Below, piece after piece: positions 1-64,000 of a DNA stretch of 64,000 bases. The stretch is taken from contig JAFCDZ010000001.1 of assembly GCA_017609405.1 (NCBI GenBank), forward strand, positions 98,561-162,560, given 5' to 3'. A program made the translations under genes and the position numbers. Under the pieces are notes generated by a model. The model saw only the letters and a list, made by a program, of their open reading frames with translations. It searched no databases and was not told the DNA's origin. Source of the DNA: Candidatus Pacearchaeota archaeon (GTDB taxonomy: Archaea > Nanobdellota > Nanobdellia > Pacearchaeales > GW2011-AR1). Position 1 is the first letter of the stretch; every line of letters starts with the position of its first letter.

Positions 1-392
1 ACATCATAAGATTCTTTTGAATTAGGGGGAATATCAATATTAGAAAATCCAGGATATTGTCTAAAAACTCCTGAAGAATAAATGATTTCTAAATTTTTAA
101 AATATTGTGAATCAAATTTTGGACCCCCATAATAAAGACAAGCAACATATTTTGGAAAAGAAAATCTTTTTGAAAAAACCCCTTTATTGACAACAAATAA
201 TTCACCAATTTTTGTTTCAAAAGAATTAATATATTTACCATCAGATGTAAAATTAACATCATCAACTGAAACAATGATTGGATTATTAAATTTAATAAAA
301 TAAGAAAATTCTGGAATCCAATAAACAAAGAGAAAGATAATTAAGAGAACTGAAACAACTGCAATAACTGATAAAGAGATTTCTTTTCTCAT
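1..392 (-). CDS. hypothetical N-terminally membrane-anchored protein (start present, C-terminus runs off the window)
   Basis: Own reverse translation: ATG at 392-390 (MRKEISLSVIAVVSVLLIIFLFVYW...), open with no stop down to position 3. Missing from the track because it is edge-truncated. The start lies 1 nt after the stop of 394..657. Confidence 0.55.
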   Translation of the reverse strand, partial: MRKEISLSVIAVVSVLLIIFLFVYWIPEFSYFIKFNNPIIVSVDDVNFTSDGKYINSFETKIGELFVVNKGVFSKRFSFPKYVACLYYGGPKFDSQYFKNLEIIYSSGVFRQYPGFSNIDIPPNSKESYD

Positions 393-393
393 T

Positions 394-657
394 TTATCTT
401 TTTTCTCTTGCCATACTTCTTGAGAGATAATATCCTACAAAAAGGAACAATATTGCAGAGATAAAAAGAGCTAATGAAATCCCCCATTCATCGAAATTGA
501 AGGAATCTATAAGATATGCTATAGTAAAAGAATATAAAAAAATAGATATCAAATAAAAGATATGATAAAATTTTTTATATTTAGCAAATAAAATTATTGA
601 AAATATTAATCCAAGAAAAAACAAAAACCACCCCAAAACAACTGACCATCCCATCAT
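394..657 (-). CDS. small polytopic membrane protein
   Basis: 87-aa ORF with three hydrophobic segments. It overlaps 654..836 by 4 nt, suggesting an operon. Confidence 0.5.
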   Translation of the reverse strand: MMGWSVVLGWFLFFLGLIFSIILFAKYKKFYHIFYLISIFLYSFTIAYLIDSFNFDEWGISLALFISAILFLFVGYYLSRSMAREKR

Positions 658-836
658 TTATTCACCTCCCTTAAAAACTCCCCAATAAAAAAATTAAGAA
701 TAACTAACAAAAACAACAAGATTATCTTCAAAGAAGGATCTAATTTAGAAAATACATTTACTGCAAGATAGAGAAACGCAACAAATAAAAATACAATCCC
801 TACAAAATAAAAAATATAACTAGACTCAATAGCCAT
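654..836 (-). CDS. small membrane protein
   Basis: 60-aa ORF with two hydrophobic segments. First gene of a three-gene minus-strand string. Confidence 0.45.
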   Translation of the reverse strand: MAIESSYIFYFVGIVFLFVAFLYLAVNVFSKLDPSLKIILLFLLVILNFFIGEFLREVNK

Positions 837-1116
837 AATATCTAAAAGAGCCTTTTATTTATAAAGGTTATGGGATAAAAATTTATTAAAAATTTTTATA
901 GTTAATCAAATACATTCAGCCAGTGTTCAACAATTCATGAGATTATTCAATATTAAGAAACTAAACTTATTTTCTGAATAAAGGAGTTAATCCAACAATT
1001 CTCTAATAGACAAGGTTCAGCAAGCAAAGACACTCTTATTCAACCTAACACCAAACTTTTTCAACAGAGCCAAAAATTTTAGTTAAATTAATAAACTATT
1101 TTAGTTTTTTATTTTC

Positions 1117-2022
1117 ATGGCATCTAAAGTATCTCTCTTTTTTTTAGGGACTTCAGATTCAATACCAAGCATAAAAAGAAACCATACCTCTATTTGGCTT
1201 AGTTATGAAGGAGAAACTATTTTGGTAGATTGTGGAGAAGGAACACAAAGACAAATTAGAAAAGCAAAATTAAATCCTTGTAAAATCACCCGAATTCTTA
1301 TAACCCATATACATGGAGACCATGTTTTAGGACTTCCTGGATTATTGCAAACTTTAACTTTAAGTGGATATAGTAAAACCCTTTATATTTATGGTCCGAG
1401 AGGATTTAAGAATTTTTTTGAACTGCTCAAAAAGACATTCTCTCTTGAAATTAATTTTGAAATAATTGTCAAAGAGGTTTCTGGAAAGTTTTATGAAAAT
1501 GAAAATTTTGAGCTTATAGCTGAAAAAATGAAACATAGTATTCCAACAAATGCTTATTGCTTTATTAGAAAAAAACAAAGAAGAATTGATAAAGAAAAAT
1601 TAAAGAAATTTAAAATTCAAGAAGGCCCAATCATGCAAGAGCTAAAAAAAGGTAAAGATATTGTTTATAATGGAAAAAAATTCAAAGCAAAAGAGCTGAC
1701 TTATATTGAGAAAGAATTTAAAATTTGTTTTGTTTTAGATACTGCTCTCAATGAGAAAATTCAAAATTTTGTTAAAGGGGCTGATGTTTTAGTTTCTGAA
1801 GCTAATTTTAGTTCTGAATTAGAAGAGCTTGCAAAAGAGCATTTTCATCTTACTGCTGCGCAAATCTCAAAAATTGCTAAAAAAGCAAAAGCAAAGAAGT
1901 TGATTTTAACACATATTAGCCAGAGGTATGAGGCAAATCCAAAAATAATCTTAGAAGACGCAAAAAAATATTTTAAAGATGTTATTCTTGCAAAAGATTT
2001 TGATAATTTTGAATTCAAGTAG
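1117..2022 (+). CDS. rnz: ribonuclease Z (tRNA 3' endonuclease, metallo-beta-lactamase fold)
   Basis: ILVDCGEGTQRQ and ITHIHGDHVLGLPGLLQT (HxHxDH) motifs. Length of 301 aa is typical. Confidence 0.85.
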   Translation: MASKVSLFFLGTSDSIPSIKRNHTSIWLSYEGETILVDCGEGTQRQIRKAKLNPCKITRILITHIHGDHVLGLPGLLQTLTLSGYSKTLYIYGPRGFKNFFELLKKTFSLEINFEIIVKEVSGKFYENENFELIAEKMKHSIPTNAYCFIRKKQRRIDKEKLKKFKIQEGPIMQELKKGKDIVYNGKKFKAKELTYIEKEFKICFVLDTALNEKIQNFVKGADVLVSEANFSSELEELAKEHFHLTAAQISKIAKKAKAKKLILTHISQRYEANPKIILEDAKKYFKDVILAKDFDNFEFK

Positions 2023-2641
2023 AACCAATTCCTAATCTATCCCCAAGTTCTCTTCTAATTGCCTTCTGCATATTAGCAATTCCGTCTTCATAAGGAATAA
2101 CAGAAACCTTTTCTGGAGGAAGCATCTTTGCAACATATAAATACCCTTGCCTAACTTTATGGTGATATTCTATTCCTTTCATTGAAAACCTGTCTTTACC
2201 AACTTCTCTATCTAAACCAACTCTTGGGTCAACATCAATTATAAACAATAAATCTGGAAGAATACCAAGAGTAGCTCGCTTATTTAGTTCTTGAATAAGT
2301 TCCAAATCAACACCTCCTGCAAAACCCTGATATGCAATAGTTGACGGCCATCCTCTTGCCTTTAAAACAGAATATCCTCTTTCTAATGAAGGCTGAACAA
2401 CCTTTCTATAATTTTCTAAGCGAGCAGCTTCAAATAAAAATAATTCTGAAAGAGGGTCAAAATCATTATCCTTCTTTGACAACACATTCCTTATTTGCTC
2501 TGCTTCAGGAGTCCCTCCTGGCTCTCTTGTTCTAACAACACTACATCCCAAATCTCCAAGATATTCCTCGAGTAAATTTGCTTGTGTGTCTTTTCCACTC
2601 CCTTCACCCCCTTCAATCATAATATAAAAACCCTTACTCAT
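2015..2641 (-). CDS. tmk: thymidylate kinase
   Basis: P-loop IMIEGGEGSGKDTQ and TREPGGTP motifs. I moved the start to MSKGFYIMIEG (2641), which overlaps the upstream ThyX-like stop by 8 nt. Confidence 0.85.
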   Translation of the reverse strand: MSKGFYIMIEGGEGSGKDTQANLLEEYLGDLGCSVVRTREPGGTPEAEQIRNVLSKKDNDFDPLSELFLFEAARLENYRKVVQPSLERGYSVLKARGWPSTIAYQGFAGGVDLELIQELNKRATLGILPDLLFIIDVDPRVGLDREVGKDRFSMKGIEYHHKVRQGYLYVAKMLPPEKVSVIPYEDGIANMQKAIRRELGDRLGIGST

Positions 2642-3947
2642 TTTTCCTCCTTTGAATTTTTGAATAATACCCGCAACTTTTCCTCTCAGGACATCTTCCA
2701 TAAAGAACACATTGCGGAACAATCCTATTACCTAAATCTGAATTATAACAGCTAATAAGCTCCTTAAATCCCCTTGAGAGGTCTCTAATTTCCCATTGTG
2801 CTTGTGTGCAGGTTCTTTTTCCTAAAGAATGTAATGCATTCCATCCATTAATATGAATTAAACCAGCAATTTCAAGAGCATGAGGAAGAACACCTAAAGA
2901 ATCTGGATAAAATTCAGGATTATTTGCAAAAGAAATTGCCCTACTAGCTAAAAGAGAAAATTCTTCATCAAATGAGGTTCTCATTATTGAACTAGGAATT
3001 TTTACAATACCTCTCTGAGATGCTTTTTTTAAAGGCTCAACACTATTGTCCCATGTTCTCTGCCGTATTGCCTGATGAAAACAAGCAAGAGACATAGAAG
3101 CTAAAAAAGTATAATGAATATGCTTCAAATTCGCTAACTCTGCAGGGTCTCTTGAAAATATCGCTCTTTCAATGGCTCCATTAGACATCCGAATTCTAGG
3201 AAAGTCTAATAACATTGGAAAAGGAGCTTTTGAATGTTTCTTTATAATGTCTTCAAGAGTTTTATTTTTAGAGTAATATAAAGCTGCTGCAGGATACCAT
3301 GCTAAAGGTTCGTAATTTGTCTCCCTTTTTTTCATTAATCTTGGAGCAATTTCTCTTGCAAGAGAAACCATCTCTTTAACAACATCTCTTGTCTCACTTG
3401 GAACATCACTATTGTCTGCTAACCAATCAAGGTGTTGAAGCTCTCTTGCATCAAAAAGAGACTGAATATTTGTCTTAACATAAAGAGGCAGAATATATCT
3501 TGCATCTTCTTTAGGAACTCCTGCTTGAACCATTTCTTCATATAATCTAAACTGCTCATTCATTATATCTTCAGCCTCACTTCCCCTTAAACTTTCAGGA
3601 AGATAAAAGCCCCTATTAGCACTTGCTCTTCTAAGAGATTGCTGTAAATGAGATGTAAATTGAGGAGAGCATAAAAAAAGAGTAGTTGCCCTGCTAACAT
3701 CTTTCAAAGAGAATACAAAACCAGAATGGTCAAGAACAGCGCCATGACCTCTTCCAGAAGTTTCTCTAAAAATCATCTCTTTTCTATCAACATAATCTGG
3801 TTTTTGAATCTCTGACCTATGAATCTCATCAGAACTTTTATCATAAAAACAACCCCTTGCACCACAAGAAGCAAAATCTTCAGCATCCCAATTTTCACGA
3901 GGATTCTGAAGCCATCCTATTAGCTTAATTTTAGCAGTTGTATGCAT
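2634..3947 (-). CDS. ThyX-like flavin-dependent thymidylate synthase, double-length (two ThyX-like halves)
   Basis: First half: GRGHGAVLDHSGFVFSLKDVSRATTLFL...TSHLQQSLRRAS resembles the ThyX GHxSxxEH...SR...RHRxxSxxxxSxRY pattern. Second half: HYTFLASMSLACFHQAIRQRTWDNS. The gene is translationally coupled to tmk. Confidence 0.6.
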   Translation of the reverse strand: MHTTAKIKLIGWLQNPRENWDAEDFASCGARGCFYDKSSDEIHRSEIQKPDYVDRKEMIFRETSGRGHGAVLDHSGFVFSLKDVSRATTLFLCSPQFTSHLQQSLRRASANRGFYLPESLRGSEAEDIMNEQFRLYEEMVQAGVPKEDARYILPLYVKTNIQSLFDARELQHLDWLADNSDVPSETRDVVKEMVSLAREIAPRLMKKRETNYEPLAWYPAAALYYSKNKTLEDIIKKHSKAPFPMLLDFPRIRMSNGAIERAIFSRDPAELANLKHIHYTFLASMSLACFHQAIRQRTWDNSVEPLKKASQRGIVKIPSSIMRTSFDEEFSLLASRAISFANNPEFYPDSLGVLPHALEIAGLIHINGWNALHSLGKRTCTQAQWEIRDLSRGFKELISCYNSDLGNRIVPQCVLYGRCPERKSCGYYSKIQRRKNE

Positions 3948-4030
3948 GTTTAAAATAAATTAAAACCCCCTTTTTAATAAAATCTGTTTGAAAAAATATA
4001 TATTAAAGAATATATTCGAAAGAAGACTAA

Positions 4031-4306
4031 TTAACGATATGGCTCAGTAGCAATTCTATCTACCCCTCCCCTTTGAGAAAGGTCATAAGCACCCATATCT
4101 CTTGCAGCAGGGTCATAAGGATATAATAATGGAGAAGCATTTATATATATTTTATCAGCATCTGAAGGACCTATCTGAACCCCAACATTCTCTTTAAGAT
4201 TAGCACACCCGCTACAAACAGCAAGCAAGGCTAATCCTGAAAATACTTTTCTAACAGCATTTTTTAGTAATTTATTACTCATTTTACTACTATATAATAA
4301 GTACAC
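4031..4306 (-). CDS. small secreted or lipoprotein-like protein
   Basis: N-terminal signal-like segment ending LLAVCSGC (lipobox-like). The start may instead be the internal MSNKLL (4282). Confidence 0.45.
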   Translation of the reverse strand: MYLLYSSKMSNKLLKNAVRKVFSGLALLAVCSGCANLKENVGVQIGPSDADKIYINASPLLYPYDPAARDMGAYDLSQRGGVDRIATEPYR

Positions 4307-4359
4307 TTTATAAATCTTTCGGTCAAGAAATCTTATTCAGAAGTAAAAGTAAAACCTTA

Positions 4360-5175
4360 TTAAAAACACCAATTAAAGAAAACATGAACTTCCTCGTTGA
4401 TAAGATCAGCTTTTATTGAAAGAGTTGCTCTCTCCCCACGAATTTCTATTGAAGGATTAGCAAGATTAAGGTATACATTTTTAATAATATTCCACTCATA
4501 AGGAGAAAAAGTTTTTTCTTCCCTAAAACAAACTCCTGAATTAATACTGCTCGGATTATATTGAAGAGACATTAATAAATCCATAGGAGGAGTAATTACA
4601 CAACCTTTAACAGGGGTGCTAATTGAAAATTGGGAAATAGAACCATCTTTATCAAGAGTAAAAGGACAGCTAACAAAAGTACCAACTTGATTCCAACAAC
4701 TAAGAGAACTTCCATCAGAAGTTTTTATTGAAAGCTGCTCAGGTTCTTCAATTACCTGAACCCCACCAAAAGGAACCTCCTCTGTATTGTATATATAAGC
4801 AGGATAATTTCCATTAGGCTTTAATGAAAGCATCCCAAAAGACTCGCAACTCTCTTGCTCCATAGCAGAGGGTGGAATAAAAGAGATATTTGAAAAAGCA
4901 TTATCAAACTCACTAAAACTATCAGCTCCAGAAAATTCAGAACCACCCATGTATTGATTAAACTCTTCTTCTTGCTGAGAATTATAAGAAGAGAAATCAG
5001 AACCATATCCTTCTTGTTGATTATAATTTTGAAAATAAAACTCTTCAAAAGGAGGAGAAAATGAAGGAGAAATATGCCCAATAAAATAACCAAGATTAAG
5101 ACCAATAACAAATATTAAAAGATATATCAAAATTGTTTTAATCAACCTCTTTTTCACTTTTTTCATAAAAAACAA
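4360..5175 (-). CDS. hypothetical N-terminally anchored extracellular protein
   Basis: 271-aa ORF with a single N-terminal TM segment (KTILIYLLIFVIGLNLGYFIG) followed by a low-complexity S/E/F-rich region. Confidence 0.55.
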   Translation of the reverse strand: MFFMKKVKKRLIKTILIYLLIFVIGLNLGYFIGHISPSFSPPFEEFYFQNYNQQEGYGSDFSSYNSQQEEEFNQYMGGSEFSGADSFSEFDNAFSNISFIPPSAMEQESCESFGMLSLKPNGNYPAYIYNTEEVPFGGVQVIEEPEQLSIKTSDGSSLSCWNQVGTFVSCPFTLDKDGSISQFSISTPVKGCVITPPMDLLMSLQYNPSSINSGVCFREEKTFSPYEWNIIKNVYLNLANPSIEIRGERATLSIKADLINEEVHVFFNWCF

Positions 5176-5229
5176 AAGAAAAAAGTATTTATAAATTTTT
5201 CATAAAACATCCATAGAGAACACATTAAA

Positions 5230-5544
5230 TTATATTAAAAGCCCAATCAGTACAAAAATAGAAATTAGGGCATATAGGGATATCCATAATTCTGCTAACC
5301 AATCAGGAAAATCCAAATGAAAATATTTTTTCAAGAACATTGGTATAAATTTTGTTTTTTTAATTCTCTGGCCTGCTTTTTTTCTTAATTGATATTCTTC
5401 AACAGTTAATGGACAAGAGCCATATATTTTTTCAATAGACCATAGACCAAATAGCCAGAAAGCAGAATAAATTTTTAATAAGAGTAATGCAAAAATAGCA
5501 ATCAGAGCAAAAACAATAATAAAGAAAATTAATAGATAAATAAC
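5230..5544 (-). CDS. DUF2784-like membrane protein ORF without canonical start (possibly truncated or a pseudogene)
   Basis: Own translation of a 104-codon stop-to-stop frame: ...FWLFGLWSIEKIYGSCPLTVEEYQLRKKAGQRIKKTKFIPMFLKKYFHLDFPDWL... The CPLT-x2-E-x2-LR-x2-AG pattern matches my recollection of DUF2784. The only in-frame ATG/GTG/TTG is an ATG (and a TTG two codons later) 32 codons from the stop, so it is absent from the track. Confidence 0.3.
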   Translation of the reverse strand, partial: VIYLLIFFIIVFALIAIFALLLLKIYSAFWLFGLWSIEKIYGSCPLTVEEYQLRKKAGQRIKKTKFIPMFLKKYFHLDFPDWLAELWISLYALISIFVLIGLLI

Positions 5545-5660
5545 TTAAATCAACTCTGCTAAAAATTTATATTCTTTAATCCTCATTTTAAAAAAATCTA
5601 TATAATTTACGAAACTAAGAAAACCCAAAACTTATTAATCCCTCTTTTTCTTATAAAAAC

Positions 5661-7022
5661 ATGCTTGAAAAACTTGGAAAAACAATAAGAAAAGTAACAG
5701 ACAGAATAGCGAACAGCATATTTTTAGATAAAGAAGAAGTTCAAAGCATAATAAAGGACCTTCAAAGAGCATTAATAGAAGCAGATGTAGATGTGTTTCT
5801 TGTAAAAGAATTAAGTGATAAGATAAAAAAAGAAGCAATGAATGAGAGAATCAAAGGTATAGAGAAAAAAGAACATATAATAAAACTTCTCCACTCCTCT
5901 CTTATTGAAATCCTTGGAGGTGAAAAAAAGGAATTAAAATTAAAAAGAGGTCAAAACAGAATACTTTTAATTGGTTTATATGGTTCTGGAAAAACAACAA
6001 CTGCATCAAAGTTAGGAAATTATTTCTCAAAAAGAGGGAAAAAAACAGTTCTCGTTGGATTAGATGTTCATAGACCTGCTGCAAAGGAACAATTAAAACA
6101 AATGGCTAAAAAAGCAAAAACCCCTTTTATCACAGATTTTGAAGAAAAAGATCCTATAAAAATCTGGAAAAAGAATAAAAAAGAAATAGAAAAATATGAA
6201 TTAGTAATAATAGATAGTGCAGGTAGACATTCATTAGATAAAGAGCTCATAAAAGAAATAAAACAAATTTCAAAAGAAACAAAACCAACAGAAATAATCC
6301 TTATTCTTCCAGCAGATATAGGACAGAGTGCAAAATCGCAAACACAAGAATTTCAAAAAGCAGTGAATATAACAGGAGTAATTATAACAAGAATGGATTC
6401 AAGTGCAAAAGGAGGTGGTGCAATTAGTGCGTGCGCTGAAACAAAAGCCCCAATTTATTTTATAACAACAGGAGAAAAAATAAATGATATAGAAGAATTT
6501 GATCCTGACTCTTTTTTATCTCGCTTATTAGGTATGGGTGATTTGAAAACATTAATAGAAAAGATAAAGCTCATAACAGATGAAGATAAACAAGAAGAAT
6601 TGAAAAAAAGAATAGAAAAAGGGGAATTAAAATTAGAAGACGTAATTGAACAAGTAAAATCTTTGAATTCCTTAGGAGGCTTTTCAAAACTAAAATCACT
6701 AATTCCTGGAATGGGTAATCTTAATATAGGAGACGAAAAATTAGAAGAACAGCAAGAGAGAATAAAAAGATGGGAGTATATTCTAACATCTATGACAAAA
6801 GAAGAAAAAGAAAACCCTGAACTTCTTGAAAAACAAACAACAAGAATATCAAGAATAGCAAAAGGTTCTGGAACAACAACAAAAGATGTAAGAACGCTGC
6901 TAAAACAATATAAACTATTAAAAGAGATGATAAAAAGTCAAAGCATGAGTAGTGGAGAACTATCACAAAAACAATTAAAAAAACTAATGAAAAAATTTGG
7001 AAGATTCAAAAAAATTATTTAA
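5661..7022 (+). CDS. srp54: signal recognition particle protein SRP54
   Basis: GLYGSGKTTT, DSAGRH and TRMD GTPase motifs, plus a Met/Lys-rich M domain at the C-terminus. Confidence 0.92.
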   Translation: MLEKLGKTIRKVTDRIANSIFLDKEEVQSIIKDLQRALIEADVDVFLVKELSDKIKKEAMNERIKGIEKKEHIIKLLHSSLIEILGGEKKELKLKRGQNRILLIGLYGSGKTTTASKLGNYFSKRGKKTVLVGLDVHRPAAKEQLKQMAKKAKTPFITDFEEKDPIKIWKKNKKEIEKYELVIIDSAGRHSLDKELIKEIKQISKETKPTEIILILPADIGQSAKSQTQEFQKAVNITGVIITRMDSSAKGGGAISACAETKAPIYFITTGEKINDIEEFDPDSFLSRLLGMGDLKTLIEKIKLITDEDKQEELKKRIEKGELKLEDVIEQVKSLNSLGGFSKLKSLIPGMGNLNIGDEKLEEQQERIKRWEYILTSMTKEEKENPELLEKQTTRISRIAKGSGTTTKDVRTLLKQYKLLKEMIKSQSMSSGELSQKQLKKLMKKFGRFKKII

Positions 7023-7477
7023 CAACCCTCATCAATCTTCCAGTTACAATTATCATCAACACCATTAAAACAAACTTCTTTTAAATTAGGATTAATTTTA
7101 GGATTATTATCATCGCAATCACATTTTGTTCCACCAGAATAACACCCCATAAAACCATCATCATCCAAATCAATATCAACAACTGAACTAATAACGCAAT
7201 CATAGCGCTCACCAGTTGTAGAATTAACACAAGAATCATCAGAACAAAAAACCCTAAAAACAGCTGAATGTCCGGAAAATTTAGAATTAAAAGAATATTC
7301 AGAAAAATTATCTACAGAACAAGGAGAAAAAAGAGTGTCTGAATTCTTTGGAGAAAAAGAGATTTTCGGAGTTTTTAGATGAATTAAAAAATAAAGACCA
7401 ACAGATAAAAGAATTAACATTAAAACAAATCCAAAAAAATTAAAATGTGTTTTCTCTCGTGGCTTTTCAATTTTCAT
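7019..7477 (-). CDS. membrane-anchored Cys-rich secreted protein with MopE-type putative metal-binding motif
   Basis: N-terminal TM segment. The C-terminal CDCDDNNPKINPNLKEVCFNGVDDNCNWKIDEGC matches the DCDD...P...E.C.G.D.DC...DEG repeat. Confidence 0.6.
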   Translation of the reverse strand: MKIEKPREKTHFNFFGFVLMLILLSVGLYFLIHLKTPKISFSPKNSDTLFSPCSVDNFSEYSFNSKFSGHSAVFRVFCSDDSCVNSTTGERYDCVISSVVDIDLDDDGFMGCYSGGTKCDCDDNNPKINPNLKEVCFNGVDDNCNWKIDEGC

Positions 7478-7821
7478 AAGATATCAAAATTATCAAAGTT
7501 TTTAAATTTATTCTAAGTTAGGAAAGTGTTAAAAAAGTTTAATCTATAAGAAGAGTTAATCAATAATACCTAAAATAAGCTCAATATTTTTAGAGAAGTT
7601 ATAAAACGTTGGTTGTCATGATAAATAAAACAAGAAACATCATAAAAAATTCTCTTAAAATTGTTGCCCAAACTCTGCCCTCTGAACACTGTAGTCATAA
7701 AAATTATCAGGATAACACTTTCCACTGAATTATTCTAAATAATGTTAATAACCAAAAATTGCTGAACACGATTTTAGAATACATCCGATTAACATAAAAA
7801 GATTTCAACAAACTATAAAAA

Positions 7822-8427
7822 TTAATGTTTATATCTTCCCCTTTTCTCAACTTTTTCCAATCTCTCAATTATCTTATCGTAATCTTTTGAAATTTTTTTA
7901 TAACCTTTTAAAACAAATTTCCAAAAATCCCCCCACTTATTAAAATGTTTTGCTTCAAGAGCTTCTTTTAATAAATGTAAATCAACAGCTTTATCTTCAA
8001 TTCTATGACTATGATACCCTAATCCGAAATCAACAAAAAAAACATCACCACCTTTCAAAATCATATTACTTGTTGTCAAGTCACCATGAATTATATCTGA
8101 ATTATGAAGTTTAGCTACTGATTCACCTATTTTTTCACAAACTTTTAAAGAATTTTTTAAAGCATCAAGATAATCTGATAATTTCTTTCCATTAATAAAC
8201 TCCATTATAATTCTCTTATTAGATTCATCAACGAGGATTATATTTGGAGCACAAATCACCTCTGAGGCTTTTTTAATTAGCTTTGCCTCCCTTCTTGTTC
8301 TTAATTTGCGTATTTTTTCATCTACTTCTTTTATACGATACCCTTTCTTAATCCTCTCTTTTACAATAACTTTCTTATCCTCATCTAATTTAATCACTGC
8401 TTCTGCCCCTTGTTGAAGGATTTTCAT
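7822..8427 (-). CDS. bud32: Kae1-associated kinase Bud32 (KEOPS subunit, RIO-type kinase)
   Basis: 201 aa. Contains HGDLTTSNMIL and FVDFGLG catalytic motifs and has the typical stand-alone Bud32 size. Confidence 0.8.
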   Translation of the reverse strand: MKILQQGAEAVIKLDEDKKVIVKERIKKGYRIKEVDEKIRKLRTRREAKLIKKASEVICAPNIILVDESNKRIIMEFINGKKLSDYLDALKNSLKVCEKIGESVAKLHNSDIIHGDLTTSNMILKGGDVFFVDFGLGYHSHRIEDKAVDLHLLKEALEAKHFNKWGDFWKFVLKGYKKISKDYDKIIERLEKVEKRGRYKH

Positions 8428-8507
8428 AAAATTCTAAATCCCCCTTTATTTTTAAATTTGGTGATATAAAACAACAGTTTTTTATAATATGAAAAACTTA
8501 AAATAAA

Positions 8508-9209
8508 ATGAACAAAAAAATAATTGTAAGCCTTTTCACACTAATTGCTTTGATAGGAGTGGTTCTTATTATAATAAGCAATTTATCAAAACCTGTTTAT
8601 TCTGGAGTAGAATGTAGAATAATCTCTGAAAACTCCCCGCCAGAAAAAGCTATTAATATTGTTTTTCTGACAGAGAATCTAAATGAAAAAGCATTTCAAA
8701 AATATATTAAAGAATTCATAGAAACAGAACCTTTCAATGAGAGCAAAAATAAATTTAATTTTTATTATATATCTGAAAAACCAAAATGCGAATTATACAA
8801 AGGAATTGCGCTTTTCTGCTATTCAAGAAATTTGATAAATTTAGCATCATCTTGCCCAAATGATTTTATAGCTGTTGTCTCAGATAGAGATAGAAAAATT
8901 AGAAGCTCTGCATATATGAATGTAATGAGCATCAATTATAAATTACCTCCAACAGTATTTCTTCATGAATTTGGACATGTCTTTGCAAACTTAGCAGATG
9001 AATATGTTCCAGCCCAACTAAGAAGAGGCTCAAAGAATTGTAAAAAAACTTGTGAAGAATTTGAGGGAATTGGAAAATGCTACAAAGGATGTTCAAGAGA
9101 AAACTTATTCAGGTCATCATATGCATCAATAATGAAAACATTAAATAGCAAAGAATATGGTGATTACAATACTCTTTTAATTAAACAAAAAATGGAGGAA
9201 TGGAAATGA
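8508..9209 (+). CDS. membrane-anchored zinc metallopeptidase (M64-like HEFGH...DEY motif)
   Basis: N-terminal TM segment. HEFGHVFANLADEY resembles the M64 family signature. Confidence 0.55.
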   Translation: MNKKIIVSLFTLIALIGVVLIIISNLSKPVYSGVECRIISENSPPEKAINIVFLTENLNEKAFQKYIKEFIETEPFNESKNKFNFYYISEKPKCELYKGIALFCYSRNLINLASSCPNDFIAVVSDRDRKIRSSAYMNVMSINYKLPPTVFLHEFGHVFANLADEYVPAQLRRGSKNCKKTCEEFEGIGKCYKGCSRENLFRSSYASIMKTLNSKEYGDYNTLLIKQKMEEWK

Positions 9210-9631
9210 AAAAGATAACAGCACTACTGATTATAATCCTTATTGGAGCAATAATAAGCTACAATAGGCCAGCTGAAAAAACAATGATTCTTGAATTTGA
9301 ATATTCAAAAGGCAGTATAAGATTAGTTAATAAAACAATAATCACTGGCTTTGCCTCAAAAAATCCAAAAGATATCTCTCTTGAATATCATTATAAAATA
9401 ATTGAAGGAGATAAAGAAAAACAAGGAAGTTTTAATCCAGACACATTATTCATAGATGGAATTGAAAACAATGAATTAACTGGAGGGATTATAATCCTAA
9501 ACAAAACAAGGTTCTTTATAAATACAAAATATAGCGAAGAAATTAAAAAAATAGAAATTTATCATAAAGACAAAAAGATATATGAAATAGATATCTTAGA
9601 AAAAGGAGCAACACCTTGTAGAGTAAAATGA
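9200..9631 (+). CDS. hypothetical N-terminally anchored protein
   Basis: 143-aa ORF overlapping both neighbours (operon). The likely start is MKKITALLIIILIG. Confidence 0.5.
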   Translation: MEMKKITALLIIILIGAIISYNRPAEKTMILEFEYSKGSIRLVNKTIITGFASKNPKDISLEYHYKIIEGDKEKQGSFNPDTLFIDGIENNELTGGIIILNKTRFFINTKYSEEIKKIEIYHKDKKIYEIDILEKGATPCRVK

Positions 9632-10110
9632 GTAAAAGAGCCCTATCAGGAGTTGTAGCAACAGTAATTTTAACAGCTCTTGCTCTAACATCAATAAGTA
9701 TAATTTACATTTATATTGAAAGAACAATAAGCCTATCAAACCAAGAGGTTTTTTGTAATAATCAAAAAATAAATGAGAATATCCGCATACTAAGAGCATG
9801 CTATTTATCAGATAATGAATTACTTGTTATTGTTAAAAAAACAAGCCAAGATACAAAACTGATGAGATTCATATTCTCAAATAAAACAAATGAAGCAATA
9901 TTTGAAATGAAGAATAAAAAGTGTCTTGACATAAGAGAAAAAAATAGTGAATATGGAAAAGAGTGTATTATTAATTTCAATGGGATTAAAAAATATGTAT
10001 TTAATATTGAAAAAGGATATACAAAAGTGAATTTAGAAGAGGAATTTGAAAATAATGAAAAACCTTGCTTCATGTCAAGTAAAAATATTGAAAAAACATG
10101 TGAATCTTAA
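9628..10110 (+). CDS. archaeal pilin-like protein (class III signal peptide)
   Basis: N-terminus MSKRALSGVVATVILTALALTSI matches the archaeal flagellin/pilin N-terminal pattern (KRA, then a hydrophobic helix). Confidence 0.55.
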   Translation: MSKRALSGVVATVILTALALTSISIIYIYIERTISLSNQEVFCNNQKINENIRILRACYLSDNELLVIVKKTSQDTKLMRFIFSNKTNEAIFEMKNKKCLDIREKNSEYGKECIINFNGIKKYVFNIEKGYTKVNLEEEFENNEKPCFMSSKNIEKTCES

Positions 10111-10148
10111 AAAGAAAGAAATTTAAACTAAAAAACACTAAAAAGAGT

Positions 10149-10487
10149 ATGGAACAAGAGATGCCTTTTCAGAATTCTTATATAGGAGCTTCTACAAGAG
10201 AGTTAGAGGAAAAGATAAGAGTTTTAAGAGATAGAGTAATTCTATTCGGAAAGAATCTTGTAGAAACAAAAAAAGAATTAAGAGAAGAAATTATAGAATT
10301 AAGAAAAGATTTAGAAACAATGAAAGAAGACATAAAAAAACTTGTAAGATTTTTAGAAACAGCCTCTGCTGAGTTCTCAAAATTTGCTAGGAAAGAAGAG
10401 GTTGAAACTTTAATAAAACAAGCAAAAATGTTCCAACCATTAGAATTTGTAAGGAGGGATGAATTAAAAGAGCTATTAAAAAAATAA
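10149..10487 (+). CDS. hypothetical coiled-coil protein
   Basis: 112-aa ORF rich in E/K/L heptads, immediately upstream of 10489..11187. Confidence 0.5.
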   Translation: MEQEMPFQNSYIGASTRELEEKIRVLRDRVILFGKNLVETKKELREEIIELRKDLETMKEDIKKLVRFLETASAEFSKFARKEEVETLIKQAKMFQPLEFVRRDELKELLKK

Positions 10488-10488
10488 G

Positions 10489-11187
10489 ATGGGCTTAGTA
10501 GATACAGTAATACAAATGAAACAACAAGGAATGAATGATTCTCAAATAGTCCAATCCTTGCAAGAACAAGGAATAAGTCCAAAAGAAATAAGTGATGCAA
10601 TAAATCAGGCAAACATAAAAACAACATTAAATGAATTGCCTCCTGAAGGAGATATGCAATCTTCAATAATGGACCAAGCACCTGCACCAACACCTCAACA
10701 AGAAGTTCCAGTTCCGGCACCTCAACAAGAACAAACTCCAGAGCAGTATCCTCAAAACTATCAAGAGCAATATCCTCAAGAAACACAACAATATAACTAT
10801 GATTATTCTCAAGGAGATTATTATCAACAATACCCTCAACAAGAAAATATGGGATTAGGAACAGATACTATAATGGAATTAGCAGAACAAGTGTTTGAAG
10901 AAAAATCAAAAAAAATTGAAAAAGAAATAGACAACCTAAAATATTTTGAATCAACAATAAAACCAAAAATAGAGCAAATTGATGAGAGATTAAGGAAAAT
11001 AGAAATGATAATTGACAAACTTCAGTTAGAGATTCTAAACAAAATCGGTTCTTATAACCAAGACCTACAAGAAATAAAAAGAGACATGAATATGATGCAG
11101 GAAAGCTTTGGAAAAATGGTAAATCCTCTTGCAAAATTAGCAACAGAAAAACAAACTAAAAGAACAACAAGAAAAAAGAAAAAATAA
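10489..11187 (+). CDS. hypothetical protein: small helical N-domain, Q/P-rich linker, C-terminal coiled coil
   Basis: 232-aa ORF. The antisense ORF 10178..10786 is a low-complexity shadow. Confidence 0.55.
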   Translation: MGLVDTVIQMKQQGMNDSQIVQSLQEQGISPKEISDAINQANIKTTLNELPPEGDMQSSIMDQAPAPTPQQEVPVPAPQQEQTPEQYPQNYQEQYPQETQQYNYDYSQGDYYQQYPQQENMGLGTDTIMELAEQVFEEKSKKIEKEIDNLKYFESTIKPKIEQIDERLRKIEMIIDKLQLEILNKIGSYNQDLQEIKRDMNMMQESFGKMVNPLAKLATEKQTKRTTRKKKK

Positions 11188-11211
11188 AAATAAGATATAA
11201 AAAATTAAGAA

Positions 11212-11817
11212 CTATTTTTTCTTTTTGCCATTATTATTTCCTACAGCAGATCTTAGAAGATTTAATAAAACAGATTCTGTATCGTCACTATTCAATTTAT
11301 AATTATTACTCCCAGAAGCTATAGCTGCAATAATGACAACTAATAAGAATACAACACCTAAAGTTAACTGCCAGTTGTAAGGTAATCCAAAACCAAAATT
11401 ATAACCAACAGCATTTGAAGTAGATACTAAAATAACTATTAAAATTATTGTACCAATTCCCAAAAGAACATAAGTAAATGTAGAAACACTGGTATCAATA
11501 AACATAGCTAAGAAAAGTAATAAGACAAAAATCACTAAAATACCAATACCAACTCTTGGAAAAAATTCGGATGTAAATCTCGGAACAAAATCAAATTGAA
11601 GAGATAATAAAGCAAGCATAAAAGCTATCAAAGCATGAATTGTATTATTTCTAAATAAATTAGTAACTGAAAGAATACCATATATTATAAGAAAAATTAA
11701 TAAAAATGGAAAAGCATAAGAAAAAAGACCATAATCGCTCCAAGTTGATAAAACCTGGCCTAAAGCAGTTCCGTCAAAATAAGAATATCCTGCTAAGATA
11801 AGGTTAGTCATCACCAT
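11212..11817 (-). CDS. polytopic membrane protein
   Basis: 201 aa with at least 5 hydrophobic segments. Last gene of the PRC-barrel/membrane string. Confidence 0.6.
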   Translation of the reverse strand: MVMTNLILAGYSYFDGTALGQVLSTWSDYGLFSYAFPFLLIFLIIYGILSVTNLFRNNTIHALIAFMLALLSLQFDFVPRFTSEFFPRVGIGILVIFVLLLFLAMFIDTSVSTFTYVLLGIGTIILIVILVSTSNAVGYNFGFGLPYNWQLTLGVVFLLVVIIAAIASGSNNYKLNSDDTESVLLNLLRSAVGNNNGKKKK

Positions 11818-11877
11818 ATTTTTTTAAAGAAATTATGATTTAAATATGTTTCTTTTTTTTTAGGAAGAGATTAAAAA

Positions 11878-12402
11878 TTAATCGCTGTCTCCAGAATCAC
11901 TACCTCCTTCAGAACCCCCTCCCCCGGATTTAAGAACAACAATTAATCCAATAACTAAAATAGCAAGCATCAAAGCATTTGTCCAAAAAGTCTTACTCCA
12001 AGATTGAGTAAAAAGATATTTTATTGGCTCAAAACCAAGTCCAGAAGCCCAGAAAACAGCAACAATAACTGCTAAAAGAATTACAATACCCCCAATCCAT
12101 CTTAAAGTATTGTCTGTAACTTTTGGCTCATCACCTATTAAAAACCCCCAAAGTAAAAAGCCAACAAATATAACCATAGAAGCTACAACAACAAATAATA
12201 CAAGATTATTAACAATCTGTGTTGGGCGAACTGCAATAACAAAAATAAGAGATAAAATCAAAGCAGTCCAGGAATTTAAAGAAGTTCTACCTGAACCAAG
12301 AATTTTTGTCTTCTCAAGAATAGCAAAAAGTATAAAGAACATTAAAATAAAAGGCAATAGAAAATCCTTAAAAATCCCTGCTTGAAAAATTATGTCTGCC
12401 AT
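11878..12402 (-). CDS. polytopic membrane protein
   Basis: 174 aa with 4-5 hydrophobic segments and a G/S/D-rich tail. It starts 1 nt after the PRC-barrel gene stop. Confidence 0.6.
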   Translation of the reverse strand: MADIIFQAGIFKDFLLPFILMFFILFAILEKTKILGSGRTSLNSWTALILSLIFVIAVRPTQIVNNLVLFVVVASMVIFVGFLLWGFLIGDEPKVTDNTLRWIGGIVILLAVIVAVFWASGLGFEPIKYLFTQSWSKTFWTNALMLAILVIGLIVVLKSGGGGSEGGSDSGDSD

Positions 12403-12403
12403 T

Positions 12404-12691
12404 TTAGATTAGGTCCTCAGCAGTTTCTTCAGATTCTTCCTGAACAGGAGGAGAAGAGGGTAAAAAGTTTTTATTAATTATACAAATATCGCTCATTGCT
12501 CTAATAAATTGATGAGGAATAATAACCCCTCTTGCACCATTTAATAAAGGAATAACCTCTCCAGAAAGCCTTATCCTCCATCCATCAATTCTATTTTCCC
12601 CTAAATTAGCTTCCTCTATAGTTCCAAAATAGTCTCCAGAGTCTGTATAAACTTTAATTCCAACAACATCAGTAATTCTTTTTACATTCAT
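12404..12691 (-). CDS. PRC-barrel domain protein
   Basis: ITDVVGIKVYTDSGDYFGTIEEANL...IDGWRI pattern is typical of small archaeal PRC-barrel proteins. Confidence 0.7.
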   Translation of the reverse strand: MNVKRITDVVGIKVYTDSGDYFGTIEEANLGENRIDGWRIRLSGEVIPLLNGARGVIIPHQFIRAMSDICIINKNFLPSSPPVQEESEETAEDLI

Positions 12692-12775
12692 ACTAAAATT
12701 AGAAAAAATGCATTTAAATAATTTTCTAAAACAAAGATTCGATAATTTAATAAATAAATAAATTTTAAGAAGATT

Positions 12776-13402
12776 ATGAAAAAAAGAGATGTCATTTTAA
12801 TAATTACTGCCTCAATCATCCTTGGATTCTCTATTCAAAGGCCAGAAGGAATTTATAATTTATTAATTAATTCTCTAAAAGCATTAATTATTATTTTAGT
12901 AAATATCGTTGCTAAAGACATAACTGCATATTATTTTGATGGTGAACTTGAATTAGATTTATTTAGTAAAAAAATAGAAAAAAAGAATATTGATAGGAAG
13001 AAAAAGAAAAATATCCAAATAATACCCCTTGGAATAATTCTCCCTCCTTTCCTTTCAATATGGAGCAACTGGAATATAACTTGGCTTGCCCCCCTAACCT
13101 TTGATGTAAAAAGAACCCCTTTCCAATCTTCAAGAAGACATGGATTAGACAAATATTATGATATAAGTGAATATCACATTGGATTAACTGCAGCAGCAGG
13201 AATAATTGCAAATATAATTTTAGGAGTTCTATTATATAATCTAAATTATCCAAATATTGCAAAACTAAGCATTTACTTTGCAATGTTTAATATGATTCCT
13301 TTCTTTGGATTAGATGGAGAAAAGATATTATTTGGAAGCAAAATAATTTGGAAAATAACAACAGCAATAACAGTAATAGCTGTTCTCGCAACATTAATAT
13401 AA
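12776..13402 (+). CDS. M50 (site-2 protease)-like membrane protein lacking the HExxH motif
   Basis: FNMIPFFGLDGEKIL matches the M50 NxxPxxxLDG motif. The expected HExxH position reads AKDITAYY. Confidence 0.55.
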   Translation: MKKRDVILIITASIILGFSIQRPEGIYNLLINSLKALIIILVNIVAKDITAYYFDGELELDLFSKKIEKKNIDRKKKKNIQIIPLGIILPPFLSIWSNWNITWLAPLTFDVKRTPFQSSRRHGLDKYYDISEYHIGLTAAAGIIANIILGVLLYNLNYPNIAKLSIYFAMFNMIPFFGLDGEKILFGSKIIWKITTAITVIAVLATLI

Positions 13403-13404
13403 TT

Positions 13405-14952
13405 ATGGAAGAGATAAAGAGATTCTTAAAAGGAATAGAGCCAAGAGAGTATCAACGAGAAATTTTTAAAACATGCAAAGCAAAAAATTGCTTAGTTGTA
13501 CTTCCAACAGGATTAGGAAAAACCCTAATTGCAATAATGCTAACTATTGAAAGAATGAGCAAATATCCTGGAGAAAAAGTGTTAATGCTTGCTCCAACAA
13601 AGCCTCTTGTAGAACAGCACAAAAAAGCATTTGAAAAATATCTTCCAGAATTATTTGGAGATATACAGCTTTTCACAGGAAAAATAAAAGCAGAAAAAAG
13701 AAAAGAGATATGGGAAAAAGCAGACATAATAATATCAACCCCCCAATGTATTGCAAATGATTTAAAAAAGAATCTTTACTCTCTCGAGGATGTGTGTCTA
13801 TTAATTGAAGATGAAGCCCACAGGTGTGTAAAAAATTACGATTATACATATATTGCAAAGAGATATAATGAGCAATCAAAACACAAAAGAATCATCGGAT
13901 TAACTGCTTCTCCTGGAAGCGAACAAAAAAAGATAAAAGAGATTTGTAGAAATTTGTTAATTGAAGAAGTTGAATTAAGGACAAGAGAAAGCAAAGATGT
14001 AAAACAATATCTCCAAGAGCTTGAATTTGAAAAAATACCTGTAGAGTTTCCAAGAGAATTCAAAGAAATAAAAAAACTCCTTGAGTCAATATTAAACAAC
14101 TATATTCATGATTTAGAAAACAGAAAAGTCTTATTCGCCCCCCCTACAAAAACTGAATTATTAAAAGTCCAAAAGAGAATCTCCAATTTACTAAATGAAA
14201 AGTGGAACTGGAACTATATCCATGCGTTATCTTCTTGTGCGCAAGCAATAAGGCTTCAGCACGCTGTTGAACTTTTAGAAACCCAGTCATTAGAAAGCTT
14301 TGCTAAATATTTAGAAAAACTCTTCAAACAAGCAAGAGAGGGAAAAAGCAAAGGGATAAAACAGCTTGTTTCAATTCCTGATTTTAATAAAGCATACATT
14401 CTGGCAAAAGAACTCTTACTAAAAAACAGGGAGCATCCAAAAATAGAAAAATTAAAAGAGATTCTTGAGAAAAAAGATAAAAAAGATAAAATAATAATTT
14501 TTACCCAATTTAGAGATACAATAAACAAGATTGTAAAAGAAATAAATAAAATTACAGGAATAAAGGCAAAAAAATTTGTTGGACAGGCAGGTGAAGAAGG
14601 GATGAAACAGCAAGAGCAAAAAAAGATTATTGAAGAATTTGCAGAAGGAAAAATAAATGTCTTATGTTCAACAAGCATTGGTGAAGAGGGTTTAGATATA
14701 CCTGAAGTAAAAACAGTTATTTTTTATGAACCCATACCCTCTGCAATAAGAAAGATACAGAGGGCAGGAAGAACTGCTAGACTAAATAAAGGAGAACTAT
14801 TAATTTTAATAACAAAAGAAACAAGAGATGAAGCATTTTATTATGTATCAAAAGCAAGAGAGAGAAAAATGCACAAAACAATCTCAAGGATAAAAGAAGA
14901 TTTATCAAATAAAAAAATGAATACAAAAGAAAAACAAGAGATATTGGGATAA
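13405..14952 (+). CDS. hef: Hef/FANCM-type SF2 helicase (helicase-only, no nuclease domain)
   Basis: EPREYQREIF, VLPTGLGKT, IEDEAHRC (DEAH), TASPG and QRAGRTAR motifs. Start moved to MEEIKRFL at 13405, 3 nt after the upstream stop. Confidence 0.8.
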   Translation: MEEIKRFLKGIEPREYQREIFKTCKAKNCLVVLPTGLGKTLIAIMLTIERMSKYPGEKVLMLAPTKPLVEQHKKAFEKYLPELFGDIQLFTGKIKAEKRKEIWEKADIIISTPQCIANDLKKNLYSLEDVCLLIEDEAHRCVKNYDYTYIAKRYNEQSKHKRIIGLTASPGSEQKKIKEICRNLLIEEVELRTRESKDVKQYLQELEFEKIPVEFPREFKEIKKLLESILNNYIHDLENRKVLFAPPTKTELLKVQKRISNLLNEKWNWNYIHALSSCAQAIRLQHAVELLETQSLESFAKYLEKLFKQAREGKSKGIKQLVSIPDFNKAYILAKELLLKNREHPKIEKLKEILEKKDKKDKIIIFTQFRDTINKIVKEINKITGIKAKKFVGQAGEEGMKQQEQKKIIEEFAEGKINVLCSTSIGEEGLDIPEVKTVIFYEPIPSAIRKIQRAGRTARLNKGELLILITKETRDEAFYYVSKARERKMHKTISRIKEDLSNKKMNTKEKQEILG

Positions 14953-15110
14953 TTATTAATGTTATAGACTATTAAAAAATTTAAATTAAGTGTTGTTGAA
15001 TAAGATTTTTTAGCTACGAAAACCACATAATAAAACTTTTTATATTAAACTCTTAATAAACTAATAAAGAGAAACCAAATAGGGATTTTTAAAAATCTCT
15101 TTCAAAAGCC

Positions 15111-15120
15111 TTTTAAATAA
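15111..15120 (+). promoter_or_regulatory. TATA-box-like element upstream of tRNA-Gln
   Basis: TTTTAAATAA lies about 25 nt upstream of the tRNA 5' end and is preceded by purine-rich CAAAAGCC (BRE-like). Confidence 0.4.
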
Positions 15121-15140
15121 AACATAATTAATAAAAACAA

Positions 15141-15231
15141 AGCCCCGTAGTACAGCGGTCAAGTATACAGCCCTTTGGTCGAGAGAATCGGAAGATAGGC
15201 TGTGACCCAGGTTCGAATCCTGGCGGGGCTA
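15141..15231 (+). tRNA. tRNA-Gln(UUG) with an 18-nt intron at the canonical 37/38 position
   Basis: Hand fold. Acceptor AGCCCCG/CGGGGCT plus discriminator A; D stem GTAC/GTAT; anticodon stem CAGCC/GGCTG; loop CT-TTG-G[intron 15179-15196]A; T arm CCAGG-TTCGAAT-CCTGG. No encoded CCA. Confidence 0.85.
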
Positions 15232-15240
15232 TATCAATTC
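15214..15240 (+). repeat. direct repeat copy 1 (tRNA-Gln 3' end plus 9 nt of flank)
   Basis: CGAATCCTGGCGGGGCTATATCAATTC. 25 of 27 nt identical to 15402-15428. Confidence 0.8.
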
Positions 15241-15401
15241 TGATTCGAACCTTTAGGTTTGCTTTGACCACGCTTGGGCGAAGCAGGTCGAATATCTTTG
15301 ATATGAGGCCTATTTGGATGCGAACATAGTGAGCAGACGAATTTGATTACGAACGAAGTGAGTAAGCGTATCAGGTCGAGCTTCAGTGCTTAGGTGAGGC
15401 C
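15241..15401 (+). other. GC-enriched 161-bp insert between the tRNA-end repeats (structured RNA or remnant of an integrated element)
   Basis: Visibly more GC-rich than its surroundings. Contains hairpins GACCACGCTT-GGGCG-AAGCAGGTC and ATATC-TTT-GATAT, plus reiterated NCGAAC/GTGAG words (GCGAACATAGTGAGCAG and ACGAACGAAGTGAGTAAG). Confidence 0.4.
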
Positions 15402-15428
15402 CGAATCCTGGCAGGGCTATATTAATTC
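15402..15428 (+). repeat. direct repeat copy 2 (partial tRNA 3'-end copy, att-like)
   Basis: CGAATCCTGGCAGGGCTATATTAATTC. There is no matching 5' acceptor strand, D arm or anticodon arm upstream. Confidence 0.8.
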
Positions 15429-15496
15429 TAAAAAAAGTTCTATTTGCAGAGATTTATAAAATAAGAATCTAAAAAAATTCAACTAAACTATTGAAC

Positions 15497-15664
15497 CTAA
15501 TCAAACATCTCTCTTGGTTTAAGAAAAATGTACAGAACCAATAAAATAAAAACAATTCCGACAGCACCAAGAAGATAAAGATACCACTCTGGAATCCCTC
15601 CACTAAGAGGATTTAAATCAACTTCTGTAAGGTTCCCAAAAAGCACTCCAAAGATTCTATCCAT
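15497..15664 (-). CDS. small membrane protein (55 aa, below the track threshold)
   Basis: Own translation: MDRIFGVLFGNLTEVDLNPLSGGIPEWYLYLLGAVGIVFILLVLYIFLKPREMFD. One clear TM segment. Confidence 0.35.
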   Translation of the reverse strand: MDRIFGVLFGNLTEVDLNPLSGGIPEWYLYLLGAVGIVFILLVLYIFLKPREMFD

Positions 15665-15684
15665 AAAAGTAATTTGATTTTTAA

Positions 15685-16503
15685 TTATTTAAGGTTTTCT
15701 AAAACAAAATAAATCTCATCTCCAAACATAAATTTATCCTTTATCTGAAAATGCTTTCCAGCAAAAGCTTCAAACCATGCCCTATTTGCTCTAAAATTCT
15801 TTCTGCTCACAAGGCTCTTAGTAGCAAAACTAACTATAATCCTATCAAAAAATCTCCCAAGCTCAAGAAGAAGTTTTTTTGAATAATCCCTTCTAAGCAT
15901 TTCAAGAGAGTCAACAACTTTTAATAGAAATAAAACTCTTGGCCTACTTTGTGTGCGAATAATTTCCTTTAATTTATCTGTATTAAACAAGCTCTCATGA
16001 AAAACAATCCCTCTTAATTTATTATTTCTTAAGTAAGCATTAACTAAATCAACTAACTGGCCAACACTCTCTATTCCAATATAATTAATATTTAATCCAA
16101 TTTTTTTAAAAAAAGGGTAACTAAAACCATTAACCCCGCAACCAAAATCAAAAATATTTATTTTTTTGTTTCCAAAATCCTGTAGTGTTCTCCTATAAAG
16201 TTGTTTATAATATGGAAGCCTTTCTCTTGTAGAGAGATGCTTTTTCAAATACCAATTAGGCTCTTTTAGATTCTCCAGGTTCCTATTTTTCAAAAGTTTG
16301 TTGCTTGAAAAAACTGAAAAAACCTTCCTTAACAGATCTCTAGTTCTCTTTATCTTATCAACATAACTAATATTCTTTTTTTCAAAATGAGAAAATGCTA
16401 CTAAAATATCTTCTCTCTTAATTTTTGAAAATTCTTTTTTCTTCACCACCTGCGCAATAATATCCCTATTCTTTAAAAAAACCTGTCTCATATAAAATCC
16501 CAA
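15685..16503 (-). CDS. FmrO/RmtB/ArmA-family 16S rRNA (guanine-N7) methyltransferase homologue
   Basis: Matches the recalled RmtB sequence along its length: KKHLSTRERLPYYKQLY (LHASTKERL), IFDFGCGVNGFSY (LDIACGLNPLAL), IIVSFATKSL (MAVSFPTRSL), ANRAWFE (NYAAWFE). Confidence 0.75.
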   Translation of the reverse strand: MGFYMRQVFLKNRDIIAQVVKKKEFSKIKREDILVAFSHFEKKNISYVDKIKRTRDLLRKVFSVFSSNKLLKNRNLENLKEPNWYLKKHLSTRERLPYYKQLYRRTLQDFGNKKINIFDFGCGVNGFSYPFFKKIGLNINYIGIESVGQLVDLVNAYLRNNKLRGIVFHESLFNTDKLKEIIRTQSRPRVLFLLKVVDSLEMLRRDYSKKLLLELGRFFDRIIVSFATKSLVSRKNFRANRAWFEAFAGKHFQIKDKFMFGDEIYFVLENLK

Positions 16504-16581
16504 GAAATGTTATTTTAAAATCTTTTCTAAACAAAAAACTATATTAAAAAATTATAAAAACTCTCGAGTGTAATAAAATAT

Positions 16582-17205
16582 ATGCTTTCAAAGGAACAAT
16601 TAGAACAAATAAAAAAACAGCTTTTTGAACAAATAGATAAGATTTTCCCCCCGGATAAAATAGAATTAGCAAAAAGACAAATCTCTGCAATGGATGATAA
16701 AGAATTTGAGAGCTTTCTAATAAAAAATAGATTAATTAAAGTAGAAAAAAGTGAGTCAAACAAAGATGAAAATCAAGAAAAATGCATCCCTTGCCTAATT
16801 GTTCAAGAAAAGATTCCTTCTTTTAAGATAGCAGAAGATAAAGATTCTATTGCTGTTTTAGAAATAAATCCCCTCTCAAAAGGCCATTCGCTCATAATTC
16901 CGAAACAACACATAAAATCTTTAGACCAAGCACCTGAACAAATATGGAATTTAGCAAAAAAAGTTGCAAAAAAAATCAAATCAGAACTTAAGCCAAAAGA
17001 CATAAAAATTTTTTCATCAGAGATAACCTCTCACTTCTGTATTAATGTTGTCCCTATCTATGATGGAGAAAAAGAAGAGAGAACAAAAGCAACACCTGAA
17101 GAATTAAAAGAAATGAAAAAAAAATTAGAAATAAAAGAAGAAAAAAAGAAACCAAAAAAGAAAATAACTGAAAAGAACATTTGGCTTCCTCAAAGAATCC
17201 CATAA
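16582..17205 (+). CDS. HIT-family-like protein with N-terminal coiled-coil extension and degenerate histidine triad
   Basis: CIPCLIV and IAVLEINPLSKGHSLIIPKQH match the HIT fold. The triad position reads SHFCINVVP instead of HxHxHxx. Confidence 0.6.
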   Translation: MLSKEQLEQIKKQLFEQIDKIFPPDKIELAKRQISAMDDKEFESFLIKNRLIKVEKSESNKDENQEKCIPCLIVQEKIPSFKIAEDKDSIAVLEINPLSKGHSLIIPKQHIKSLDQAPEQIWNLAKKVAKKIKSELKPKDIKIFSSEITSHFCINVVPIYDGEKEERTKATPEELKEMKKKLEIKEEKKKPKKKITEKNIWLPQRIP

Positions 17206-18020
17206 AAATTATTAAGATAAAGAAAAATAAATATAATGTAGCTAATCAAAAAAACAGGAGTAAAGCAAACCCCTTGCCTAATTAAAACTTCCTTCTTATG
17301 TTTTTTGAATAATTCTATATCTTTTTTATCAAGCCCATGCCATGTTGCACGAATAACCTTTCCACCAACAACCACATCATGAACAAGCCAATCGCCCTCC
17401 ATTAATTCATTTGGACTAACATATTTTTGCATAAATTGTGAATCAATAATCAAGGTAAGAATATAAAAGATATATAATATAAAGATAAGAACAAAAAAGA
17501 AAGTATTGAAAAAAAGAGAAACAAGAGAAACAACAAAGAAAAGAACAAAAAAGAAAAAATAAACTTTATTAGAGAGATAATTTAAAAAAGAGGAAAAAAC
17601 TTTTTTTGGATGTAGAAGTGTGAAAAAAACAACAGCCAAGAGACTAAACAGACTTCCAACTACAAAAAATAACACCACAAAAATTAACATTGGCTTAATA
17701 TTTAAGGAAAAATTATTATAAATCGGCAAAATTGCTCCAAGAGAAATAAATAATTTAGCATCGCCTGCTGCAAAAGTATGAATGTAATAAAGAACAATTC
17801 CAAGAACAAAAAAAATCCCAAGCCAGATTATTCCTTGATAAAAATAAGAAAAATCATGATAAAACAAAGAATAAAAAAAGCGTGTTGAAAGTCCAAAAAG
17901 AGCAAGTGAAAAATTCAGCCAATCAGGAACTTCAGTAGTTCTAAGGTCATGAACAACAGCAAATAAAATCCAAACAAAACCAATGAGGAATAATACAATA
18001 AATAGCTCTATCATAAACAA
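17190..18020 (-). CDS. archaeal prepilin/preflagellin peptidase (A24 family, PibD/FlaK-like)
   Basis: Both catalytic Asp motifs are present: VHDLRTTEVPDWLN and FAAGDAKLF. Polytopic, with an extra soluble C-terminal-proximal domain. Confidence 0.8.
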   Translation of the reverse strand: MFMIELFIVLFLIGFVWILFAVVHDLRTTEVPDWLNFSLALFGLSTRFFYSLFYHDFSYFYQGIIWLGIFFVLGIVLYYIHTFAAGDAKLFISLGAILPIYNNFSLNIKPMLIFVVLFFVVGSLFSLLAVVFFTLLHPKKVFSSFLNYLSNKVYFFFFVLFFVVSLVSLFFNTFFFVLIFILYIFYILTLIIDSQFMQKYVSPNELMEGDWLVHDVVVGGKVIRATWHGLDKKDIELFKKHKKEVLIRQGVCFTPVFLISYIIFIFLYLNNFYGIL

Positions 18021-18232
18021 AATAAAAACAGTTTTTTTATAAAACTATTGTTTCTTAATTCTTTATAGAAAAAGTTTGTTTCAAACTCAAGAGGGGTTAA
18101 CTTAAAATACTCTATCAAAACAACAATTACTTATTTTTTAGTTATGCTAAATAAAACCCTTCTTCAAACCAACACACATAAAATATTTTATTATTAACCT
18201 ATAACTTAGAATAAAAAATGAAAAATTCATGG

Positions 18233-18352
18233 CTATTGTTTCTTAGATAATTTAACTGTTCTATATTTCCCCCCTCTCTTATAAGGGTGTTTTTTCTTTT
18301 CCTTAAATTTATCTTTCCTCTTATTTCTTCTCTCAGCATATCCTGAAGGCAT
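18233..18352 (-). CDS. possible small, very basic protein (39 aa)
   Basis: Own translation: MPSGYAERRNKRKDKFKEKKKHPYKRGGKYRTVKLSKKQ, 24 nt downstream of the nth-like gene. No family recognised. Confidence 0.25.
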   Translation of the reverse strand: MPSGYAERRNKRKDKFKEKKKHPYKRGGKYRTVKLSKKQ

Positions 18353-18376
18353 AAATAATAAAATGAAAGGAGATTT

Positions 18377-18994
18377 TTAAATCTTATTTATCTTTCTTAG
18401 AAGCTCGTCTTCTTTTTTTGAATTACCAAAAGCCTGACCAAACCTAACTAAAACATAATTTATCTCTCTCCAATACCTCTTTGGAAACAATAATTTTAAA
18501 TCCTCCTCTATCTCTCCATTTTTATTAGTTTTATGTTTTGTCCAGCCTAATTTTTGAGAAATCCTTGCTACATGTGTATCAACACCAATAGTATTTTTAG
18601 ATTCTGCAACAGCAAGATAAACATTTGCAGTCTTCCTACCAACACCAGGAAGCTTAATCAACTCATTAAAATCTGAGGGTATTTTCTTATTTCTCAATAA
18701 TTTAGCAACATCTAAAATTCTTTTTGCCTTTGTTTTATAAAAATTAATTGGTTTTATAATTTTTTCAAGCTCTTCCAAGGAAGCTTTTGATAGCTCACTC
18801 AAAGACTTATATTTAGAAAAAAGTTTTTCGCAGACAGGGATTGTTTTAGAATCCCTTGACCTTGCAGATAAAATTGTAGCAATTAAAACTTGCCATTTCT
18901 TTTTCCACTCAGCAGCAAGCCTTATTTTCGGAGCATGTTTTTTCAAAAACAAAAACTGCTTTATTGCTCTTTGCCTCTTTTTATCAAAACCCAT
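18377..18994 (-). CDS. endonuclease III-like HhH-GPD DNA glycosylase without Fe-S cluster cysteines
   Basis: LPGVGRKTANVYL hairpin-helix-hairpin and VDTHV motifs. No C-terminal Cys-x6-Cys-x2-Cys-x5-Cys. Start set at MGFDKKRQ. Confidence 0.75.
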   Translation of the reverse strand: MGFDKKRQRAIKQFLFLKKHAPKIRLAAEWKKKWQVLIATILSARSRDSKTIPVCEKLFSKYKSLSELSKASLEELEKIIKPINFYKTKAKRILDVAKLLRNKKIPSDFNELIKLPGVGRKTANVYLAVAESKNTIGVDTHVARISQKLGWTKHKTNKNGEIEEDLKLLFPKRYWREINYVLVRFGQAFGNSKKEDELLRKINKI

Positions 18995-19068
18995 AAAAAC
19001 AAAAAACAAGGAGGATATTTAAAAGTTAGTTATTAAAAGAGTTAATGAATCTAGATTATAAAAGATAA

Positions 19069-19668
19069 TCAAGCTATTGTGCTATTAAATAGTGAAATAA
19101 GAGCATCAGCATTAAAGTTTGCACCATTATCCTGAACAAAACTCATAGTATTAGTATAATCAATTAAGTAATCACTACAGTCCTTTCCCTCAATATTAGG
19201 ATCATTGCTCTCATTAAAGGAAATCCAACATTTACAAGGAACCTTATTAATAAAAATCCTTTCTTTATCTCCTGGCTGAACTTGACAAAATTGCCTAAAT
19301 GCAATTATTTGTTTGTCAAAAGCACACTTCCCATCTTTCAACTTTTGTTCAATTAAATCCTTGCTTGGAACATCAACCGGATATTTTTTAACTAAATAAT
19401 CACAAGTTCCGAATTTTTTTGCTCCTCGAACATCTAAAGACCTTGTTTCATAACAATAACTTGCAACAAGACCTCCTGAAGCAGCAAGCTCACATCCTTG
19501 AGACAAAGCTTCTAAATTTCCTGGAAGTGCTTCTTGAACATTTGATGCTCCTTTTAAAAATTTCCAACCAATCCAAGCAGCAAGAAGAATAGCAAGAATA
19601 ACAATAACCCACATACCAACATTACCACTCATACTTGCCTGTCCTTTTTTTGACCTCTTTTTTATCAT
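19069..19668 (-). CDS. pilin-like protein (class III signal peptide)
   Basis: MIKKRSKKGQASMSGNVGMWVIVILAILLAAW closely resembles euryarchaeal KGQAAMEFLMTYGWAIL prepilin N-termini. The mature part contains several Cys. Confidence 0.6.
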   Translation of the reverse strand: MIKKRSKKGQASMSGNVGMWVIVILAILLAAWIGWKFLKGASNVQEALPGNLEALSQGCELAASGGLVASYCYETRSLDVRGAKKFGTCDYLVKKYPVDVPSKDLIEQKLKDGKCAFDKQIIAFRQFCQVQPGDKERIFINKVPCKCWISFNESNDPNIEGKDCSDYLIDYTNTMSFVQDNGANFNADALISLFNSTIA

Positions 19669-19702
19669 AAATTATAAAAAAAAATGTTATTTATAAACTT
19701 TT

Positions 19703-20560
19703 CTAATTCTTTTTCTCATCAAAAAGAAAGTTAAAAACAATTTTACTCGGAGCATAATTTCTAAAATTCCCATTAGTATCATAGTTCCCAAATAAATAAG
19801 CTCTCTTAGAAACAAGGGTAATATGATAAACAACTTTATCCTCATATTCAACAAATCTCTTATACCTAACATCAAAAAAAGATTGCTTGTTCTTTAAGCA
19901 ACTGACAAACAAATCATGATTTTCAGCAACATAGCAAGAATTAATAATTTCTGAAAGATTTTTAGGATATATTAAATTCAAATCATCCCAAGAAACAGAA
20001 ACAACAATATCTGAAGAATAATTAATCTCTTTTATATCTGTTTTGAAAAGCCTCTCAAAAGAGTTCTTACAAATAGAAAAGTTAAAATTTCTAACAATAA
20101 GAGAAACTTTTTTTGAATCAACAAACAATTTAAAATTTCCTTCTTTAATCTCTTTATGAATCTCAAAAAGATAATAAGGGTCTAAAGAAGAGGGGGCGAT
20201 ATCATTATTTTTATTAATAATTCTTGTAGCAAGAAAATCTGCAAAAGTTTGATTAAACAAATCCTTTGTTTCCCCTACATAAAATAGGGGTTCAAGAGAT
20301 TTTTTATTTTTAATAAAAGAACCTTTTTCAAGGTTATATTGGTATTCTTCTAAAACAGAAAAATATAATAAATCATAAAGATAATCTTCAACTTCATATT
20401 TTTGAGAATAAAGAACATCTTGGATAATAAAACCATTTAATTTAGAATATGCTTTTTCTGAAGAAAGATAAAAAGAAAATAAAGAAGCAAAAAGAGCAGA
20501 AGCTACAAGAATAACTAAAAACATTATTGAAATAGGTTTGTTCCCCTTTTTTTTACTCAT
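19703..20560 (-). CDS. pilin-like/minor pilin candidate
   Basis: N-terminus MSKKKGNKPISIMFLVILVASALF (KG followed by a hydrophobic helix). It overlaps the upstream gene by 4 nt. Confidence 0.5.
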   Translation of the reverse strand: MSKKKGNKPISIMFLVILVASALFASLFSFYLSSEKAYSKLNGFIIQDVLYSQKYEVEDYLYDLLYFSVLEEYQYNLEKGSFIKNKKSLEPLFYVGETKDLFNQTFADFLATRIINKNNDIAPSSLDPYYLFEIHKEIKEGNFKLFVDSKKVSLIVRNFNFSICKNSFERLFKTDIKEINYSSDIVVSVSWDDLNLIYPKNLSEIINSCYVAENHDLFVSCLKNKQSFFDVRYKRFVEYEDKVVYHITLVSKRAYLFGNYDTNGNFRNYAPSKIVFNFLFDEKKN

Positions 20561-21324
20561 TCAAACCTCCAGACCCTTAACTCAATAAAAGGTCTATGAT
20601 TTTTTATATAAAATTTCTTATGAAAAAAATCTGAATATGAATTATAGGAAGAAACATCTACATAATCAGGATTTTGACTTAAAAGAAAAATAACTTTTTT
20701 ATTTCTTGAAAGATATAAATCAAAAAAAGAAGAAAAAACAGAAACTCTTCTTGAAAAACCTGAAAGAGCAAACTTAGAAGATTCTTGTAAAAAACCATAA
20801 TAAATCATTAATTGTTTCCATAGTTTTATATCCGAAATCTTATCTGAACAAAACACTCTAGCAAAAAGAGTATTTTCCTTATCTTTAGATTTCAATAAAA
20901 AATTATCAAGATAATCTTTCCTTAAACCAACATCTAAATAAAAAAATTCCTTAAGGGATTCTAGATTTTTCTTATTAAAAAGAAAATCTAAAAAATTAGT
21001 ATTGATATATGGAATAAAACCAAAATAATAAGCCTCCCATAAAGAGATTTTTAAATCATCAGTATCTGAAAAAGGACAAAAAAGATTCTTCTTTTCAACA
21101 ACAAGACTATCTAAAAAGTAATAACCTTCAATTCTTCCAATAGGTGTGGTAATATTTTGAGCAAGAGAACCATAAGGATTTCCTCTTTCAACAGAAAAAA
21201 TCTTAACCCCAATACCTGCAAGAGAAAAAGATACTCCAATGTAAATAACTATCAAAAGAAATAAAAAAGGAACTGCTACCATCCAATCTAACAAAGAACC
21301 CATCTCTCCTTTTTTATGAATCAT
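20557..21324 (-). CDS. pilin-like/minor pilin candidate
   Basis: MIHKKGEMGSLLDWMVAVPFLFLLIVIYI. Start chosen at the internal Met that gives a class III-like signal. Confidence 0.5.
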   Translation of the reverse strand: MIHKKGEMGSLLDWMVAVPFLFLLIVIYIGVSFSLAGIGVKIFSVERGNPYGSLAQNITTPIGRIEGYYFLDSLVVEKKNLFCPFSDTDDLKISLWEAYYFGFIPYINTNFLDFLFNKKNLESLKEFFYLDVGLRKDYLDNFLLKSKDKENTLFARVFCSDKISDIKLWKQLMIYYGFLQESSKFALSGFSRRVSVFSSFFDLYLSRNKKVIFLLSQNPDYVDVSSYNSYSDFFHKKFYIKNHRPFIELRVWRFE

Positions 21325-21811
21325 TTTTAATCCCAATCATTAATTTAATTAATGATTTATTATTGTGTTTAGGTGGATAAAAAACATCTACACTCTCATT
21401 TAAACAAAGAGGATATTTTTTAGAAATTTCAATATCTTCCCTCAAATAAAGCCTACAAGGATTATATAATTCTTTCAAACCATACTCACGAAATAAGACC
21501 CTGCTTCCAGACTCATCAAAAATTTCCAAACGAACATAAGATTTTTTTAAAAAACCTTTATCTAAATTACAAAAATCAAACAAATCAAAATCCTTACTAA
21601 CTACACCCTCCCTAAGATTAGCTCTATAAACAAGACAATTAAAGACCCTTTCTAAAAAAATATTAGCCTCTTTCTCACGAATATCAAAATCTCTTGAAAA
21701 AAATAGAGAAGTTGTTAAAGCAACAGTTACTGCTACAACAACAAGTACAATTACCCAAAAAAATACTGAAGGAGTAAATCCCCCTCTCTTTGAATAACCT
21801 TTATTTCTCAT
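21314..21811 (-). CDS. pilin-like/minor pilin candidate
   Basis: MRNKGYSKRGGFTPSVFFWVIVLVVVAVTVAL. Overlaps both neighbours. Confidence 0.5.
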   Translation of the reverse strand: MRNKGYSKRGGFTPSVFFWVIVLVVVAVTVALTTSLFFSRDFDIREKEANIFLERVFNCLVYRANLREGVVSKDFDLFDFCNLDKGFLKKSYVRLEIFDESGSRVLFREYGLKELYNPCRLYLREDIEISKKYPLCLNESVDVFYPPKHNNKSLIKLMIGIKNDS

Positions 21812-22193
21812 TTATCTTCAATATAACCTCCTTTCTCACATTATTAAAATATAAACTAACATTATAATTTGTAAAAAAAGGAATTTTAGAATTAACCTCC
21901 CCAAATACAAGAACAATTTCGTTCTTGTCATTATCTACCTTCAATATATTTTCTGGAAGAATATTTTTTTTATCAGAGATATCAAAAAAGGTTCTTCCAT
22001 CAAGAACAATTGTCTCATTTGGATAAGCATTATCAATAAGCAAAGCAATTTCTTTTGAAAAAGATTTTAAGTAAAAAAAATCCCTATCTGAATTCTTAGA
22101 TATAACTAAATAAAGAGAACTAACAAAAATCAGAGTTAAGATTAGAAAGACAATATTATCCCAAACAATCTCTCCTCTTTTTTTCATAAACAT
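21801..22193 (-). CDS. pilin-like/minor pilin candidate
   Basis: MFMKKRGEIVWDNIVFLILTLIFVSSLYL (RG followed by a hydrophobic helix). Confidence 0.5.
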   Translation of the reverse strand: MFMKKRGEIVWDNIVFLILTLIFVSSLYLVISKNSDRDFFYLKSFSKEIALLIDNAYPNETIVLDGRTFFDISDKKNILPENILKVDNDKNEIVLVFGEVNSKIPFFTNYNVSLYFNNVRKEVILKINEK

Positions 22194-22521
22194 AATAAAA
22201 ATAAATAGATTATAAATTTATCTAATAAAAGCCCTATTAAAAGCTTCTTAGAATAATAAAAATATACTAAAGTATTTTTTAGTAATTAAGGATATTCACC
22301 TTTGATAAAAACCAAGAAGAGTTAATGAAATAACCGGACAATTTTTGTAGGGTCAGGTTTAGCTTAGAAAGTTTTATTCAACAGTTTTAAAGCATTGTTT
22401 AATAACAAGATTCCCTATTATATTCAAGCTAACTATCTTATTTAATTAAACAGAAAATGTTGAATTCTGCTTATAAGAATTTTCTATTAACTTTTCTTAG
22501 ATAAGACCTTTTAAATAAAAC

Positions 22522-24102
22522 CTAATAGAATAAAATCCTTTTTTGGAGAAAATCTTCTGGACAAGCAAATTTATCATCTCCTTCCCCCCAATTTGCATTA
22601 GAGAAGCATTCTGCAGACCAGATACCCCTATCATCCTTTGAAAGTGCTATCCTCTGAACCCCCCAAAGAAAATCAACCTCGCTTATTTTATCTAAATTAT
22701 CTTTAAAACACCAACAATCTTTGCCACACTCACCACCTGAATCAGAATAACAAAACCTATCATAGAATCTATAACACTTCTTAAAACCATTGCCATCAAA
22801 ATTACACCAATATTCGGAATGAGAAGTAGGTGTAAATGCTAAACGACAATCTTCATTAAAAGAGATTGAATTAACTCCTCTTGGAAGAAGACCATCAACC
22901 CACTCCTTACCATAAATAAAAAGATGTTTATAACAATTAATGCAAGAAAGAACTGTATTAGCCCCCTTACTTTCAGAATAATCAAACTGAATATAACGAG
23001 GATTATCTAAATAAATTTTACTAACCAAAGAATTATCTATAGAAACCTTATAACCTCCATAGTATGTTGTGTAATAAACAGTAACAAATGGTGAGGGTGA
23101 ATATGGATCAGAAGATTCTTGGACGTAATTAATGAGAAAATAGCGAACAAAATCATCAAATGAAGAAAAAGGTCCCTCTTCCAACCAAAGCACAGAACCC
23201 CAATTTCTCTTAATTGCCCTCCTACCTAAAAAATCCCAAGCAAAAAAAGAATCTTCTTTTTTTGAAAATTTAGAAGGGTTTTTATATACATAACATTCTT
23301 TAGTCAAACAAGGATGAAGGCCATTAGTATAATAAGAGCCACAACGAGGTAATATAGAGCTATTAAATCTAACAAGATATCCTGTATTAGTTCTAATTGA
23401 AATAATCGGATTTATTTCCAAAGCTCTCAATAAAATATCCTCCTGAATTTTCTTTAAATCATCAGCATCAAATCTTTTTCCATTTTTACAAAAATAATAT
23501 TCTCCTTCTCCTTTTGAGATTATTCTTGAATTGTTTAAATTAAATAAAAAGAAAAAACGGCTTTCAAGAGGAAAATAAAAAAAGCGATTACGAAAAACCC
23601 AATCATAATTTGGAAGATGAAAATCGTTAATTAAATGAAAAACACCATTATCATCAACACTACCCAAATAAATCATATCATCAGGAAAATGTTCTTTTTT
23701 TTGAATGTCTTTTGGAACCTTAAAATAAAGATCATAAATTCCAGAATCTTCTGAAGATTTTAAAACAAGAAAAGGGTTGTCGTCAGTCTTAGAACAAGAG
23801 TCATCCAAACAAATAATAAGAGGTCTTTCTTTTCTCAATACAGGAATGGGAAAAGCAAGAATCCAACGGAATTCAACATTCCTTGCAGGTTTAGAAATTT
23901 TAGCAACAAGAAAACCACAGCTTCCTTCTTGATGAACAGAATCTCTTAAACCATTGCTTGGAATTCCTGCTAAAGGATTTGGAAGAATGCTATCAAAGAA
24001 TCCCCAAGCATTAAAAAACCCTAAAATAACTGCTACAATAAGTATAACAATAAGAGCCATAATAAATTTTCCAATAGTTTCCTGCATTAAACCTCTTTTC
24101 AT
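22522..24102 (-). CDS. large pilin-like protein (526 aa) with Cys/Trp-rich C-terminal region, possible tip adhesin
   Basis: MKRGLMQETIGKFIMALIVILIVAVILGF class III-like N-terminus. The C-terminal third is rich in C, W and Y. It has an ATGA overlap with the 49-aa ORF upstream. Confidence 0.55.
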   Translation of the reverse strand: MKRGLMQETIGKFIMALIVILIVAVILGFFNAWGFFDSILPNPLAGIPSNGLRDSVHQEGSCGFLVAKISKPARNVEFRWILAFPIPVLRKERPLIICLDDSCSKTDDNPFLVLKSSEDSGIYDLYFKVPKDIQKKEHFPDDMIYLGSVDDNGVFHLINDFHLPNYDWVFRNRFFYFPLESRFFFLFNLNNSRIISKGEGEYYFCKNGKRFDADDLKKIQEDILLRALEINPIISIRTNTGYLVRFNSSILPRCGSYYTNGLHPCLTKECYVYKNPSKFSKKEDSFFAWDFLGRRAIKRNWGSVLWLEEGPFSSFDDFVRYFLINYVQESSDPYSPSPFVTVYYTTYYGGYKVSIDNSLVSKIYLDNPRYIQFDYSESKGANTVLSCINCYKHLFIYGKEWVDGLLPRGVNSISFNEDCRLAFTPTSHSEYWCNFDGNGFKKCYRFYDRFCYSDSGGECGKDCWCFKDNLDKISEVDFLWGVQRIALSKDDRGIWSAECFSNANWGEGDDKFACPEDFLQKRILFY

Positions 24103-24248
24103 GCTCCACCATAAAGAATTTTATATTTGATAAACCTAACAAGAACTGCTAATTTGCCAGAGAGTAAAAAATAAAGGAACCCTGCAACAAAAATCAAAAT
24201 AAGACCTAATATAACTGCTTTCACAAATTGCTCCATACCTCTTTTCAT
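24099..24248 (-). CDS. mini-pilin-like ORF (49 aa, not in the track)
   Basis: Own translation: MKRGMEQFVKAVILGLILIFVAGFLYFLLSGKLAVLVRFIKYKILYGGA. Class III-like MKRG start. Lies between the platform gene and the 526-aa pilin-like gene, with stop/start overlap. Confidence 0.5.
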   Translation of the reverse strand: MKRGMEQFVKAVILGLILIFVAGFLYFLLSGKLAVLVRFIKYKILYGGA

Positions 24249-24302
24249 AAAAATAATTATAAATGAAACTTTAATAAGTTTATGGATAATTCAAAAAGGT
24301 TT

Positions 24303-26459
24303 CTAAGCCCCAAAACCTTGTAATACCAACCTTGTTAAAAAGTACAAAGCAATTATTCCAACCAAAGAAATAAAGAAGTAAAAAGAAATTCCATATTTTA
24401 AATTTTGAGCAGATTGGTGGGTTCTTTCAAGTTTATCCTCACCAGAATCAATAGCTACAAGAGTCCTTGTCAAAATCAAAATAACCTCAATAACATAAAC
24501 CCCTATGCTTATCTGCAAAAAATAAGGTGGAATCATTTTTGAAAAATCTCCAAGAACAGATAAGAGATTTGAAAAATTACCAAAAGAAGAAAGACCCTCA
24601 CCAATAGCAAGCATATCACTTATTTTTGAAATAATTGTAGTTATCATAACAGATAAACTAACAACAATTGCTGTTAAAAAAGGAGTCATAAAAACAATAT
24701 TGGATTTCATATCAGAGATAACTTCTGCTAAAAGGTCCTTCAACCTAAGGTTTATCTTTTGAAGATTTTGTATATATTCTGAGATAGAAATCATACTAAT
24801 TGCAGCAATTTTCAAACCTTTTTTTATTGACTCAACAAAAATTTTCATACTAATTGAAACCAAATCTGAGGGAAAATTAATAATTGCACCAACTTTTGGA
24901 TCAAAAATAGCTCTCTCAACTGAAAGCCCGTTTCTTTGAATATTATAATTAACCTGATAAAAGAAATTAGATGTTTTCTGTCCTTTTGTAACCTCTGCAA
25001 CTCTAGAAAAAACTATTTCAGGAGGGATTCCCTCTCCTAAACGATTTCCAAGCTGAAAAAGGGAAGAACTAAACTCTTCTTCTAATTCTTTTGTCTGATT
25101 TCTATACTTAATTAAATCTTTAGTTTTCATTGAAAAAGAAATAGAAAAAAACAGAGCAATAGATAAAGGAACAAATAAACTTAAGATTACAGCAAAAAGA
25201 CCAAAAGGGCCATTATTATTTCTAAAATCAAAAAGCATCTCCTTCTCACCAAAAAAAGACAAACCAAGCTCGCCAAAACTATAATCTTCTTTTAACCCAA
25301 CAAGAGATGGAAAAGAGGTGTAATGAAATATTAATGGCAAAAACCCAATTAATAAAAGAGGAAGCACAATTAGAAAAGAAATAAAATAGGGTTTTTTACT
25401 TCGGTATTTTGGATAATAAGGGTTTAATTCTAAAAGAGAAGTTTCACCATACCCTCCAGGACGGGACAATAAAATTTTATCACTAAAATACAAAACTGCA
25501 AAAGGGACTATTAAATTAAATAAAAAAAATAAATGATACCATCTAAAGATATCACTCAAAAAAGTAGAAACAATCGGAAGCATTGAAAGGGTAAGGGTTG
25601 GTAGAACAACACCAAACATATAAGTATTTGTAATTGGCCCTCTAACCTCTCTACTAAATACAAGCATTTTATTATAAACCCCATCTAAAACAACCTGAAG
25701 AGCTTTTTCTAATGCTGCTGTTTTTTGAGAGTTGCTTGTCTGAAACAAACTTGACTCAATTAAATGAAAAGCTTCTATAACCTCTGGAAAATAATCTCTC
25801 CATAATTCAAGATAACTCAAAAGGCTATCAGAGATATTTGAGTATTTCCCTATCTCAACATCATAAATAATCTTCTTAAAATCAATTGCAAGAGGTGGCT
25901 GAAGATTCTCTGCTGCAAAAGCAATTGCTTTCTCGAGATTAGAAGTATGTCTCATATAAATTACCGTGTACAAAATAGCAGGAACCATCTGGCTTGACGC
26001 TTTCAATCTCCAAGAATTTGCAGCCCTTTCAGGGTATCCATACAAAAAATAAAAAATAAAAGAAGATAAAAGAACAAAAAACAAAAAAAATGAAAAAATC
26101 TGACCAATGGAAGCAAGGTCATAAATGAAGAAAATAACTGACAAAAGAGCACCTATAAAAAAAACAACAAAAAAAGAAAAAAACGCTAATGAAACAGCCT
26201 GCCAAGGCTCAATGTCTAAATGAGCAATATCAAGAAATTTTTGAATTTTTGCTTTTTCTTTCTCAGAAATCTTTAAATGAATGAAATTTCCAAATTTTTT
26301 ACAAAAAGATTCATATCTTGTATATCTTGGATACATCTCTTGCTTAAATTTCTTATAATCAGAACTATAATTAGACAAATCAATTGTAGATATTTCTCCT
26401 TTTATCTTATTCCCATATTTCTTTAATATATCCTTAACATTATCTGACGCCATAAGCAC
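24303..26459 (-). CDS. FlaJ/TadC/PilC-like type IV pilus platform membrane protein
   Basis: 718 aa and polytopic, with two cytoplasmic helical domains alternating with TM clusters. Directly downstream of the secretion ATPase. Confidence 0.8.
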   Translation of the reverse strand: MLMASDNVKDILKKYGNKIKGEISTIDLSNYSSDYKKFKQEMYPRYTRYESFCKKFGNFIHLKISEKEKAKIQKFLDIAHLDIEPWQAVSLAFFSFFVVFFIGALLSVIFFIYDLASIGQIFSFFLFFVLLSSFIFYFLYGYPERAANSWRLKASSQMVPAILYTVIYMRHTSNLEKAIAFAAENLQPPLAIDFKKIIYDVEIGKYSNISDSLLSYLELWRDYFPEVIEAFHLIESSLFQTSNSQKTAALEKALQVVLDGVYNKMLVFSREVRGPITNTYMFGVVLPTLTLSMLPIVSTFLSDIFRWYHLFFLFNLIVPFAVLYFSDKILLSRPGGYGETSLLELNPYYPKYRSKKPYFISFLIVLPLLLIGFLPLIFHYTSFPSLVGLKEDYSFGELGLSFFGEKEMLFDFRNNNGPFGLFAVILSLFVPLSIALFFSISFSMKTKDLIKYRNQTKELEEEFSSSLFQLGNRLGEGIPPEIVFSRVAEVTKGQKTSNFFYQVNYNIQRNGLSVERAIFDPKVGAIINFPSDLVSISMKIFVESIKKGLKIAAISMISISEYIQNLQKINLRLKDLLAEVISDMKSNIVFMTPFLTAIVVSLSVMITTIISKISDMLAIGEGLSSFGNFSNLLSVLGDFSKMIPPYFLQISIGVYVIEVILILTRTLVAIDSGEDKLERTHQSAQNLKYGISFYFFISLVGIIALYFLTRLVLQGFGA

Positions 26460-26482
26460 CTCTTTTACAATTATTTATTTTA

Positions 26483-28774
26483 TTAGGTATATATCTTTTT
26501 TGTTTTCAATTTTTCATCAAGCCATTTTTTCCATTTTTGGAATATTTCATCATTTGAAAGATGGTTTTCCTTAAGAAAAGATTCCTCTATAATTTTATGA
26601 AAGATTATATTTGATAAAGTAGTAAATTCAGCCTCTAATAAGTCCGGACGATTTAATTTTTCAGAAACATTAACAAGTTCCTGAAGAACTTTTGCCCTTA
26701 ACAAGATATTATCCCAAACAGCATCCCAATTACCAACCCACCCTTTAACATTTGATGCAATCTCTTTTAAGATTTCAGAATCTCCATTAATTAAATCATC
26801 TGTAGGTTCTAATTCATCTTTATCCACATTATACCTCATTAAATCCACAAAACCTTTTTCTGCAACAGGGTCCTGCTTCCAATGCTTTCTCACTTCTGAA
26901 ATCTGAACAACCCTTCTCCAAGAATTCAAACCATCAGGAGTTTTAATAGGATTTGCCACAACAATTATATCTGTTGCTTTAAAAGAAGTTAAAGGAACCC
27001 CTAAATCATTAACAACCCTATCAAAAACTGCATAAGGGCTTGCACCATGAATTGTACCTGCAACAACATTTGCCAAAGCACCAACCCTCATTGCTTCATA
27101 AAGTGCCTTTGCCTCTGTACTTCTTATTTCTCCAAGAATAAGAGAGCTATCCCCTAATCTCAAACTTGTCCGAATTCCCTCCTCTGCTGAAAGCTCTGTT
27201 TCCTTGCTTGATAAACTAGAACGCACAACCATTCTTAAGACATCATAATTAAGTTTTCTCATAGCTTCAACAGGAAGCTCCATAGTATCTTCAACAACAA
27301 TAACCCTTATATTTGGAAGAATATTGAGCATCAAACTTCCGAGAAGAGAAGTCTTACCTGAGGACCTTGTTCCTGCTATTAAAATAGTTCTTGAACCATC
27401 AATTAAAAAACTTAATAACCCTGCTGCAAGAGGATTAATCATTTTATTCTTTAGAAACAATTGCAAAGTCCATGGTTTTGTCCTATGTCTCCTTATAGAA
27501 TACGCCAAGCCATCTACTGATAAAGGTTTCTGAACAGCAGCAATTCTCGCACTTACATTTTCTAAAGAAATTTGGGTATCTAAAACAGGGCTTGATTCAT
27601 CCAAAGGCCTTCCAGAAATCATCCTAAATTTAGCTGCCCAAGATTCTGCGTCTTCTAAACTAGGATTTATATTAGTAACACACTCTTCAAAATCCTGATG
27701 TCTAACAAAAAGAGGAAAAGAAGTAACAGGAGCATTTATAGAGATATCCTGAATTTTTTCATCTTGAAGTAAAATTTCTAAAAACCCAAAACCAACTGTA
27801 TGCCTAACAAGAATCCTTGCCAACCCATCAAGTTCTTCAAGTGAAAGTGGAACTTTTTTTGTAGAAGATAAATCTCTCAACAAATCTCTTGAAATATTAA
27901 AAAAAACCTGACGAATTCTCTCAACATCTGTAAACTCTTCAGCTTTTGGTTGGTGCTCAATCAAAACATTTTTAGCAAGATTTAGAATCATGCTTTTATC
28001 TTCGCTAAGTTGGTTTTCAGGAGGATTTAAATGATAAAGATATTGTGAATTATCTTTTAATTTAAAGATGCTAACAAGAGATTTATCGCCCTCAACACCA
28101 ATCTCATATTGAGTAACTAATTCTGCGTTCTCGGGAATTTTAGTAAGAATACGTGTAAAAGTGAAATTAGGAACAATGCTTGGGTGAAAAATATGTGAAT
28201 AAATCTCTCGACCTGTTTCTCCCTTTTCAAGATATTCCTTTGCCTTCTGGATTAACTCTGTATTCTCAAGAGATTCTAATGAATTTTTAAGAGTATTCCG
28301 ATATATATAATGACATCGCTTTTCAGAACCTTTTGTTTTTTCATACAATGCATTAACTCTAAAAAAGATTGATTTTAAATTAAGATATGCGTGAACAGGG
28401 TCTTGCTTAAGAAGATTAAGAAAACCAAGCATCTCATTATATCTCTTAGGTAAAAGCTCTTCGCAAGAACTTAAAACCAATTTTTGAGGGGATAAAACCC
28501 TTCCTTGTTTCTGAAGTGAAAGATAAAGCTGAGCAATCTCTGACAACAACTTTGTATCTTCAAACCCATAACTATAACTCTTTTGTTGAACAAGAACAAC
28601 TCTTGAAACATTGGGATTACTTGAAAGAGCATCTATAACTCTCTGCATAACTTCGGGATAATCTTCTATACTTGGAACAATCGGCGCACCAACATAATTA
28701 AAATACAAAACATCTACCCCTCCTTCCCTTCTAACTTCATAAGAATATAATTGTGCCTCTTTTTTAAATTCCAT
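26483..28774 (-). CDS. FlaI/PilB/VirB11-type secretion ATPase with long N-terminal extension
   Basis: Walker A ILIAGTRSSGKTSLLG, Asp box VVEDTMELP, and GEIRSTEAKALYEAMRVG...GTIHGASP His box. Confidence 0.85.
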   Translation of the reverse strand: MEFKKEAQLYSYEVRREGGVDVLYFNYVGAPIVPSIEDYPEVMQRVIDALSSNPNVSRVVLVQQKSYSYGFEDTKLLSEIAQLYLSLQKQGRVLSPQKLVLSSCEELLPKRYNEMLGFLNLLKQDPVHAYLNLKSIFFRVNALYEKTKGSEKRCHYIYRNTLKNSLESLENTELIQKAKEYLEKGETGREIYSHIFHPSIVPNFTFTRILTKIPENAELVTQYEIGVEGDKSLVSIFKLKDNSQYLYHLNPPENQLSEDKSMILNLAKNVLIEHQPKAEEFTDVERIRQVFFNISRDLLRDLSSTKKVPLSLEELDGLARILVRHTVGFGFLEILLQDEKIQDISINAPVTSFPLFVRHQDFEECVTNINPSLEDAESWAAKFRMISGRPLDESSPVLDTQISLENVSARIAAVQKPLSVDGLAYSIRRHRTKPWTLQLFLKNKMINPLAAGLLSFLIDGSRTILIAGTRSSGKTSLLGSLMLNILPNIRVIVVEDTMELPVEAMRKLNYDVLRMVVRSSLSSKETELSAEEGIRTSLRLGDSSLILGEIRSTEAKALYEAMRVGALANVVAGTIHGASPYAVFDRVVNDLGVPLTSFKATDIIVVANPIKTPDGLNSWRRVVQISEVRKHWKQDPVAEKGFVDLMRYNVDKDELEPTDDLINGDSEILKEIASNVKGWVGNWDAVWDNILLRAKVLQELVNVSEKLNRPDLLEAEFTTLSNIIFHKIIEESFLKENHLSNDEIFQKWKKWLDEKLKTKKIYT

Positions 28775-28918
28775 ATAAATCTATAGAAAATCTTATTTAA
28801 AATATTTGTGTAGAGGGTATTGTATAAAAAATCCCAAAATATCTCCAAATTTGATTAAAAGTTATCTTATTATAAAAGAAATAGCAATATTTAAAAAAGG
28901 TATTTTTATTGATTTATC

Positions 28919-29248
28919 ATGGCTGAAGAAAAACAAAAAATATCTGAGAAAGAATATGAAAAAAAAGTAATTGAATTAGCTAAAAAAGGTCTTACTGCAG
29001 AAAAAATAGGTGAAACATTAAGACAACAAGGTATCCATCCAAAAGAATTTGGAAAAAAGATATCAAAGATATTAAAAGAAAAGAATCTTTACATAAATCC
29101 AGATATAAAGAATATTGAAGAAAAATTAAAAAGAGTAAAAGAGCATTATGAAAAGAATAAGCAAGATAAAAGAGCTAAAAAAGAAATTGAAAGAATCTCT
29201 GCACATTTAAGAAAGATTAAGGATTATTTTAAGAGAAAAGAAAAATAA
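28919..29248 (+). CDS. rps15: 30S ribosomal protein uS15 (S15P/S13e), short form
   Basis: VIELAKKGLTAEKIGETLRQQGIHP...KISKILKEKNL...KDKRAKKEIERISAHLRKIKDYFKR parallels archaeal S15P. Confidence 0.8.
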   Translation: MAEEKQKISEKEYEKKVIELAKKGLTAEKIGETLRQQGIHPKEFGKKISKILKEKNLYINPDIKNIEEKLKRVKEHYEKNKQDKRAKKEIERISAHLRKIKDYFKRKEK

Positions 29249-29250
29249 TA

Positions 29251-30588
29251 ATGAATGAAACGCTTGAAAAAATAAAAGAGGTCTCTCAAAAATTTTTAGA
29301 GAAAAGCAAAAACAAAAGAATCTTGGTAATCAGCCACTTTGATACTGATGGAATAACTTCTGCTGCAATAGCTGTTAGACTCTTAAAAAAACTTGATTTA
29401 GAATTTGAAATAAAAATTATAAAAACACTAACAAAAGAACTAATAGAAAATCTACCAAAAAACAAAATAATCTTATTTTTAGATTTAGCTTCAAATAGTT
29501 TAGAAGAACTCTCAAAAACAGGAATAGATTCTATTTTTATAATTGACCACCACGAAATAAATCAAATAATTCCTGAAAATGTAGAAATAATAAACCCCCA
29601 TCTAACAGACAATGAAAAAATTAGCTCCTCTGGCTTAACATATCTCTTTTCTAAAGAATTAGAACCCTCTTTAGAAGGGATAGCCAAACTTGCAGTTCTT
29701 GGAATGGTAGGAGATACTCTTGAAAAAGAAATTGATAAAATAAATCACAACATAATAAATAATGAGGATATTCAAATAAGAAAAGGATTAAAGATTTATC
29801 CTTCAACAAGACCAATAAATATCGCATTAAGATATTCTTCAAGCCCATATATTGAGGGAGTAACTGGGAATATTGAAGGAATAAAAGAATTACTAAGAGA
29901 AAGTGGGATAACTCCAGAAAACAACAAATACCCAAGCATATTAGAATTAGATGAAGAGCAAACAAAAAGAATTGTAACATCAATTTTATTAAGAAACAAA
30001 AAAATAAAAATAGAGAACTTAATAGGCAACATATTTTTATTAAAATTTTTTAATAAACTTGAAGATGCAAGAGAGATGAGTGCAATGATTAATGCTTGCT
30101 CCAGACTTGGGGAGCCATATATAGCACTAAAGATGTGTCTTGAGGATAGAGAATCAAAAAAAAGAGCAGAAGCAATACATGCAAAATACAAAAAAGAGCT
30201 CCTTGATTCACTATCAAAAATAGAGGAATTAGAAAAAATAGAAGGAAAAGATTTTGTAATAATAAATGGAAAAGACCGTATAAGAGATACAATTGCTGGA
30301 ACAATAGCAAGTATTTTATCAAACTCCCCAAGATACGAAGAAGGAAGTGCAATAACAATTCTCGCATATGATAACAAAAAAATAAAAATATCTATGAGAA
30401 TAATAGAAAAAAGTGAAAAAAACGCAAAAGAGATACTGGAAGGGGTTATAAAGAAAATAGGTGGAGAAATAGGTGGGCACAAAAATGCTGCTGGGGCAGT
30501 GATTGAAAAAACAAAAGAAAAAGAATTCATAAAACTTCTTGAAGAAAACTTAAAAATAGAGAAAATAAGCTCAAAAATAATAACATAA
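29251..30588 (+). CDS. DHH-family RecJ-like phosphoesterase (archaeal RecJ/GAN/Cdc45-like)
   Basis: VISHFDTDGITSAAI and FIIDHH motifs, with a C-terminal DHHA1-like GGHKNAAG. Adjacency to S15 is common in archaea. Confidence 0.75.
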   Translation: MNETLEKIKEVSQKFLEKSKNKRILVISHFDTDGITSAAIAVRLLKKLDLEFEIKIIKTLTKELIENLPKNKIILFLDLASNSLEELSKTGIDSIFIIDHHEINQIIPENVEIINPHLTDNEKISSSGLTYLFSKELEPSLEGIAKLAVLGMVGDTLEKEIDKINHNIINNEDIQIRKGLKIYPSTRPINIALRYSSSPYIEGVTGNIEGIKELLRESGITPENNKYPSILELDEEQTKRIVTSILLRNKKIKIENLIGNIFLLKFFNKLEDAREMSAMINACSRLGEPYIALKMCLEDRESKKRAEAIHAKYKKELLDSLSKIEELEKIEGKDFVIINGKDRIRDTIAGTIASILSNSPRYEEGSAITILAYDNKKIKISMRIIEKSEKNAKEILEGVIKKIGGEIGGHKNAAGAVIEKTKEKEFIKLLEENLKIEKISSKIIT

Positions 30589-30619
30589 CACTTAAAAACA
30601 AACCTCTTCTTAAAGATTT

Positions 30620-31318
30620 ATGGAACTTGAAGAAGGAGATATTGTCTTATGTACTGTAGATAGAATTGTTGGTGCTGTTGTATTTGTAAAAATAGATGGA
30701 AATGGTGAAGGAAGCATTGTATTAAGCGAAGTTGCTCCTGGAAGAATAAGAAATATAAGAGATTACGTTGTTCCAAAAAAGAAAATTGTATGTAAAGTTT
30801 TAAAAATAGATGGGAACAACATCCAGCTCTCATTAAGAAGAGTAACAAAAAAAGAAAAAGAAGAGGTCTTAAAAGAATACAATCTTGAAAAAAAAGCAAA
30901 AAGCATACTAAACAGCGTACTAAAAGAAAAAAGTAAGGAGATAATTGAAGAAATAAAAAAACAAGGATACAATCTTGGAGAGTTTCTCTTTTCTCCTGAA
31001 AATCATAAAAAAATACTCCAGATAATCCCAAAACCAGAAGCAGAGAGAATATTAGAAATTGTAAAAAAACAAAGAGCAAAAAAAACAATTATAAAAAAAG
31101 TAATTTCATTAAAAACAATTCTTCCAGAAGGTTTAAACAAGATAAAGGAAATATTGGAAGAAATAAAGGATTGTGAGATAAAATATATCGCAGGAGGAGA
31201 GTATCAATTAAAAATTGAAGATGAAAATATCAAAGAAGCAGACCAAAAACTAAGAAGCATAGTTGAAGAAATAAGGAAAAAGGCAAAAAAAGAAGGAATT
31301 GACTTTGAGGAAAAATGA
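30620..31318 (+). CDS. eif2a: translation initiation factor aIF2 alpha subunit
   Basis: N-terminal S1 domain (GDIVLCTVDRIVGAVVFVKI...LSLRRV). Followed by Nop10, as in many archaea. Confidence 0.8.
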   Translation: MELEEGDIVLCTVDRIVGAVVFVKIDGNGEGSIVLSEVAPGRIRNIRDYVVPKKKIVCKVLKIDGNNIQLSLRRVTKKEKEEVLKEYNLEKKAKSILNSVLKEKSKEIIEEIKKQGYNLGEFLFSPENHKKILQIIPKPEAERILEIVKKQRAKKTIIKKVISLKTILPEGLNKIKEILEEIKDCEIKYIAGGEYQLKIEDENIKEADQKLRSIVEEIRKKAKKEGIDFEEK

Positions 31319-31443
31319 AACTTAAAAAATGTAAAAGATGTTTAATATACACCTTAAATGAAAAATGCCCAAAATGCAAAGAAAAAACAACTAATGCCCA
31401 TTATAAATTCATAAAATTAAAAAAGAGTCATCTGCCTCTCTAA
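31315..31443 (+). CDS. nop10: H/ACA RNP protein Nop10 (42 aa, not in the track)
   Basis: Own translation: MKLKKCKRCLIYTLNEKCPKCKEKTTNAHYKFIKLKKSHLPL. CxxC...YTL...CPxC zinc ribbon, ATGA overlap with aIF2-alpha, and conserved aIF2a-Nop10 synteny. Confidence 0.7.
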   Translation: MKLKKCKRCLIYTLNEKCPKCKEKTTNAHYKFIKLKKSHLPL

Positions 31444-32634
31444 AGAGCCCTCAATTAAAGCAACACCATAAACACCATCATAACCAGGTTTTACTTTTAT
31501 CTTACCATCTCTATTAATTAAAATCAATCTTACCAACTTTTCAGGGATATCTAAATCTAAAAGCTCTTTTTCTGAAACTGACAAAAGAACCTCAAATTCA
31601 TTTTTGAATTTGTCCAAAAGAGTGTTATAAATGTCCCACACTTTTTTGCTGTTTAAAGAAACGCCTAAAAACAAAGAAATAATCTCATGAAGAGGAAGGA
31701 GTGTATAAAAATATTTTTTATTTTTATAAGAAGATTCTCCAGACAAAGATTCTACTCTATGTTCAACACCGATAGTTAAAAGACCACCACAAATTGGGCA
31801 TATATTATTCCTTTTCTCTGCTTCTTTTGGAGGGCAAGAAAAATTACAAACCCTATGCCCATCCCAATGATACTTTCCATAAGCAGGTTCTGTCTCAATA
31901 GTTCCAATAATTTTATTTTCTCTTATCTGAGAAATAACATCTACATAAGAATCTGTTTCTTTAAAAATAGTGGCTTCCCTTCCCAATCTCCAAGGCCAAA
32001 AACTATGAGCATCAGAAAAACTAACAATAGTTTTGTTAGATAAAAAAGGTATTTTCCAGTTCATTGGCGGGTCTGAAGAGATTCCTGTTTCAATTGCGTG
32101 GATATTTTTTTCTTGCTCTTTAAAACACTCTTCCAAACTATCAAAACCAGACATACTTCCAAAAACACCAAACCAAGGAGTCCAAACATGAGCAGGAATT
32201 ATTTCAATATCTTTTGAGATTTCCAACAAATCTCTAACAAAAACATCTGCATGAATTCCAAAAATGGGCCTTCCATCATAATCTCTTCTCCCTTTTGTAT
32301 CTAAGTAAGAATTAATTTTTTCAGCAATTTCAATTGAAGGAACAAGAACAACTAAATGAATTTTTCTTGATTTCCCACCATCAGAATACATCAAAGACAC
32401 TTCCCCAGAAATAATAAAAGGAAAATCTCCAAAATAATAAAATCCTTTTCCATTATCCCTAAGTTTCTTAATTTCTTCAAACCAAATAGGGTGAGTAAAA
32501 TCCCCTGTTCCAAGAAGATTTAATCCTTTGATTTTTGCCCATTTAACAAGATTTTCAAAAGTTATATCTTTACTGCAAGCTCTTGAAAAGCGAGAATGAA
32601 TATGCAAATCAGCAAACATCCAATCTTTTTCCAT
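31417..32634 (-). CDS. endoQ: endonuclease Q (PHP-domain, deaminated-base endonuclease)
   Basis: ADLHIHSRFSRA, GTGDFTHP, SDAHSFWPWRLGRE, GKYHWDGHR, CPICGG and the C-terminal PGYDGVYG match the recalled Pyrococcus EndoQ over its full length. Confidence 0.8.
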   Translation of the reverse strand: MEKDWMFADLHIHSRFSRACSKDITFENLVKWAKIKGLNLLGTGDFTHPIWFEEIKKLRDNGKGFYYFGDFPFIISGEVSLMYSDGGKSRKIHLVVLVPSIEIAEKINSYLDTKGRRDYDGRPIFGIHADVFVRDLLEISKDIEIIPAHVWTPWFGVFGSMSGFDSLEECFKEQEKNIHAIETGISSDPPMNWKIPFLSNKTIVSFSDAHSFWPWRLGREATIFKETDSYVDVISQIRENKIIGTIETEPAYGKYHWDGHRVCNFSCPPKEAEKRNNICPICGGLLTIGVEHRVESLSGESSYKNKKYFYTLLPLHEIISLFLGVSLNSKKVWDIYNTLLDKFKNEFEVLLSVSEKELLDLDIPEKLVRLILINRDGKIKVKPGYDGVYGVALIEGSLERQMTLF

Positions 32635-32806
32635 TGAAAAATAATATAATACAAGTTTAAAATATTTTGCAAATTTAGATAAATAATAATTGAACAGTAC
32701 CCCCCCTGTTGAGCCATGTTTTAAATATTTTCCTATTAACCTCTTAAAGAGCCTCAGCTAATCTAAATATCACAAACTTATTAAAGTTTCATTTATAATT
32801 ATTTTT

Positions 32807-32923
32807 ATGAAAAGAGGCTTGCAAAACCTAAATATAAAGTGGATAATAAGAATAATTTTAAGCCTTGCTTTTTTTGGAATATTATACCTCACAATTAAAA
32901 ACATTATCAATAAAGTGATATAA
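32807..32923 (+). CDS. possible mini membrane/pilin-like ORF (38 aa, not in the track)
   Basis: Own translation: MKRGLQNLNIKWIIRIILSLAFFGILYLTIKNIINKVI. The stop lies 1 nt before the ATG of 32925..33977. Confidence 0.3.
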   Translation: MKRGLQNLNIKWIIRIILSLAFFGILYLTIKNIINKVI

Positions 32924-32924
32924 A

Positions 32925-33977
32925 ATGAAAAAGGCAGAAGTAAGTGTTGGATTTTTAATAACAACAATCTTAATTATTCTCGGAGCTGCCCTAATTTTTG
33001 GAATTTACTCTATAATGAATCCAAAAGACATGAGTGATAAAACAGCCTGCAAAACATCTGTCTTATTAAGAGCCTCAGCACCTGAAACAATGGGCATTTC
33101 AGATAAAATTCCTTTAAATTGTAAAACAAAAAAAATATGTATAAGAAAAGGAAACCTAATCTCAAGAATTTTTTCAAAAGCAGAATGTGAAGAATTCTCT
33201 GGAGCAAAAGATGTTATAACAAAAAACGCTGAAACAAAAGAAGACGTAGAGATGATTATTGCAAGAGAGATGGCAGAATGTTGGGACACTATGGGTGAAG
33301 GAAAAATACCTCTATTTATTGATGCTAAATTAGGGAAAAAAAGAGTAAAATCCCATTGTGTAATTTATTCAAGAATTGCATTTGACAAAGAACTAAAAAA
33401 AGACCCTGAAAAACTAAACCTAAACAAAATAGATATGATGAAATATTTGAATACCCATGAACCTCCTGGGCATGAAGGCATATCTTATGTTGAATACCTT
33501 CGAGGAAGATACACCACAGACCTAAAAAAAATAATAGAAAATAATGAGATAAAAGAAGAAATAAAAACAAAAAGTGAGCAAATTAAAACATTCGAAGAAC
33601 CCCCTACTAAAGAAATAGCAGTGATATACACACAAATTTATGCACCTACATGGAAAGAAGCATGGTCAAAGATACTTAAATCTCCAATAACAAAAGCAGG
33701 GGGAGCAATTGGGGCAGTTCAAATAATAAGACACCCTATAAAAGTTATTAAAGGAACTTTTGGAATATTAAAAAGTATACCATTTATATTGATTGCAACA
33801 GCAGTTGAATTAGCTCATACAGCAAACATAAAATACAATATGTATATAGCATCAATAAGGTGTAATGATTTTATAATCAATAATAAAAAATATTATGGAT
33901 GCAGCTCAATAAGAGTTGTCCCTTATGACCCTGAAGAAATAAAACAATATTGTGATATAATCGAAGGAAGCTCATAA
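32925..33977 (+). CDS. hypothetical N-terminally anchored extracellular protein (possibly pilin-like)
   Basis: MKKAEVSVGFLITTILIILGAALIFGIY N-terminus, followed by a Cys-containing globular part. Confidence 0.55.
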   Translation: MKKAEVSVGFLITTILIILGAALIFGIYSIMNPKDMSDKTACKTSVLLRASAPETMGISDKIPLNCKTKKICIRKGNLISRIFSKAECEEFSGAKDVITKNAETKEDVEMIIAREMAECWDTMGEGKIPLFIDAKLGKKRVKSHCVIYSRIAFDKELKKDPEKLNLNKIDMMKYLNTHEPPGHEGISYVEYLRGRYTTDLKKIIENNEIKEEIKTKSEQIKTFEEPPTKEIAVIYTQIYAPTWKEAWSKILKSPITKAGGAIGAVQIIRHPIKVIKGTFGILKSIPFILIATAVELAHTANIKYNMYIASIRCNDFIINNKKYYGCSSIRVVPYDPEEIKQYCDIIEGSS

Positions 33978-34208
33978 ACCCAAGAAACTAGTTGAAAAAT
34001 CCAATTTATATATTAAGTTGGAGTTAATATGGGCAATCATTTGAAGTAAGGTTCAACATTCTGGTCTGGTTTATAAAAGCCTTATTAAGTTGAACAAAAC
34101 GAGAAATCTTGCTGAACATTTTCAATTAAAAGATTATTTCATTAACTCTAAGATTTTCAACAGCACCCAAAACAAAAATATTTAAAAAAGGAAATACTAT
34201 GAAAAAAT

Positions 34209-34706
34209 ATGGCTATTCAAAGAACACTCGTATTAATAAAACCAGATGGATTAAAAAAAAGTTTAACTGGGAATATATTAAGCAAACTATCTGAAACAGA
34301 ATTAAAAATTGTTGGAGCAAAAGTTGTAAAAGTTTCAAAAGAATTAGCAGAGAAACATTATTCTGAATTAAAAAAGAGCTTAATTGAAAAATTTGGAGAA
34401 GAAAGAGGAAGGGAAATTTATGAAAATGTTCTTAGATATATTCAAGGAGAATATCACGGAACTCCAAGAGTTCTTGCTCTTGTTTATGCTGGAGAAAATG
34501 CAATTGAAAAAGTAAGAAGAATTGCCGGGGCAACAAATCCTGAAGAAGCAGAGCCAACATCAATAAGAGGAAAATATGGAAGGATTCATTCAAAAACAGG
34601 GGTTTTTGAAAATGTTATACATTGCTCAGATTCCCCTGAAAACGCTGAAAAAGAGATTGCATTATGGTTCAAGGATGATGAAATTGTTGATTGTGAAGAA
34701 GATTAA
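34209..34706 (+). CDS. ndk: nucleoside diphosphate kinase
   Basis: [11 protein letters not shown], the catalytic His motif region [20 protein letters not shown], and SIRGKYG. Confidence 0.9.
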
Positions 34707-35731
34707 GCTTTATCTCCAATTCCAGAATCACTTACCCAGAAAATAGCTTCATTATCAGGTAAATTAGGGGAGTCAATTAACTTAGCTACTCTTGAACCCT
34801 GCTTGCCTCTTCTTAAGTAAATTCTATATGTAGAAGCATGCCCAACAATATTTCCCCCAATCGCAGTTGTTGGGTCTCCAAAAAGCATTGCGGGATTTGC
34901 CATAACCTGATTTGTAACATAAACAGCAATATTATGTTGCTCTGCTAATTTCATTAACTGGTGCATATATCTATTTAATTTCTGTTGCCTATCTGCTAAT
35001 TGTCCTCTTCCAGAATATTCTGCCCTAAAATGAGCTGTTAGAGAATCAACAATTAATAATCTTATTGGCTCACCATTTTTTATTAAATCAGAAACTTTTT
35101 CAAGAAGAAGCATTTGGTGGTCTGAATTAAATGCTCTTGCAACAAGTATATTCTTCAAAACCTCTTCAGGATTCAAGCCCCTTTTTTCTGCAATTTGTTT
35201 TATTCTTGAAGGCCTAAAAGTCCCTTCAGTATCAATAAAAACACACTTCCCTTTCGCTCCTCCTTGTTCAATTGGAAGCTGAACATTAATTGCTAAAGAT
35301 AAACCCAACTGAGTTTTACCTGAGCCATAAGCACCAAAAGCTTCTGTAATAGCCCTCCCCTCAATACCTCTCCCACCAAGAAGTTCATCAAGATTTTTAC
35401 TTCCAGTAGTTATATAATAAATATTTTCCCTTTTCTTAGCATATTCCAAACCATCTGAAAAACCTAAGTCAAGCATATTTCTTGCAGCTTGTATTGCTTT
35501 CCTAGCAACAGCACTGCTAACTCCTGCTGCATCAGAAAGAGCAGCTGGACTCATAACTGCAAGACCCATAAGGTCAAAAATTCCAGCGCTCTCCAATTTT
35601 GCAGCAACAGCAGGACCAATCCCTGGAAGATCAGTCAACTGCGGCTCCTCTTTTTCTCCAGCTTTTTTTGAATTTGAATTTCCCTCAACAGCTTCTTTAA
35701 TCTTTTTTAATTCATCTTTCTTAGTAGCCAT
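34703..35731 (-). CDS. radA: DNA repair and recombination protein RadA
   Basis: N-terminal HhH ([19 protein letters not shown]), Walker [14 protein letters not shown] and Walker B LLIVDS. Start set at MATKKDEL. Confidence 0.92.
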
Positions 35732-35793
35732 AATAAATCTAAAATTTAACTCTTTATAAGTATTATTCAAATATTAGATATATTTTAAAGTAG

Positions 35794-36258
35794 TTATAAA
35801 AACACATTAAGAAAGATAACAAAAAGAAAAATGTCAAAAACCAAGAAAAAATAAAATAAAAAAGATTCAATAAACCCGCCTGATTTTAAAAATCCTTTAA
35901 TTTTAAAATCAAAAGGATAAAATATCCTCACACCCTGCCGAGTAAAACAATCTAAGAAAATATGTCCTCCATAACCGAATAAAAAACTAAGAGATAAAAT
36001 AAAAGAAAATTCTCTTAAAATAATGAAAACAAGAAGAACAAAGATAAAACTATGTAAAAAACCTCTATGCTGAAAAAAAATCTGAATACCTCTAAGAGAC
36101 TTCTTCTTACCTATTTTAGAGAACCTTGAATCAACATCTGGAAGAGATGAAAAAACAAGAATAAGAAGGATAAACAAAAAAGGTGATTCAACACCTTTTA
36201 CAAGAGAAAATAAAAAACCAAAAAACAGAGTTACAACCAAATGGGTTTTAAGAAGCAT
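35794..36258 (-). CDS. YdjM/DUF457-like membrane-bound metal-dependent hydrolase
   Basis: MLLKTHLVV..., SSLPDVDS and HRGFLHS motifs, with four TM segments. Confidence 0.6.
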   Translation of the reverse strand: MLLKTHLVVTLFFGFLFSLVKGVESPFLFILLILVFSSLPDVDSRFSKIGKKKSLRGIQIFFQHRGFLHSFIFVLLVFIILREFSFILSLSFLFGYGGHIFLDCFTRQGVRIFYPFDFKIKGFLKSGGFIESFLFYFFLVFDIFLFVIFLNVFL

Positions 36259-36259
36259 T

Positions 36260-37189
36260 TTAATGCTCTAATAATTCAAGTAATTTAGAAACATCAACTT
36301 CCTCAACTTTATCTATAATAAATTCTAGATTGTTAAACAATCGATTCCTTCTTATTGTCCCTGAAAAAAAGAATTCTTTTCCAAGTAAAGAATCTTTTTT
36401 GATTGAGGCCTCCTCTTCATTTGAGATATCTAACCCCAAAGAATTAAGAAGATCATTAAAAATAACAGTTCTTAAAGTACCTGTTCCATCATCAATCACT
36501 AAATTTAACAAAGCTCTTTTTTCAGGAGATACTTTCCCATGTTCAGGGCATTCTCCAATCTCATTCACTCTTTTCCCACATTCAGGGCAAACTTCAAAAA
36601 ACCTTATAGGAAAAACCTGGACAATAAAAGCCCTCACACTAACTTTTTCACCTTCAGAGATATCTGAAATCTTTCTTTCCCTATAAGAAGGCTCCAATCG
36701 AACTTCTGTAATAACTTCATCACTAAGCTTTAACTCTGAAAAACTTCCAAGGTGAATCTCAGAACCCCTCATACTCCCTCTTGAAATTTCAACAATTGAA
36801 CCCTCTTTAATTGTCCCATCTTCTATTTTTGCTATGTGTTTAGTATCCCAAATAACAACCCGAATATTTGATGTTTCGTCAGCAATAATTAAATTAGCGA
36901 CTTTGTTTTCAATCCCCTCGCGAACATAAGTCCTAACTGGAAAAAGTTGGATAACTTTTCCAATAACACTAACATTCCTCATTCCTGGAAGCAATTCATC
37001 AATTTTCAGCTTCTCATTATCAAAAGAAACCCCTAATTCTGAAGCAACTATTTGTGCTGCCCCCTCCTTACTAATCAAACCAGATAATTTAGCTCTTTTT
37101 GCTTCAACCCTCCTCTCAAGATCCTCAACACTAACGCCAGAAACTCTTGAAATTCTTTCAAGAACTTTTTGATAATTCTCATCACTCAT
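36260..37189 (-). CDS. rpa: replication protein A-like ssDNA-binding protein (OB folds plus zinc ribbon)
   Basis: N-terminal SGLISKEGAAQIVASELGV helical domain, two OB-like segments and CPECGKRVNEIGECPEHG. Start set at MSDENYQK. Confidence 0.7.
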   Translation of the reverse strand: MSDENYQKVLERISRVSGVSVEDLERRVEAKRAKLSGLISKEGAAQIVASELGVSFDNEKLKIDELLPGMRNVSVIGKVIQLFPVRTYVREGIENKVANLIIADETSNIRVVIWDTKHIAKIEDGTIKEGSIVEISRGSMRGSEIHLGSFSELKLSDEVITEVRLEPSYRERKISDISEGEKVSVRAFIVQVFPIRFFEVCPECGKRVNEIGECPEHGKVSPEKRALLNLVIDDGTGTLRTVIFNDLLNSLGLDISNEEEASIKKDSLLGKEFFFSGTIRRNRLFNNLEFIIDKVEEVDVSKLLELLEH

Positions 37190-37290
37190 CACACTAAAAA
37201 ACAATAAGCCTATTTAAGTATTATTATAATAAAGTTAAAAACAAAGAATAGAAAAGGAAGATTTAAAAACCCCTTTCTCTACACTCAAAC

Positions 37291-37563
37291 ATGGGAGTAA
37301 TGGGAATAAAAATCAAGATAATGCCAGAATCACCAGATACAAATCTGGAAGAATTAAAAAACAATATAAAAGAGATTATTGAAAAACAAGGTGGAAAGAA
37401 CTGCCAGTTTGAAGAACAACCAATTGCTTTTGGTCTAACAGCAGTAATTGCTTTCTTCGCTTGGGATGAAGATAAAGAACTAGAAGATTTAGAAAAAGAA
37501 TTAAAAGAAATTCCAAATGTCAATTCCGCAGAAGTTATAGATATGAGACGAGCATTTGGATAA
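37291..37563 (+). CDS. ef1b: elongation factor aEF-1 beta
   Basis: 90 aa. MGVMGIKIKIMPESPDTNLEEL...FGLTAVIAFF...AEVIDMRRAFG is typical of aEF-1beta. Confidence 0.85.
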   Translation: MGVMGIKIKIMPESPDTNLEELKNNIKEIIEKQGGKNCQFEEQPIAFGLTAVIAFFAWDEDKELEDLEKELKEIPNVNSAEVIDMRRAFG

Positions 37564-37702
37564 AGAGTATCTTTCTTCAGTGTAAAATATTGATTACTTT
37601 GTCCAAGTGGGAGTAGAGCATTTGGATAAAGAGTATCTTTCTTCAGTGTAAAATATTGATTACTTTGTCCAAGTGGGAGTAGAGCATTTGGATAAAGAGT
37701 AT
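37551..37702. repeat. 66-bp tandem direct repeat, 2 full copies plus about 20 nt of a third
   Basis: Unit AGCATTTGGATAAAGAGTATCTTTCTTCAGTGTAAAATATTGATTACTTTGTCCAAGTGGGAGTAG starts at 37551, 37617 and 37683. The first copy contains the last codons and stop of ef1b. Confidence 0.9.
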
Positions 37703-37725
37703 TTTTTCAAAGAATCTACTAAGAA

Positions 37726-38262
37726 TCACCAGCGACTAACAAACTTATTTCCTTTAATATAAAATCTTAATTTTTCTGGCAAATCTTTTGTAACTCCTAT
37801 TCTAAAACTTTTAACAATCTCAAACTCTTCATTATCTGCTGACTCTTCAACCCATAATAAATTTTTTTCATCTTGAAATTTTCCATGAAATTCGTCATTA
37901 ATTTTAAGAGCAGAAGTGAGCAAACCTGGACCAGATGTTTTTGCTTCAAAATTCAATGGCTCAACAGCTCTTATTAAAACAGCACTTGCCACTCCTTTTT
38001 TTCCACTAACAAAATTAAGCATTTTATATTTATGAACATTATAAACTAAAATCTTTCCTGGCTCTTGTTTCATCATTTTACTTACTTTATTTTCTCCTTT
38101 GCTCGCTCTTGAAGCAGGATCTTTCTCATCAAAATAAGCTTCAGTTTCAACGATTTTTGCTTTTAACACATTATTATCAATCTTCCTGCACAACACCTTT
38201 CCAAGAAGCTCTCTTGCAACAATATCTGCATCTCTTGCAAAAAAATCTTTTCCCAGTTTCAT
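37726..38262 (-). CDS. mpg: DNA-3-methyladenine glycosylase (Mpg/AAG family)
   Basis: FFARDADIVARELLGKVL, IVETEAY, DPASRA, PGKILVYNVHKYKMLNFV and AVLIRAVEP motifs. Start set at MKLGKDFF. Confidence 0.8.
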   Translation of the reverse strand: MKLGKDFFARDADIVARELLGKVLCRKIDNNVLKAKIVETEAYFDEKDPASRASKGENKVSKMMKQEPGKILVYNVHKYKMLNFVSGKKGVASAVLIRAVEPLNFEAKTSGPGLLTSALKINDEFHGKFQDEKNLLWVEESADNEEFEIVKSFRIGVTKDLPEKLRFYIKGNKFVSRW

Positions 38263-38299
38263 AAATCTTTTAAGTAAAATAAGTTTAAAAAATAATAGA

Positions 38300-39214
38300 A
38301 TGCCAATCAATGCCCATCCTGATTATCTTGCAGCTGAAAAGGAGTATCTAGCAGCGCAGACTTTAGAAGAAAAAATAGAGAAACTCAAAAAAATGATTTC
38401 TTTATCTCCAGGTCATAAAGGAGCAGAAAATTTAAGAGCACAATTAAGAACAAGGCTAAAAAAACTTTTAGAAAAACAAGAAAAATCAAAGAAAAAACCA
38501 GTTTCAAAACAAGGAATAAAAAAACATGATATGCAAGCAGTTTTAGTTGGAAAAGAAAATTCTGGAAAAAGCTCTTTATTAAAATTATTAACAAACGCTG
38601 AGCCAAAAATTTCTGAGCTTCCTTTCACAACAACAGAGCCACAAATTGGAATGCTTGAATATGCAGGAACACAAATACAATTAATTGAAAACCCTGCAAT
38701 AGACTCTGAAAATTATGATAAAGGATTAACTAACAATACTGATACAATTCTTATAATTGTAACAAGAATAGAAGAAATTGAAGAGATTTTAAATAAAATA
38801 AATGCCAATCAAGCTAAAAAAATAATTGTTTTTAACAAAATAGATGTTCTAAACCAAAACCAAAAAAGAAAATTAGAAGCATATTTATCTTCAAAAAAAT
38901 ATAATTATATCTTAATCTCAACTAAAACTCCGGAAGGAATTGAAGAATTAAAAGGAAAAATTTTCCAAAGTTTTGACAAGATAAGAATTTATACAAAAGA
39001 GCCTGGAAAAGAAATTGAGATTAATCAAGAGGTTCCTTTAGTTCTCCCAAGAGATTCAACAATAAAAGATGTCGCTGAAAAGATATTAAAAGGATTTAGT
39101 GAACAAATAAAAGAAACAAGAATTTGGGGTCCATCAAGCAAATTCCCTGGACAAGTTGTTGGATTAAAACATATCGTAGAGGATATGGATATTGTAGAAT
39201 TTAAAACAAAATAA
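38300..39214 (+). CDS. DRG/Obg-like GTP-binding protein with C-terminal TGS domain
   Basis: G1 GKENSGKSSLL, G2 PFTTTEPQIG, G4 FNKID, and a TGS-like end (PGQVVGLKHIVEDMDIVEF). G3 is atypical (IENPA). Confidence 0.75.
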   Translation: MPINAHPDYLAAEKEYLAAQTLEEKIEKLKKMISLSPGHKGAENLRAQLRTRLKKLLEKQEKSKKKPVSKQGIKKHDMQAVLVGKENSGKSSLLKLLTNAEPKISELPFTTTEPQIGMLEYAGTQIQLIENPAIDSENYDKGLTNNTDTILIIVTRIEEIEEILNKINANQAKKIIVFNKIDVLNQNQKRKLEAYLSSKKYNYILISTKTPEGIEELKGKIFQSFDKIRIYTKEPGKEIEINQEVPLVLPRDSTIKDVAEKILKGFSEQIKETRIWGPSSKFPGQVVGLKHIVEDMDIVEFKTK

Positions 39215-39258
39215 AGTTATTCAAAAAATCAAAGTATTCCTAAAAATTAATGAAAAAT

Positions 39259-39813
39259 TTAATGAAGAACTAATTTATTAATCTGCCCTCCAGAAACTTC
39301 AATAGCATCATAATTAAGATTATATTTCTCTGGAGAAACAAGAATATTTATAAGAGTTTGAAGAGAATTGTAATCCTTTGCATAAACAAAGAGAGAATTT
39401 TTTTCAGAATCATAAACAACAATTGCTTCCTTATCTTTTGCTAAATCAGAGTAAGGAATATTTTTCCCAAAAAAATTATATCCAATAAATATTTTATTAT
39501 TAAAATTACTTATTTCTGACTCTTTATAAGAATCTGAAGAAATTCTATATTTTGCAGAAAACCTTGAAGCTTGTTGAATTTCATGAGGAGTTGCTGCTTC
39601 GCGAACAACAATTGAAAATAAAGAAGGATTTAATTTAACATCTAATAAAAAAGAATTTATAGAATCTTGTTCTGGATTAAAATAAACAGGAATAAAGGAT
39701 TTAAGAAAAAAGAAAAATATTAAAAAAACTAAAACTGCAAAAAGGGTTACAAAAAAAACTTTAAATAAGACTGCAGAGCTATCACCATAAGAATATTCTT
39801 GATCAAAATTCAT
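39259..39813 (-). CDS. hypothetical N-terminally anchored protein
   Basis: 184-aa ORF with one TM segment (VFFVTLFAVLVFLIFFFF). Confidence 0.5.
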   Translation of the reverse strand: MNFDQEYSYGDSSAVLFKVFFVTLFAVLVFLIFFFFLKSFIPVYFNPEQDSINSFLLDVKLNPSLFSIVVREAATPHEIQQASRFSAKYRISSDSYKESEISNFNNKIFIGYNFFGKNIPYSDLAKDKEAIVVYDSEKNSLFVYAKDYNSLQTLINILVSPEKYNLNYDAIEVSGGQINKLVLH

Positions 39814-39865
39814 ATTATTAAAAAGAGTTATAAACTTTATAAAGATTTCTAAATAGAATAATAAA

Positions 39866-40489
39866 ATGAATGAAAAAATAATTATAGATTATAGAGAAAA
39901 AAATTCTCTCATAGCGTCAATTCTAATAAAAAACGGATTAAAAATAGAATTCAGAGAATTAAAAATAGGGGATTATTTAGTAAAAGATACAATAATTGAA
40001 AGAAAAACAATTGAAGATTTTTTAGCATCAATGCTCAATAAAAGATTGATTTCTCAGCTAGAATCTCTTAAAGAATTAAAAAATAAAATATTACTTATAG
40101 AAGGTTTTGAAGAAAAAGATATTTATACAGAAAGGCAGATATCTCCTAATGCCATACGAGGATTTTTAATTTCAATTCTACTAAAAGATAAAGTTCCAAT
40201 AATTTTTACAAAAAATCCAGAAGACTCTGCAAAATTTATTGAGATTATCTTTAAAAAACAAGAAAAATCAATTTCATTAAGAGAAAATAAAAAAACAAAA
40301 GACCTCAAAGAAAGAGTAGAGTATATTTTAGAAGGCTTTCCAGGAATTGGACCAAAAACAGCAAAAAAACTAATAGAAAATTTTGGCTCATTAAAAAAAA
40401 TCATAAATGCTCCAGAAGAAGACTTAAAAAAAGTTTTAGGAAAGAAATATGAGGGGTTTAAAAAGATAGTTGAAAAAGAAATAGTTTAG
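39866..40489 (+). CDS. xpf: ERCC4-type nuclease (XPF/Hef nuclease domain plus HhH2), short form
   Basis: IIIDYREKNS, GDYLV, IERKTIEDFLASM and the C-terminal LEGFPGIGPKTAKKLIENFGSL. Confidence 0.8.
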   Translation: MNEKIIIDYREKNSLIASILIKNGLKIEFRELKIGDYLVKDTIIERKTIEDFLASMLNKRLISQLESLKELKNKILLIEGFEEKDIYTERQISPNAIRGFLISILLKDKVPIIFTKNPEDSAKFIEIIFKKQEKSISLRENKKTKDLKERVEYILEGFPGIGPKTAKKLIENFGSLKKIINAPEEDLKKVLGKKYEGFKKIVEKEIV

Positions 40490-41031
40490 CTATTTAACCC
40501 AAACTCTTCCAAAACCTTATAAATTGGTCCTTGAGGAGTTAACTCAGATTTCATTAATAAGAATTTATTTACTTCAAACTCCTGTTTTTTAATTTTAATC
40601 CCTCTGATTTTATTCAAGAAAGTTTCTCTATCTTTTACTGCTTTAACTCTTGCTACAGTAATATGTGGAACAAAGTCTGTTTCAAGAGGGAAACCAGATT
40701 CTAACAATTTCTTATCAACTAACATTTTTAATTCTTTAACTTTTTCAGAAATAAATTCAACAAATATGACTTTTATATAATTCTCAGAAGGAAAAAAACC
40801 AACCTCTCCAGTTTCAGCAACAAAAGATTCAAATTTAATCTCTCTAAGTTTTTCTCTTATTTTTTCTACTTGCTCTTCTGATAACTCTCCTAAAAATCTT
40901 AAAGTAAGATGAATGTTTTTACTTTCAACTAATTTCAAAGATGCAGCTCCAAACTCTCTAAGATGCTCAAACTTAGAAGAAATTTCTCTTCTTGCTTCAT
41001 CCTCAATTGGAACAGCAATAAAAACCCTCAT
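40486..41031 (-). CDS. thpR: RNA 2',3'-cyclic phosphodiesterase (2H family, ThpR/LigT)
   Basis: Two HxT motifs (HLTLRFLGE and HITVARV). 181 aa. Confidence 0.8.
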   Translation of the reverse strand: MRVFIAVPIEDEARREISSKFEHLREFGAASLKLVESKNIHLTLRFLGELSEEQVEKIREKLREIKFESFVAETGEVGFFPSENYIKVIFVEFISEKVKELKMLVDKKLLESGFPLETDFVPHITVARVKAVKDRETFLNKIRGIKIKKQEFEVNKFLLMKSELTPQGPIYKVLEEFGLNS

Positions 41032-41855
41032 ATTAATTCTGCCAAAAGTTTAGCCCCAAGTTTAACTGTAAAATCATTAACATCTTTTTCAGGATTAATC
41101 TCTACAACATCAATTGCTCTTAAATTTTTAAGATTCTTTATTCTTTGCAAAAGATAAATTAATTCTCTTGAACTTAAACCTCCGGGCTCCTGATAATATG
41201 TTCCTGGAGCAAAAACAGGGTCTAAAACATCAATATCCAAAGAAAGATATGTTTTTCTTCCTTGTGTAAATTCCATTATAGTATCTGCAATATTATCGAT
41301 GTCTTCTAAAATAGAATTAATTGAAATTATTTTAATTTTATTTTCTTTGATAAAATCAGATTCATGAATATCAGAATTTCTCACACCAATCAATAAAATA
41401 TTTTCTTTTGGAAAACCATCCTCAATTAATTGTCTAAGCCATTCTTCATGAGTTGGCATGCTTTTATCAACCGAAGGCATTAAATCAGGATGAGCATCAA
41501 AAACAATTAAACAAGTTTCTTCTTGTTTTTTATTAAAAAATTCAAAAAAAGCTTTAGCAAGAGGATAACTAATAGAGTGGTCTCCTCCTAAAAAAATAAT
41601 TTTCTCTTCTTTAGAAAAAAACTCTTTTGCTTTAGAATAAATGCGCTCATTTGATTCAAATGGAATGTCATTATTTAACTCTAATTTTTCTATTTTTAAT
41701 TCCTCAGAATTAATTGGTTCAAAAAACTCATTTGAAAAAATTTCCTCTTTAAGCTTCTTTAAAATCTCTTCTCCTGCTTTCTCGCATCCTTTTGTCCTTC
41801 CTAACCCATTTATTCCCTGAACATTCACAATAAAAGGAATATTTTCATCTACCAT
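41028..41855 (-). CDS. speB: arginase-family hydrolase, probable agmatinase
   Basis: GGDHSISYP, FDAHPDL and LSLDIDVLDP metal-binding motifs. Confidence 0.8.
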   Translation of the reverse strand: MVDENIPFIVNVQGINGLGRTKGCEKAGEEILKKLKEEIFSNEFFEPINSEELKIEKLELNNDIPFESNERIYSKAKEFFSKEEKIIFLGGDHSISYPLAKAFFEFFNKKQEETCLIVFDAHPDLMPSVDKSMPTHEEWLRQLIEDGFPKENILLIGVRNSDIHESDFIKENKIKIISINSILEDIDNIADTIMEFTQGRKTYLSLDIDVLDPVFAPGTYYQEPGGLSSRELIYLLQRIKNLKNLRAIDVVEINPEKDVNDFTVKLGAKLLAELI

Positions 41856-42112
41856 AAGAAAATAAAAAAAAGAAAGTTTAAAAGATTATTCTATTCTATG
41901 CTCCATAAGAAAGTTAGTTTAATTAAATAAAGGTTAATGAATAATCTTCAGCAAGGTTTAATTCTTAAGTTTGATTCAACAAGTGCTTTATTTTATTAAC
42001 CACCAAATTAAATAAAGCCCCCTATTTAATAAACCCCACAAAGATATTTTAAACAAAAATAAATTTTCAACATAAATAACACAACAGAAAAATAAACACT
42101 CAAAAAGAAAAT

Positions 42113-42337
42113 TTATAAAAATCTTTTGATATGAATAAAGAAATCTATAATTCCTATAAGAAAAAAGAATAATCCAACAAGAATAATTAATAATCCAAAG
42201 AGAACTGATGATTGGGAAATAAATCCAACACCCATAATAAAGAAAAGTAAACCAATGAAAATTCCAAGAGGATCTCCAATAAACCAAGGTAATCTAACAG
42301 AAGCTCCTGGACGTGATGAACCAAAATTTATTCCCAT
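42113..42337 (-). CDS. small membrane protein
   Basis: 74 aa with two TM segments, 1 nt downstream of the bPH2 gene. The overlapping ORF 41988..42287 was rejected. Confidence 0.5.
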   Translation of the reverse strand: MGINFGSSRPGASVRLPWFIGDPLGIFIGLLFFIMGVGFISQSSVLFGLLIILVGLFFFLIGIIDFFIHIKRFL

Positions 42338-42338
42338 T

Positions 42339-42854
42339 TTAGAGCCCCTTACCTAAAGAAATTTTTTTTAATAAAAATTCTCGAATTTTTTCAGCTTCAC
42401 TAACTGAAACTCCTGGTATATATCCTTCTGAAAATAATCCTTGTGAACCATAAGGATATCCAGAATACCCTGCAGTTTGAATATTTAATGAAGAATAACC
42501 TGATAAACGAGCGAGAATCCCTCGATTTATATCAATATTTTGAATTCTTGAATAAGGAATACTTTTATATGTCTTAAAAATAACTCCTTTTTCTATTTTA
42601 AGTTCTTTATCAGTAAATTCATATTTCCAATTGTTATAACTCAACCTCACAAAAACCTCTGCAATTCCAAAAAATAACAAAAAGAAAAATAAAGCAGAGA
42701 ATAAAATAGCAAAGGTAAAAGAACTTGTTTGTCCTTTAAACACCACTGAAAATAAAGAAAAAGAAAAGACAAGAGCTACAAAAAATAATACCAGAGCAGT
42801 AAAATAATAACCAATTCTAAAAGACCACCTAACACCTGGATGTAAATGATTCAT
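42339..42854 (-). CDS. membrane-flanked bacterial-type PH domain protein (YdbS/bPH_2-like)
   Basis: Two N-terminal TM segments, then WKYEFTDKELKIEKGVIFKTYKSIPYSRIQNIDINRGILARLSGYSSLNIQTAG. Confidence 0.7.
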   Translation of the reverse strand: MNHLHPGVRWSFRIGYYFTALVLFFVALVFSFSLFSVVFKGQTSSFTFAILFSALFFFLLFFGIAEVFVRLSYNNWKYEFTDKELKIEKGVIFKTYKSIPYSRIQNIDINRGILARLSGYSSLNIQTAGYSGYPYGSQGLFSEGYIPGVSVSEAEKIREFLLKKISLGKGL

Positions 42855-43129
42855 AATAAATTAAAAAAGAATATCTTTTTAAAGATTTCTAATAAATTAA
42901 ATTTATAGAGAAAGAGAATTGTATTATCTAAAATTAGGTTAGAAGATGTTGAATCTACAAAGATATTAAAAAATAACACCATTTCAAGAAACTCTCATAC
43001 AAGCCTAAAAAATTTTAAAAAAAGAAGAAAAAATAAGACAAAAACCAAAAAATTTTCAAAAAAATACCTAATAATATCTAAATAATTCTAAGGGTATATA
43101 TTATTAGTTTGATTTTAGGTAGAGATAAA

Positions 43130-43705
43130 ATGATTTACTTAGAAAGAGAATTACAAAAAGAAGGAATAAAGGGAAGAGGACCAATAGTTGTTAAAGCATG
43201 GGGGTGGAAAATGATTAGTAGCGTATATAATCTCGCAAAGAGAGAATTGGGAATAAATAATCAAGAAGCTGATAAATTTCTAGACGTAGTTCATGCAGGA
43301 GGGGGAGAATATAAGATAGTAATCTATCCAAATAATCCTTATAAAGCATTTAGAATATGTCAAGGTCTAATAAGAATTATAGAAAAGAATGCAACAAAAA
43401 ATGAAATAACTCCAAATGATATAATAAGCGGCCTATGGATATTTGAAAAAGATATTAGATTTAAAGCAAGAGAAATAGTTGATGAACTTATAACATCTCC
43501 AGAAAGAGAACGCCTTCATGAATTAAGACGTGAAGAAAGAATAAGAATAAAAAGAAGATATTATGAATTAAGAAGAACATATGAAAGAGCAGGAAGATAT
43601 GTAGAGAAAATGTTCAGGCAGTCAGGAAGGCTCCATTATGAAATAGAAGCGAGTTTGCCCCCTCCTTCAGCTAACCCTACGGATCTTTGCCCTTACCCTG
43701 GATAG
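43130..43705 (+). CDS. hypothetical Arg-rich protein
   Basis: The track ORF begins at TTG 43109. I prefer ATG 43130 (MIYLEREL). The C-terminal third is a basic helix (RERLHELRREERIRIKRRYYELRR). No family recognised. Confidence 0.5.
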   Translation: MIYLERELQKEGIKGRGPIVVKAWGWKMISSVYNLAKRELGINNQEADKFLDVVHAGGGEYKIVIYPNNPYKAFRICQGLIRIIEKNATKNEITPNDIISGLWIFEKDIRFKAREIVDELITSPERERLHELRREERIRIKRRYYELRRTYERAGRYVEKMFRQSGRLHYEIEASLPPPSANPTDLCPYPG

Positions 43706-43789
43706 TTTTTTGGGACGATCCAGATTAACAACAACTAAATATTTTTAAAAATTCGGGTAATCCATAAAAAAGTTTTCAAAAAATACAAA

Positions 43790-44989
43790 CTAATAAGGCA
43801 ACAACTCAAAGAAATTATGTTCTTTAAGAATTTGTTTCACTAATTTTTTAACATCTTCAACCCTAACTTCTTTAATCTTCTTCTCAAATTCATAAGCATC
43901 TTCTGCTTTTGATACAATTTCCCAAGATAAAAGATTAAGCATCTGAGCCTGAGAATCCTCTGTTTCTAAAATATAATTTCCTATTAATTGCTCTTTAACT
44001 TGAGCAAGCTCTTTCTCAGACAAATCTTCAAGAAGCTTTTCAAACTCTTTAACAATAATTTTCTTTACCTCATCAACTTTTTCTTTCATTGTCCCAACAT
44101 AAATAAATCCATGAGGAAAATACTTATTAATTTCTACCTCTCCTTTAACAGAATAAGCTAAGTTTCTTTTTTCTCTGATTTCTAAAAATAATCTTGAAGA
44201 CATTCCTTGAGCCATTAAAGTATTCAAAAGCCTTGCACTATAAGACAGATTCTCAGGAATATGATAACAAAAAACTAAATTTGCCTGGTCAATGCCTTTT
44301 CTTTTTTCAACAAAAGATTCATTTCTCTTTTTAACCTTTAATCCCCCAATTTTTTTCCCCATGAAAGAGAAGTTAGCCTCTGCAAATTTGACTATTTCAT
44401 CAAAATTAGCATTTCCAACAACAACTAAAATTAAATTTTCTGGAGAATAAACTTCTTTAAATTTTGAAATTAATTTTTTCTTGTCAATAGAACTCAAAGA
44501 ATCAAAAGTTCCAATCAAATTAATACTCAAAGGGGGCTCAAATAAGCATTTCTCAAGATTATCAAACACATAAGTTATTGGAGAATCTTTTCTCATCTTC
44601 ATTTCCTCAATAATAACTTGTCTTTCTTTTTCAATCTCTTTTTCATCAAAAAGAGGATTTTTAATTAAATCAGAAAGAACATCTAAAACAATATTCAAAT
44701 GCTCTGAAGGCATTTTGCACCAATAAGCTGTAATAAGTTGGTCGGTAAAACCATTTAATTCCCCCCCATTCTTTTCAATCTCTTCTGCAATTTGTTTATT
44801 AGTCCTATTTTTTGTTCCTTTGTAAAGCATATGCTCAATAAAATGATGAATCCCTTTCTCTTTTTCAGATTCATAAGCACCCCCACTTCTAACAGCAAAA
44901 GCAACACTCACAACTGGAAAGTTCCTTTTCTCAAAAAGAATCGTCATTCCATTACCTAAAACTTTTTTCTTAAAATTTGAAGCATCCAT
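43790..44989 (-). CDS. M16-family (pitrilysin/insulinase-like) zinc peptidase
   Basis: Inverted zinc motif HFIEHMLYKGT (HxxEH). Two-lobed length of 399 aa. Confidence 0.8.
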   Translation of the reverse strand: MDASNFKKKVLGNGMTILFEKRNFPVVSVAFAVRSGGAYESEKEKGIHHFIEHMLYKGTKNRTNKQIAEEIEKNGGELNGFTDQLITAYWCKMPSEHLNIVLDVLSDLIKNPLFDEKEIEKERQVIIEEMKMRKDSPITYVFDNLEKCLFEPPLSINLIGTFDSLSSIDKKKLISKFKEVYSPENLILVVVGNANFDEIVKFAEANFSFMGKKIGGLKVKKRNESFVEKRKGIDQANLVFCYHIPENLSYSARLLNTLMAQGMSSRLFLEIREKRNLAYSVKGEVEINKYFPHGFIYVGTMKEKVDEVKKIIVKEFEKLLEDLSEKELAQVKEQLIGNYILETEDSQAQMLNLLSWEIVSKAEDAYEFEKKIKEVRVEDVKKLVKQILKEHNFFELLPY

Positions 44990-45026
44990 AAACCTAAATT
45001 AAAAAAAGAGTATATAAAATTAAGTA

Positions 45027-45386
45027 TTAAATTGAATTTCTAACTCTCGCAAAAGGGCTTTCTTCAAAGACCCAAACTTCCCTCCCTCCAGATTCTCCAA
45101 GTTCCTTCTCAAGATTTCTTAATCTATAACCAAAAGACTCAAGATGCATAGTTCTCCTTCTTCCTGAAACATCATAAACAATCTTATCATCTTCTGTATT
45201 TAAACATAAAACTGTAGGAGTCCCATCTTCACACAACATCTGTAATGTGCTTATAATCACATAAGAATCAACTCTCATATATTTTTTCACTTGCTCAGGA
45301 GTTATCTTAGCTCTTTCACTATCTCGACTTACTCTGTTACGAGAAGCATTGTAAGCCCTAATCCAAGATTCCAATTGCTTGTCCAT
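45027..45386 (-). CDS. hypothetical protein (Arg more frequent than Lys)
   Basis: 119-aa ORF with no recognised domain. By hand count it has 14 Arg and 8 Lys, unlike most neighbouring proteins. Confidence 0.5.
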   Translation of the reverse strand: MDKQLESWIRAYNASRNRVSRDSERAKITPEQVKKYMRVDSYVIISTLQMLCEDGTPTVLCLNTEDDKIVYDVSGRRRTMHLESFGYRLRNLEKELGESGGREVWVFEESPFARVRNSI

Positions 45387-45465
45387 AATTCAAAATAGAA
45401 TTAACCCTTTATAAATCTTTCTATTTTAACTACTTAAGAATAGTTACAGAATACAATCAAAAACC

Positions 45466-46503
45466 TCACTCGTCAGGATAAGCTTTTTCAGCAATTTTCA
45501 ATAACTTATCTTTTGCTTTATCATGAATGGGTTTTATTAATAAATAAATCTCTTCTGCAACTGCATTTTTAATATCCAAAGGATGGATTTTCTTTTCAAG
45601 ATAATCTTTTTCAAGTTCTTCATAAGAAGAATACTCTAAATCTCCTCCATATTTTTCTTCTCTTTTTACAATAAACTTTTCCCCTTTATCCTGCTTTAAA
45701 GTAAAAATAACATATTTTAAAAAAGCCATAACACCATTATCTGGATCTCCAGCAACCATTTCTGCATTTTTCAACTTGCGCTTTATTGTTTCTTCATCAT
45801 CTAAAATATCAATCTTAGAATTTTTGTCTGAAGAACTCATTTTCTTACCTATTAATCCAGGAATAAGAGGGTTAATAATCTCCACCCTTTTTTTATAACC
45901 TAACTTTGGGAGAAATTCTCTTGCTAAAACCATTATTTTTCTTTGGTCAGAACCCCCTAATTGAGCATCAACTTCCAGATATTGCTCGTCTAAAGCCTGC
46001 ATTAGAGGATAAATTAATCCAGAAAGTCTTGCACTATCTCCCTCAACATTTTTAACAACCTCTGCAGCTGCTTTTCTTGAGTCTCTTATAGAAACTAAAC
46101 TTGAAAGTTTCAATAAATCAAAAGCAAACTCTGGTTTAAGCTGATAATCTGAGCCACGAATAATCTCAAGATTTTTAATATCAACACCCATTGCTTCAAT
46201 CATTAAAGGAATTATTTCTTTATAATATTCATATCTATGTTCAAGCAAGTTCCAAGGAGTATTATCCAAAGCAGCATGTAAATCTGCTAAAAGAATTTTT
46301 ACTTTAAATCCTGCCTTTAATAAATCAGCAATTTTCAAAAAAGGAAATAAATAACCTACGTGAGGTCTTCCAGTAGGAGCAGTTCCCCAATAAATGACTG
46401 GTTGCTCTTTCTCAGATAACAACTTTTTGAGCTCTTCCTCTTCAATAATTTCCTCAGTATTTCTTTTGATTAATTCAAATCTCTCTTCAACACTTAATTC
46501 CAT
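45466..46503 (-). CDS. tyrS: tyrosyl-tRNA synthetase (archaeal/eukaryotic type)
   Basis: IYWGTAPTGRPHVGYLFPFLKIADLLKAGFKVKILLADLHAALDN closely parallels eukaryotic/archaeal TyrRS. KMSSS loop present. Confidence 0.9.
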   Translation of the reverse strand: MELSVEERFELIKRNTEEIIEEEELKKLLSEKEQPVIYWGTAPTGRPHVGYLFPFLKIADLLKAGFKVKILLADLHAALDNTPWNLLEHRYEYYKEIIPLMIEAMGVDIKNLEIIRGSDYQLKPEFAFDLLKLSSLVSIRDSRKAAAEVVKNVEGDSARLSGLIYPLMQALDEQYLEVDAQLGGSDQRKIMVLAREFLPKLGYKKRVEIINPLIPGLIGKKMSSSDKNSKIDILDDEETIKRKLKNAEMVAGDPDNGVMAFLKYVIFTLKQDKGEKFIVKREEKYGGDLEYSSYEELEKDYLEKKIHPLDIKNAVAEEIYLLIKPIHDKAKDKLLKIAEKAYPDE

Positions 46504-46578
46504 AAAAAAGTAAAGAAATAAGAGTTATTAAATTTTTAGGTTCTTTGATGAGAGTTAATTTATAAAATAAATTAATGT

Positions 46579-48057
46579 TTAGTTTGGTGGTGAGCAACAT
46601 AGACAATATAAATCAGTATCTAAAATCTTAGTTGAACTTCCCATTAGATCTTTTGCCCTTTCAAAACCATTTTCATCACATGAGATCATTAAATTCACAC
46701 TATCTAAATCATTTGAAACAGAAATATTTAAATCTTCTCTATTAAATTCTCTTTGGAAACTATCAATTCTAACTTGTGAGAGAATACATTTTTTATTACC
46801 ACATATATCATTACAGGTAGAATCTGCATTTAAACTTGTTCTTAGTTCACAGCTATTCAACATCTCCAAAACACCTTGATATGTCACACCTTTGCTAGAT
46901 AAACCACCACCTCCTGAACTACCCCCTCCGTTATTATTACTAATAAGTAATGTTATATTTAATAGAACATAAGAAGGGAGACCCTCTTTTGAGGAGTAAT
47001 TTATATCCAAAACATCTATAATATAAAAAAGGTCTTTTGATGAATTGTAAAGATATTTATCCCCTTCACGAAGAGAATAAGAAGAAACTAATTGATTATC
47101 ACGATACTCTTTTACAGATAATTTAATCCTATCATTATCAGAGTACAAAGGTTTGACTAAAAAATAAGAAGCATGTTTATCATATATAATTAAATTATAA
47201 CCCACATCAAAAAGTTTAATATTCAATAAAATTCCTTTAGAAAATTCATCATTACTAACAACTCTAAATTTATTTATACACATTAAATGTTTATCAAAAA
47301 CATTAGGATTTTCTGATAAAAGAATTAAAGTCTTATTATAATAATAAATATCATATATATAAAATGAAATATCTTTAAAAGAAATTGAGTCTCCTTTCTC
47401 AGCACCATCTTTTATTGTTACCCAATTGCCATTTTTCATGTATTGAATATCACATTTAGGGGTATCAGCATCAATCTTAAAATCAGTAGCTCTAAAGATA
47501 TCATAAGCATCATCTAAATGAACAATAAAAGCATTACAATAATCTGCACTAAAATAATATAATTCAAAATCTTTTTTAACACATTTTTTAATAACATTAT
47601 TCCAAACCTTTCCCTCAGGACAAGCATTTACTTTAAGAACAAGACCATCAATATTAGAATAAAAAGCATAATAATTTCCTTTATACAAAATACTCTGATT
47701 ATTAAGTTTTCTATAATTATAAATATATTTTCCTCTATGTGAACTAGGATTCCATTCCCAAATATAACGAATAGTATGATTGTATTGTTTTAATGTTGGA
47801 AAAAGATCATAATCTTCATCATTCCAAACATAATAATAATTCCACCCCCTGCTTAAATTAATACCTTCTCTTAAATCAAAAAGAGAAATTTGCTTATATC
47901 CTACATTAACACTATTTCCCGTTATAGCATTACCTGAAATTGTTGGGGGCTCTGGAACATAACCAGAAAAATACATAAGAACCCCTAACACCACTAAAAT
48001 AAGAGTTATAATTACGACCCAAAAGAGTATTCTTTTTTCACCTTCTTTTAAATCCAT
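46579..48057 (-). CDS. hypothetical N-terminally anchored extracellular protein
   Basis: 492 aa with one TM segment near the N-terminus, an internal NNNGGGSSGGGG linker and a Cys-rich C-terminal module. Confidence 0.55.
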   Translation of the reverse strand: MDLKEGEKRILFWVVIITLILVVLGVLMYFSGYVPEPPTISGNAITGNSVNVGYKQISLFDLREGINLSRGWNYYYVWNDEDYDLFPTLKQYNHTIRYIWEWNPSSHRGKYIYNYRKLNNQSILYKGNYYAFYSNIDGLVLKVNACPEGKVWNNVIKKCVKKDFELYYFSADYCNAFIVHLDDAYDIFRATDFKIDADTPKCDIQYMKNGNWVTIKDGAEKGDSISFKDISFYIYDIYYYNKTLILLSENPNVFDKHLMCINKFRVVSNDEFSKGILLNIKLFDVGYNLIIYDKHASYFLVKPLYSDNDRIKLSVKEYRDNQLVSSYSLREGDKYLYNSSKDLFYIIDVLDINYSSKEGLPSYVLLNITLLISNNNGGGSSGGGGLSSKGVTYQGVLEMLNSCELRTSLNADSTCNDICGNKKCILSQVRIDSFQREFNREDLNISVSNDLDSVNLMISCDENGFERAKDLMGSSTKILDTDLYCLCCSPPN

Positions 48058-48218
48058 AAGTTTTATAATAAAAAAGGGTTTTTAAATATTTCGGTAAAAA
48101 AGCTATTAAAAATCTTAGAGTTAATAAGATAATTATTTGATTATTAGAGTTCAACAATAAAACTTTCCACCCAATCAAAAAAACAAAAAATTTATTAAAC
48201 ATTGCTAAAATATAAATT

Positions 48219-48272
48219 TATTAATCCATTAATATATATAAATAAAATTAATCCATTAATATATATAAATAA
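48219..48272. repeat. 27-bp tandem repeat, 2 copies
   Basis: ATTAATCCATTAATATATATAAATAAA occurs at 48219-48245 and 48246-48272, in a divergent intergenic region. Confidence 0.85.
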
Positions 48273-48446
48273 AATTTCCAACATAGCCAATCAAATCAAC
48301 AAATTTTTATCAAACAAGAATTCTTTTACTTGTTAAACACCGCCTTAAAATAATTTTCTTATTAATTCTCTAAAAAAATTTTCAAATAATCCTTAAAGGA
48401 ATAAAAAACAATAAAACAATAAAAACATCTTCTTCTTTAAATAAAC

Positions 48447-49640
48447 ATGTTAATTCAATTACTAATCTCACTCTTATTAGGAACTCTCGCAGGAACAATA
48501 ACAGGATTGATTCCTGGAATTCATATTAATTTAATTGGAGCATTATTAGTTTCACTCTCTTCCTCAGTTTTCAACAATATACTTCCAATTTATTTAATAG
48601 TCTTTATTGCTTCTATGGCAATAACACATACTTTTTTAGATTTTATTCCTTCTATTTTTTTAGGTTGCCCAGATACTGATACAGAGCTATCAACTTTGCC
48701 AGGGCATGAACTTTTAAAAAAAGGCCAGGGATATCAAGCAATTATTTTAACAGCTTATGGAAGTTTAGCTGCAATTTTTATTATAATACTAATTTCTTTT
48801 CCTTCAATTTTAATTATTAAAAAAACATATTCAATAATTCAAAAATTAATTCCTTTTTTATTGATTTTAATTTCTATATTCCTAATTTTTTCAGAGAAGA
48901 AAAAATTTTCAGCTTTGATAGTATTCCTTTTAACAGGAATTTTAGGTTTTAGTGTGTTAAATTTAGAATTAAAACAACCCCTGCTTCCACTTTTAACTGG
49001 TTTATTTGGCTCATCTATGCTAATTATTACAATCAAAAATAAAACTCAAATTCCTCCTCAAAAAATTGAAAAACCAAAAACAAAAATAACAAAGCCCCTT
49101 ATTGCTTCCCTAATCTCTGCTCCACTCTGCTCTTTTTTGCCTGGACTCGGTTCTGGCCAAGCAGCAATAATTGGAAGCACTATATTAAATAAAGACAATA
49201 AAAAACAATTTCTTATTCTTTTAGGAGCAACAAATACTCTTGTTATGGGTTTTTCATTTATCTCATTATACACTATAAACAAAACAAGAACTGGAGCTGC
49301 AAAAGCAATTCAAGAAATTTTTCCAATAATACAATTAAAAACTCTGATTTTGCTTTTAATAATTATTTTTCTATCTGGAATTATTTCATTTTATCTAACA
49401 ATTAAAATTGCGAAATTTTTTTCTTTAAAAATACATAAAACAAATTATACTTTCTTATCAATTTTGACTTTATTGATTCTAATAATTGTTGTTTATTCTG
49501 TATCTGGAGCTTCTGGATTAATTATTCTTGTTATCTCCACTATAACAGGAATTTATTCAATTTCAACAGGAGTAAGAAGAACAAACATGATGGGCTCTCT
49601 GCTTCTTCCAACAATTATTTTTTATTTGAGAATATTTTAA
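48447..49640 (+). CDS. TctA/DUF112-like polytopic membrane transporter protein
   Basis: 397 aa, highly hydrophobic. GTLAGTITGLIPGIHINL and LPGLGSGQAAIIGS resemble TctA-family repeats. Confidence 0.6.
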   Translation: MLIQLLISLLLGTLAGTITGLIPGIHINLIGALLVSLSSSVFNNILPIYLIVFIASMAITHTFLDFIPSIFLGCPDTDTELSTLPGHELLKKGQGYQAIILTAYGSLAAIFIIILISFPSILIIKKTYSIIQKLIPFLLILISIFLIFSEKKKFSALIVFLLTGILGFSVLNLELKQPLLPLLTGLFGSSMLIITIKNKTQIPPQKIEKPKTKITKPLIASLISAPLCSFLPGLGSGQAAIIGSTILNKDNKKQFLILLGATNTLVMGFSFISLYTINKTRTGAAKAIQEIFPIIQLKTLILLLIIIFLSGIISFYLTIKIAKFFSLKIHKTNYTFLSILTLLILIIVVYSVSGASGLIILVISTITGIYSISTGVRRTNMMGSLLLPTIIFYLRIF

Positions 49641-50146
49641 GAATAAGAGTTTCTATCTAATTCTATTCGTTCTATTAAAGAATTAAAATCTCTTTGTATA
49701 CCTGGCTTTTCAAATCCATAAACAAAAAGATCCTTATTTTTTTTAGAAAGCTCTTCAGCAACATTTACTACATCATTATATCCACTACTAAAGATAAAAG
49801 GAATATCAGAAAGGCCTTCAAGAGATCTAACAGCAAAATAAAAGTCAACGCCACTCCTTATATTCCCAGAGATAAAAATAATTTCTTTATTAAAATCAAA
49901 ACACCTATTTCCTAAATTAGCCATAATAAATTTAGGAATCGAATTTCTTCCAAGAAAACTTTTCAAATAATTAAAGCCCCTCATATAAGAACCAAAAGAA
50001 CTTACAGAATATTCTAAACATTTAAACCATCTTGAAAAAATATTTCGGACAGAATCATTAGTCTCAACCAAAACAACATCAGAAATCCCTTCAATAGAAG
50101 GGATGTTTTCTCTTCCAGAACCTTGAATTGATGACAAACAATCCAT
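49637..50146 (-). CDS. CheY-like receiver-domain-like protein, phosphoacceptor apparently Asn
   Basis: Receiver-like beta/alpha pattern: VVLVETND, PKFIMANLGN (Asn at the expected Asp), IPFIFSSGY, FVYGFEKP (K-P). No output domain and no kinase nearby. Confidence 0.4.
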   Translation of the reverse strand: MDCLSSIQGSGRENIPSIEGISDVVLVETNDSVRNIFSRWFKCLEYSVSSFGSYMRGFNYLKSFLGRNSIPKFIMANLGNRCFDFNKEIIFISGNIRSGVDFYFAVRSLEGLSDIPFIFSSGYNDVVNVAEELSKKNKDLFVYGFEKPGIQRDFNSLIERIELDRNSYS

Positions 50147-50228
50147 TTATTTATCCTCCAAAAAACAATAAGAAAAAATTCTTTAAAAATATTTCTTTAT
50201 AAAAAAGAATGTTTCAAAAAACAAGAGC

Positions 50229-53200
50229 TTAAAACCACTTTTGAAGAGCTTCTTGTTTTTCTTCTTCTTTTCCAAAAATTTCATCAATGAATCTTCGAAC
50301 TAACTCAAGATTTTGTTGTAAATAAGAAGATAAAAGATATTTTTTAGATAAAAAAACAGCCAAATCAAGATATTTTTTAATCCCTCCCTCATTAATTGTA
50401 AAGATTATTTTTCCGCCGCATTTTTCACAAACACCTTTTAATGGAACTCTTCTATAAATCTCATTACATTTCACACACCTGAAGTTTTGTTGAGAAAATT
50501 TTCTTAAATTACCTCTTAAATCCCTTAAAAAATGCCTCTCAATTATCAAACGAGCAACATCTGCTTCATCAACAGCCCTTATTTTTTCTACCAAAGTCAT
50601 TTGATGTTCAACCTTTTCCTGCATAGTACCTAATAATTTATAAGAAGAACATAAAACACCTTTATTAAAATTAGATGTATCATGAGTAAATCCAATATTA
50701 ACAAAAGGGTCAAGACCTTCTTTTAAAATTTTTTTAACAGTCATAATACTTTCAACCTCAGAAGAGTGAAGCCTCTGCTCTGCTTTTTGATATAATTCAA
50801 GAGGATATTCATCAGCAAACTCTAAATCAAGAATCTGGTCATCTACCTCTCCAGCAGCAATATTTCCATTTAATACCAAAGGTGCATCTTGTGTTCCACC
50901 TCGATGGTCAGGTAAAAACTTTCTTGAAAAATTAATTAATACATCTAATAAAAGCATAACTGCTGCTTCATCCCCATCACAATCTCTTCTTATTGCTGCA
51001 TGCATATAAGGGCTTGCTAATAAACTCTGTGTCTTTGAAAATCCAATAAACCTGCAAATAACACCTGCACAATTATGAGGAGCCATGACAACACCTAATT
51101 TCCCAATTAAGTCATCTTTTGTTTTTATATTATAAAAAGGAGAAATCTTGTAAAAGCGAACTAAAAGCTCATCAACAAAATTAGCAATTCTAACAAAAAC
51201 ATCATCAGCTTTTTCATCAGGAGAATCAGGACAAGAGGGAAGAATAACATCATGAGGCATTAATTCAAGAATCTGGTCATCACTAATAAGTTCTTTTCCA
51301 TGAATATCTTTTTCATAACCAAGTGTTCTCAATTTTTCAACTGAGACACCAACTTCTTTTGGTTTAAAATGCGTAATAGGTAATTCAGTAGCATCCATTC
51401 TTACAGTTCCATCTTTATTAACAGGAAGATTATATTTTGCCCTTAAAATTCCCTTAGCAAGGTTTTCTAAAATATGGTTTTCTGAAGTAGTTCCTCTAAC
51501 ACCTTTAATTAGTTCTGGAAGCTCAGACCTCTCCATCCCTAATCTTTTCAAAGCAGAATCAAGATAATAATTAATATTTATTGAATTATAAGCACTTTTT
51601 GAAACAACCCCCTCTTTAATTTCAATTTCTTTTAAAACAGTTCTGTTTCCGCATTTTTCACAGTAAGGATAAATTGTATTGTTTCCGCATTTTTCACAGT
51701 AAAATAAAGGAAATTCAGAACTAACTTTTCCAATTTCACAAGCAGCACCAATACTCCTTAATCTCCCGCCTTCCCCTCCAACAGGAAAAAGAACATTTGG
51801 AGTTCCAGTAAGTTTTCTTAACTTTGCTTTTTCAGGTCTACCCATTCTTGTTCCAATAAAATCACCAGCCTTATCTTTAATCTCAACTGGACAGAGATCA
51901 TTAATAATATCAAGAACATTTTCTTTATCAGAATTAAAATTTTTTAATTTACCTAAACCTTCGCTATCCAAACCCAAATTAAACAATAAAGCTTTAGTAT
52001 TAACCTTATCAATAACAATATTCTCAATTACAACTTTATGAGGAATGCCTAAGAGTTCAAGAGCCCGCTTACCTAAAGAAAAAGATTCTCTAAAATCAGA
52101 ACTAAAAGGAAGAACTAATCTCCCATCTACAACTTTTGACTTAGAAATCCATTTTAATAAATTAAAAAACTGCTCTTTTGAAATTTCTGTCCAATAAAAA
52201 ATATATTTTGGATAAAGAGGTATCTTATATTTTTTACTTAATTCGACTGCTTTTTCAAAATCAACATTAAAAATATCAAGGTTTTTTTCTTCTTCAGGTG
52301 CTTCTTCTCTTAATTCAAGTTTCCACCACTCTTCCACATAACCTGGCTTTAATAATTGATAATTTCTATTAAGAACATCACTATATGGAAAAAGAATATC
52401 TCCTAAGTAAATTATTTCTTCAACATCTTTATAGATTTTTCTTGCCTCATCAAAATCTGAGAGCTTAACTACACTTCCATCTTTTAATTTTACAATCGGT
52501 CCTTCTATAGTATCACAAGAAGAAATTGCACATCCTTTTGTTGGCTTTTCTATTTTTAATTGTGTCCCAATAGCAATAAAATCATCAGTAATAGCCATTG
52601 TTGCTGGATGAATTGAAGCAGCACTAAAACCACTAACTCTGCTTCTGCCATACCTAAATCTAAAAGCACCTGAACGAGAAGGGTGTCCATAAACAGGCCT
52701 ACCAGCAACTAAATCTTTTATATATGTTGGCGGACCAGAACTGCTTTTTCCAACATTTCTTTTTTCATGCAACTCTATATATTCATCTAAGAAATCCCAA
52801 CCTGCAGCTTTAATTCCATTTTTCTTTGCATTATTTAATAACCTAAACCCTTTTGCAGCTTTCTGAGCCAAACCTTCTGAAAAAATAAGGCACATACCAC
52901 CTCTAATATAATTTGTCTCAACCCTTTCAAGATTTTTATAATTAGAAACCTCTAATTTCTCTGTAGGATCACCATCAATTTGTATAGGTAAATTTTTTGC
53001 TAAAAAAGTCATCTCCTCTTCTGTAGGAAAATATTGTAAATTAGTAACTCTTTCATGATAATCTGTATTTTCTGTAACATATCTCTTTATTTCTTCTTCT
53101 GTAGGGTCATATTTTGCGTAACCAAAAAGCTCTCTTAGATAATCAATTAAAAGAAGAACAAGACAGGATGCAGTTGTACCTGCTGAACGAATTGGACCAG

Positions 53201-53660
53201 AAAAATATGCTTTAAGATATTCCTTTCCATCCCTTGTCTTCCCAACCTTCAATCCTGTAAATCCTTCAATAGGAGAAGCAACAACACCAAGAGTAATATA
53301 AGAAAAACCAACTCTAATTCCTGCATCAATTGCTTCTAAAACAGAATCAAATTTACAAAATTTTTGTTTTGCCACTTCTTCGGCAATTTTAAAAACAATT
53401 GTAGAATCTAACTGTCCATATTCTTTTTCTAATTCAAGAATTCTATTAACAACACCAGAATCATTTAATTGAGGGTAAATTGTAGCAACTAAACCAACAC
53501 TTTTTTCAGCTAAACTTTTAGCAAGAGGAATCTCTATATCAGTACTTGGATCTAAACCAATTGCTTTAACTTTCTTTGCTAAATCATAAATTTTTTCAAT
53601 ATCTTTATGAAAATCTTCAAAATATTTTTTTGTTTTTTCTGTATAGCCCATTTTATTCAA
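50229..53660 (-). CDS. dp2: DNA polymerase D large (catalytic) subunit DP2
   Basis: 1143 aa. N-terminus YFEDFHKDIEKIYDLAKKVKAIGLDPSTDIEIPLAKSLAEK, multiple CxxC zinc modules and the conserved GDEAAVMLL region. The length argues against inteins. Confidence 0.92.
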   Translation of the reverse strand: MNKMGYTEKTKKYFEDFHKDIEKIYDLAKKVKAIGLDPSTDIEIPLAKSLAEKSVGLVATIYPQLNDSGVVNRILELEKEYGQLDSTIVFKIAEEVAKQKFCKFDSVLEAIDAGIRVGFSYITLGVVASPIEGFTGLKVGKTRDGKEYLKAYFSGPIRSAGTTASCLVLLLIDYLRELFGYAKYDPTEEEIKRYVTENTDYHERVTNLQYFPTEEEMTFLAKNLPIQIDGDPTEKLEVSNYKNLERVETNYIRGGMCLIFSEGLAQKAAKGFRLLNNAKKNGIKAAGWDFLDEYIELHEKRNVGKSSSGPPTYIKDLVAGRPVYGHPSRSGAFRFRYGRSRVSGFSAASIHPATMAITDDFIAIGTQLKIEKPTKGCAISSCDTIEGPIVKLKDGSVVKLSDFDEARKIYKDVEEIIYLGDILFPYSDVLNRNYQLLKPGYVEEWWKLELREEAPEEEKNLDIFNVDFEKAVELSKKYKIPLYPKYIFYWTEISKEQFFNLLKWISKSKVVDGRLVLPFSSDFRESFSLGKRALELLGIPHKVVIENIVIDKVNTKALLFNLGLDSEGLGKLKNFNSDKENVLDIINDLCPVEIKDKAGDFIGTRMGRPEKAKLRKLTGTPNVLFPVGGEGGRLRSIGAACEIGKVSSEFPLFYCEKCGNNTIYPYCEKCGNRTVLKEIEIKEGVVSKSAYNSININYYLDSALKRLGMERSELPELIKGVRGTTSENHILENLAKGILRAKYNLPVNKDGTVRMDATELPITHFKPKEVGVSVEKLRTLGYEKDIHGKELISDDQILELMPHDVILPSCPDSPDEKADDVFVRIANFVDELLVRFYKISPFYNIKTKDDLIGKLGVVMAPHNCAGVICRFIGFSKTQSLLASPYMHAAIRRDCDGDEAAVMLLLDVLINFSRKFLPDHRGGTQDAPLVLNGNIAAGEVDDQILDLEFADEYPLELYQKAEQRLHSSEVESIMTVKKILKEGLDPFVNIGFTHDTSNFNKGVLCSSYKLLGTMQEKVEHQMTLVEKIRAVDEADVARLIIERHFLRDLRGNLRKFSQQNFRCVKCNEIYRRVPLKGVCEKCGGKIIFTINEGGIKKYLDLAVFLSKKYLLSSYLQQNLELVRRFIDEIFGKEEEKQEALQKWF

Positions 53661-55200
53661 AATCCAAAATTTTCACCTCACCTGTTTTTAAATTTAATAG
53701 AGGAACCTTACAATGATCAGGTATGTTTCCAAACTTCTCCTGATAAGGTGTCATTGCTTCCCAACAAGAAGTAGATACAATTAAAATTTTATTGTAAGAA
53801 GTAACACCACATTTATGAGTGTGTGCAGAAACAAAAATATCAGGAACTTTTTTTATAACAAGATTATCTTTTTCAGTAGGATAATATTGTGTAGACCCAT
53901 GTGCTGGAGCAAGATGTCTATTTTTAAGTAAATATTTCATTATCTCTTCTGGAGAATTCATAGCTTTTTTTTGAACAAGATAGGGAATATTATTGGCATA
54001 GTATGGATAACTAAACCCATGATAAGCCAGAACATCAAACCCTTTAAAACCATCATAACTACCAATATTCACAAACGCAGGATTTGTTGTAATAATAACA
54101 TTATCCATTTGATATAAAGCCCATGCAAATTTTTCATCTAAAAGAGGTTGTGGCTCCATAAGTCTTGTTCCATCGTGATTTCCAGAAGAAAGAATTATCT
54201 TTATATGTTTTGGAATTTTTTCAAGATATCTTGCTAATTCTAAAAACTGTTCTTCTAAATCAGGAATAGCTAAATCTTGTTCTTGATTAGGATAATTACC
54301 AACACCTGCAACAAGATCGCCAACAACAAAAATATATTTAATTTTTTTAACCTCTTCAAAATTTTCAGGATGATTAAGATATTCAATAAACCTGTCAAAT
54401 TCTTTTCTTAAAAAGAGTTTACTCCCAAAATGCAAATCACCTAAAAATAAAACAATTTCTTCTTTTTCAGAGCGCTTTCTTTCTGGAAGAGTTGCATCTG
54501 GAAAAATAATTTCATTAGCAAAGAATATCTCTCTATTCCCTGAACCTTTGAAACCTAAAACAGAATCTAAAGAGATATTATCTGCAAGTTCATAAACTTC
54601 TTGCTTATTTTTATTAATTAAAACAAGTATCTTTCCAGTTAAGTCCTCTACTTCTAAGATAATATTTTGATTCTTTGATTTTCTTTTATCTTTTACCATA
54701 CCAATAATTGAAATATTTCTTGAATCATTAGATATTCTATTAATTGAAACCAGCTCATCTAATTCAGAATGCTCTTGCAAAATTCTTGATAAATTAATAA
54801 ATCTATCTCTAAAATAAGATACAAAATCAGAAACTTCTAATTTTTTTGATGGTGTGATATAATTCTCAACTACTTTCACTGTTGGTTCGTAGTTTTCTTG
54901 CTTTTTAATTTCAGGTTTTTTTGATATCTCAAGACTTAAGCCTAACTTCAATTTTATTTTTTCAATATTTTCAATATTAAAATTATCTGCAAAAGTATCT
55001 AAGATTCTTTGAATTTTTTCTTTATTATTTTCTATAACTTTTTTTGTTAAAATTTTTGAATTTGTCTGAATTCTTAAAGTTTCAATAATTTCTTTTGCAG
55101 TATTAGTATCAATCTCATAAAAAACATTTAAGATATCTTTATCTAATAAAAGCCCTTTTTTAGAGCAAAAGTTGAGGATCTCTCTAATATTATCATCCAT
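53653..55200 (-). CDS. dp1: DNA polymerase D small (exonuclease) subunit DP1
   Basis: OB-fold region plus calcineurin-like phosphoesterase motifs (LGDLHFGS, VVGDLVAG, SGNHD, SAHTH). Overlaps both neighbours. Confidence 0.9.
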   Translation of the reverse strand: MDDNIREILNFCSKKGLLLDKDILNVFYEIDTNTAKEIIETLRIQTNSKILTKKVIENNKEKIQRILDTFADNFNIENIEKIKLKLGLSLEISKKPEIKKQENYEPTVKVVENYITPSKKLEVSDFVSYFRDRFINLSRILQEHSELDELVSINRISNDSRNISIIGMVKDKRKSKNQNIILEVEDLTGKILVLINKNKQEVYELADNISLDSVLGFKGSGNREIFFANEIIFPDATLPERKRSEKEEIVLFLGDLHFGSKLFLRKEFDRFIEYLNHPENFEEVKKIKYIFVVGDLVAGVGNYPNQEQDLAIPDLEEQFLELARYLEKIPKHIKIILSSGNHDGTRLMEPQPLLDEKFAWALYQMDNVIITTNPAFVNIGSYDGFKGFDVLAYHGFSYPYYANNIPYLVQKKAMNSPEEIMKYLLKNRHLAPAHGSTQYYPTEKDNLVIKKVPDIFVSAHTHKCGVTSYNKILIVSTSCWEAMTPYQEKFGNIPDHCKVPLLNLKTGEVKILDFE

Positions 55201-56398
55201 ACTCTAAAGCCTCCTTAATTATTTCTTCAGCTTTTTCAGTGATTTTATTGTTAATCGCTAATTTAATTTCCCTCATCCTTCCACCCCTTCCTTTTGAAAT
55301 AACACGAACATTAATAATACCAAGCATATCAAACTCTTGAATAATATCACTAACTCTTCTTTGAGTCAAAATGTCTGATTTATAAGTTCGGCATAAGTCC
55401 TGATAATAATTATAAACATCACCAGTAAAAATAGGTCCGTTTTTTTGTTTAACTAAATTAATAATAGAATAAAGAACTAATTGAAATTGTTTAGGTTCAG
55501 TTCTAATTACATCTAAAATTTTATCCCTTTCTATTTTTTGATTTGATTCATCAATATGCCTTAAAAGAACTTTTTTTGAACCTTCCCTCTCTGCTAATTC
55601 TCCAGCAATTCTTAATAAATCTAAAGCTCTTCGAGCATCACCATGTTCTCTTGCAGCATAAGCAGCACATTTCTCAATAACACCTTCGCTTAAAACATCT
55701 TTTTTAAATGCTTTTTCTGCCCTCATCTTTAAAATATCTTGGATCTGTAAAGCATTATAAGGTGGAAAAACCAATTCTTCTTCTGACAAAGAACTCCTAA
55801 CTCTTGGATCAAGATTATCTAAAAAAGTTAAATCATTACTTATCCCAACAATACTTATTTTTGTTTTAGATAATTCTGAATTTAAACGAGTTAGATTATA
55901 TAAAAAATCATCTGAAATTTTCTTAACAGCTTGGTCAATTTCATCAAAAATTAATACAATTATTTTTTTATTTTTATCAACTAAATCAACAAATCTTGTA
56001 TAAACAGATTCTGTTGGAAGTCCTGTATCAGGAACTTCACCACCCATTCTTCTAACTAATTCAGCTAAAATCCTATATTCAGTGTCTGAAATTTTCTTTA
56101 ATTTACAATTGATATATTCTATTTTTAAATCAAAAGATAAATTTTTAGACCTGCTCAAAATTTCTTGAGTAATGTATTTGATAGATAATGTTTTTCCAGT
56201 ACCTGTTTTACCATACAAAAATAAATTACTTGGTTTTTCACCTCTTAATAAAGGAGCTAAAATAGAGGCAATTTGTTTTATTTGTTCATCTCTATGATAA
56301 ATTTGTTTAGGTGTGTGATTTGGTTGTAAATAAGACTTATCTTCAAAGATCTCATTCTTTTCAAAATTACTGAATATCTTATCCAAATCTGTAACCAT
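55193..56398 (-). CDS. cdc6: Orc1/Cdc6 replication initiator
   Basis: AAA+ Walker A LYGKTGTGKT, Walker B IFDEID, and a C-terminal winged helix. Start set at MVTDLDKIF. Confidence 0.88.
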   Translation of the reverse strand: MVTDLDKIFSNFEKNEIFEDKSYLQPNHTPKQIYHRDEQIKQIASILAPLLRGEKPSNLFLYGKTGTGKTLSIKYITQEILSRSKNLSFDLKIEYINCKLKKISDTEYRILAELVRRMGGEVPDTGLPTESVYTRFVDLVDKNKKIIVLIFDEIDQAVKKISDDFLYNLTRLNSELSKTKISIVGISNDLTFLDNLDPRVRSSLSEEELVFPPYNALQIQDILKMRAEKAFKKDVLSEGVIEKCAAYAAREHGDARRALDLLRIAGELAEREGSKKVLLRHIDESNQKIERDKILDVIRTEPKQFQLVLYSIINLVKQKNGPIFTGDVYNYYQDLCRTYKSDILTQRRVSDIIQEFDMLGIINVRVISKGRGGRMREIKLAINNKITEKAEEIIKEALEYG

Positions 56399-56504
56399 TG
56401 TCTCTCCCACAGCTTTATTTCTTATGGAAATTTTTAGTTTAGTTAATTTTTCCAACGAAAAAAACAAAGTTTAGTATATAAAGAATTATAACTACTCAAA
56501 AAAA

Positions 56505-56528
56505 GAAACACCTTTTTTTCCTATGGAA
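56505..56528 (-). promoter_or_regulatory. ORB-like origin recognition box 1
   Basis: The minus strand reads TTCCATAGGAAAAAAAGGTGTTTC. The dyad TTCC-ATA-GGAA followed by an A-run and GGTG resembles the archaeal ORB consensus TTCCAGTGGAAACGAAAGGGG. Confidence 0.45.
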
Positions 56529-56968
56529 AAAAAAAGAAATTATGAAAAAATATTTTAATAAAAATCAATTTAAAAATTAAATATGAAAATAATAAAAAGT
56601 AATTCAAGATAATTTAAAAGAATATAATATAAAATAATTTATAATATATAATAAAAAATCTGGATTTAATTAGATATAAAAAATTAAAGATGTTATAAAT
56701 TTAGAATTAAAACATCTTTTTTATTTAAAAAAGTAATTAATAATATACCATGAAGATATAATTTTAATTCTTCAGTTATTTTTTCTTTTTTCAATTAAGG
56801 TAATTAATAATACCTAATAAAAATATTATATATACTATAATATTTGTAATTGCAAGTGTGGGTTATTTATTATCTTTATTAAATAAAAATATTATATATA
56901 TACTATAATATAATAAATTTTTTAAATAAAATAAAAAAATAAAAATTCCAAAATTTTCTTTTTAAACT

Positions 56969-56998
56969 TTTCTACACGAAATCAAGGGGTCAGAGGGT
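56969..56998 (+). promoter_or_regulatory. ORB-like origin recognition box 2
   Basis: TTTCTACACGAAATCAAGGGGTCAGAGGGT. Matches about 14 of 20 positions with box 1 and carries a G-string. It is inverted relative to box 1, about 440 bp away. Confidence 0.45.
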
Positions 56999-57238
56999 TT
57001 TATTTAAATTATTTTTACTTAGGATTTAAAATATCAATATAAAAATTCTCTTAATGATTCTTAATATTTAACTAAATAGCCTTAAAATAAAAACAATTTT
57101 TAATAATATATAAATAATTTTTTTAATAATTATGATTTAATTTAAATATATCCAAATAATTTATCTTTTAGTATCAATTCAACTAATATCTAAATTATTG
57201 TTTAATATCAAATAAAACCAAACATATAAATTAAAATT

Positions 57239-57997
57239 TTATTTTTTCTTTTTATTTTTCCAAACCCAAATACCTTTTTCTTTTTCAATATAATTTAATT
57301 TTTTTAAAAATTGTTTTGTTTTATCTTTCCATATTTCAATTATTATCTCAGGATGATTCTTTTTTATAAATTTTTCAGCTCCTTTTAGAACTTCATATTC
57401 AAAGCCTTCAACATCAATCTTTAAAATAGGATTTTTTTCTTTTTTTAAAATTTTATCTAAAGGTACAATTTTTATTTTTTCTTTTTCTTTTCCTACTTTA
57501 AATACTATAGAGGCTTCTCCTTGTTCATTGGGATCATATGATATCTCAATCTCTTTTTCTGAATCTCCAAGACCTATATTATATAAAAGAGGTTTTGAAT
57601 TATTTATTTTTGCATTTATTTTTAATTGATTAAAATTAGATTTTAGAGGTTCAAAAGATATTACCTTAAATTTTTTTCCTAATGGAACAGTATATTTTCC
57701 TATATTTGCTCCAATATCTATAAAAGTTATATCTTTTTTATTATTTAAAAAATTCCAAATTCTTGACTCATAAGAATTTAGACACATCCAAAAATCTATT
57801 GTTTTTTTTCTAGTCTTAAAAATACAATTTTTTACTTTTAAATTCATTTCAGGAAATTTTGAAATTGGATATTTAAATATATGTTTAGATATATAATAAA
57901 GAAAATAAGAATAAATAAATTTTATCTTAGTTCCAAAAGAATCTTCACTTTGTTTAATTACTTCGATTGGAGCTGAAAAAATTTTTTTAAATCTCAT
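57239..57997 (-). CDS. FkbM-family SAM-dependent methyltransferase
   Basis: FIDIGANIGKYTV motif and a 252-aa length typical of FkbM-family enzymes. Confidence 0.7.
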   Translation of the reverse strand: MRFKKIFSAPIEVIKQSEDSFGTKIKFIYSYFLYYISKHIFKYPISKFPEMNLKVKNCIFKTRKKTIDFWMCLNSYESRIWNFLNNKKDITFIDIGANIGKYTVPLGKKFKVISFEPLKSNFNQLKINAKINNSKPLLYNIGLGDSEKEIEISYDPNEQGEASIVFKVGKEKEKIKIVPLDKILKKEKNPILKIDVEGFEYEVLKGAEKFIKKNHPEIIIEIWKDKTKQFLKKLNYIEKEKGIWVWKNKKKK

Positions 57998-58087
57998 TAA
58001 TTTTTTAATTTTAATTTATTTAAATACTTAACTAAAAATAATTTTAAACTTTTTCAACAAGTTTTAGTTTTTAATAAATAATTCCTC

Positions 58088-58345
58088 TTAAATTAAATCT
58101 TCTTCAGAAACAATTACAAAATCCCCTATAGCAATAATAGCAGAATAAGGTATTAAATATTCATTTTCTTTTGTTTTTTCTAAATTAAGATTCTTAACAT
58201 AAGGTGTTGGGTCTTTTAAAACAATACTTATTAATTCACCTGTACTTGTTTCAAAAAGAACATCTTTAACATAACCAATTCTCCTTCCTTCTTTTGTAAC
58301 AATTAACTTACTTAATAAAGCATTAAATTGAATTTTATCAGCCAT
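58088..58345 (-). CDS. PRC-barrel domain protein
   Basis: LIVTKEGRRIGYVKDVLFETSTGELISIVLKD...IPYSAIIAIGDFVIVS. Second small PRC-barrel paralogue in the window. Confidence 0.7.
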   Translation of the reverse strand: MADKIQFNALLSKLIVTKEGRRIGYVKDVLFETSTGELISIVLKDPTPYVKNLNLEKTKENEYLIPYSAIIAIGDFVIVSEEDLI

Positions 58346-58890
58346 GTTTTTTATAAACCCTTCTTATTTATAAATTTATCTATATTTTAGGCTGTAAATT
58401 AAATATCACAAATTAAACATCACCTTTAAATAAGTTTTTATAATATTCTTTTAATATATTTATAGAGTAATGAGTTAAGAAAAATAAAAATCTAACAATA
58501 ATAAATTGGGATTGGTTTAATAAATATTTTAAAAACATAACTTTAATTTTTGGATTTATTTTTGCAATCTCAAAAATAGATATTTGGATTAATGGAATAG
58601 AAAAAAATATATCTTTAACTTCTATCTTACCATTTGTTAAGTCAATATATGAGGGTTTTTTAATGATTCTTTTAATTCTATTAATTGCTATAACATATAA
58701 TAATGAAACATAAATTTTTTGCTTATTTAGGTGACTTTAACCTTACAGTCTACTATATTTTAGACTTCATAAGAAATTAAAAACAAAAATTCATCAAAAT
58801 AATCAATTTAGCATATAAATTTCTTTAATAATTATCTTATATTTTTTTAATCACATAAATATTTAAAAACCTCTTTTATTAAATATTATC

Positions 58891-59322
58891 ATGAAACTCT
58901 TAGGACTTAACTATAAAAAAATTAGTGTAGAAAAATTGAAAGATAATGCTGAAAATATTAATATTTCATCAAGTATAAATGTTTCTGAAATTAATAAATA
59001 CAAAACAGACCTCTTTAAAACAAAAGAAGATCTTCTTGAGATTAAATTTAATTATTCAGTAAATTATGCTCCAGAAGTAGCTAAATTAGAAATAACAGGT
59101 TCAATGATTATTTCTGTTGAGCCAAAAGTTGCAAGAAATGTATTAAATAAATGGAAAGATAAAGAACTTGATGAAGATTTTAAACTCTCCCTTTTTAACT
59201 TAATAATCAGAAAAACAAGCATTATTTCTCTTGAATTAGAGGATGAAGTTAATATTCCTTATCATATACCATTACCGCGATTAAGGAAAAAAGAAACGTC
59301 TTCTGAGGGAAAAAGAGAATAA
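58891..59322 (+). CDS. hypothetical protein
   Basis: 143-aa ORF. Vague SecB-like pattern only, not enough for a call. Confidence 0.5.
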   Translation: MKLLGLNYKKISVEKLKDNAENINISSSINVSEINKYKTDLFKTKEDLLEIKFNYSVNYAPEVAKLEITGSMIISVEPKVARNVLNKWKDKELDEDFKLSLFNLIIRKTSIISLELEDEVNIPYHIPLPRLRKKETSSEGKRE

Positions 59323-59338
59323 TTTTAATTTTATTAAA

Positions 59339-60433
59339 ATGCCAATTGATTTGCGAACAAGAAAATTAGCACAGCTTGCAGTAAATTATTGTATAGATGT
59401 TAAGCCCGGTGAAAAAGTAATTATTTCTGGTAGCTCAGAAGCAATTGATTTTATGGTAGAATTATATAAAGCAGTTATTTTAGCTAAAGCGCATCCAATT
59501 GTTAGATTCCATCTTCCAAATACTTCTGTTTTCTTTTTTAAATATGCAACTAAAGAGCAATTAGAATTTTTTCCAGAATATTTTATGGAAACTTTAAAAT
59601 TTGCTGATAAATATATTGGCATTGATACTGAATTAAATACAAGAGAATTAACAAATATTGAATCTGAAAAAATTTCTATTAGGTCAAAAATTCTCAAACC
59701 AATTAAAGATTATATTGCAGATAATGATAAAAATATAATGAGGAGGGTTACAATTGCTTATCCTTGTCTTGCTTTTGCTCAAGAAGCTGAAATGAGTTTA
59801 GATGAGTATGAGAAATTTGTTTATTCTGCTTGTTTACAGGATTGGAAAAAACTTGGAAAACAAATAGAGAAAATAAGAAAAATTTTTGAAAATGGCTCAG
59901 AAGTTCATTTAATTGGAGAGGGGGTTGATTTGAAATTTTCAATAAACAGAAAAAATGCAGTTGCAGATAAAGGAGAGGAAAATATGCCTGGAGGTGAAGT
60001 TTTTATGGCTCCTGTTAGAGAAAGTTTAAATGGATGGATTAAATTTGATTATCCTGCAATTAGGGATGGTAAAGAAGTTACAGATATTTTTTTGAGGTTT
60101 AAAGATGGAAAAGTAATTGAGTTTTCTGCTTCTAAAAACCAAGATTTTTTAGAGAAAATGCTTAATACAGATGAAAATTCTTCTTATGTTGGAGAATTTG
60201 GGATTGGGTGCAATCCGAGAATAACTAAATTTACTAAAAACTTGTTATTTGATGAAAAAATTTCTGGGACAATCCATCTTGCTCTTGGAAGTGCATATAA
60301 AGAAAATGGTGGGGGAAATGATTCTGCAATTCATTGGGATATTGTAAAAGATATGCATAAAGCAAAAATTATTTTAGATGGAAAAGTTGTTCAAGAAAAT
60401 GGAAAGTGGAAGATTAGAGGCATTAAAATATAA
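59339..60433 (+). CDS. M29-family aminopeptidase (AmpS/PepS/aminopeptidase T-like)
   Basis: PGGEVFMAP, GEFGIGCNP and DEKISGTIHLALGSAY motifs. Confidence 0.8.
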   Translation: MPIDLRTRKLAQLAVNYCIDVKPGEKVIISGSSEAIDFMVELYKAVILAKAHPIVRFHLPNTSVFFFKYATKEQLEFFPEYFMETLKFADKYIGIDTELNTRELTNIESEKISIRSKILKPIKDYIADNDKNIMRRVTIAYPCLAFAQEAEMSLDEYEKFVYSACLQDWKKLGKQIEKIRKIFENGSEVHLIGEGVDLKFSINRKNAVADKGEENMPGGEVFMAPVRESLNGWIKFDYPAIRDGKEVTDIFLRFKDGKVIEFSASKNQDFLEKMLNTDENSSYVGEFGIGCNPRITKFTKNLLFDEKISGTIHLALGSAYKENGGGNDSAIHWDIVKDMHKAKIILDGKVVQENGKWKIRGIKI

Positions 60434-60588
60434 GACCCCAATCTTTCTTAATATTTTTTACTTTATTAAAAAATTTGATTTAGTTAAATTAAAGAACTTT
60501 AATTAAAATACTCTTTCTATAAATATTCTTTTATATAAAGCCTTTATTCACCAAAACATTATAAAGTATTAATATTATATAATATATT

Positions 60589-61158
60589 ATGAGGAGAGGG
60601 GTTTCAGATAAAAATATTCTTGAAAAATTTGCAGAAGATTTTTGTAAGATAGTTGAAAAACATGTAAAATATATTGTTTGCTCAGGTTTTGTTGCAATTG
60701 CACATGGAAGAAGCAGAAGTACAGAAGATATTGATATGATTATTGAAAAAATTCCTTTTGAGAAATTTTCAAAACTTCATGAAGAACTTGTAAAAAAAGG
60801 ATTTGAATGTATGCAATCTTCTGATGCTAAAAAAATTTTTTATGATTATTTAATAAATGGTGATAGTGTTAGATATACTCGTAAAGGAAAATTTCTTCCT
60901 GAAATGGAATTAAAATTTGCAAAAGATGAGCTTGATAATGAACAAATAAAAAACAGGACAAAATTACCTTTTACAAAATTAGATATTTTTTTCTCTTCTA
61001 TTGAATCAAATATTGCTTTTAAGGAAGAATTTCTTGGAAGTGAGAAAGATTTAGAAGATGCTGAACATTTAAGAATCATTTATGAAGGAGCGTTTGACGA
61101 AAAAATCATTAATGAAATTAAAGAAAAAATAAGAAAGAGGAAGAAAAATGAGAGATAA
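60589..61158 (+). CDS. putative nucleotidyltransferase-fold protein
   Basis: SGFVAIAHGRSRSTEDIDMII resembles the G-x-A-x3-G-x2-R-x-T-x-DID motif of minimal nucleotidyltransferases. Weak call. Confidence 0.4.
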   Translation: MRRGVSDKNILEKFAEDFCKIVEKHVKYIVCSGFVAIAHGRSRSTEDIDMIIEKIPFEKFSKLHEELVKKGFECMQSSDAKKIFYDYLINGDSVRYTRKGKFLPEMELKFAKDELDNEQIKNRTKLPFTKLDIFFSSIESNIAFKEEFLGSEKDLEDAEHLRIIYEGAFDEKIINEIKEKIRKRKKNER

Positions 61159-61336
61159 AACTCACTTAGAGCAAATTAGGAAATGGGCAAGTTATATTAA
61201 AAAGAGTGATGGTAAATGGAAGAAAGAATTTAATGAATTTATAAATAGCCAAATTATTATGGCTGAAAAAGCTCTTAAAAGATTAACTCCTGGAAAAAGA
61301 AGAAAAATACTTTTTAGAAAAAATAAAAAAAGTTAA
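61148..61336 (+). CDS. small basic hypothetical protein
   Basis: 62-aa ORF overlapping the upstream gene by 11 nt. Confidence 0.35.
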   Translation: MRDKTHLEQIRKWASYIKKSDGKWKKEFNEFINSQIIMAEKALKRLTPGKRRKILFRKNKKS

Positions 61337-61394
61337 TTTTTATAACCTCTTCTCTACCCATTAATTATATAAAACATTTTTTTCTTCTTTTTTT

Positions 61395-61682
61395 ATGAAA
61401 TTAAGCGAAGATAAAATTAAAAAAATATCAGAGCAAATAATAAATCTCCTTTATCTTAATGCACCAAAATCTCTTTTTACATCTCATATTGCAAAAGAGC
61501 TTGCAAGAGATGAAGAATTTATAAAAAAACTTCTTTTTGATCTAAAAAAGAAAGGGATTGTTGTTGAGGTTAAAAAAAATCCCAAAGGAAAGGAATATTT
61601 TAGGAGAAAACGCTGGAAACTAAGTGATAGAGTTTATAATTTAATTCTTTCAAGAGATAAAAACAGTAACATATCTTTCTAA
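61395..61682 (+). CDS. small winged-helix DNA-binding protein (putative)
   Basis: 95 aa. FTSHIAKELARDEEFIKKLLFDLKKKGIVVEVKK looks like a wHTH recognition helix plus wing. Confidence 0.5.
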   Translation: MKLSEDKIKKISEQIINLLYLNAPKSLFTSHIAKELARDEEFIKKLLFDLKKKGIVVEVKKNPKGKEYFRRKRWKLSDRVYNLILSRDKNSNISF

Positions 61683-61722
61683 TATCATAAATATTTTTAT
61701 AGTTCATACTATTTTATTTTAA

Positions 61723-62427
<705 letters not shown>

Positions 62428-62574
62428 AACCCATAATTCCCTTTTTTTATTAGTTATTCGTCTAAACGAATACTTATTTACCTCTTTCTTTCTCTTTTTT
62501 ATTTATCCATTTATTTAGACTCTTTTCTTTAATAAATAAATATCTTTTTTTTGATTTTTTAACCTCACTTTTTA

Positions 62575-63225
62575 TTATTCTTCCTCTTTTTCTTCTTTAT
62601 TCTCACTTTTTTCATCTTTTTTACCTAATTTTACTCTCACTTTTGCTGTTTTTAATAGTTTTTCTTTCATTTCTTCAGGTATATATACCCTTTTTTTACC
62701 ATTTTTTTCAATTTCTTCTACTATTAAACTCTCACTTTTACGTTTTATAGCATTAATTTGGCCCCTAATTGTGCTTTTTTCCTTTCCTAATAGCGCTGCT
62801 ATATCTCCATAGCTTAATTTCATATCAGAACTCAATAAAACCCATATAATCGCTCTTTCACTTAGTGAAAAATCAGATAATTTTGGTGTTTGAACACCTG
62901 TTTGAACACCTGTTTGGACAACTTCAACACCTGTTTGTTGTTTAAACACCTGTTTGGGTGTTTTAAACACCCTTTTTGTGTCTAAATTTCCAATTATTTG
63001 AATCATTCCTTTCAGATTTTCAATCTCTGATTTTATCGTCGATAAATCTTCTTCAATTTTTTCTATTTTTACATCCTTTAATTTTCTCTCAGAATTCAAG
63101 AAATTTATACGCTCTTCTAAGGTGTTGATATCTTTTTTTACTGCTTCAAAACTCTTTTTTGTTTCTTCTTTTATTTTTTCAACCTCTTTTGATCTAAACA
63201 ACCATCCAAACATTCTAATAATCAA
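62575..63225 (-). CDS. coiled-coil, repeat linker and C-terminal winged-helix protein (paralogue B)
   Basis: N-terminal heptads. Linker QQTGVEVVQTGVQTGVQTPK. C-terminal LSERAIIWVLLSSDMKLSYGDIAALLGKEKSTIRGQINAIKRK. Confidence 0.6.
   Translation of the reverse strand: MIIRMFGWLFRSKEVEKIKEETKKSFEAVKKDINTLEERINFLNSERKLKDVKIEKIEEDLSTIKSEIENLKGMIQIIGNLDTKRVFKTPKQVFKQQTGVEVVQTGVQTGVQTPKLSDFSLSERAIIWVLLSSDMKLSYGDIAALLGKEKSTIRGQINAIKRKSESLIVEEIEKNGKKRVYIPEEMKEKLLKTAKVRVKLGKKDEKSENKEEKEEE
62885..62972. repeat. AACACCTGTTT iteron cluster inside the CDS of paralogue B
   Basis: Full copies at 62893, 62905, 62926 and 62945, a partial AACACCC at 62966, and inverted half-sites GGTGTTT at 62885 and 62957. 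Confidence 0.85.
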
Positions 63226-63369
63226 TAGAAATCTTCATTTAAAAATCTTTTTATTTTCTTTTTTTAATTTTTATTTTATCGTCGGTATTTTTAATAATCT
63301 TATTTTATTAAATTTTATTATAAAAGTTATTAAAAATTTTAAGGCTGTTTAAAATTAAAATTTTCTAAT

Positions 63370-63419
63370 AAACACCTGTTTAAACACCTTTAAACACCTT
63401 AAACACCTGTTTAAACAGC
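63370..63419. promoter_or_regulatory. tandem AAACACC(TGTTT) iteron array in the divergent promoter region
   Basis: AAACACCTGTTT AAACACCTTT AAACACCTT AAACACCTGTTT AAACAGC, with periods of 12, 10, 9 and 12 nt. About 145 nt upstream of the start of 62575..63225. Confidence 0.8.
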
Positions 63420-63555
63420 TTTTTTTCATTTTTTACTCTAAAAGTCTTATTTTATTCACTTACCTAACCTTAGTATACAACCCCTCCCAAAAAATAAAAA
63501 TTGATTTTATTAAAAAATACACAAACTTTTTAAGATACTTTTTTATTATCTTTTT

Positions 63556-63831
63556 ATGAATATCGCATTGAGAAATTTATTATACAAAAATAAGAGATTT
63601 AAGAAAGAATTTTATCATGAAATAAGGCTTTTTGTTACTTTTACTTTTGGATTCACAATTGCTTTTACATGGAGGCAGACTTTTTTTGATATTTCTCAAT
63701 CTTTTGTAAACTTTTTATTTAATTTAAAAAATAATGCAACTTCTTCAGTTCTTGCTTCAATTTTTATAACCCTTTTAAGCATTTTTATAATATATCTAAC
63801 TTCTCATTACCTAAAAACAGCTTCTGATTGA
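63556..63831 (+). CDS. small membrane protein
   Basis: 91-aa ORF with two hydrophobic segments. Confidence 0.45.
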   Translation: MNIALRNLLYKNKRFKKEFYHEIRLFVTFTFGFTIAFTWRQTFFDISQSFVNFLFNLKNNATSSVLASIFITLLSIFIIYLTSHYLKTASD

Positions 63832-63929
63832 TCTTTTTTCTAATTTTCACTTAGCTAACCTTAATTAACAAGAGGTTGTTGTAGATGGCTCTACACCAAA
63901 TATTTAAAAAACATCTTTTTTAATAATTC

Positions 63930-64000
63930 ATGATGGCAGCAATAGGAGGCTATGGCACAACAGGAAGAGTAAGGGGTTCAAATGGTAGAAATGGAAGGAA
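63930..64000 (+). CDS. possible start of a Gly/Arg-rich ORF running off the window
   Basis: ATGATGGCAGCAATAGGAGGC... (MMAAIGGYGTTGRVRGSNGRNGR), open to the window end. Only 23 codons are visible. Confidence 0.25.
   Translation, partial: MMAAIGGYGTTGRVRGSNGRNGR

Follow-up and report, generated by a model that had tools for sequence, protein, structure and literature searches.

A GC-rich insert behind an archaeal tRNA-Gln gene as a probable copy of a family of structured insertion elements found at tRNA genes

How does a complete tRNA gene come to be followed by a short, GC-rich piece of DNA that ends in a second copy of the gene's own 3' end? This arrangement is found at a tRNA-Gln gene in the window (the whole stretch of 64,000 nucleotides that was analysed), which belongs to a strongly reduced DPANN genome of 0.74 Mb (Pacearchaeota-type, 87% complete). 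Integration by tyrosine integrases classically leaves a footprint of direct repeats that begin in the T-loop of a tRNA and extend to its 3' end, and Williams is said to have described in 2002 a T-loop class of such att sites. An earlier note on the locus had considered the scar of a deleted integrated element, a miniature non-autonomous element targeting tRNA-Gln, or a structured RNA co-transcribed with the tRNA, and had pointed in this respect to the split and processed tRNAs of Nanoarchaeota.

The insert is not a one-off scar: its modules are found again elsewhere, exclusively at positions immediately 3' of tRNA genes. It is rather probably a two-unit copy of a tRNA-gene-specific family of insertion elements, which are small (about 70-200 nt), GC-rich and structured and have no coding capacity. 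The family is apparently undescribed: no description of such elements was found in full-text literature searches, which is not proof of absence. The elements would be non-autonomous, specific for tRNA T-loops, and probably co-transcribed with the tRNA.

A complete tRNA gene and its duplicated 3' end

The gene is recognized by the Rfam tRNA model (55.2 bits for 15141-15231) and, with intron search, by ARAGORN as tRNA-Gln(TTG) with the intron call i(39,18), the default ARAGORN run without intron search miscalling it as Thr(GGT). As read from the sequence, its acceptor stem forms 7 of 7 pairs with the 3' strand provided by the first copy of the duplicated segment (Table 1). All features previously described for the gene and its insert are present: the direct repeat (15214-15240 and 15402-15428) is identical at 25 of 27 positions, the two mismatches being G15225 vs A15413 and C15235 vs T15423, and the 161 bp between the copies are GC-rich (G+C content of 44-50% over 15150-15449, as compared with 16-30% on either side). 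No equal match to the 27-nt repeat occurs in 100 shuffles of the window, and a repeat search finds a longer version of it, 33 nt with 88% identity (15209-15241 and 15397-15429). The inverted copy of the T-arm proved exact over its 11 nt, AGGTTCGAATC (15209-15219) being the reverse complement of GATTCGAACCT (15242-15252), with 0 such matches expected by chance. No ORF was found in the 161-bp insert, which has no coding capacity, and the locus is flanked by a DEAD-box helicase and a methyltransferase-like gene, i.e. by housekeeping neighbours and no mobile-element ones.

Table 1. Features of the tRNA-Gln locus and its insert (positions in the window)
Feature	Position	Strand	Description and basis
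tRNA-Gln(UUG) gene	15141..15231	+	complete, presumably functional, no encoded CCA; Rfam and ARAGORN
tRNA-Gln intron	15179-15196	+	18 nt, canonical position 37/38
Duplicated segment, first copy	15214..15231	+	tRNA positions 56-73, from T-loop 3' half to discriminator base
Spacer s, TATCAATTCT, from tRNA to element	15232..15241	+	no oligo-T terminator; 9/10 repeated after second copy
5' arm ('anti-T')	15242..15252	+	exact reverse complement of tRNA positions 51-61
P2 loop (TT), P2 3' strand AGGTT (= tRNA positions 51-55) and linker T	15253..15260	+	sequence, fold, covariation
Core unit 1	15261..15310	+	covariance model, fold, identity to Arg(TCG) unit
Core unit 1, X arm, GCTTTGACCACGCTTGGGCGAAGCA	15261-15285	+	
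Core unit 1, Y arm, GGTC-GA-ATATC-TTT-GATAT-GA-GGCC	15286-15310	+	
Core unit 2	15311..15401	+	covariance model; modules 92-98% like other loci
Core unit 2, truncated X arm	15311-15341	+	
Core unit 2, complete X arm	15342-15373	+	
Core unit 2, Y arm ending in family-wide motif GTGAGGCC	15374-15401	+	
Duplicated segment, second copy, CGAATCCTGGCAGGGCTA	15402..15419	+	tRNA positions 56-73; first 6 nt = 3' strand of P1
Spacer, second copy, TATTAATTCT	15420..15429	+	repeat comparison; belongs to the duplication or begins another, truncated unit

The 5' arm of the insert takes part in two helices: P1, between its first 6 nt and 15402-15407, and P2, between its last 5 nt and 15255-15259. A covariance model of the family matches unit 1 at 15242-15315 with 46.7 bits (E 4e-10; genome coordinates C17:113802-113875) and unit 2 at 15317-15408 with 37 bits (E 2e-7), and unit 1 is 100% identical, over 51 nt, to unit 1 behind tRNA-Arg(TCG).

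Could the insert be part of the tRNA gene itself, as a giant T-loop intron or as a trait of a split or permuted gene, the mature tRNA being composed of positions 1-55 and the second copy of positions 56-73? The second copy could in principle substitute for the first one in the cloverleaf, archaeal tRNA introns occur at non-canonical positions, and split tRNAs occur in Nanoarchaeota (PMC3491384). However, the first copy already yields a complete, high-scoring tRNA, tRNA-Gln orthologues work without the insert, and no bulge-helix-bulge pairing was seen at the boundaries (by eye only). In addition, the G-to-A change at 15413 would set an A (position 67) opposite C6 of the acceptor stem, so that the second copy is not the functional one, and second copies at other loci carry substitutions or a deletion. 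Neither ARAGORN nor Rfam folded a second tRNA from the second repeat, as would be expected of a bona fide tRNA that the first reading had overlooked, and Rfam matches, in the region at E up to 10 and in the whole window at gathering thresholds, are limited to the tRNA. That the insert forms part of the tRNA gene itself is very improbable, and the suggested link to split or processed tRNAs of Nanoarchaeota is not supported, the tRNA being complete without the insert.

Modules behind other tRNA genes, in this genome and in relatives

The modules of the insert match 37 places in their own genome, every one behind a tRNA gene, and the covariance model retrieves 25 units at 18 of the 35 tRNA genes, all on the tRNA strand. 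The layout consists of a short spacer, a 5' arm complementary to the T-arm, one to three core units (each with a long X hairpin and a Y hairpin, GGUCGA...GAGGCC), and a second copy of positions 56-73. At these 18 loci the first unit begins -2 to +17 nt from the tRNA end, and the array ends in a copy of the resident tRNA's own positions 56-73 (18 nt with 0-1 mismatch at 17 loci, and with a 1-nt deletion at the eighteenth). The duplication covers at least 18 nt, its left edge being C56 and its right edge lying at 73+1 to 73+29; since the 3' part of the tRNA is duplicated, and the core formally lies at T55^C56 of this duplicated part, the tRNA itself remains whole. Cores behind unrelated tRNAs are 98-100% identical, modules are mosaic, and the number and order of units vary freely between loci. 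The sole end-to-end inverted repeat, formed by the 5' arm and T-loop positions 56-61, follows the resident tRNA.

These observations bear directly on the scar proposed at first, according to which the repeats would be the attL/attR remnant of a larger, integrase-encoding element inserted in tRNA-Gln and then mostly deleted. Although the repeats have the expected extent, starting in the T-loop and reaching the 3' end, these modules are shared by 18 different tRNA genes, every one of which has a specific repeat, and their fold is conserved and covarying (see below). No distant second copy of any tRNA 3' end, and no larger bracketed element, was found in the genome, and 0 of the 59 pattern matches in viral contigs is a real element according to the covariance model. 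A remnant of this type is effectively refuted. As for the miniature non-autonomous element, the kind of element that had been proposed was retained, tRNA-Gln as its specific target being replaced by the T-loop of tRNA genes in general.

To what extent is the family shared with other genomes? A plain DNA search of 40 relatives gave no similarity beyond the genus, so that a pattern search and the covariance model were needed. With this model, the elements were found in 19 of the 151 genera of the same family, at 1-8 copies each as compared with 25 here, likewise 3' of tRNAs, and with the left edge of the repeat exactly at C56 at 15 of 17 loci in these other genera. The element-bearing tRNAs vary from genome to genome; no element was found by the model behind tRNA-Gln in 29 other genera, and in two genomes (G325 and G076) an AT-rich flank directly follows this gene. 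Relatives sharing the arrangement at tRNA-Gln with an unconserved insert would have weakened its interpretation, and the opposite is seen, with none at tRNA-Gln and structurally conserved copies at other tRNAs. A filled and an empty site can be compared in genus g89, in which the syntenic, orthologous tRNA-Ser(TGA) site carries an element in one species (G191) and none in the other (G171); the element-free site retains a weak anti-T-like stretch, and this case may thus be a loss and not a never-occupied site. In genome contigs, the pattern also applied to the viral contigs gives mostly chance matches in GC-rich bacteria; of the four archaeal matches checked by the model, only three are real (DPANN MAG loci, with Nanoarchaeota and Pacearchaeota titles). 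A metagenome scan with the neighbouring helicase returned one relative (41% identity), with no tRNA nearby.

Another possibility is a local duplication without any mobile element, through slippage or template switching at the palindromic T-arm, modules being spread only by gene conversion. The succession of forward, inverted and forward T-arm copies (positions 51-61, their reverse complement, then 51-55 and 56-61) resembles fold-back template switching, whole units are perfectly duplicated in tandem, for instance in L058, modules are mosaic, and no transposase was found among the families searched (see below). In contrast, coreless duplications, in which the anti-T hairpin is joined straight to the T-arm, are essentially absent (2 of 151 genomes, both with a core at another position), slippage does not make a conserved, covarying core architecture over many genera, and insertions share the same phosphodiester, T55^C56. 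Local duplication is accordingly quite improbable as an overall explanation. Gene conversion among old insertions, instead of recent transposition, could be the source of the identical cores at different loci. The search for the coreless form also turned up a sister family.

Fold, read-through and possible mechanisms

The element folds as a cloverleaf-like four-way junction. Its 5' arm closes this junction through helix P1, formed with the T-loop half of the duplication, and helix P2, formed with a short GGTT segment, so that the target site is rebuilt as a duplex copy. Both helices show covariation between genomes. For the fold as a whole, in 38 distinct sequences from other genera, standard pairs occupy 93.7% of pair cells, as compared with 17-57% in slid controls, and double (compensatory) changes occur at 20 of 26 pairs. 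The non-Watson-Crick cells comprise 97 G.U vs 14 A.C, indicating that the fold is selected on the tRNA-sense strand, and the folding energy is -56 kcal/mol for the sense-strand RNA and -39.8 kcal/mol for the antisense. The two hairpins initially pointed out are present, both within the minimum-free-energy fold. Across genera, the Y-arm motif GGUCGA...GUGAGGCC is kept and the X-arm loops are not conserved. No similarity to the Rfam tRNA model was detectable, and neither C/D or H/ACA boxes in the aligned units nor an Rfam match at E up to 10 besides the tRNA was found. Readings of the hairpins as C/D-box, H/ACA, hammerhead or K-turn structures were rejected by eye, their defining motifs being missing.

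Runs of at least four T within 15 nt past the tRNA occur at 10 of the 17 element-free tRNAs, a group that includes tRNA-Gln(CTG), vs 1 of the 18 element-bearing ones, and after the second copies at 6 of 18. Transcription from the tRNA promoter would thus read through into the element, and the tRNA would be released by tRNase Z. The structured, co-transcribed RNA of the first proposal is compatible with these data, and gains from the covarying sense-strand fold and from the missing oligo-T terminator between tRNA and element.

Such an RNA could however be the very reason for the existence of the family: the module would be beneficial to the host as a co-transcribed, tRNA-shaped small RNA, released by tRNase Z (and possibly RNase P), with a possible role in processing or stability, as a scaffold for proteins or as a decoy, and its spread would be secondary. 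The strong covariation, specific for the sense strand and rich in G.U pairs, the Y-arm motif conserved across genera, the terminator-free stretch leading from tRNA to element, and the fact that a genome so strongly reduced keeps the elements behind half of its tRNAs are all in favor of a host function. So are the second 56-73 copies, near perfect here and almost undecayed in many genera, which could mean selection. The dicistronic tRNA-sRNA precursors of Nanoarchaeum equitans, cut by RNase Z, provide a precedent (PMC3491384). A host function would nevertheless have to accommodate a family found in just 19 of 151 genera, with a copy number of 1 to 25, on carrier tRNAs that differ among genomes and are never tRNA-Gln in 29 genera. 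Free variation in unit number and order, mosaic modules, unconserved X-arm loops, and the lack of a matching Rfam family or of C/D or H/ACA boxes also argue against a primary host role, which is considered unlikely.

If the insert is an insertion element, which enzyme could move it? RVT_1, Y1_Tnp, IS110 and TnpB gave no match in its own genome (G000, 87% complete), and no mobilising enzyme was identified, the transposase search covering Y1_Tnp, IS110 and TnpB. Reverse transcriptase (PF00078) is absent from this genome; among the other genomes tested, 6 of 7 that carry elements lack it as well, and 2 element-free ones have it. TnpB (PF07282), also absent here, occurs in only 2 of the 10 element-bearing genomes examined for it. 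As to recombinases, only tyrosine recombinases were found in the genome, and element-free relatives have them too. A second Xer-like paralogue occurs in 3 of 8 element-bearing vs 0 of 7 element-free genomes, a difference too weak to use.

On the preferred reading as insertion elements, an enzyme acting in trans would move or copy the element. By analogy with integron attC sites, the Xer-like tyrosine recombinases of the genome, encoded at C6:7020-7499 and C17:164843-165351, are a conceivable candidate for this role when acting on a folded single strand, though a doubtful one. Arrays may grow at the pseudo-T-loop, where recombination or the insertion of additional cores would be harmless. The 5' arm tracks the T-loop variants of the resident tRNA at 17 of 19 loci, and no standard transposition scheme accounts for this. 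A tentative proposal, itself more doubtful than probable, is that the elements represent a new class of mobile element that relies on base pairing to find its target. In the folded single strand (RNA or DNA), the 5' arm would pair with the T-loop 3' half of a tRNA gene, the pairing would set the core at T55^C56, and the 56-73 duplication would regenerate the tRNA. Each new target would also serve as the template for the arm, hence the combination of identical cores and tRNA-specific arms, and the element would have no transposase of its own, relying on tRNA-processing, repair or Xer-type enzymes of the host. A TTCGAA restriction site was considered as an explanation for the T55^C56 cut, and dropped because TTCAAAT T-loops are used too.

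If the family is indeed one of insertion elements, tRNA transcription units in tiny DPANN genomes harbor a parasite, or passenger, that had not been described before, with half of all tRNA genes occupied here and none broken. An insertion point set by tRNA structure, with no encoded enzyme, could reveal a structure- or pairing-guided DNA insertion, and could bear on the origin of non-canonical tRNA introns and of disrupted tRNA genes in Archaea. Annotation is concerned as well, since GC-rich inserts and duplicated 3' ends are open to misreading as att scars, pseudo-tRNAs or assembly errors.

Comparison with known systems

A first comparison is with tRNA-integrating elements (tyrosine integrases with T-loop sublocation, and small satellites such as tycheposons), with which the family shares its T-loop anchor, an intact tRNA, and a direct repeat from the T-loop to the tRNA 3' end bracketing the inserted DNA. 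Unlike them, the element described here has neither integrase nor coding capacity in its 161 bp. It also contains an extra inverted T-arm copy and a covarying four-way junction, and the family occurs at 18 tRNAs with its own repeat at each, whereas attP carries one fixed tRNA fragment. Integron attC sites offer another parallel, in that structure is selected on one strand and the folded strand rebuilds a duplex site, P1/P2 mimicking the T-arm duplex; tyrosine recombinases, as the only recombinases found in the genome, would again be candidates. In contrast to attC, the loci have no cassette ORF, attI or IntI context, and their target is a tRNA gene.

As MITEs and REP/BIME sequences, the elements are short, non-coding, multi-copy, hairpin-rich and modular or mosaic, with genome-specific subfamilies. 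They differ from both in never occurring away from tRNA genes, and in the lack of a matching transposase or RAYT (Y1) gene in the genome. MITEs moreover have element-borne terminal inverted repeats, missing here, and a short target duplication of fixed length, while the present one covers at least 18 nt with a left edge set by tRNA structure. Similarly, tRNA-derived SINEs, the Dictyostelium TRE elements and Ty3 are tRNA-linked, cloverleaf-like, non-autonomous and multi-copy, with target duplications of variable length; unlike these, the family has no A-rich tail and no reverse transcriptase in its genome, and its insertion point falls within the T-loop frame instead of some distance away from the gene.

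Among RNA-encoding systems, the structured scaffold and flank-derived 3' guide of IS200/IS605 omega-RNA differ from the present case, as the genome has no TnpB nuclease gene. Dicistronic tRNA-small RNA genes (tRNA-C/D box sRNA in N. equitans, tRNA-snoRNA in plants) likewise have a structured RNA directly 3' of a tRNA, and the element probably shares with them the use of the tRNA promoter and release by tRNase Z. It is nevertheless devoid of C/D or H/ACA boxes and of a variable guide, contains an anti-T arm and a second tRNA 3' end, and is repeated behind many tRNAs. Finally, the E. coli tyrT locus contains 178-bp repeat units, each with the last 19 nt of tRNA-Tyr. Copies of a tRNA 3' end are thus repeated downstream of the gene in both cases, but tyrT is a tandem repeat at a single locus, whereas the family described here is dispersed and has a conserved fold.

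The tRNA-Gln gene and its insert

The gene at 15141-15231 is a complete tRNA (Rfam, 55.2 bits), and ARAGORN, run with its intron search on, reads it as tRNA-Gln(TTG) with an 18-nt canonical intron, as the earlier note had proposed, while the same program without intron search labels it Thr(GGT). Since this gene is complete, the suggestion that the locus holds a split tRNA is rejected. Automatic annotation of the source genome (0.74 Mb, 30% G+C, 87% complete) may mislabel other intron-containing tRNAs, for example the one at C24:16197, labelled Ser(GGA) by ARAGORN, which by eye resembles tRNA-Met(CAT). The window corresponds to C17:98561-162560 of this DPANN genome, whose intron-containing tRNAs identify it as archaeal.

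The unusual features described behind this gene are borne out: the 27-mer at 15214-15240 recurs with 2 mismatches at 15402-15428, the T-arm 11-mer AGGTTCGAATC is present inverted at 15242-15252 (the expectation in shuffles being zero for both), and G+C content reaches 44-50% between the repeats vs 16-30% around them. Besides tRNA-Gln, no tRNA and no other Rfam family was detected in or around the insert. The neighboring genes encode a DEAD-box helicase and a methyltransferase-like protein, and a 55-aa ORF without Pfam match (15497-15664, minus strand) lies directly downstream of the array.

Such elements share a common order: the tRNA, a spacer of 0-17 nt, a 5' arm reverse-complementary to roughly positions 51-61 of the T-arm, a 2-3-nt loop, (A/G)GGTT, T, one to three core units, and a second copy of tRNA positions 56-73. 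In each core unit a long X hairpin comes first and the Y hairpin, GGTCGA...(T)GAGGCC, second. Formally, the segment 51-73 is duplicated and the core sits at its T55^C56, behind an inverted 51-61 copy; in most loci the duplication stops at or just past position 73 and the spacer is single, so that both edges coincide with structural landmarks of the tRNA.

Coordinates of elements and related inserts (plain 15xxx positions are window coordinates; G000, source genome; C, contig; L, locus)
Feature	Position	Remarks
Spacer	15232-15241	Gln locus
5' arm	15242-15252	Gln locus
P2 3' strand	15255-15259	Gln locus
Core unit 1	15261-15310	Gln locus
Core unit 2	15311-15401	Gln locus; with additional truncated X arm
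Second copy of 56-73	15402-15419	Gln locus
Repeated spacer	15420-15429	Gln locus
AT-rich Y-loop piece (approximate)	G000:C10:29273-29330	behind Ser(TGA)
AT-rich Y-loop piece (approximate)	G000:C17:85130-85190	behind Leu(TAA)
AT-rich Y-loop piece (approximate)	G000:C20:4385-4440	behind Leu(CAA)
Different short insert	L007 2786-2930	G000:C17:95709-95850
Different short insert	G000:C20:82543	
Different short insert	G000:C22:189	
Different short insert	G000:C21:14490	
Sister family	L117 1436-1595	genome G378
Sister family	L116 1351-1585	genome G368

A family behind tRNA genes

A search of the insert against the whole genome, of the kind that the earlier note had called for, returned 37 matches, each directly 3' of a tRNA gene and on the tRNA strand (the flanks of all 35 tRNA genes were listed). 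A covariance model of the family, R1, finds 25 units, all at 18 tRNA loci, where the start of the first unit falls between -2 and +17 nt relative to the tRNA end. Seventeen loci close with an 18-nt copy of their own tRNA positions 56-73 (0-1 mismatch); the copy of tRNA-Leu(AAG) carries a 1-nt deletion, and at tRNA-Leu(TAG) a solitary 5' arm is all that remains. No more distant second copy of any tRNA 3' end was found in the source genome, and hence no large bracketed element; with the family standing behind 18 tRNA loci, the reading of the insert as the scar of a deleted element, which had been considered, is rejected.

The Y-arm loops of three elements share an AT-rich piece of ~60 nt, ATGTTTATAACAAGACTAAAATCAAAGATTTTGTCAATGTCGATTTAAGAAATCGCCAT, apparently either a nested insertion or a module that expands the loop. 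Other tRNAs of the source genome carry different short inserts between shorter copies of their own 3' ends, the repeat starting at about 63 in Thr(TGT), about 64 in Glu(TTC) and Glu(CTC), and about 68 in Arg(TCT), where it also takes in 15 nt of flank. The anti-T arm and the GAGGCC motif are absent from these four inserts, so that one or more additional kinds of insertion at tRNA ends exist.

Of 151 genera in the taxonomic family of the source genome, 19 have R1 matches (1-8 copies each), and there too the elements follow a tRNA on its own strand, at a distance of a few to about 100 nt. Of the 17 loci examined in other genera, 15 have a direct repeat that starts exactly with C56, while its right edge varies from 73+1 to 73+29. 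The source genome has 17 occurrences of the strict end motif TGAGGCCCRADTCC, against 0-2 per genome among 300 others of the order, 10 of which gave matches; two of these ten matches, inside a tRNA-Val gene, are not elements. Elements resemble each other more within a genome than between genomes at the same tRNA. Empty sites were also to be sought in relatives, and the tRNA-Gln orthologues of 29 other genera indeed have no element behind them, two of them being followed immediately by an AT-rich flank. Within one genus, g89, the syntenic tRNA-Ser(TGA) carries an element in genome G191, while in G171 both the element and the second copy are missing and the gene downstream still aligns; as the G171 flank keeps a weak anti-T-like stretch, this empty site may represent a loss.

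Behind tRNA-Ser(TGA) of another genome (G324; L058 1477-1675), a complete unit of 92 nt, made up of positions 56-73, the spacer and the element, is perfectly duplicated in tandem, giving three tRNA 3'-end copies, either by very recent unequal recombination or by a second insertion. A sister family is organized differently: arm and T-arm are contiguous and form a perfect hairpin (e.g. GTTCGAACCG-CAA-CGGTTCGAATC), the multi-hairpin core follows position 61/62, and positions 62/63-73 are repeated. The hairpin is thus constant while the position of the core differs. In G368, two such elements stand in tandem behind tRNA-Gln(TTG).

Fold, strand and expected transcription

The fold was examined in 13 aligned single-unit elements (7 from the source genome, 6 from other genera), for which RNAalifold predicts both the X and the Y arm; 12 of its 18 pairs show compensatory changes. 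Adding P1 (5' arm with second-copy positions 56-61) and P2 (5' arm with the GGTT segment) yields a four-way junction in which 87.5% of cells pair vs 19-53% in slid controls. Among 38 distinct sequences found by R1 in other genera, 93.7% pair vs 17-57% in slid controls, with double changes at 20 of 26 pairs, in a model-fitted alignment that somewhat inflates pairing. P1 covaries with T-loop variants (one pair is UA 23, AU 9 and GC 1 times, another UA 18, CG 14 and AU 1), and non-Watson-Crick cells are G.U in 97 cases vs A.C in 14. The Gln element RNA folds at -56 kcal/mol in sense and -39.8 kcal/mol in antisense; its single-sequence z-score is unremarkable (-1.3). Covariation, the excess of G.U over A.C and these energies together show that selection on the fold acts in the tRNA-sense strand, be it RNA or single-stranded DNA. 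In this fold, Y stacks on P1 like a T-arm on an acceptor stem, resulting in a cloverleaf-like shape that the Rfam tRNA model does not detect.

A T-run of at least 4 within 15 nt follows 10 of 17 element-free tRNAs, 1 of 18 element-bearing tRNAs and 6 of 18 second copies. The element therefore stands between the tRNA and its apparent original terminator, and read-through from the tRNA promoter is expected from this arrangement. Cleavage by tRNase Z at position 73 would then free the tRNA from the joint transcript, as happens in N. equitans, where a tRNA and an sRNA share a dicistronic precursor (PMC3491384).

Probable mobility and comparison with known systems

RVT_1, Y1_Tnp, IS110 and TnpB have no match in the source genome (87% complete; positive controls worked), about four tyrosine-recombinase matches there have counterparts in element-free relatives, and 59 pattern matches in viral contigs include no real element. 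A SINE-like, reverse transcriptase-dependent route is therefore without support here. A second Xer-like tyrosine recombinase (G000:C17:164843-165351, 132 bits) lies about 2.3 kb past the window end, trailed by a separate fragment match and possibly frameshifted; more recombinase fragments occur on C27 and C30.

At 17 of 19 loci the arm bases facing T-loop positions 57 and 59 track the resident tRNA, the exceptions being Ser(GCT), with a Lys-type arm, and Ser(TGA), with one mismatch. Tracking holds even between loci that share the adjoining 51-63 nt exactly: the first core units of Gln and Arg(TCG) are 100% identical, and so, in further pairs of unrelated tRNAs, are the cores of Lys(CTT) and the C24:16197 tRNA, of Ser(GCT) and Lys(TTT), and of Arg(GCG) and Leu(CAA). 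Two explanations are at hand: insertion re-templates the arm on the target, or the cores of old insertions are swapped by gene conversion. In several other genera a constant arm G faces G53, and looks inherited from the element rather than copied from the target. The preferred scheme, weakly held and in itself unlikely, is that a tyrosine recombinase recombines the folded sense strand: P1 and P2 would mimic a duplex T-arm site for this enzyme, replication would resolve the product, in the way known from integron attC sites, and additional cores would enter at the pseudo-T-loop without harm.

Leaving mechanism aside, the reading of a miniature, tRNA-targeting, structured element, probably co-transcribed, is supported with reasonable though not high confidence, and the insert is classed as a non-autonomous, tRNA-gene-specific insertion element. 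No account of such elements was found in the literature searched, and defining features of each class compared are missing from them; that the mechanism is categorically new is a real, if minor, possibility. SINE-type retroposons differ in their dependence on a reverse transcriptase. T-loop-class tRNA-gene integration is closest in outcome, since there too the tRNA stays intact and a repeat runs from the T-loop to the 3' end, but the element has neither integrase nor fixed attP. MITEs and REP/BIME repeats are closest in lifestyle, although, unlike MITEs, the element lacks terminal inverted repeats, a short fixed target duplication and a cognate transposase. Dicistronic tRNA-sRNA genes, which differ by their C/D boxes, are closest in gene layout, and integron attC sites in strand-specific folding.
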